IMG/VR virus record: IMGVR_UViG_3300035670_001058
Coordinates: 1-27,334 of that record
Length of the DNA stretch: 27,334 nt
Direction: 5' to 3' (one strand)
Source: a virus
Lineage: Duplodnaviria; Caudoviricetes
The stretch's first letter is position 1. The number at the start of each line of letters is the position of its first letter. The translations under genes were made by a program, and so were the position numbers. This document shows, one piece after another, positions 1 to 27,334 of the stretch. The notes beneath the pieces were generated by a model. The model searched no databases and was not told the DNA's origin. It saw nothing but the letters and a program-made list of their open reading frames with translations.

Positions 1-2
1 GT

Positions 3-239
3 GGTTATGGATTAACTTTAACTGCTGCAAGTTATGTAGTTTATTATTCTAATAATTATAATTTAGAAGTTAGAGAACAATCAGAAGATAGAGCTCATCG
101 TATTGGACAAACTAAAAGTGTAACTTATATAGATTTAATTATAGATAAAACAATTGATAGTCACATTATCTCTGCACTAAAACGTAAGATTAAAATATCT
201 GCTGAGACTATGGGTGAAGAAATTAAGAATTGGATTTAA
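3..239 (+). CDS. SNF2-family (SF2) helicase, C-terminal part (5' truncated by window; not in ORF track)
   Basis: Manual translation GYGLTLTAASYVVYYSNNYNLEVREQSEDRAHRIGQTKSVTYIDL...KNWI*. Contains motif V (GxGLxLxxA) and motif VI (QxEDRAHRIGQ). Confidence 0.92.
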   Translation, partial: GYGLTLTAASYVVYYSNNYNLEVREQSEDRAHRIGQTKSVTYIDLIIDKTIDSHIISALKRKIKISAETMGEEIKNWI

Positions 240-646
240 TTAGTAGATTCAATAAATTTAACTTTATGTATTTCTTTTAAATCGTGTTCTCTATCTAAAA
301 ATTTATATTCTATTTTGTGAACTGTAAAATCTTTTTCTATTTTTTTACAAATAGTTTCCGGATCAAACTCTCCACAACTATATACATCAAATTGCATTAA
401 TGCAGGATGAACCTCATCCCAGACGTGCATGACAATGTGTGATGTTTCAATAATCGCAGCACCAGTAATACCTCTGTTGCCAATCATATTAGAGTATTGA
501 ACAAATGGACCCATCATTACTTTCATTCCAATTTGTTCTATGAATTCGTTTAACCAACGCCTAAGAAACTCCTCGTCCATTGGTGGACGGTAAACTTCTG
601 CTCTCACTATTAAATGTTTGTGAACTAATAATTTATTTTCATTCAT
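236..646 (-). CDS. speD: S-adenosylmethionine decarboxylase (SpeD/SpeH)-family pyruvoyl-dependent decarboxylase proenzyme
   Basis: HKHLIV N-terminal strand, G-I-T-G..IIETSHIVMHVWDE autocleavage region, DVYSCG motif. Start moved to ATG 646 (MNENK), which overlaps the end of the upstream gene; the track start at 697 lies well inside the exonuclease gene. Confidence 0.8.
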   Translation of the reverse strand: MNENKLLVHKHLIVRAEVYRPPMDEEFLRRWLNEFIEQIGMKVMMGPFVQYSNMIGNRGITGAAIIETSHIVMHVWDEVHPALMQFDVYSCGEFDPETICKKIEKDFTVHKIEYKFLDREHDLKEIHKVKFIESTN

Positions 647-1358
647 TAACTGACATTGTATAAAACTTTTCGACTCTGTCAAACCACTTAGCCTCATATT
701 CTGATAATTTTATTTTATCCATTTTGAACTCTTGATACTGTCCATCCTTAGTACAAATGGCAATGATGCCTTGTTCTATAGGTCCATAATTCTTTTTATG
801 AGCGATGGAGTAAGCTGCAACTTGATAAAAGTAGTCTTCAATCCATTCTTCCTTTTTTAATTTATTAGCCTGTTTAAAATCTATAATTGTATCTTTACCA
901 TCATAGTTACCCACAAGATCCGTGGAGCCTGCCCACTTACCCTCATATTGAAGATTTATTTCATTACCATAGACTTCTTTAAGTGGTTCTAGGTTATCTA
1001 TGATCTTGTGTGCCATAAGCCGTGATTGTGCCCCATCAGAGCTTAAATTAAGGTATCCTATGCCATTAATGTAGTTCTCAAGCACATAGTGCATCTCTGT
1101 GCCTCTAGAGGCCGCTTTGGCGGTTATAGCCTGTGCTTCTTGGTACCCTACACGTTCTCTCCAAGCATCTAAGGCAGCTTTCTTCTCTTTTGAAGCAGTC
1201 TTGGCTAATATGGTTGTAACGGAAGGAACTTTAGTTTCTCCTACTAGATAGGTCCGTGGGCCGTGGTCATCGTCTCTTGTATATCGGACATAAGAATACT
1301 TATCTATTCTTTTAAAGTCGGTAACTATGAAGCTGGAATCTTGTCGGATTAATTTCAT
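639..1358 (-). CDS. PD-(D/E)XK (RecB/MGME1-like) exonuclease
   Basis: PSVTTIL, RGTEMH, AGSTDL...IIDFK catalytic motifs, Y..Q..AY motif. Confidence 0.85.
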   Translation of the reverse strand: MKLIRQDSSFIVTDFKRIDKYSYVRYTRDDDHGPRTYLVGETKVPSVTTILAKTASKEKKAALDAWRERVGYQEAQAITAKAASRGTEMHYVLENYINGIGYLNLSSDGAQSRLMAHKIIDNLEPLKEVYGNEINLQYEGKWAGSTDLVGNYDGKDTIIDFKQANKLKKEEWIEDYFYQVAAYSIAHKKNYGPIEQGIIAICTKDGQYQEFKMDKIKLSEYEAKWFDRVEKFYTMSVNE

Positions 1359-1363
1359 AGTTC

Positions 1364-1392
1364 TTATTAGATTAACTATGAAGAATGGTCAA
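1364..1392 (-). promoter_or_regulatory. Putative sigma70 promoter for exonuclease-speD, near-leaderless, overlapped by inverted repeat
   Basis: TTGACC (1392-1387)-N17-TAATAA (1369-1364), 5 nt before ATG 1358; no Shine-Dalgarno. Confidence 0.45.
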
Positions 1393-1395
1393 TGA

Positions 1396-1626
1396 TTATT
1401 TAACGAATCTAAATGCTATAACTATAAGTGTAAGTATCAAGGCTCCCATACCACCGATCATGGACCAAAGGATCTTGTCTACTTTCTTTTCAATCTTATA
1501 AATAGAACAACTCATATGTTTTAAATGATTGTTTTTAATTATAGAGATGTCTTTTTTTAAGTTATCTACTCTGTGGTATAAGTCTATCATATGATCTTCT
1601 AATCTTGATTTTATAATTCTTTTCAT
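1396..1626 (-). CDS. Small coiled-coil protein with C-terminal transmembrane helix (XhlA/holin-like)
   Basis: Heptad-like N-terminus, NHLKH motif, hydrophobic ILWSMIGGMGALILTLIVIAF followed by basic tail; last gene of the structural arm. Confidence 0.55.
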   Translation of the reverse strand: MKRIIKSRLEDHMIDLYHRVDNLKKDISIIKNNHLKHMSCSIYKIEKKVDKILWSMIGGMGALILTLIVIAFRFVK

Positions 1627-4178
1627 CCTTGTCTCGCAATTTGTTGTCCTGTTACATCAAATGGAAATAATCCTGCGTATTGTTGTGCTCTATCTGTAGT
1701 TGGTAATGTTGTTGCTGTAGGAGTTGTAGAAGCAGTCATCATATTTCTATCTAATACAGGAACTTCTGTTCTAGGTTCTTTAGGAATTAATCCAGATGGA
1801 ACTCTAGGAGCTCTTATTTTACCAGCTTCTCCTAAAAGTTCTTGAATAGTACCAGTAACTGTTCCTAAAACATTTCTAGAACCCGGATCTATATAATTTA
1901 AATCTGAAGATATTTCTTTTGAAATTAATTTTTTAGCTGCTTTTTGACTATAAACATCTTTAAGTCTATCTACTGCTCCTCTTGCTGCAAGCAATCCTTG
2001 AATATTAGCTGCTTTAAAACCAATAATACCTGCCAAACCTCTACCTACTTGTTGAACTATTTTAGATAATGCAGAAGCTGTATTAGAATAATTTGCTAGG
2101 TCTTTTGGTACGAATGTTTTTCTAACTTCTTTTACAAATGTGTCTATTGTTTTTATTTCAGGTTGTGTAAATAATTCATCTAATAAATATTTATTTTTTA
2201 AACTTGCTGTTTCCCATTGTTTTACAAAAGCTTGTGGACTAAATCTTCCAGTTTGTTTTTGAATTGAATCTCTAATTAACTTATCAAAAGCCGCTGTTCG
2301 TAAAGCTTGAAAATCTAAATTAGTAGAAGCTTGAGTTCCTAAATCTTTACCTTCTACTCCAAATATAGTTTTTAATCTTTTTATAATGGCTAAAGATTCG
2401 TTTTTTAAACCTAATTGGCCAGAACCAAATATGTAATTAATAGTCTGTAATGGGGTAATATCTGGTTCGTTTAATATTTTTGTTACAACTTTTCCAGCAT
2501 TGTCTGAAATTTTTAAACCACCAACTGTTTTATTATTAATTCCAAATAATTTTTCTTTATTTTTAAATGTTTCTCTTGCATTAAAAATTGCTTTTAATGC
2601 ATTAGGATTATTACCACTTCCAAATAATGCATTATCAATTGTGTCATCATAAACTTTGTCAAACTCTTTTAGTATAGCCACAGTATTTCTTTTATCTGTT
2701 TTATTTGGAGCAGTTTGAATTAAACTAGATAAAGTTTTTCTTGTTGTTTCAAAATCATTAAAAAATGTAGGATTAATATTTTTAACAGTTTCTTTACCTT
2801 CTACGGTTACACCTTTATTAACTTTATTAACAAAGTTGTTAACTACTTTTAAACTTTCAATAGTAGATGGAGTTAACTTAGGTGAAACTACATTTGTAGC
2901 TTCTTGAACTGCTTTTTGAGAAGACGCTTTTAATACTTCTATATTACTTTTTGGTCCAGTATATATTGCATCTTTATCTACAAGATTATAAGCAGTCTCT
3001 ACTTTATCAGAAGCTTTATTAAAGTTACGTTTAAGGCTTTCAAATAAAACCTGCCCAGCAGACTCTAAATTTTCTAATTCAATTTGACCTTTATTAAATT
3101 TGTCTAATAAACCTTTAGCACTTGTTTCTATATCTATATTTTGTTGTTTTAAAAAATCACGTGCTAGTTTTTGATTTTCTGGTCCAAATGATCCTTTAGC
3201 AGCTTCAAATAAGGAAGCAACAGCCTCATCATCCCCCATTGCTTGACCTCTTGATAATCTAAAATTAAATTGTCCAGCTCCTGCTTGTTGAGATGCAAGT
3301 TTAGCCTCAGATCCTTTACCCAACTCCCTTACAAAATTTTTTATAAAATCTTGATTAACTACATCTAAATCAATACCCGCTGCTTGAGCAGCTTTTTTTC
3401 CTTTTTCCGTAAGAACTATTTCTCCAGTATTTTCGTCTACTGTTGAAAAAACTGGATTTTTAAAAAATTTAGGAAGAATTGCTCTAACTACAGGAGATAC
3501 TGTTTCAAAAGCTGCAGGCACTGCAGCAGATACCACAGCTTTTCCAACTTCAATTTCTTTAGCACCAAGTGGCTTTGCCGCTACATCTTGTGCAACAGAT
3601 ACTCCAGCTCCGGTTGCTCCTTGTGCCAATATTTTTTGCAAATAACTTTGACCAAATTTTTTAGCGACTGCTCCAAATGCACCAACATATTGAAGGATTT
3701 GAGAAGTTGTTCCTAGGACATCTTGCATGGATGCTCCTGGTTTATTTAAATAAAATGATTGACCATCTGGTAAAACTACAATTGGATTATCAAATTTATC
3801 TGTTAATACAGATGTTCCCGGTATCTGGGCTTGTACTATTTCTAATTGTGCCTTTTGACTAGGGGTTAAAAAAAAGCCACTTGCAATTTTAAATTTTTGC
3901 ATTTCACTAACACCTTTATTTAATTCTCCTATCTCTGGTAAATCAGGATATTCTGTTTTTTTTGTTCCTGTAAAAAATTCTCCAACTGCATCTACTGCTT
4001 GTCTTATCACTCCAGCTTTTTGTTCTTTGCCAAAAAGTGGATCTAATCTTCTAATTAATTCTGGATCTGTAACTTCACTACCTACTGAAGTATCTTGAGG
4101 TTTGCTAATACTTGTACTAGACCCTTCAAATAAAGGTTTTAATTTTTCCAATATTTTAGGATCTGTAACTTCACTCAT
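1623..4178 (-). CDS. Large internal virion / DNA ejection protein
   Basis: 851 aa, Ala/Gly/Lys/Gln-rich and helical-looking, with a GATGAGVS..AVVSAAVPAA hydrophobic stretch. It is the largest and last of a run of ejection-like genes, the usual podovirus position. Confidence 0.6.
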   Translation of the reverse strand: MSEVTDPKILEKLKPLFEGSSTSISKPQDTSVGSEVTDPELIRRLDPLFGKEQKAGVIRQAVDAVGEFFTGTKKTEYPDLPEIGELNKGVSEMQKFKIASGFFLTPSQKAQLEIVQAQIPGTSVLTDKFDNPIVVLPDGQSFYLNKPGASMQDVLGTTSQILQYVGAFGAVAKKFGQSYLQKILAQGATGAGVSVAQDVAAKPLGAKEIEVGKAVVSAAVPAAFETVSPVVRAILPKFFKNPVFSTVDENTGEIVLTEKGKKAAQAAGIDLDVVNQDFIKNFVRELGKGSEAKLASQQAGAGQFNFRLSRGQAMGDDEAVASLFEAAKGSFGPENQKLARDFLKQQNIDIETSAKGLLDKFNKGQIELENLESAGQVLFESLKRNFNKASDKVETAYNLVDKDAIYTGPKSNIEVLKASSQKAVQEATNVVSPKLTPSTIESLKVVNNFVNKVNKGVTVEGKETVKNINPTFFNDFETTRKTLSSLIQTAPNKTDKRNTVAILKEFDKVYDDTIDNALFGSGNNPNALKAIFNARETFKNKEKLFGINNKTVGGLKISDNAGKVVTKILNEPDITPLQTINYIFGSGQLGLKNESLAIIKRLKTIFGVEGKDLGTQASTNLDFQALRTAAFDKLIRDSIQKQTGRFSPQAFVKQWETASLKNKYLLDELFTQPEIKTIDTFVKEVRKTFVPKDLANYSNTASALSKIVQQVGRGLAGIIGFKAANIQGLLAARGAVDRLKDVYSQKAAKKLISKEISSDLNYIDPGSRNVLGTVTGTIQELLGEAGKIRAPRVPSGLIPKEPRTEVPVLDRNMMTASTTPTATTLPTTDRAQQYAGLFPFDVTGQQIARQG

Positions 4179-4186
4179 GATTTAAT

Positions 4187-5308
4187 TTATTTAAGTTGAT
4201 ATGGTTTACCATTAATTTGTATGTAACGTTTTCCTTCTAACTCAACAACATTTTTACCAAATTGTGGGTCTATTTTTCTAGAAGCATTATCTATTTTTGT
4301 TTTAAGTTCATCTGTTAATAATGGATATTTTTTTTGAAATTCATTTTCAAATTCAGCAAAAGTCATACCTGTTTGTTTATCTTTTTTAGATAAACCTTCA
4401 TTTCTTGCAATCCAAGATTCTGTTTCAATTGCAAATTGTTTGGCAAGTTCATTTGCTCTTTCTTTAATATCTAAAATAGTATTTATACCTTCTTTAGAAG
4501 TAGTAAGTCCTGGAGTTCTATCAACAACAAATCTTCTTTCTCCATCAGATATAGATCCTTTAAATTTATTTAAATCATCTAAAACTAATTTTCCAGAAAA
4601 AGATTGTAATACTTCAGCTGCTGGAACATTTTGAGTATTTAAATCTAAACCAAATTCTTGTCCTATTTTTGAAATACTTGTTCTAAGCTCACCAAAACTA
4701 CCTGTTTGTAAATCAGGTTGATTAGTAGCTTGTCTTAAAATTGATAAAGTGTTTTGTTGGTTTGCAGCTGCAGTTCCTGTGCCAAGAATTTCTTTTGCTT
4801 TTTCAGCATAAAGTTTTCCATATTCTTTTTGTTCAGTAGTTTCTCTTTCTCCTGTATTTACAGTAACTCCGGTTCCACCAATAGCTTTAATTTCCCCCTT
4901 ATTACTTATTTGGTAACCTTTATCTTTATCTAATGGAATTCCTTGTGCTGCTAAAATTTGTCTATCCGCTTCAGTTATTGGTCTAAATGTTTCTCCTTTT
5001 CCTTCTTTTTCAATTTTACCTAAGGCTACTGCAGTATTAACAACTTCTGGTAATGCTTTTCCTATATTAGTAGCGATAGCACTAGCTTGTGATTGGCCCG
5101 GTTGTCTAGTTCCTATTAATAGTGAAGATATAAGAGGAGAAGCTATTAGAGCTTGTCTTTCACCTGGAGTAAAAGATGATTCTCCTCCTAGAAAAAAATG
5201 TTTAGCTCTTAATGAAGCAAGACCTCCATTTTTAAAATTAGATACTTTTTTAGTTATTGTTTGTAAGTATCTATCTTTAAATAATTTTCTACTTAATACT
5301 TTATCCAT
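4187..5308 (-). CDS. Internal virion / ejection protein
   Basis: 373 aa; N-terminal 'VLSRKLF..GGLASL', 'KGSISDGER' motif; position in ejection module. Confidence 0.5.
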   Translation of the reverse strand: MDKVLSRKLFKDRYLQTITKKVSNFKNGGLASLRAKHFFLGGESSFTPGERQALIASPLISSLLIGTRQPGQSQASAIATNIGKALPEVVNTAVALGKIEKEGKGETFRPITEADRQILAAQGIPLDKDKGYQISNKGEIKAIGGTGVTVNTGERETTEQKEYGKLYAEKAKEILGTGTAAANQQNTLSILRQATNQPDLQTGSFGELRTSISKIGQEFGLDLNTQNVPAAEVLQSFSGKLVLDDLNKFKGSISDGERRFVVDRTPGLTTSKEGINTILDIKERANELAKQFAIETESWIARNEGLSKKDKQTGMTFAEFENEFQKKYPLLTDELKTKIDNASRKIDPQFGKNVVELEGKRYIQINGKPYQLK

Positions 5309-6171
5309 TATGTAGTAGCCTTAGGTTGTAATGCTTGATACGTAGCATATGCTCCTAAACCACTACCTAAAGATTGAGCTAAAGGACTCGTTGTTGGAGC
5401 TGTTGCAGCCGTGATTCCTGAAGTTGATTTAGGCCCAGCAGCATATACGTTTGATAAAAACTCTACTCGTTGTAAAGGTTCTGTTGCTCTTTGTAACGCT
5501 GTTTGTCTTTCAGCTTCTAAAGCTTGTTGAGCAAGTTGTCTTTGTAATCCACCCGCAGCCATTAATTGATTAATATCTGCTTGTGACATAGCTTGTTGTT
5601 GAGCACCCAATTGTCCTAATTGCTGTCCAGCTTGTAAACCTAATTGTTGTTGTTGTGCAGCTAATTGAGCAGCAGTCTGGAATCCTGTAGCTTGGGCTTC
5701 TCCTATTTTTCCAAGTCTTGCTCTTTCTAATTCTGCTTGTGCAACTCCTTGTCTTCCTCCACCAAATGCACCTCCTTGAACAGCTTGTGCTGATAATTGA
5801 TTTTGTGCCATTTCAGCTTGTCTATTAATTTCATCTAATACATAAGATTGATATGGATTATAAAATTGAGAAATATTTGGTCCTTGTTGTGCTTGTAACA
5901 CAGAACCAATACCTGCTTGAGTTGTAGGTGCACCAACACCTGTTGTCCCAGCTTGTTGAACCCCTTGTTCTTCTAATGCTCCAAGTCCAGCAACTCTGAC
6001 TGCAGGAACGTTTGCATATAATGGTTGTTGTGCAGCACTACGTGCTATATCCATTAATTCAATCTTACGTTCTTCAATGCCCGGTGCTTCTCTTACAAAT
6101 TGTGTAGTTGTGTCTGGAGCTGCTTGTTGTCCTCCGCCACCGCCGCCACCGCCGCCAAATATACTGCCCAT
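5308..6171 (-). CDS. Gln/Ala/Gly-rich internal virion (DNA pilot/ejection) protein
   Basis: N-terminal poly-Gly, FYNPYQ..V and GGAFGGGRQGV motifs, Q-rich helices, C-terminal GSGLGAY; AAGGAG SD upstream. Confidence 0.6.
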   Translation of the reverse strand: MGSIFGGGGGGGGGQQAAPDTTTQFVREAPGIEERKIELMDIARSAAQQPLYANVPAVRVAGLGALEEQGVQQAGTTGVGAPTTQAGIGSVLQAQQGPNISQFYNPYQSYVLDEINRQAEMAQNQLSAQAVQGGAFGGGRQGVAQAELERARLGKIGEAQATGFQTAAQLAAQQQQLGLQAGQQLGQLGAQQQAMSQADINQLMAAGGLQRQLAQQALEAERQTALQRATEPLQRVEFLSNVYAAGPKSTSGITAATAPTTSPLAQSLGSGLGAYATYQALQPKATT

Positions 6172-6172
6172 A

Positions 6173-6637
6173 TTAGTTTAACTCCTTTTGAAATTCAAAA
6201 TGTTTTATATTCCATCCATATTTTTTCATCACTTTTTTATAACCCGGTCTCATTAAAGCTTTAATTCTTTTACATTTGTTTATTTTAGCAAAAACTTCTA
6301 ACATATCTACAAGCTCTTTTTCCCATAAATGCATTTTAGAACCTGTGCAAATTAAACCTTGTAATTCTTTATAATTAGGATTATTAAAGAATCTTGTTAC
6401 ACAACATCCAAATACTTTGTTAGTTTCACCATCATCTGAACCAAACATAATAAACAAATTCATCTCACCTTTAATTAAAAATTCTTTTATATGATGAGCA
6501 TCTGCATATTGTCCACTATACTTTAATGCTTCCGCAATTAAAAAATTAACCAATGGCCAGCATTTATTAATATCGGCTGGTTTAATCGTTAATACTGATA
6601 CTTTTTTTTCAATTTGCTCTAGCTTTTCTGCTTGCAT
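6173..6637 (-). CDS. GNAT-fold-like protein of the virion module
   Basis: 'ICTG..MHLW...LE.FAK.N.CKRIK...RPGY.KV...GW' pattern typical of acetyltransferase-like proteins between tail and ejection genes; activity unverified. Confidence 0.5.
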   Translation of the reverse strand: MQAEKLEQIEKKVSVLTIKPADINKCWPLVNFLIAEALKYSGQYADAHHIKEFLIKGEMNLFIMFGSDDGETNKVFGCCVTRFFNNPNYKELQGLICTGSKMHLWEKELVDMLEVFAKINKCKRIKALMRPGYKKVMKKYGWNIKHFEFQKELN

Positions 6638-7688
6638 CTAATAAATCATAAATTCTTTTAAAACGTTTTTGTTGTTCATAAAAGAATTCTGCTCCTAGTT
6701 TTCTCATTTCTTTTGGGTCTTTAGGACTGGCTCCTGCTAATATACCTGCTCCTAAAACACCATCTGTTCTTGTAACAAATTCTCCATCAGCTAATTGAGC
6801 TAGCATTGTATCTTCTTCTTTATCCCCATTACCCGCACCATCTTCTACATAACCATTAACTCTCATATAATTGTCTTCATCATCTTCATCATGAACAGTT
6901 TTAGATGGTAAATAATTAACTCCACCATCTCTAAAATGGCTTAAGCTAGCAAGTCCACCTTGTTGTAGTGTAATAGTTTCTCTTTTATATGGACCAAATC
7001 TATCACCTTCTTTTGTAACTGAAGCTGCTGCACTTTCTTCTGGAATATAATCTTGTTGTGATAATTCTTTAACTTCTCCTGTTCTAGGATCTTGTGTATA
7101 AAATTTTCTGCCTCTATATAATTCTGGATAACCTACGTTGTATGTAAACATACTTCTTTCATAAGGTTCTGTTTCAAAAGCACCTGAAGCATATAGTGCT
7201 GTAGGCACTCCAACTAAAGCTGCCTTACCTAAATCTAATCCACCTGTTTTAGGATCTGTAAATGTTTTTTTAATGTAGTCCGTAATTCCACCACCAGAAG
7301 TGCTTCCTCCACCACCTCCTCCGACTGGCAAATCAGGAACTGCAAAACCAGGATCTGGTCCTTCTATAAATGTTCCTGGGACTGGAGGTTTATATGCACC
7401 TATACCTTTTGTAACATCTGTTACTGGAGCTTTACCAAATATAGTTTCTGCCCCTGGAATGTTTTGAAATGTTGAAGCAAAAGATGTTGGTAAAGATACA
7501 TTTTGTGTTAATGCTTGTGGTAAATATTTTCCACCTAAACTTGTAATTCCAGAACCTAAACTGTATCCTCCGTATGCTCCTAGAGCTGTTCCTAATATTC
7601 TACCTAAACCACTGGCACCTGATTTTTTAGCTGATTTATAACCTTTATAGCCTCCATAGATAGCCAAGGCAATTTGTAATGGATTCAT
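6609..7688 (-). CDS. Putative internal virion protein
   Basis: Gly-rich amphipathic N-terminus; C-terminal G.G...D...AQLADGEFV motif like that of phage ejection/tape-measure proteins. Confidence 0.5.
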   Translation of the reverse strand: MNPLQIALAIYGGYKGYKSAKKSGASGLGRILGTALGAYGGYSLGSGITSLGGKYLPQALTQNVSLPTSFASTFQNIPGAETIFGKAPVTDVTKGIGAYKPPVPGTFIEGPDPGFAVPDLPVGGGGGGSTSGGGITDYIKKTFTDPKTGGLDLGKAALVGVPTALYASGAFETEPYERSMFTYNVGYPELYRGRKFYTQDPRTGEVKELSQQDYIPEESAAASVTKEGDRFGPYKRETITLQQGGLASLSHFRDGGVNYLPSKTVHDEDDEDNYMRVNGYVEDGAGNGDKEEDTMLAQLADGEFVTRTDGVLGAGILAGASPKDPKEMRKLGAEFFYEQQKRFKRIYDLLDASRKARAN

Positions 7689-7717
7689 ACGTATATTAAA
7701 TAGTTAACTAATTAGCT

Positions 7718-7746
7718 ATTTTAACGAATTTATTAGCTCTTAGCAA
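7718..7746 (-). promoter_or_regulatory. Putative sigma70 promoter for ejection-protein module
   Basis: TTGCTA (7746-7741)-N17-TAAAAT (7723-7718) in one of the few intergenic gaps; imperfect palindrome just downstream (about 7698-7721). Confidence 0.55.
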
Positions 7747-8560
7747 TATCAGAGCTATTAGGATCTATATCACTATTGATTGTTTTTCCTTCTATTTCTG
7801 TGGAAGTCTCTGTCTTTTTAAATTCATCTAAAAGTCTACCTGTATAACTAAATTCTCCATGATGGGAGATATATTCATCAACTAAAGCATACATTTTAAT
7901 CCCTGCATGTTTACATAATTTACAGAAATAAAAGTCTTCTCCTGTATAAGTTTTATCATCTTTATTCCAATAGGTATCAAAGAAGTTATACATATGCTTT
8001 CTAGTAACTAATTTACCATCAATTAAAGTGTGTTGATTTATTGTAAATTCTGGATATTCTTTTATTAAAGCATCTATAACAGATCGTTTAATTAACATAC
8101 AACCTGCTGGGCCTCTTTCAACTTCTATAAACCCATTTTCTACTTTTACACTAGAAGGATCTGGAACAGACATTGTGTATTGATTACCTAATACTCTAGG
8201 ATCTATATCACAACCTTCTTTTATTCTTTTTTTAATTTTATCAAAATCTAATCCTTTAATAGGATAAGGAACTAAACAAATATCTTTATCGTAGTTAATC
8301 ATTTTTTCAATCATTTTAAAATTAAAAGAAATATCAGAATCTATAAATAACATATGAGTGCAATTAGATTCCATAAATCCAGATACACAAAGTTGTCTTC
8401 CTTGTGTAACTAAACTACTTTTCATAACTTGAAACATTACAGGAATTTTTCTAACAAAACATTCTTTTTGAAATTCTAAACAAGCTTTGAAATAATGAAT
8501 AGATACGTCTGAATGAACAGGTGTTGCTACAAATATACTTATAGGTTGTTTATATCCCAT
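7733..8560 (-). CDS. GT-A fold glycosyltransferase (GT2-like)
   Basis: IFVATP start, THMLFIDSD (DxD), G.AGCMLIKR, GEDFYFC motifs. Confidence 0.8.
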   Translation of the reverse strand: MGYKQPISIFVATPVHSDVSIHYFKACLEFQKECFVRKIPVMFQVMKSSLVTQGRQLCVSGFMESNCTHMLFIDSDISFNFKMIEKMINYDKDICLVPYPIKGLDFDKIKKRIKEGCDIDPRVLGNQYTMSVPDPSSVKVENGFIEVERGPAGCMLIKRSVIDALIKEYPEFTINQHTLIDGKLVTRKHMYNFFDTYWNKDDKTYTGEDFYFCKLCKHAGIKMYALVDEYISHHGEFSYTGRLLDEFKKTETSTEIEGKTINSDIDPNSSDIAKS

Positions 8561-9464
8561 TTAAAAAATTCTCCCAATAAGTCTTTATTACATTCCAATG
8601 ATAAAATTGTCTATAGTATTGTTGTTGAAATTTCATTTTATTTTCATCTACGTTGGATAACATTTCAGGTAGCTGATCTATAACTGCAGCAAATTGTGTA
8701 GCTAACAAAGTTCTATTATTTTGATAAGGAACATATATTGGGAACTCAGCACATGTTTCATATAAAGCACCGAGGTCCGTGATTGCTGCTGCGAGTCCAC
8801 AGGCTAACGATTCCATGGCCGCTAAACAAAAGGTTTCTTCAAATATAGAAGGATGAATATAAGCATCATAAGTATGTAATACTTTCATCAATTCTTTGTG
8901 ATTAATATAACCTTTATAATTAACATTTTTTATTGATTTTGCTTTTTCATATAATGCTACAAACTTATCATCTGTTAGCTTTTTAAAAGCATCTCCATAG
9001 ATTTGTGTACTTGAATAAATATCTAGTTCTACTTTATCTGTTTTAATTTGTTCCATAGCATTAAGTAAAACTTCTAGTCCACGCCAAGGAGTTGAAGTAA
9101 AAACTAATTTTAATTTATCTTTAGGTTTAAAATCTGTCTTTATAATTAAATCATCATCAAATCCGTTTTTAATAACTAAACATAATTCAGTTGGTAAACT
9201 AAAAAAGTATCTAAACTTTTCATACGTCCAATGTGAATTAAATACATAATAATCATATTTACCGTGATTTAATTTATTTTTAAACCAAGGCATAACATTA
9301 GGTTGGTCATAACTATTATGTACCCAAAGAACATTAGGTTTATTAATAAGTAATGGTGTCTTTTCTGGAATGGATGTTGTGATTTGAACTTTATCAAGAA
9401 GTTCTTTTGATACGTACTTATGTAAGTATTCTACTTGGATTTCGGTTCCGCCGTAAGGATTCAT
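8550..9464 (-). CDS. GT-B fold glycosyltransferase (GT4/Glycos_transf_1-like)
   Basis: N-terminal GGTE, STPWRGL, PS.FEETFCLAAME (EX7E), ACG...TDLGAL motifs. Confidence 0.88.
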   Translation of the reverse strand: MNPYGGTEIQVEYLHKYVSKELLDKVQITTSIPEKTPLLINKPNVLWVHNSYDQPNVMPWFKNKLNHGKYDYYVFNSHWTYEKFRYFFSLPTELCLVIKNGFDDDLIIKTDFKPKDKLKLVFTSTPWRGLEVLLNAMEQIKTDKVELDIYSSTQIYGDAFKKLTDDKFVALYEKAKSIKNVNYKGYINHKELMKVLHTYDAYIHPSIFEETFCLAAMESLACGLAAAITDLGALYETCAEFPIYVPYQNNRTLLATQFAAVIDQLPEMLSNVDENKMKFQQQYYRQFYHWNVIKTYWENFLNGI

Positions 9465-9679
9465 TCCTTGGTTTTACCAAATACTGACAAAGATGCAACT
9501 GTTATTTTTAGATCTTGTTGTAAATCTTCTGCTTTTGTAGATGTATTAGGATTTGCTACATCTGCATTAAATTCTTCAATACTAGAGTAAACTTGTCCAG
9601 TTATTTTATTTTTAATAGTTTCTTCAGCTTTAGCTGGTAAGATTGGAACTTCTACTCCATCAATTATTGTAGTTTTCAT
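9461..9679 (-). CDS. Hypothetical protein (72 aa), first gene of glycosyltransferase cassette
   Basis: ORF with promoter-like sequence directly upstream; ATGA overlap with the GT4 gene. Confidence 0.75.
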   Translation of the reverse strand: MKTTIIDGVEVPILPAKAEETIKNKITGQVYSSIEEFNADVANPNTSTKAEDLQQDLKITVASLSVFGKTKE

Positions 9680-9687
9680 AAGCGACT

Positions 9688-9717
9688 ATTATATATTATT
9701 AACGTCTTCCTTGTCCA
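9688..9717 (-). promoter_or_regulatory. Putative sigma70 promoter for glycosyltransferase cassette (near-leaderless)
   Basis: TGGACA (9717-9712)-N18-TATAAT (9693-9688), 8 nt before ATG 9679, no SD. Confidence 0.55.
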
Positions 9718-9830
9718 CGATATTCTTTTCTATCATTTCTTTTATTTGGACTTTTTGAGTGTCTTCCAGGTCTTTTTTTATTAGTATGCTTAATAAAAGC
9801 ACCTGAACCATTACTTACTTTTCTAGCCAT
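9699..9830 (-). CDS. Small very basic protein, 43 aa (not in ORF track)
   Basis: MARKVSNGSGAFIKHTNKKRPGRHSKSPNKRNDRKEYRGQGRR*. ATG overlaps the upstream stop (TAATG) and the ORF fills the gap. C-terminal YRGQG is a motif I recognise from small aquatic-phage proteins. Confidence 0.8.
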   Translation of the reverse strand: MARKVSNGSGAFIKHTNKKRPGRHSKSPNKRNDRKEYRGQGRR

Positions 9831-10168
9831 TAACCGTTTTGATCGTTTCTATTCATTTCTAATATAGATAATACTGCAGATATAGCAGTAGTGTCATTAG
9901 TTTGCAATAGTATGGAATCGCTTTCTTCTAATACAATAGGACCATTTGCAATATTACAAATAGTAGGACCTGTTATACTAGCATAGGCTATTTGATAAGT
10001 AGTGCTTACTGATGAGTCTATAATTGAAGCTTTTAATATTTTAGATCCAGATTCATTTGTAACTTGAATGTTTTGTATAATTGCTCTTGAATTAGATGGA
10101 CAAGCATATACAGAAATTACTGCTGTTGTTGTCGGATCGTAAAATGCGTTTATATAATAATTAGCCAT
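9830..10168 (-). CDS. Small beta-rich virion structural protein
   Basis: 112 aa; 'VY.CP....AII..I.V.N', 'PIVLE..D.I' pattern; coupled to neighbours. Confidence 0.55.
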   Translation of the reverse strand: MANYYINAFYDPTTTAVISVYACPSNSRAIIQNIQVTNESGSKILKASIIDSSVSTTYQIAYASITGPTICNIANGPIVLEESDSILLQTNDTTAISAVLSILEMNRNDQNG

Positions 10169-11397
10169 TATGTTAAATCATACCATTTTAATAAACCAGC
10201 TACATCTCCATTAGCTGATCCTGGTCTTACACCTAAAGTTAAAGTATCTGATGTACCACCAATTGTTTGTCCAAGTTGATTTGAAAATGCTATAAAATCT
10301 CCACCTAAAGTAAAAGGAGCCGTTTTACCACCTAAATATCCACCAGCAATTCTTGTCCCTAATACAGTTAAATCACTTGTTGTTAAATCATATTCTACGT
10401 TATCACTAAAACTTGCATATGAAAATGGAGTGGATGGTGTGGCATTAACAAATAATCCCCATTCAAAATCCCCGTTAGATACGTTTAAGACATCTATTCC
10501 TGCAGGAACAATAACTGCATAAGGTCTTCCTGATTTAATTCTAATCGTTGCAATATTATAATAAGTATTTGCTGTTGTTAAATTTACACCTGTACTAAGA
10601 GTTGTTGTACTAATCATTTGTTCTAATCCTTCAGGAGAATAACCACCTTCAGAAATACAAGAAGAACATATTTGTTGTAATGTATAAGTTCCAGCTGTTA
10701 ATGTTCCAGCTCTTTCAATCTCATATCTAATTGGTAAATTTGCAGTTTGCATATAAACAGTTGTTAAACTATTAGCATTATTAAAAGTATGTGCTGTAAT
10801 TAATTGACCATTAATAACAAAACCAACTCTAACTGAACCTACTCCTAACCATTCAACATCAATAAATAATATATTAGATGTCGCTGGATCTAAATCAAAT
10901 CCACTTGCACCTGTTCCATTTAAGATATCCCCATTCCAACTAGACTGTGATATCTCAGTATCAACTGCTGCTCCTGATGTATAAGTTCGTCTAACTATTT
11001 TAAGTGTTGTCCCATCTGCTGTAAAAAATATTCCATTATTAGCATCAAATAATCCAACCTTTTGTTTTAAATTTGTAGTAGGTTCATTCATTACAAATGT
11101 ATTAAAAATAAGCAATGACTTACCTGGTTGATAAGACATAACTCTATTAGATTGTCTTACTGTTTTAGAACTTGCTGCTTCTGTTACATTTAAATTAACT
11201 GTAGATTTATTAGCTGTATAAGAGACTGTTCCACCATTTGCAGTAGTGGAATTAAATAAAGTATTCTGTGACATTATATTCTTACTGTCAAAGATCGTTA
11301 AAGGATTAGAAACCCTTAATCTTCCAAAGGCATCTAAAGTATTACCACCAAAAGTAACTAATTCGCCACTACCAATATTTACATTATTACAGCTCAT
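10168..11397 (-). CDS. Virion structural protein, lectin/jelly-roll-like fibre or spike candidate
   Basis: DAFGRLRVS N-terminal motif, YQPGKS, EWLGVG.VR.GF, NLPIRYEI; Thr/Ser/Gly-rich beta composition. Confidence 0.55.
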   Translation of the reverse strand: MSCNNVNIGSGELVTFGGNTLDAFGRLRVSNPLTIFDSKNIMSQNTLFNSTTANGGTVSYTANKSTVNLNVTEAASSKTVRQSNRVMSYQPGKSLLIFNTFVMNEPTTNLKQKVGLFDANNGIFFTADGTTLKIVRRTYTSGAAVDTEISQSSWNGDILNGTGASGFDLDPATSNILFIDVEWLGVGSVRVGFVINGQLITAHTFNNANSLTTVYMQTANLPIRYEIERAGTLTAGTYTLQQICSSCISEGGYSPEGLEQMISTTTLSTGVNLTTANTYYNIATIRIKSGRPYAVIVPAGIDVLNVSNGDFEWGLFVNATPSTPFSYASFSDNVEYDLTTSDLTVLGTRIAGGYLGGKTAPFTLGGDFIAFSNQLGQTIGGTSDTLTLGVRPGSANGDVAGLLKWYDLT

Positions 11398-11573
11398 TAG
11401 CAGCCAAACCTCATACTAAACCAAATATTCCTTTCAACTTCTTGTTTTAATTCTTCTTGAAAAGAAAAGTTTAATTGGTCTTTTAATGTTTCTAATGCTT
11501 GATTAATTTGTCTTAAACTTTCTACAGTATAATCCTGTGGTGGTTCTGGTATGTAAAGATTTATTTTAGCCAT
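11397..11573 (-). CDS. Hypothetical protein, 58 aa (not in ORF track)
   Basis: MAKINLYIPEPPQDYTVESLRQINQALETLKDQLNFSFQEELKQEVERNIWFSMRFGC*. TAATG overlaps at both ends; fills the gap exactly. Confidence 0.85.
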   Translation of the reverse strand: MAKINLYIPEPPQDYTVESLRQINQALETLKDQLNFSFQEELKQEVERNIWFSMRFGC

Positions 11574-13519
11574 TATGTTTGTGGAGCACTTCCACCTCTG
11601 CCGTCTGGTTGTATATCCACTCTGAATATACCATAACGCCAGTTATCATTAAGTGCGTCGTTTTCAATTTTAATTGATGCAAGTCTTCCTCTTGCACGTG
11701 TATCTATCTTATCTGTTGTTGAGGTTATTGTAAATGGTCCAACGGTTGTTTCTCCTAATGCACTCGTTGTATCTGCGGGATAAGCTCTAAAGAATAAAGT
11801 TACTTTTGTATTACCTTCTAAATATTTAAAGTCTGGAATAAATCTTCTTATTTTAATAAAGTATTCTCCATCCCCATCTATATCTAAATCAAAATCTCCC
11901 GATCTTACAAATGCAGATATGGCAACGCTTGTTGTACTAGTAGAGGTTAAATTAAATACTTCATTAACTCCAACTTCATGTTCAAATACATAACTACCTC
12001 CATTACTTACCCCATTAATAGTTGGAGTGTTAGGAGTTAAAGTTTCTATATATTTAGTTGCAGTAGGATTATCAAATACATGAGCATCCTCATATGTTGT
12101 TCTTGCAAGTGTACCCGTTGTCCATGTTTTAGCTTCATAGTTATAAGAAACTACTCTATCTATTTGTGTAGAACCTGCTTTTGAGTAAAACCAATTAATT
12201 TCAGTATATAAACTATTATGTCCTGCAAACACTATATCTCCTTGCACATAGTTTATACCTAAACTATCTCCTCCTGTTGTAAATACAAAATCTTCAACAG
12301 AAGAAGGTAATGTTTTAACTGTTCCATCAAATACAAAGAAATTACCAGAATCCCCCATCCAATATACAGCACCATCTACGAAGACTGCTGCATGCTGACC
12401 AATGCAACCACAATTAGATCCAACCTGACGTATACTAAATGTAAAAGGTGGTCCTACAAACTGCATTGTGTATGCTGCTTCATCTGTTAAAATTAACATA
12501 TAATCTTTACCCTTAACTGCAGCTACAATTGTGCTTCCATTATCTATTCTAAACGTACCTGCTGTATTAGTTGAAGTTGGTTCATACACTTCAATATCTT
12601 CTTGATCCGAAAATCTTATAAACATTGGATCTTGAGTTGCAGGATTTCCTATGATTGTTTCTGTTCCAAAATGAATTAAATGTCTATCTCTATCGGATAC
12701 CCTTGTTAATACAGATGCTGTAGGATTTCCTGTTATAATAGTTGCTCTTGTATTTACACCTGCTCCTGCATTCGGATCCCATTTATAAGTAGAACCATTT
12801 TTAACAGTTGCTATTAATAGTTCTCCAAAGTTATCCAAGGACCACGATGCTGCATCAATATCTGTATTAGAAGTTGTTCTAGCTGTACCCCAAGTAGAGA
12901 TACCCCATTGTCCTGCTCCCCATCCATATCCAAATGTAGAAAGAATAGGCCCTACAAATACGTAAGGAGTTGTTGTAATAGTTCCACCTGCGGTAACTCC
13001 TGTACCAGATTCAGCTACTGGCATAGTGATAGTAAAAGTTCCTGTTGTTGGAACTGTTTGTATTTCAAAAGTATTAGTTGTAAAATCAGCAGCTACAAAA
13101 CTTGTTGTAGGAGAACCTGGTGTAGTTACACCTGTAAATATAATTAAATCTCCAGGATTTAAACCATGTGCTGTTTTATTAATTGTTACTGTTAAAGATC
13201 CTGTAGTAGATGTATAGGTACAACTTGTTAACGCTGTGCCAAGTGGAGTAATATCATAAAAAGTATCTTCAAATAAAACATATAAAATTTTATTAGTTCC
13301 AATAGCTTCATAACGTCTACCTGTTAAATCAAACCAAGAATGAATGTCTCTAGCTGCTCCAACAATAATAGATGTATTAATCTGTGCCCAACCTCCTATT
13401 TTTTCAGGTGATCCGTATTGAAAACGAACGTTATCTCCGTCTATCCAACGACCTTCTGCTTGAGATGCAGTATCGTTCTTATCAAAACCTGGAGGTAATG
13501 GTATCTTTTTTAATGGCAT
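11573..13519 (-). CDS. Tail nozzle / packaged-DNA stabilisation protein (P22 gp10 / T7 gp12-like)
   Basis: 648 aa beta-rich; 'W.DGDNVRF...PEKIGGW', 'IRFSDQE', 'N.GCIG', 'RARGR......WR.G..R.D..PDGR' termini typical of podovirus nozzle proteins. Confidence 0.7.
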   Translation of the reverse strand: MPLKKIPLPPGFDKNDTASQAEGRWIDGDNVRFQYGSPEKIGGWAQINTSIIVGAARDIHSWFDLTGRRYEAIGTNKILYVLFEDTFYDITPLGTALTSCTYTSTTGSLTVTINKTAHGLNPGDLIIFTGVTTPGSPTTSFVAADFTTNTFEIQTVPTTGTFTITMPVAESGTGVTAGGTITTTPYVFVGPILSTFGYGWGAGQWGISTWGTARTTSNTDIDAASWSLDNFGELLIATVKNGSTYKWDPNAGAGVNTRATIITGNPTASVLTRVSDRDRHLIHFGTETIIGNPATQDPMFIRFSDQEDIEVYEPTSTNTAGTFRIDNGSTIVAAVKGKDYMLILTDEAAYTMQFVGPPFTFSIRQVGSNCGCIGQHAAVFVDGAVYWMGDSGNFFVFDGTVKTLPSSVEDFVFTTGGDSLGINYVQGDIVFAGHNSLYTEINWFYSKAGSTQIDRVVSYNYEAKTWTTGTLARTTYEDAHVFDNPTATKYIETLTPNTPTINGVSNGGSYVFEHEVGVNEVFNLTSTSTTSVAISAFVRSGDFDLDIDGDGEYFIKIRRFIPDFKYLEGNTKVTLFFRAYPADTTSALGETTVGPFTITSTTDKIDTRARGRLASIKIENDALNDNWRYGIFRVDIQPDGRGGSAPQT

Positions 13520-13530
13520 ATTTAATGCCT

Positions 13531-13559
13531 ATTATACTATTTTTGTCTTAGTGGTGGAA
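13531..13559 (-). promoter_or_regulatory. Possible promoter re-initiating structural genes
   Basis: Perfect TATAAT (13536-13531) immediately after the upstream stop; -35 (TTCCAC at N17) is weak. Confidence 0.35.
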
Positions 13560-14190
13560 TACCAAGTAAAGGTCTTTTATCATATAAATTGGAATCTGCA
13601 AACTGTCCATTTACATGGTTATAATGCAAGAAAACTTGAGCACAAATGTTTCCTGTAAACTCTTCTCGCCAATGTTCTAATTCACAACCTGAATAAACTA
13701 ACATATCACCAGGTTCAAGATCTACTCTTATTCCAGCAGGTGCATTAGGTTTCATAATATTTTTATATTCATCTATTACATTATTACTTCCTGTTGGATC
13801 TATAAATATGGGCCAACTATCTCCACCTAGATTTAATGTTGTAGATATCTCACAAGATGGTCTATCTTTATGTCTTTTCAATATTGAACCTTTTTCATAC
13901 ACACGTGCGTACGAGTATGTGGGAATTAAATTTAAATTAGTTTCTTTTTTCATTATTGGCATAACTCTCATTAATAATGTCTCCATAGCAAAGTCTGCAT
14001 AATGAGAATATACATTTGGAACCTGTTGATCTTTCCACGTTCCGAATAAACTATTTTCAGCAATGATGTTATTACTATACATATAATTAACAGCGTCTCT
14101 CTTTAGAAGAAAATAATTAAATACAAAGTTAGCAAGATCGTATGGAATTGCTTTTTTAATTACTTGATATTTATTCTGTGCGAAACTCAT
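13537..14190 (-). CDS. 2OG-Fe(II) oxygenase (HxD type)
   Basis: L.RHKDRPSCEIS.T, GDMLVYSGC...HWRE, QVFLHY. Confidence 0.85.
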   Translation of the reverse strand: MSFAQNKYQVIKKAIPYDLANFVFNYFLLKRDAVNYMYSNNIIAENSLFGTWKDQQVPNVYSHYADFAMETLLMRVMPIMKKETNLNLIPTYSYARVYEKGSILKRHKDRPSCEISTTLNLGGDSWPIFIDPTGSNNVIDEYKNIMKPNAPAGIRVDLEPGDMLVYSGCELEHWREEFTGNICAQVFLHYNHVNGQFADSNLYDKRPLLGIPPLRQK

Positions 14191-14780
14191 GCTTGCATAC
14201 CTGCTTGTAAAAAATTAAATGATACTGATATTCTTATATCATCAGATTGATTAGGATCAACACAATGATTTAACCATGAAGGAAACATTATAAGTCTTCC
14301 TGCAATTGGTTGATAATGAACTTCTCTCCATAAATAAGATGGTAATTGTCCTTCTTTTCTTTTTGGATGAGTCATGGCTGCAACTGATTTTGGATCTTCA
14401 CATTTTAAATGACCACAGTTTTCTGGAGTTTTAACATAATAAACACCTGACCATAATGAATTAGGATGCATGTGAGGTCTATTATATCCACCTTTATAAT
14501 TGATGTTTGCCCACATATTACCAAGGAATGGTTCGTTATCTAATAACTCTTCTTTGTAAATATGAAATTGTGCTTTAAATAATAAATCAACGAGTTCTAT
14601 ATATTCTGGAAGTTTATGCATATTAGTTTCACTATGCCATCCATTCATATTAGTTTTTTGAACACCTTTATCTCGTTTAGACCATTCAATAATATGATGT
14701 TCTAAATGTTTATTTAATTGTGGAGTTCCAACATCTGCCACATAAATTGGAGTTGCAAAAAATAATTCTCTATTCATCAT
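14187..14780 (-). CDS. 2OG-Fe(II) oxygenase (HxH type, 2OG-FeII_Oxy_5/TIGR02466-like)
   Basis: WANIN..GGYN.PHMHPNS.WSGVYYV, FPSWL.H.V, RISVSFN. Confidence 0.88.
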   Translation of the reverse strand: MMNRELFFATPIYVADVGTPQLNKHLEHHIIEWSKRDKGVQKTNMNGWHSETNMHKLPEYIELVDLLFKAQFHIYKEELLDNEPFLGNMWANINYKGGYNRPHMHPNSLWSGVYYVKTPENCGHLKCEDPKSVAAMTHPKRKEGQLPSYLWREVHYQPIAGRLIMFPSWLNHCVDPNQSDDIRISVSFNFLQAGMQA

Positions 14781-15355
14781 TTAAATGGAGTTCCTCCAAA
14801 CCACATTACAAGTGATTTTCTTGTACCTTTTGTAATTGGTATTACACGATGTCTAATATAACTTGCAAAGAAAATAGCTTGTCCTTGTTTAGGTCTTGCA
14901 ATCTTTCCATCTGACATAAGTTCTAATCCACCACCTTCAAATTCTGATTCATGTGATAATAAACAAGTCATAGATATTTTTCTCACCGGTGGTTCATTTG
15001 CACAATTAACATCTGAATCTATATGCCAATCATAAAATCCTCCTGCTGGGTACTCCGTATACTGTGCGGGTTCCGTTATTTGCATTCCTTCAAATCCAAA
15101 ATGATTACCATTAGTTTGAAGCATAATTCTCTCTAATGTTTTATACATTTCAGGTAATTTATTAAATGGTATCCAGCTAATGTGAGATGTTCTAACCTTT
15201 GTATCTACTACACCACCTTTTCCTCCTCCAACCTGACCACTTTCTTTTGGTTCAGATTGACCTGCTTTAATAATTAATTGACATTGTTCTGGTGTAAATA
15301 ATGGTGAAGTTGTTTCTACAATTAACGACTTCCAACGTGGTTCTGTGATTATCAT
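14777..15355 (-). CDS. Prolyl 4-hydroxylase-like 2OG-Fe(II) oxygenase (2OG-FeII_Oxy_3/PKHD type)
   Basis: YDWHID, RKISM, FEGGGL, F.SY..HRV.PITKG.RKSLV.W. Confidence 0.88.
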   Translation of the reverse strand: MIITEPRWKSLIVETTSPLFTPEQCQLIIKAGQSEPKESGQVGGGKGGVVDTKVRTSHISWIPFNKLPEMYKTLERIMLQTNGNHFGFEGMQITEPAQYTEYPAGGFYDWHIDSDVNCANEPPVRKISMTCLLSHESEFEGGGLELMSDGKIARPKQGQAIFFASYIRHRVIPITKGTRKSLVMWFGGTPFK

Positions 15356-16002
15356 TGTGCTCCTCTGTTAGCTATTGGATCATAAAGAACATCACAATTA
15401 GCTGCTAATGTTCTTCTTGTTTCATTTGTTCCATTGAATGGATAGACGCAATGTCTCATGTCATATGGAAATATATAAAAGTCTCGTAGTTCCATTGGTG
15501 GTTGATAATCTACCTTTGCAAACTGACCATTGGTTGCACCTAGTATTTGTAATCTTCCATTTTGTGGAGCTTGGGCTGCTGAATATTCTACACCATAAGT
15601 ATTTGGTAATTTTAAAATCATCACCGATGATAAACCTGTGAACAAATTGCCCTGGTGTATGTGCACAGGATTAAATTCGTGGGCTTTCATTTCATTAACC
15701 CAGATTGAATTTAAATGAGTTTGATATTTTCTAATATGATTAAATTCTAAATAATGATGAAACATTTCCATGAACCATTGTTTAACATTTAATGGTAAAT
15801 GATCATGTCTTTGCATCTTTGATGTATCTTCTCCATCATAATATATAGAATGTTCATTCATAATCTTACCAACTAATTGTTTATTAGCTGGATATAATTG
15901 ATTAAACTTTTGTTCGTAAATTGAATTAATAGTTGAGAATATATCTAAAGGCGTTTCATAACGCATGACACATTGTCCTAAAAATGTGAAATTAAATTTC
16001 AT
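15352..16002 (-). CDS. 2OG-Fe(II) oxygenase-like protein (HxH type)
   Basis: IWVNEM...EFNPVHIH, LSSVM.LK, IFPY...H.VYPF, RRTLAAN. Confidence 0.78.
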   Translation of the reverse strand: MKFNFTFLGQCVMRYETPLDIFSTINSIYEQKFNQLYPANKQLVGKIMNEHSIYYDGEDTSKMQRHDHLPLNVKQWFMEMFHHYLEFNHIRKYQTHLNSIWVNEMKAHEFNPVHIHQGNLFTGLSSVMILKLPNTYGVEYSAAQAPQNGRLQILGATNGQFAKVDYQPPMELRDFYIFPYDMRHCVYPFNGTNETRRTLAANCDVLYDPIANRGAQ

Positions 16003-16345
16003 TCTTCATTTCCTGTCTTATCTTTGTTGCAGATATTTCTTGAATCTGTTTTGGTAATACGATCTCTTCAATCTTATAACCAACATCTCGACCATAACAA
16101 ATATTAGTTATATTTGCAACTTTGATAACTTCAAATTTACCTACATAATCTTGTAATTTTTCCTCAATTCGTTTCTTAATATCTTCAAATTCAAAAGGAT
16201 TATTATCTGACTTTGGCATGGTTCTAACCATGATTTGAACTTGTCCTGTTCTTTTTAATATCTCTTTAAATAAAGCTAAATGACCATCATGGAATGGCTG
16301 CCATCTGCCTAACATCTGTGCTGTTGGTTTAGAGTAGTCTATCAT
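15992..16345 (-). CDS. Minimal HxGH-family nucleotidyltransferase (NadM/cytidylyltransferase-like; candidate ATP sulfurylase)
   Basis: GRWQPFHDGH, NPF, GRDVGY, ISATKIR; 117 aa; overlaps the APS kinase-like gene. Confidence 0.8.
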   Translation of the reverse strand: MIDYSKPTAQMLGRWQPFHDGHLALFKEILKRTGQVQIMVRTMPKSDNNPFEFEDIKKRIEEKLQDYVGKFEVIKVANITNICYGRDVGYKIEEIVLPKQIQEISATKIRQEMKNEI

Positions 16346-16718
16346 GTATCTCCTTTATTATGTTATCGTAATTAAAATCTTTTATCTCAAAGTCTACTTT
16401 TTTAGGTTTTTCAAATACTTTATTCGTATCTTCAAATCTTCCTTTATCAATTGTATTCATCCAAATCTTCATACCATAGAAAGATCTATAAGATTCAAAT
16501 GGACAAACGAAATCTACAACAACATGATTAACTGCAAGATCACACATCGTCATCATACGATTCGCTTGTCGTTTACGACCATCCTCTGTAAAATCCCAAT
16601 CTTCAAATAACTTTCTAATCTCATCAGCATTGAAGTGTGGTATTTTTTTACCTTCTATTAATTTCTTTGCAAATGTAGTTTTGCCTGATCCTGGTAATCC
16701 AAATATTAATATCTTCAT
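16329..16718 (-). CDS. cysC: Adenylylsulfate (APS) kinase-like P-loop kinase
   Basis: GLPGSGKTT P-loop, NADEIR, DFT..GR.RQ..R, DFVCP, FE.P; matches CysC motif order; adjacent to the sulfotransferase. Confidence 0.72.
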   Translation of the reverse strand: MKILIFGLPGSGKTTFAKKLIEGKKIPHFNADEIRKLFEDWDFTEDGRKRQANRMMTMCDLAVNHVVVDFVCPFESYRSFYGMKIWMNTIDKGRFEDTNKVFEKPKKVDFEIKDFNYDNIIKEIHDRLL

Positions 16719-17530
16719 TAAAATTTTATATGTCCATATGCATCAACAATGCTTTTAGGCAATTGTGATCTATAAGGATTGTCTTCCTTTCTAATCTCTT
16801 CTCTAATCGTATGCATTCTATTTCCAACCACTGTATCGTCGTAACTCATACCATTTATTTGAAACTGTTTCAAGGATTTAAAGTTATGATTAAATCTAGG
16901 TATTTTTAAAAAGTCATATATTTTATTTATTTCAATGTCTGGTTGATTTACTAAATCATCATATTTTAAATAATGACACATGTTAGGATAATTGTAAGAA
17001 TTTTTAATAGCTTCTAAATCTTTTGCAATCGCACCATCTTTATTCATGAGCATCCAAAGTTTTTCCTCAACAGTTTGTTTACCGTATTTATGAACAAAGC
17101 TTGTTGGCTCTCTTTCAAACCATTTAACATAAGATGCAAGAACATCTAAAACATCTCTTAAAATAATAATGCATTTAAATGGTCGTTTGAAATGCTTCTG
17201 CATTAACATAAAATTACCAGGTGTCATGACAGGACCCCTGTCTATAATATAACGTTGTGGCCAGTCTTTATAGTAAGTATCAAAGACGATATCTAATACG
17301 TTATCTAATGATTTATGATCTGGGTAATTTTGAAAGACATCTGTTTCTTTAAGTAAAAACAAATCTTTCATTATTTCTAATGTAATAGAATTAGGTGTAC
17401 AGGCGATATCTGGGTTTTGATTTATAATGGAACCAAATAGAGTATTACCTGATCTTGGTAATGCGACTAAAAAGAATAATTCTTTAGCTGTTTGGTTTTC
17501 CAAAAGTTGGGATTGATTTCTTCTCATCAT
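16718..17530 (-). CDS. PAPS-dependent sulfotransferase
   Basis: 5'-PSB loop LPRSGNTL, 3'-PB motif RDVLDVLAS, YDDLV..P; true start may lie a few codons downstream. Confidence 0.87.
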   Translation of the reverse strand: MMRRNQSQLLENQTAKELFFLVALPRSGNTLFGSIINQNPDIACTPNSITLEIMKDLFLLKETDVFQNYPDHKSLDNVLDIVFDTYYKDWPQRYIIDRGPVMTPGNFMLMQKHFKRPFKCIIILRDVLDVLASYVKWFEREPTSFVHKYGKQTVEEKLWMLMNKDGAIAKDLEAIKNSYNYPNMCHYLKYDDLVNQPDIEINKIYDFLKIPRFNHNFKSLKQFQINGMSYDDTVVGNRMHTIREEIRKEDNPYRSQLPKSIVDAYGHIKF

Positions 17531-18164
17531 GTTTAAGTAGTCCTAATTCTTTCTTAACTCTTTCAATCGTTTGTAATTGTCCAAGAACATTGAATACTTC
17601 AGGTTGAGAAGATCCAGGTGTTAATGTTTCAGCTTTATTCTTCATGATTTGGTGATATGATTCTAATTGATGAGTATTTACATTTTTAGTATCGAATGAT
17701 CCATCATCAAATTCTTTCTTTAAATTAGACCACATATTAATTTCTCTCATTCTATCTCTTGCAACAAGTTCCATATTCGCTTTTGCATAAATCTTTTCAT
17801 CTAAATCTATTTTATAACATTCTAATTTATATTCATCCGTTTCAGTTTCTAATTTCTTTTCTAACCATTTAATCTTTGCATCATTTCTTCTGTAATCAAA
17901 AGATAATGACATTAAATTTTCTAAAAATACGTTCTGTTCTCTAACACATTGCCAGTATTTAGCAGATATTGTTGGATATTTTGCATCTTGTAATACTGAA
18001 ATTCTTGCTTCTGTTTCTGTTCTGAATATTTGTTTTTTTGTCCAAGTATCACGAAGTTCCTCAACCATTCCTTTGAATGCATTGAGATCGTTTGGATCAA
18101 GTAGATTATTTAAGTGAGCTTCTTCTTGCTGTATTAAACTCTTAATATTTCTCTTCTCTGTCAT
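17484..18164 (-). CDS. Hypothetical coiled-coil protein, first gene of the modification cassette
   Basis: 226 aa, charged and helical; FRTETE and KYWQCVRE segments; promoter directly upstream. Confidence 0.75.
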   Translation of the reverse strand: MTEKRNIKSLIQQEEAHLNNLLDPNDLNAFKGMVEELRDTWTKKQIFRTETEARISVLQDAKYPTISAKYWQCVREQNVFLENLMSLSFDYRRNDAKIKWLEKKLETETDEYKLECYKIDLDEKIYAKANMELVARDRMREINMWSNLKKEFDDGSFDTKNVNTHQLESYHQIMKNKAETLTPGSSQPEVFNVLGQLQTIERVKKELGLLKHDEKKSIPTFGKPNS

Positions 18165-18171
18165 TGAGAAG

Positions 18172-18200
18172 GATATAACGATTTATTATGAAGTTGTCAA
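18172..18200 (-). promoter_or_regulatory. Sigma70 promoter for the modification cassette (near-leaderless)
   Basis: Perfect TTGACA (18200-18195, within the last codons of the propeller gene)-N17-TATATC (18177-18172), 7 nt before ATG 18164; no SD. Confidence 0.65.
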
Positions 18201-20024
18201 GGTTGAAGCGGTTATTGTAGTTTGTGGGCCTGACCATTCTTCTGTGGCTGTTAAAACAGTTGGAAACCCACCACCAAATGCTAAACCTACTGTTTGTGTT
18301 CCTACTCCTCCTAACTCACCTCTTCCTGTTGCCATTGGTGGAACAGATGTCCAACCTGTACCATCCCAAACTTCTGTATTAGCACCGCCTCCACCACCAA
18401 ATCCTAACGCAGCGGTTTGTGTTCCACATCCTGCTAAACTACTTCTTGCAGTGTTCATTGCATTAACTGAAGTCCAACTTGTTCCATTCCATGATTCTGT
18501 TGATCCAGTTGGAGATCCTGGTGATGGAACTTGAACTCCACCAAATGCTAATGCAGCTGTTTGAGTACCACAACCTGTTAAACTTTGTCTGGTTGTGTTT
18601 AGTGAATTTGGAGTGTTAGTCCAACTTGTTCCATTCCATGATTCTGTATTAGGTGAAGTTATACTTCCTGTACCTGGAATTCCACCACCAAACGCTAAAG
18701 CAGCTGTTTGAGTTCCTGCTGATCCCATAAGTCCTCTAGCAGTGTTTAAAGAATTAACAGGAGACCAAGACGTTCCATTATAAGATTCTGTATTTGCATA
18801 ATTAGTAGGTGAATTTCTACCTCCAAATCCTAATGCAGCAGTTTGTGTGCCTGCTCCTCTAATTCTATATCTTGCAGTTCCTAAATTTCCTCCTGCTGAC
18901 CAAGTAGCTCCATCATATTCTTCTGTTGCAGTAAGAGCTCCTGCTGGAGGTGCTGATGTGTAACCTCCAAATCCTAATCCTGCAGTTTGAGTTCCAGCAC
19001 CACCTAAATTATATCTAGCCGTCCCCATATTCCCGCCGCTCGCCCAAGCACCCGTGGCTGGGGAAAAAATTGTTGAGTTGTATTCTTCTGTGTTTGCAAT
19101 TGATCCTGTTGCATATCCACCAAAACCTAAAGCTGCTGTTGCTGTTCCTGATTGAGCAGAAGCTAAACCTCCTCTAGCTGTTGCCATAGTAGCTGAAGAT
19201 GTCCAATTTGTTCCATCATATTGTAAAGATGTTGCTATACCTGATCCTGCAAAAACTAAAGCATTTGTTTGTACTCCTGATCCTGAACCAGCTCCTCTTA
19301 CAGCTGGTAAACTTGTACCTGCTGTCCAAGTTGATCCATCATATTCCTCTACGTTTGATACGTCACTTCCACTATTTCCACCAGCTCCTAATGCCGCTGT
19401 TTGAGTTCCTGCAGCTGAAAAACCTTCTCTTGCAGTTATTAAATTTCCACCTGATGTCCAATTAGTTCCATCATATTCTTCAGTCGCATTAGTATGACCA
19501 GAAGGAAGAACATTTCCTCCAAATGCAACACCTGCAGTTAAAATTCCTACGGAATCTCCATTTCTCCTACCAGGAGAAGTCATATTGTTACCAGCTGTCC
19601 AAGTTGAACCATTATATTCTTCAGTTGAAATTAAAAAAGTAGGAGTATTATTATCTCCAGCGGCAGACACAGCAGCTGTTTGTGTTCCAAATCCAAAATT
19701 ACCTAATATTGATGCACTTAAATTTCCTCCTGCTGACCAAGTGTATCCTGAATATTCTTCTGTAGCATTTGTACGAGGATTTGGAGGACTTGGAAATCTA
19801 GAACCACCAAATGCTAAACCTGCTGTTTGAATACCAGCACCACCAAGATTGTATCTAGCAGTACCCATATTTGATCCTGAAGACCACGCTTTAATTTGCA
19901 CTAATGATTTTAATGTACCTGATGTGGAGTTATACCACACCTGTCCCTCGTTGCCTGTGTTGAGTGTTGGGTCTGAACCCAAGTAGTTGACTCTTAATCC
20001 TGCTAGCTCATTGTAGGTCGTCAT
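18186..20024 (-). CDS. Kelch-like double beta-propeller virion protein (12 blades)
   Basis: 12 copies of an approximately 46-aa W..GG...TAR....G.GTQTAAL.FGG...TEEYDG unit; N-terminal SDP...EGQVWYN domain. Confidence 0.85.
   Translation of the reverse strand: MTTYNELAGLRVNYLGSDPTLNTGNEGQVWYNSTSGTLKSLVQIKAWSSGSNMGTARYNLGGAGIQTAGLAFGGSRFPSPPNPRTNATEEYSGYTWSAGGNLSASILGNFGFGTQTAAVSAAGDNNTPTFLISTEEYNGSTWTAGNNMTSPGRRNGDSVGILTAGVAFGGNVLPSGHTNATEEYDGTNWTSGGNLITAREGFSAAGTQTAALGAGGNSGSDVSNVEEYDGSTWTAGTSLPAVRGAGSGSGVQTNALVFAGSGIATSLQYDGTNWTSSATMATARGGLASAQSGTATAALGFGGYATGSIANTEEYNSTIFSPATGAWASGGNMGTARYNLGGAGTQTAGLGFGGYTSAPPAGALTATEEYDGATWSAGGNLGTARYRIRGAGTQTAALGFGGRNSPTNYANTESYNGTSWSPVNSLNTARGLMGSAGTQTAALAFGGGIPGTGSITSPNTESWNGTSWTNTPNSLNTTRQSLTGCGTQTAALAFGGVQVPSPGSPTGSTESWNGTSWTSVNAMNTARSSLAGCGTQTAALGFGGGGGANTEVWDGTGWTSVPPMATGRGELGGVGTQTVGLAFGGGFPTVLTATEEWSGPQTTITASTLTTS
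18471..18647. repeat. Perfect 30-bp direct repeat between adjacent propeller blades
   Basis: agtccaacttgttccattccatgattctgt at 18471-18500 and 18618-18647. Confidence 0.9.
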
Positions 20025-20037
20025 GTGAGTGACCTAC
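20013..20037 (-). promoter_or_regulatory. Hairpin covering upstream stop codon and downstream start codon
   Basis: mRNA GUAGGUC-11 nt-GACCUAC; UAG of the 98-aa gene lies in the 5' arm and AUG of the 612-aa gene in the loop. Confidence 0.5.
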
Positions 20038-20330
20038 GGTAAAGTTATAGCAGTCGGTCTTTGATTGAATCCTGGTCTATTTTTTTGCTCAATTGGTAAA
20101 GCGTCCCAAGCTGCTTGAGCCGCTGCAACTTCTGCATCAACAATTGCTTGTGCTTCTGCTTTAGTTTTTTCAACTCCGTTTTTCTCTGCTAACCATAAAG
20201 CTCCTTTTTCATTATTTCCGATTACCCAAACATCGCCTGGAAATCCTCTTAAGAAAAAGTTTCTTCTGTCTTCTGCAGTAAAAAAACCTTTGCCTGTGTT
20301 AGTTGCTGTACCGTATATAAAAAGTGCCAT
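20034..20330 (-). CDS. Hypothetical protein (98 aa) within the propeller cluster
   Basis: Strong SD (AAGGAG) and its own promoter; Ala-rich C-terminal helix. Confidence 0.8.
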   Translation of the reverse strand: MALFIYGTATNTGKGFFTAEDRRNFFLRGFPGDVWVIGNNEKGALWLAEKNGVEKTKAEAQAIVDAEVAAAQAAWDALPIEQKNRPGFNQRPTAITLP

Positions 20331-20351
20331 ATTTATGCTCCTTGGTTAGTT

Positions 20352-20380
20352 ATTATAAGTCAATTTATTCATAATGTAAA
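20352..20380 (-). promoter_or_regulatory. Near-consensus sigma70 promoter
   Basis: TTTACA (20380-20375)-N17-TATAAT (20357-20352), followed by AAGGAG SD and ATG 20330. Confidence 0.75.
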
Positions 20381-22189
20381 CTAACTTGTAGTTATTGTTT
20401 TTGTATTAGTTGCTGTAGTTTCACCAGTAAATTCTTCTGTAGCAGTACCTTGAGGACCTGAAAAACTTCCTCCTCCACCTACTAATGCTGCAGAAACAGT
20501 ACCTTGTCCTGCACTAGCTGCAGATGATCTTGCTACTGCCATAGGAGGTCTAGTAAAAAAAACAGTTCCATTAAATTCTTGAGTAAAACCAGTTGTAGCT
20601 GGTGTATCTCCACCAGAACACAAAGCCGCTGTTTGAGTACCAGATGCTGCTTGTGCCGCTTGTGCAGTTACTAAATTTGGAGATGAACTATAACTTGTAC
20701 CATCATATGTATTGCTTGTTGCTACAGGTGATGTTCCATTATATCCACCAAAAATAAGTGCTGCTGTTTGAGTTCCTGATATTCCAATATTTTGTATATT
20801 ATTTGGATAATTTGTAGGTGTTGTTGTCCAATTTGTTCCATCATATTCTAAAGTTTGATTGGTTATTCCAGGAACTATATTTCCTCCTACTGCTAAAGCC
20901 GCTGTTTGTGATCCACAACCACCTAATTCAGAACAACTTGCAGGTAAAGTATTAACATTACTCCAAGTAGCTCCATCATATTCTTCTGTTACGTCTGTTT
21001 GAGGATATCCACCACCAAATCTTAAAGCTGCGGTTTGAGTTCCTGCACCATATAAAGCTCTTTTAGCTGTATTTAAATTTCCTCCACCAGACCAACTAGA
21101 TCCATTGTATTCTTCTGTAGCATTAGATAAATTATTTGGAGGGGAAATGAATCCACCAAATGCAAGTCCTGCCGTTTGTGTACCTGCTCCACCTACTCCA
21201 GAATATCTAGCAGTTGACATATTCCCGCCACTCGCCCACGCTGCGGCTGTGATGATACTAGATGAGAAATTGTATTCTTCTGTGACTGCTGTATTAGATG
21301 GAGTACCTCCACCAAAACCTAATGCTGAAGTTTGTGTTCCAGATCCACCTAAACTAATTCTTGCAGTTGCCATAGGAGAAACTGATGTCCATGCGGATCC
21401 ATTATATTGTTCTGTTGCTCCTGTAACTGTTGGTGTTCCTCCACCAAATGCTAAAGCCGCTGTTTGAGTTCCTGCCCCTGCTAAATATCTTCTTGCAGTG
21501 TTTAAACTACCTCCTGCTGTCCAAGTTGAACCATCATATTCTTCTGTGTTTGCAAATATTGTTGGAAAACTTGCACCTCCAAATCCAAGACCTGCAGTTT
21601 GTGTTCCTGTTCCACCTATATCACGTCTTGCAGTATTTAAAGATCCTCCTGCAGTCCAAGCTGAACCATCGTATTCTTCTGTGTCAGCAACAACAACTGT
21701 TGTATTACCACCAAATGCTAATCCCGCTGTTTGAATTCCTGCTCCTCCTAAACTACGTCTTGTAGTTCCCATATTTCCACCTGGCCCCCAACTTGTACCA
21801 TTATATTCTTCGGTTGCGTTAGTATTACCTGTTCCATCTATATAACCTCCAAAACCTAGTGCAGAAGTTTGTATTCCACAACCTGCTAATAATCTTCTTG
21901 CTGTTGTCATGTTTCCACCTATTGCCCAACCTGATCCATTATATTCTTCTGTTGCATTTGAAACTGGAAAATCTCCACCGAAAGCAAGTCCTGCTGTTTG
22001 AATTCCACAACTTCCAAATTGAGCTCTTGCAGTAATCATAGGACTACCAGAACTCCAAGTTCCTGAAGATAAAACACTCTTAAACGTCCCCGAAGTTGTA
22101 TTATACCAAACTTGTCCTTCAGCATCGGCCGTTGGATCTGAACTGTAGTTCTTTACGTATTTACCAAAAATTTCTTTGTATGTTGTCAT
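20381..22189 (-). CDS. Kelch-like double beta-propeller virion protein (12 blades)
   Basis: 12 G(T/I)QTA-type repeats; same N-terminal domain and C-terminal TTS as its paralogues. Confidence 0.85.
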   Translation of the reverse strand: MTTYKEIFGKYVKNYSSDPTADAEGQVWYNTTSGTFKSVLSSGTWSSGSPMITARAQFGSCGIQTAGLAFGGDFPVSNATEEYNGSGWAIGGNMTTARRLLAGCGIQTSALGFGGYIDGTGNTNATEEYNGTSWGPGGNMGTTRRSLGGAGIQTAGLAFGGNTTVVVADTEEYDGSAWTAGGSLNTARRDIGGTGTQTAGLGFGGASFPTIFANTEEYDGSTWTAGGSLNTARRYLAGAGTQTAALAFGGGTPTVTGATEQYNGSAWTSVSPMATARISLGGSGTQTSALGFGGGTPSNTAVTEEYNFSSSIITAAAWASGGNMSTARYSGVGGAGTQTAGLAFGGFISPPNNLSNATEEYNGSSWSGGGNLNTAKRALYGAGTQTAALRFGGGYPQTDVTEEYDGATWSNVNTLPASCSELGGCGSQTAALAVGGNIVPGITNQTLEYDGTNWTTTPTNYPNNIQNIGISGTQTAALIFGGYNGTSPVATSNTYDGTSYSSSPNLVTAQAAQAASGTQTAALCSGGDTPATTGFTQEFNGTVFFTRPPMAVARSSAASAGQGTVSAALVGGGGSFSGPQGTATEEFTGETTATNTKTITTS

Positions 22190-22190
22190 G

Positions 22191-23141
22191 TTATGAGGTT
22201 GTTATTTTTTGTACTGCGAATGTTGGGTCTGTAAATTCTTCTGTGGCTCCTGTTATAGAAGGTGTAGCTCCTCCAAATGCTAAAGCTAATGTTTGAGTCC
22301 CTGCTCCTGCAAGAGCTTGTCTTGCTGTTGCCATATTTGAACTAGTTGTCCAAGAAGTTCCATCATATTTTTCTGTTGCTGCAGATAAACCTCCTCTATC
22401 ACCACCAAAAGTTAAACCCGCTGTTTGTGTACCCGCTGAACCTGATTGAACTGCTCCTGAATTTAAATTTCCTCCTGCTGTCCAACTTGTTCCATTATAT
22501 TCTTCTGTGGCTGTTGGAGATGGGGTTCCACCAATAGCAAGTCCTGCAGTTTGTGTGCCTGTACCTGATAAAGCACGCCTTGCTGTTCCTAAATTTCCTC
22601 CAGGCCCCCAACTTGTTCCATCATATTCTTCAGTTGCTGATGAAGGTGTAACTCCTGGTGTCATTCCGCCAAAAGCCAAACCTGCAGTTTGAGTTCCACA
22701 ACCTGATAACTGCATCCTAGCTGTTCCTAAATTTCCACCAGGTGACCAAGTAGATCCATCATATTCTTCTGTAATATTTCTGTATGGATTACCTCCAAAT
22801 GCTAAACCTGCTGTTTGTGTTCCTGCTCCACCTAATTGTGATCTTGCAGTTCCCATAGTTCCCCCAGGACCCCAAGTTGAACCATTATATTCTTCGGTTG
22901 CTCCTGATTCAGAAGGTGTGCTACCACCAAATCCTAAAGCCGCTGTTTGAGTTCCTGCTCCTGCTAAATTATTTCTAGCTGTAGACATACTTCCACCTGA
23001 TGCCCACGCTCCACCAATATTTTTATAACCTTTTAAAACTCCAATAGTATTATTATACCAAATTTGTCCTTCTTCTGGATTTGTTGGATCTGATGATACT
23101 GATTGTATCGCCGTTCCTCGTATCTCTTTAAAGGTTGTCAT
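22191..23141 (-). CDS. Kelch-like single beta-propeller virion protein (6 blades)
   Basis: 6 GTQT repeats; N-terminal SDP...EGQIWYN; GGAGG SD. Confidence 0.85.
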   Translation of the reverse strand: MTTFKEIRGTAIQSVSSDPTNPEEGQIWYNNTIGVLKGYKNIGGAWASGGSMSTARNNLAGAGTQTAALGFGGSTPSESGATEEYNGSTWGPGGTMGTARSQLGGAGTQTAGLAFGGNPYRNITEEYDGSTWSPGGNLGTARMQLSGCGTQTAGLAFGGMTPGVTPSSATEEYDGTSWGPGGNLGTARRALSGTGTQTAGLAIGGTPSPTATEEYNGTSWTAGGNLNSGAVQSGSAGTQTAGLTFGGDRGGLSAATEKYDGTSWTTSSNMATARQALAGAGTQTLALAFGGATPSITGATEEFTDPTFAVQKITTS

Positions 23142-23153
23142 TTCAAACCTCCG

Positions 23154-24056
23154 TTAATTATTCTGTAACAGCCAACCTTGAGTATTGTCAACAAATACAA
23201 GTGTGAATCCTGCTCTTTCTGTTGCAACTGTTAAATCTGTTGCCGAACCTTGGATGGGCTTACCATTTCTTGCTACTGTAAAATTATTTGTGTCAAATGT
23301 TCCAGCGTAATCAATAAAAGATACAAAGTCTCCGATTGTTGGAGAAGATGGTAATGTTGCTGTAATTGTTGTTGAGTTTGTATCTACAAAATAACCTTCT
23401 TTTGCAGTTACGTTAAAGTCTGAAGTTTTAACCGCTTGCCAAGCTGCTCCGCCTGATACAGTTGAAAAAGATAATGTTCCTGATCCGTCAGTGGTTAGAA
23501 CTTGATTTGCTGTTCCATCTGCTGTTGGTAGTGTAAAACTAACATTAGATGCAACTGTTGCACCTGCTTTTAAGGATACGTAATTAGAATTATCTGAGTC
23601 ACCAAATCTTATTTCATTTTGATTAGGTAATCTAATTGTAGATAAGTCATTTCCTACATCATTAGGATTTGTTCCATCTAAATAAATTATTTTATGACCT
23701 TTATCGGCTGCTCCCCATATTACAGAAGATCCTCCAACTTGGTTTAAAGCTACTGTAAAAGCTCCTGATGTTGCATTATCAACGATGTAAGTTTTTTCAA
23801 TTCCAGTTTCAATAAATACTGTACAGTTTGCAGTAATTGTTCCTGTAAATTGTAAAATAGCATTTCTTGCATCTGAAATAGTAGCATTTGTCATTGACAA
23901 TGTTGTATTTGTAGATGTCAGTGCTACAGATTGATAACCAGCGATTGCTTGTTGTAATAAATTTAAATTTGAGTTTGTTTTATCTCCCCATGTACCCGAG
24001 TTTTCACCCGTTACCATTAACTCAAGTTTGAGGTCCGTAGAATACGATGATGCCAT
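23154..24056 (-). CDS. Tail fibre-like protein
   Basis: N-terminal 'LELM.TGENSGTWG..TN.NL' anchor, LPTADGTANQVL.TDGSG.LSF fibre linker, C-terminal GYFVDT...TLP.SP..GD domain. Confidence 0.7.
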   Translation of the reverse strand: MASSYSTDLKLELMVTGENSGTWGDKTNSNLNLLQQAIAGYQSVALTSTNTTLSMTNATISDARNAILQFTGTITANCTVFIETGIEKTYIVDNATSGAFTVALNQVGGSSVIWGAADKGHKIIYLDGTNPNDVGNDLSTIRLPNQNEIRFGDSDNSNYVSLKAGATVASNVSFTLPTADGTANQVLTTDGSGTLSFSTVSGGAAWQAVKTSDFNVTAKEGYFVDTNSTTITATLPSSPTIGDFVSFIDYAGTFDTNNFTVARNGKPIQGSATDLTVATERAGFTLVFVDNTQGWLLQNN

Positions 24057-24100
24057 AAGAATTCCTTATAATATTATAATATTTATCAATTTTAGTTTGA

Positions 24101-25003
24101 TTAAGCTGCTATGTCAACAACCGCCCAATTGTTAGTTACCCCTATATCTACAACTGCCCAAGCTGTTATAAATAAACGGCCTGTAGAAGTTGTCATATTT
24201 ACGCCAGTTACATCTATATTAGCATTTGCGGTTATAGACAGTGTTCCTGTAGTTACAAGTAAGGATTGTCCACTTACTATAACGTCTACATTTGTAAATG
24301 CAGATTCATCTCCTAAAGATATATTTAATAAATTTGTAGATAAAATTAAATTAGCGTCTCCATTAATTGTTAAGATTCCAACATTTGAAGTTATAATATT
24401 TGTTAAAACATCTACATTAGCATCTGCTGTAGTACTTACAGAATTAACTGTAGAATTTAATAAATTTGTAGTAGCATCTACAATAGCATTTCCTACAACA
24501 TCTTCATCACCTAATGAAATATTTATTTGATTACCTGTTACTTCAAATGAAGCTCCAGCATCTGCTGTTAGTGTTCCAGTTGTAGAATTCATGGAATCAC
24601 CAACTACGATTTCAGATGTATTACCATCTGCAGTAATTGAGTAAGCACCAATTGTTGTATTTAAAATATCTAATGCCGTTAATACAACATCAGCATTACC
24701 TAAACCACTTTCATCTCCTAAACTTATTTGTAATAAATTTGTAGATAAAGTTAAATTAGAATCTCCAGTAATAGAAACTGTATTAACTGTAGAATTTAAT
24801 TGTTCTCCTGTAATTGAAATGTCTTGTCCAATTGCAATGGAAACAGAATTTATATTAGTAGAAAGTGTAAGTACTTCTCCTATGCCCCAAGAATCAATAC
24901 CCCATTGGCCTTGACCCCACGCTTCAAATGTAACTGTAGCGTCTTCGTTGCCTTCTCCCCAGTATCCTATACCGTATACGCCTGAACCCCAGGGAGCCGA
25001 CAT
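24101..25003 (-). CDS. Acidic repetitive beta-strand virion protein (fibre/shaft-like)
   Basis: N-terminal WG repeats, roughly 27-aa internal repeats, no Lys, single Arg; AAGGAGG SD. Confidence 0.6.
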   Translation of the reverse strand: MSAPWGSGVYGIGYWGEGNEDATVTFEAWGQGQWGIDSWGIGEVLTLSTNINSVSIAIGQDISITGEQLNSTVNTVSITGDSNLTLSTNLLQISLGDESGLGNADVVLTALDILNTTIGAYSITADGNTSEIVVGDSMNSTTGTLTADAGASFEVTGNQINISLGDEDVVGNAIVDATTNLLNSTVNSVSTTADANVDVLTNIITSNVGILTINGDANLILSTNLLNISLGDESAFTNVDVIVSGQSLLVTTGTLSITANANIDVTGVNMTTSTGRLFITAWAVVDIGVTNNWAVVDIAA

Positions 25004-25012
25004 GAATCCTCC

Positions 25013-25444
25013 TTAAGCTATTCTTAAGATAGCTGCTGCAGATGTAAATGCTGGGAATTGAATTGTAAATGTTCCAGATGTTGCAGTTTTATCACTACCA
25101 AAATCTAATACACATACTGATTTGTCAGAAGCTGATGTATTATAAATTAAAGCTCCTCTTGCAGTAAGTGTTACTCCTGTAAAAGATAAATCTGCGAAAT
25201 CTACGATTGCAACTGAACCATCTAACGATACTTGTTGAGAAGCTAATACTCCTCCGCCTGCAGAATACTGTCCAGTATTTCCAACTTCATTGCTTGATGA
25301 ATATACTGTTGTATTTGCATCTAAAGTAGCTGCTGATGAGTAAAGTGCTAATTTAAAAACTTGTCCCGAACCTGAATCAAAATCGTGAACAGCACCTAAA
25401 ATCTCTGATTTGAAAGTGTTGCACACTGCTTGTGTTATTGCCAT
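25013..25444 (-). CDS. Virion structural protein
   Basis: 143 aa; FKLALY, Y.AGG..L, TARGALIYN, VLDFG.DK motifs typical of phage tail-associated proteins; AAGGAG SD. Confidence 0.6.
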   Translation of the reverse strand: MAITQAVCNTFKSEILGAVHDFDSGSGQVFKLALYSSAATLDANTTVYSSSNEVGNTGQYSAGGGVLASQQVSLDGSVAIVDFADLSFTGVTLTARGALIYNTSASDKSVCVLDFGSDKTATSGTFTIQFPAFTSAAAILRIA

Positions 25445-25465
25445 ATGTTGTACTCCTTATAGTTG

Positions 25466-26149
25466 TTATGGGGATGGTGAGTTAATTTTGATACGTAACA
25501 CTCCATCCTGAAATTCGTCTCTGCGTCTTCTACCTGTTTGTTCTAACGCAAATCCTTGTAATGCTGTATTATACTTGTCCTGATACAGTTTGTACATATC
25601 CATAGGACCTTTTAAATATGCAAAAGCTTCTACTAAACATGCATATAATAATAGTTCTGGTGCATTTACACTTACATAAGTTGTTGTATTTGAAGCACTT
25701 AAACCATCTGGTGTATAAACATAATCTAAAGTTACTGCATAAGCAGCGTCTGGAGTAGGAGCTACTTCAATAGCATCTTCTCTAAAAGTTGCATAATATT
25801 TTGGAAATCCTGTAGTACCTGCTGCATTATATTCAGTAATAAAAGTATCATCTCTTGGTTCTAAAGCAACTTGAATAGACGAGCTATTTGTTGCAACTAC
25901 TGATCGTACAATTAAAGCTCTTCTAGAAGTATTAGTTCCTGAAGATCCTGATGAATTTGGTAAAACTAAATATTTATTATTTGCTGTAAATGTAGAAGTA
26001 GCATATTCTCTAGAATAATCAGCATCTGTTTCTCTAAATATTCTAAATTCAGAATCTCTAATAAATCCATTAACAATAGTAGAAGTTAATACTCCTGAAT
26101 CTACTTCTGTATAATCTCTAATTTTTTGTACTAATTCTGCGTATGTCAT
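25466..26149 (-). CDS. Head-tail adaptor / tail tubular protein A-like
   Basis: MTYAEL...I.DY.E, G.PKYYA, .APTPD..Y, P.LLLYA.L.EA..YLK motifs. Confidence 0.65.
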   Translation of the reverse strand: MTYAELVQKIRDYTEVDSGVLTSTIVNGFIRDSEFRIFRETDADYSREYATSTFTANNKYLVLPNSSGSSGTNTSRRALIVRSVVATNSSSIQVALEPRDDTFITEYNAAGTTGFPKYYATFREDAIEVAPTPDAAYAVTLDYVYTPDGLSASNTTTYVSVNAPELLLYACLVEAFAYLKGPMDMYKLYQDKYNTALQGFALEQTGRRRRDEFQDGVLRIKINSPSP

Positions 26150-26496
26150 GTTATATTAATTGTTACATCTCCAACGTTAGAATAAGCTTGTCTTCTAGAA
26201 TTAATAACATCTCCACTTATTCCAGGTTCCATTCCAATAGATAAAAATTGTCCTGGCCAAAAATATAAATCTAATTCTACTAAACATCCTCCACCTGGAA
26301 CAGTATCTGCTCTAGCATTTTTTAATCCCTGTGGATCTGCTTTATGGTGTCTTGGATCTAATTGAGGTTGTTTTGGTTCATATTCACTAAAATGTACCCA
26401 TGAACCATTCCATTCCCTTTTCATTTCCACATATGGAAACTGCATTCCTGATCTATCAGAAATTGCTAATGATCTTTTACCTCTTGCAAATGCCAT
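26146..26496 (-). CDS. Conserved-looking phage hypothetical protein
   Basis: FARGK...AISDRSG..FPY..M..EWNG..VH..E.EPK.PQL; coupled to both neighbours. Confidence 0.7.
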   Translation of the reverse strand: MAFARGKRSLAISDRSGMQFPYVEMKREWNGSWVHFSEYEPKQPQLDPRHHKADPQGLKNARADTVPGGGCLVELDLYFWPGQFLSIGMEPGISGDVINSRRQAYSNVGDVTINIT

Positions 26497-27185
26497 TAGA
26501 TACCATCTCCAAAGTAAGTATAAGGTGAAATATAAGAACTTGTTCTTTGAGAGTCTTCTTCTAAAGCTCTTTGTAATTCATCTTCATATATTAATTTTAA
26601 ACCTTGTACTCTATCTGGAGAAACCTTTTGTCCTAAATAATATGCAAGTCCTGAAATCATACATGGTAAAAATCTGTAAGGAACGTTTGCTTGATCATTA
26701 TAATCTCCTGCATCTTGAATTCTACTTATATAATAATACTTTAAATAAATATATTGAGCACAATCTGGTGTTAAATATAAACTAATAGTAGGATTAATTT
26801 GACGATTCACATAGTATTGTGAAGGTTGTCCAGTTTGTCCTTTATTAGGAAGAGCTGCATAAGCAGATCTATCAATTTTATCTAAAGAAATATCATTAGT
26901 TGTTTCAGTTATAGTTAATGCTGTAGAAATATAAGCTTCTAATACATCACTACAATCAGAAGGTGTAGCATAAGTTGATGTACCAGCAGTTAATAACTGT
27001 TCTTTAAGAACAATTTTCCAAAGATGAACACCTCTATTTCCCCATTCAGAAAATAAAATGTTTAAACTTCTTCTTGCTGATTTTATATTATAACCGCTGT
27101 TAGTTCTTACACCACAACGTTCGTAGGCTTCTTCAATAATATCGTCTATGTCTAAATCGAATGTTGTAGTTCCTGAAGTAGCCAT
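26496..27185 (-). CDS. Head-tail adaptor-like virion protein
   Basis: IIEEAYERCG, ARRSLN.L..EW.NRG..LW, G.P.QYY, VP.RF.P....GLAYY, LK..YE.E..RA..ED. Confidence 0.6.
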   Translation of the reverse strand: MATSGTTTFDLDIDDIIEEAYERCGVRTNSGYNIKSARRSLNILFSEWGNRGVHLWKIVLKEQLLTAGTSTYATPSDCSDVLEAYISTALTITETTNDISLDKIDRSAYAALPNKGQTGQPSQYYVNRQINPTISLYLTPDCAQYIYLKYYYISRIQDAGDYNDQANVPYRFLPCMISGLAYYLGQKVSPDRVQGLKLIYEDELQRALEEDSQRTSSYISPYTYFGDGI

Positions 27186-27191
27186 TAGACA

Positions 27192-27311
27192 TTATTTTTT
27201 CTTATTGTTTTTAGAAACTTTCTTAGCACTAAATCCTTTTAACATACCTGCAACTTTTGCTGGTGTGTTTTTTGGAGTCATTCCTGCTTTTAAATATGTT
27301 TTCATTCCCAT
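27192..27311 (-). CDS. Small basic protein, 39 aa (not in ORF track)
   Basis: MGMKTYLKAGMTPKNTPAKVAGMLKGFSAKKVSKNNKKK*. GGAG SD upstream; follows the stop of a window-truncated ORF (..QYFGEY*, 27313-27334). Confidence 0.6.
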   Translation of the reverse strand: MGMKTYLKAGMTPKNTPAKVAGMLKGFSAKKVSKNNKKK

Positions 27312-27334
27312 TTTAATATTCTCCGAAGTATTGT

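Follow-up and report, generated by a model that had tools for sequence, protein, structure and literature searches.

A predicted miniature ATP sulfurylase encoded with an APS-kinase-like protein and a sulfotransferase in a phage

Three overlapping phage genes raise the question of whether a nucleotidyltransferase of only 117 residues could make the APS on which a kinase and a sulfotransferase encoded beside it would depend. The genes lie in a DNA stretch of 27,334 nt (hereafter, the window), which is an entire IMG/VR virus record and a fragment that is 44% complete. Nearly all long ORFs of the window are on the minus strand, and the overlapping arrangement that was originally predicted is confirmed there for a sulfotransferase ORF (16718..17530; 270 aa), a gene for an APS-kinase-like P-loop kinase (16329..16718; 129 aa) and a gene for a HIGH/HxGH nucleotidyltransferase (15992..16345; 117 aa; hereafter, NT), the candidate miniature ATP sulfurylase. 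The first two share 1 nt in a TAATG junction, the kinase and NT genes overlap by 17 nt, and NT overlaps the next gene, for a 2OG oxygenase, by 11 nt; AAGGAG is located 4 nt upstream of the NT start. The true sulfotransferase start is probably the TTG at 17503, a placement derived from a homologue that begins with MESQT. A single viral protein family, phrog_10255 (230 positions), spans both small genes (kinase 2-121, NT 124-229). The finding of 4426 NT relatives of similar length, together with conservation of the kinase gene upstream of NT in 80/80 viral loci, argues that the cassette is not a product of chance; these loci are the best 80 of 197 confirmed matches, with NTs 83-98% identical, and are close kin including near-duplicates.

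Genomic setting and sulfotransferase

The cassette is flanked by repeat-rich tail-like genes and by four oxygenase-like genes. The latter are in tandem directly 3' of NT (13537..16002, minus strand); three have 2OG-Fe(II) oxygenase Pfam matches, and one of the four matches PHROG 2954, labelled ferrochelatase. On the other side, a gene for a conserved viral protein of 226 aa (17484..18164, minus strand) overlaps the sulfotransferase ORF and is present in 36 of the 80 viral loci; this protein falls in viral-only clusters without any family, and ESM Atlas gave nothing for it. Further on, the region 18186..23141 (minus strand) encodes three Gly/Thr-rich repeat proteins (phrog_27227), which are probably tail or receptor-binding parts, and a 98-aa ORF. 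The window also encodes a GT4 glycosyltransferase (8550-9464; Pfam) and tail adaptor, structural and ejection proteins (Pfam and PHROG). Promoter and terminator scans of the window gave chance-level signals only.

The best cultured match for two window genes is HTVC023P (57% identity for a 648-aa structural protein and 65% for an exonuclease; the corresponding values for HTVC027P are 53 and 43%). As the nearest cultured relatives are pelagiphages, the predicted host is likely to be of the SAR11 type; a possible HTVC023P-type placement is drawn from these two best-match genes of a fragment. In a search of 50,697 phage records for NT, HTVC023P and HTVC027P were not among the matches.

The sulfotransferase matches PF00685 (E 8.5e-13; 48.7 bits, cut-off 22) and PF13469 (E 1.6e-12; 48.6 bits, cut-off 27), is 26-29% identical to cyanophage sulfotransferases, and is predicted to be of the PAPS-dependent type. 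The role of phage sulfotransferases is described as unclear in the available text of PMC10580990. For the window protein, the late-gene position among tail genes, oxygenases and the GT4 glycosyltransferase weakly favors virion tail proteins, modified at a hydroxyl or glycan, as the acceptor, which is our tentative first choice; the host surface is a less probable acceptor, a small molecule slightly less probable again, and DNA improbable.

Sulfotransferase ORFs are present in 67 of the 80 viral loci and belong to four unrelated clusters (55, 8, 3 and 1 members, the cluster of 3 being assigned by motif only). In 10 of the 13 other loci, less than 1.2 kb of upstream sequence is available, and no sulfotransferase was found in the remaining three, which have at least 4 kb upstream. 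A constant kinase–NT pair is thus combined with interchangeable sulfotransferases, which is what a donor-supply unit would show, and the association of NT homologues with APS kinase and sulfotransferase genes, on which the original prediction had been made to depend, is observed.

Sequence and fold of the kinase and NT

The kinase scores 24.6 bits with PF01583 (cut-off 21.1), although generic P-loop models score equally well, and 22.5 of the 138.7 bits needed with TIGR00455, far under this NCBIfam cut-off. When a profile of 19 kinase relatives was used, APS kinases or APS-kinase-like domains accounted for 24 of the 26 best PDB rows, and D32, R35, F43, R48, F70 and P73, which are invariant in the 19 rows, align with conserved APS kinase positions. 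A natural kinase–NT fusion has a predicted fold (pLDDT 96.3) for which PAPSS and APS kinases rank first in Foldseek, with E-values only few-fold ahead of shikimate kinase and with this relative, not the window's own kinase, as the folded protein. Like CysC (PF01583; 2yvu, 2ofw and 4bzq), the kinase has the P-loop and the D, R, F, R and FxxP positions; unlike CysC, it is only 129 aa, which makes it ~50 residues smaller than the APS kinases of solved structure, and most of the stretch after strand 4, which we take to be the lid, is gone. Published accounts of viral cysC genes exist in bioRxiv 10.1101/2021.01.05.425418, which names Xylella phage Sano, and in PMC10914622; the viral-cysC passages of these two sources make no mention of the NT half.

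NT matches PF01467 (E 1.6e-6) and contains all the motifs that were originally quoted for it: GRWQPFHDGH (aa 13-22; 16280..16309, minus strand), NPF (aa 49-51), GRDVGY (aa 85-90; 16076..16093, minus strand) and ISATKIR (aa 104-110; 16016..16036, minus strand). The first is of the NadM type, in contrast to QxRNxxHxxH of Sat: HxxH is kept (H19 in 105 and H22 in 107 of 107 aligned rows), whereas GRxQ replaces the Sat QxRN in 105-106 of the 107. GRDVGY had been taken as an echo of the GRD motif of Sat; in a sequence-level comparison with Sat GRD(HAG), this echo holds for G85 (107/107) and R86 (106/107) but is weak for D87 (71/107), and the His is absent, while G89 is near invariant. ISATKIR resembles Sat SGTxxR and the matching NadM motif; its S105, T107 and R110 are conserved, but as the motif is common to NadM, it is not diagnostic for Sat. 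Arg41 (16223..16225, minus strand) is a candidate anion-binding residue; its position is occupied by a basic residue in 105 of the 107 aligned relatives and by Ser in three phage NadM proteins, and the family-wide basic R41 and R86 could hold an anion.

The AlphaFold model of NT has a pLDDT of 95.2. In VIA fold comparison, PPAT and NadM have Z-scores of 11.1-11.2 (NadM 1f9a: Z 11.2, rmsd 2.6, 108 aligned, 28% identity), the best Sat, Thermus 1v47, has Z 9.0 (rmsd 3.1, 115 aligned), other Sats have Z 6.0-6.9, and the small cytidylyltransferases 5x3d and 2b7l have Z 8.6 and 7.8. A structural comparison with Sat, which had been proposed as a check, thus shows NT to resemble Sat no more than it does NadM or PPAT; in this model NT is a generic HIGH fold, and the fold leaves its function undecided. 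The listed Foldseek rows held no Sat, yet VIA listed several, so absence from Foldseek carries no meaning here. Likewise, a profile comparison with Sat gave 26% probability, a value that is uninformative given the small alignment of six Sat sequences, and PF01747 (Sat) gave no match to NT.

NadM ranks first for NT in sequence and Foldseek searches, far below curated cut-offs: three NadM-type NCBIfam models score 37.2, 32.3 and 28.5 bits, with cut-offs of 397, 127 and 181, respectively. The top PDB sequence match, 6nyr, was rejected as a repeat artefact, and in ESM Atlas NT falls only in 'cytidyltransferase' clusters. NT shares GRxQPFHxGH, NPF and the HIGH fold with NadM (M. jannaschii 1f9a and Francisella 2qjt), but it is shorter, has no Nudix domain, and has conserved R41 and R86. 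In a rough alignment with three phage NadM proteins, it lacks ~50 residues including the Trp-bearing mid-domain helix; the conserved Trp of this helix stacks with nicotinamide in NadM. NT shares with Sat (PF01747; 1v47 and A. vinosum 4dnx) the HIGH fold of the catalytic domain and HxxH, a partly matching GR(D) and S(G/A)TxxR in identical order; unlike Sat, which has ~340-400 aa, it has no QxRN, flanking domains or Zn site. As NadM is nearest by sequence and fold and QxRN is missing, NT is not a Sat, and judged by sequence it is a member of neither the Sat nor the NadM family. In a tree of 95 rows and 118 columns, nine viral rows of the window lineage group weakly (82/98, with an open fork), and no donor can be named.

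Sat binds sulfate via Gln199, Arg201 and Ala299-NH (PMC3779200). Such Sat sulfate ligands are missing from NT, a feature which would suit an enzyme that acts on APS without being self-sufficient, either consuming it (with phosphate or by hydrolysis) or needing a host subunit. The monomer model, in which only three strands are clear and residues 77-98 form an extended conserved segment, would also fit a site that needs a partner, and consumption of APS would be compatible with the oxidative operons described below. We nevertheless regard this explanation as unlikely: NT ends a cysI-cysH operon in a bacterial family where CysD is found in none and Sat in one of 11 genomes, so that synthesis of APS is needed, and the NT–APS kinase fusions beside sulfotransferases likewise need APS to be made.

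Gene settings in phages and bacteria

Fusions of NT with APS kinase, which were expected from the original prediction to exist among homologues, are common: among the longer relatives, 114 of the best 120 have the kinase and NT in a single chain, as do 51 of 56 representatives of at least 200 aa, and the fusion is intact in the cultured phages DLP_6, Sano and Bacata. Some other long 'fusions' (e.g., NT with enoyl-CoA hydratase) resemble chimeric assemblies and were left out of the biological interpretation. Two genes upstream of the Sano fusion, gp33 has a weak Sulfotransfer_4 match (E 4e-4, below the cut-off). A search of the entire DLP_6 genome gave no sulfotransferase, with a model that also missed Sano and Bacata. 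Like PAPS synthase (human PAPSS1 1x6v; Aquifex 2gks), the phage pair has an APS kinase that adjoins or joins an adenylyltransferase and would supply sulfotransferases, and the kinase forms the first part of the natural fusion, whose best match is PAPSS1. Unlike PAPS synthase, the pair totals ~250 aa and not 550-630, its second domain is not a Sat, and in the window it is divided between two genes.

A kinase joined to a NadM-like domain could instead be a NadR-like pair for NAD salvage, consisting of a small-molecule kinase and an NMN/NaMN adenylyltransferase. Phage NadR is a fusion of this kind, with a HIGH domain and a P-loop kinase (PMC9503650), NadM is the best NCBIfam, PDB-sequence and Foldseek match of NT, databases often name NT as NadM, and Sano has a NADAR gene upstream of its fusion. 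We consider this pair very improbable, given the scores far below NadM cut-offs, the missing ~50 NadM residues and the resemblance of the kinase to APS kinases in both profile and fold. The gene settings point in the same direction. The available text of PMC9503650 describes phage NadM as always accompanied by NadV, whereas no NadV was found in the window, as a 44% fragment, or in the scanned neighbors, where the Sano NADAR is the sole NAD salvage gene. The neighbors of NT are sulfur genes, unlike the NAD setting of NadM, and each of the five genomes tested has a NadD-like gene in addition (above the cut-off in three).

Bacterial relatives of NT were taken from a genome scan that covered 5 of 64 parts, with the best 80 of 509 matches kept; 1156 neighboring ORFs were clustered, and 100, 103 and 19 representatives were scanned. 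An estimate of ~8100 stretches was set aside because of this coverage and because the pattern used also fits NadM. In apr, cys and sulfotransferase settings, the bacterial NTs are 50-69% identical to that of the window. Among the best 80 loci, aprBA is present in seven. In three loci, a kinase-less NT (61-67% identical) is located directly before genes for AprB, AprA and, preceding these, an AprM-like membrane protein, which has four predicted helices and is named by its position. These NTs take the operon position of A. vinosum sat, the first gene of sat-aprMBA (PMC3779200, in part). In another locus, a NT 69% identical to that of the window is the last gene of a chelatase-cysG-cysI-cysH-DUF2061-kinase-NT operon; a further locus contains cysQ-kinase-NT, and cysQ is also close to NT in three more. 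A sulfotransferase gene is located at most three genes from NT in five loci. TauE and YeiH genes are seen near NT in some bacterial loci. In ~45 of the 80 loci, all from marine Pelagibacteraceae, the kinase and NT genes are embedded in a region for betaine/DMSP catabolism; neither apr nor sulfotransferase genes were found near these, though aprA is elsewhere in such genomes. These various contexts are scattered over different branches of the NT tree.

Co-occurrence was analyzed in three genome families, which consist of kin with many incomplete members, so that the counts are not independent; Fisher values calculated for the first family exaggerate the association for this reason and were set aside. 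In 121 Pelagibacteraceae genomes (family G001), NT is present in 79, aprA in 71, Sat in 6 and CysD in 7; NT is present in 69 of the 71 aprA carriers versus 10 of the 50 genomes without aprA, and one of the two aprA carriers without NT has CysD. In 65 of the 121, aprA and NT are present and neither Sat nor CysD was found. NT is on the same strand and less than 4 kb upstream of aprA in 24 of the 69 genomes with both; as the other 45 pairs are not closely linked, the association exceeds what co-loss in partial assemblies would give. None of the seven CysD carriers has NT. CysDN (TIGR02039) would share the proposed reaction of NT; CysDN is a two-subunit, GTP-coupled enzyme unrelated to NT. Mutual exclusion of Sat and NT was rejected, as 5/6 Sat carriers also have NT. 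In six of the 10 genomes with NT and no aprA, NT is part of a long ORF (258-465 aa, fusion-sized in five); none of the aprA carriers has such a frame. In 41 genomes of family G005, the same 26 have NT and aprA, which are linked and convergent, and such linked genes drop out together; Sat is present in two. In the 11 genomes of family G002, CysI is present in all and NT in 10, whereas CysD was found in none and Sat in one, and cysI-cysH-DUF2061-kinase-NT is on one contig in 9/10.

These settings also bear on whether, by analogy with TarD, HldC and Fom1, the kinase–NT pair activates some other acceptor (a sugar, polyol or phosphonate) with which virions or surfaces would be glycosylated. Small cytidylyltransferases such as 5x3d and 2b7l are similar to NT in size and fold, and glycosyltransferase genes are close by, both in the window and in some loci. 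We give this very little credence, since it leaves the sat slot, the cysIH operon, cysQ and the 69/71 overlap with aprA unexplained.

Proposed function and significance

NT, a predicted HIGH-fold adenylyltransferase, occurs in three settings, AprBA-dependent sulfite oxidation, CysH/CysI-dependent assimilation and sulfation, mostly where no known ATP sulfurylase was found; as APS is common to the three, NT would most simply join ATP and sulfate. We therefore consider it likely that the 117-aa protein is a stand-alone miniature ATP sulfurylase, and NT probably represents an unrecognised ATP sulfurylase family, in which the predicted reaction and the superfamily are known and the enzyme type is new. 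The original prediction that NT makes APS is thus supported by gene context (the sat slot, the cysIH operon in genomes where no CysD was found, the fusions and the co-occurrence with aprA). Opposed to it are the replacement of QxRN, the higher ranking of NadM in sequence and fold searches, the coexistence of Sat and NT in five genomes, the betaine/DMSP placement of many bacterial pairs, and the three viral loci and the DLP_6 genome that gave no sulfotransferase. Its argument for host-independent PAPS synthesis is weakened, as 79 of the 121 Pelagibacteraceae genomes themselves carry NT, and its argument from SAR11 is weak because sulfate reduction was mixed there with sulfate activation.

In the proposed mechanism, NT, a putative descendant of the NadM branch of HIGH nucleotidyltransferases, would catalyze ATP + sulfate <-> APS + PPi. 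The trimmed kinase would convert APS to PAPS, thereby trapping APS and pulling the unfavorable first step forward, and the phage sulfotransferase would consume PAPS. Bacterial relatives encoded with AprBA would operate in reverse, producing ATP and sulfate from APS and PPi, whereas those serving CysH/CysI would operate in the forward direction.

In the literature searched, no proposal of NT as an ATP sulfurylase was found, with most subscription papers outside this coverage; the main-text matches in PMC9599517 do not mention these genes. In the available parts of PMC5069961 and PMC12636525, Pelagibacter is described as having aprBA and lacking sat and cysDN, with AprBA interpreted as a sulfite detoxification enzyme; in PMC5069961, HTCC1062 is without sat and cysDN, and cysC is scored as present in 5/7 strains. 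If the prediction for NT is true, a 117-residue ATP sulfurylase closes the gap in the fate of APS from Pelagibacter AprBA.

Taken jointly, a third ATP sulfurylase family of ~115 residues, derived from NadM, may be the partner of AprBA in SAR11, serve assimilation in a lineage with cysIH and form a 250-residue PAPS synthase in phages, a reading that we find somewhat more probable than its alternatives combined but hold less firmly than the assignment of NT itself. If so, SAR11 would gain ATP, via AprBA and NT, from the sulfite of organosulfur breakdown, NT would back the assimilation of sulfate in a related, CysD-less lineage with cysIH, and phages would sulfate their own products by using the trimmed kinase and NT. 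Were NT an ATP sulfurylase, the scoring of sulfur pathways would change in thousands of genomes in which it is called NadM or cytidylyltransferase, and viral 'cysC' would be one of two components of a PAPS supply serving sulfation, not an aid to sulfate assimilation.

Sulfur genes in Pelagibacteraceae and their relatives

Sat, the canonical ATP sulfurylase, is indeed encoded in six of the 121 Pelagibacteraceae genomes of the G001 family (loci L195–L200), and one of these six genes adjoins a CysC-like ORF. Another family, of 11 genomes labelled Pelagibacteraceae (G002 and G165–G174), carries cysI in all 11 members; in one example read from this family, cysH and siroheme genes are also present. 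The G002 family differs from Pelagibacter proper in having cysI, together with cysH and siroheme genes in that example.

In 9 of the 10 loci of one family (L093 and L221–L229; L093:7232–7498), a DUF2061 gene lies between cysH and the gene for the APS-kinase-like protein (kinase), and in L153 it comes after the fusion of the kinase and the HxGH nucleotidyltransferase. DUF2061 is possibly a sulfur-related membrane protein.

Other surroundings of the kinase and nucleotidyltransferase

In some Pelagibacteraceae loci (L088, L091, and L111), an autotransporter-domain gene of ~750–780 aa splits the kinase from the nucleotidyltransferase. In two Bacteroidota bins (L156 and L160), the ORF map places the nucleotidyltransferase apparently without an adjoining kinase or sulfur gene. 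In the phages Sano and Bacata, an unannotated gene two genes upstream of the kinase–nucleotidyltransferase fusion (L082:6576–7163 and L083:4579–5157) encodes the motif PRSRS and matches Sulfotransfer_4 weakly.

Neighboring genes and the variable slot

Immediately upstream of the sulfotransferase, the window encodes a 226-aa protein (17484–18164, minus strand), which is kept in 36 of the 80 related viral loci (the best 80 of 197 confirmed viral matches), chiefly those with repeat proteins, and whose relatives are viral only. Three Gly/Thr-rich repeat proteins of phrog_27227 are encoded on the minus strand (18186–20024, 20381–22189, and 22191–23141); a Pfam search gave no convincing match for them. 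Pfam assigns two further minus-strand genes to an S-adenosylmethionine decarboxylase (236–697) and a GT4 glycosyltransferase (8550–9464).

Carbamoyltransferases, GT8, an Asp/Asn hydroxylase, and O-methyltransferases also occupy the slot of the modifying genes in related phages (L057:5829–7376, L059:1703–3140, L027:6569–7234, L025:4475–5017, and L073:1693–2529). A GIY-YIG/NUMOD3 homing endonuclease interrupts the row of oxygenase genes at L070:2569–3147 and in six further loci. The slot, which lies amid tail genes, is a variable tailoring cassette, and the phrog_27227 repeat proteins are possible acceptors for the modifying enzymes.
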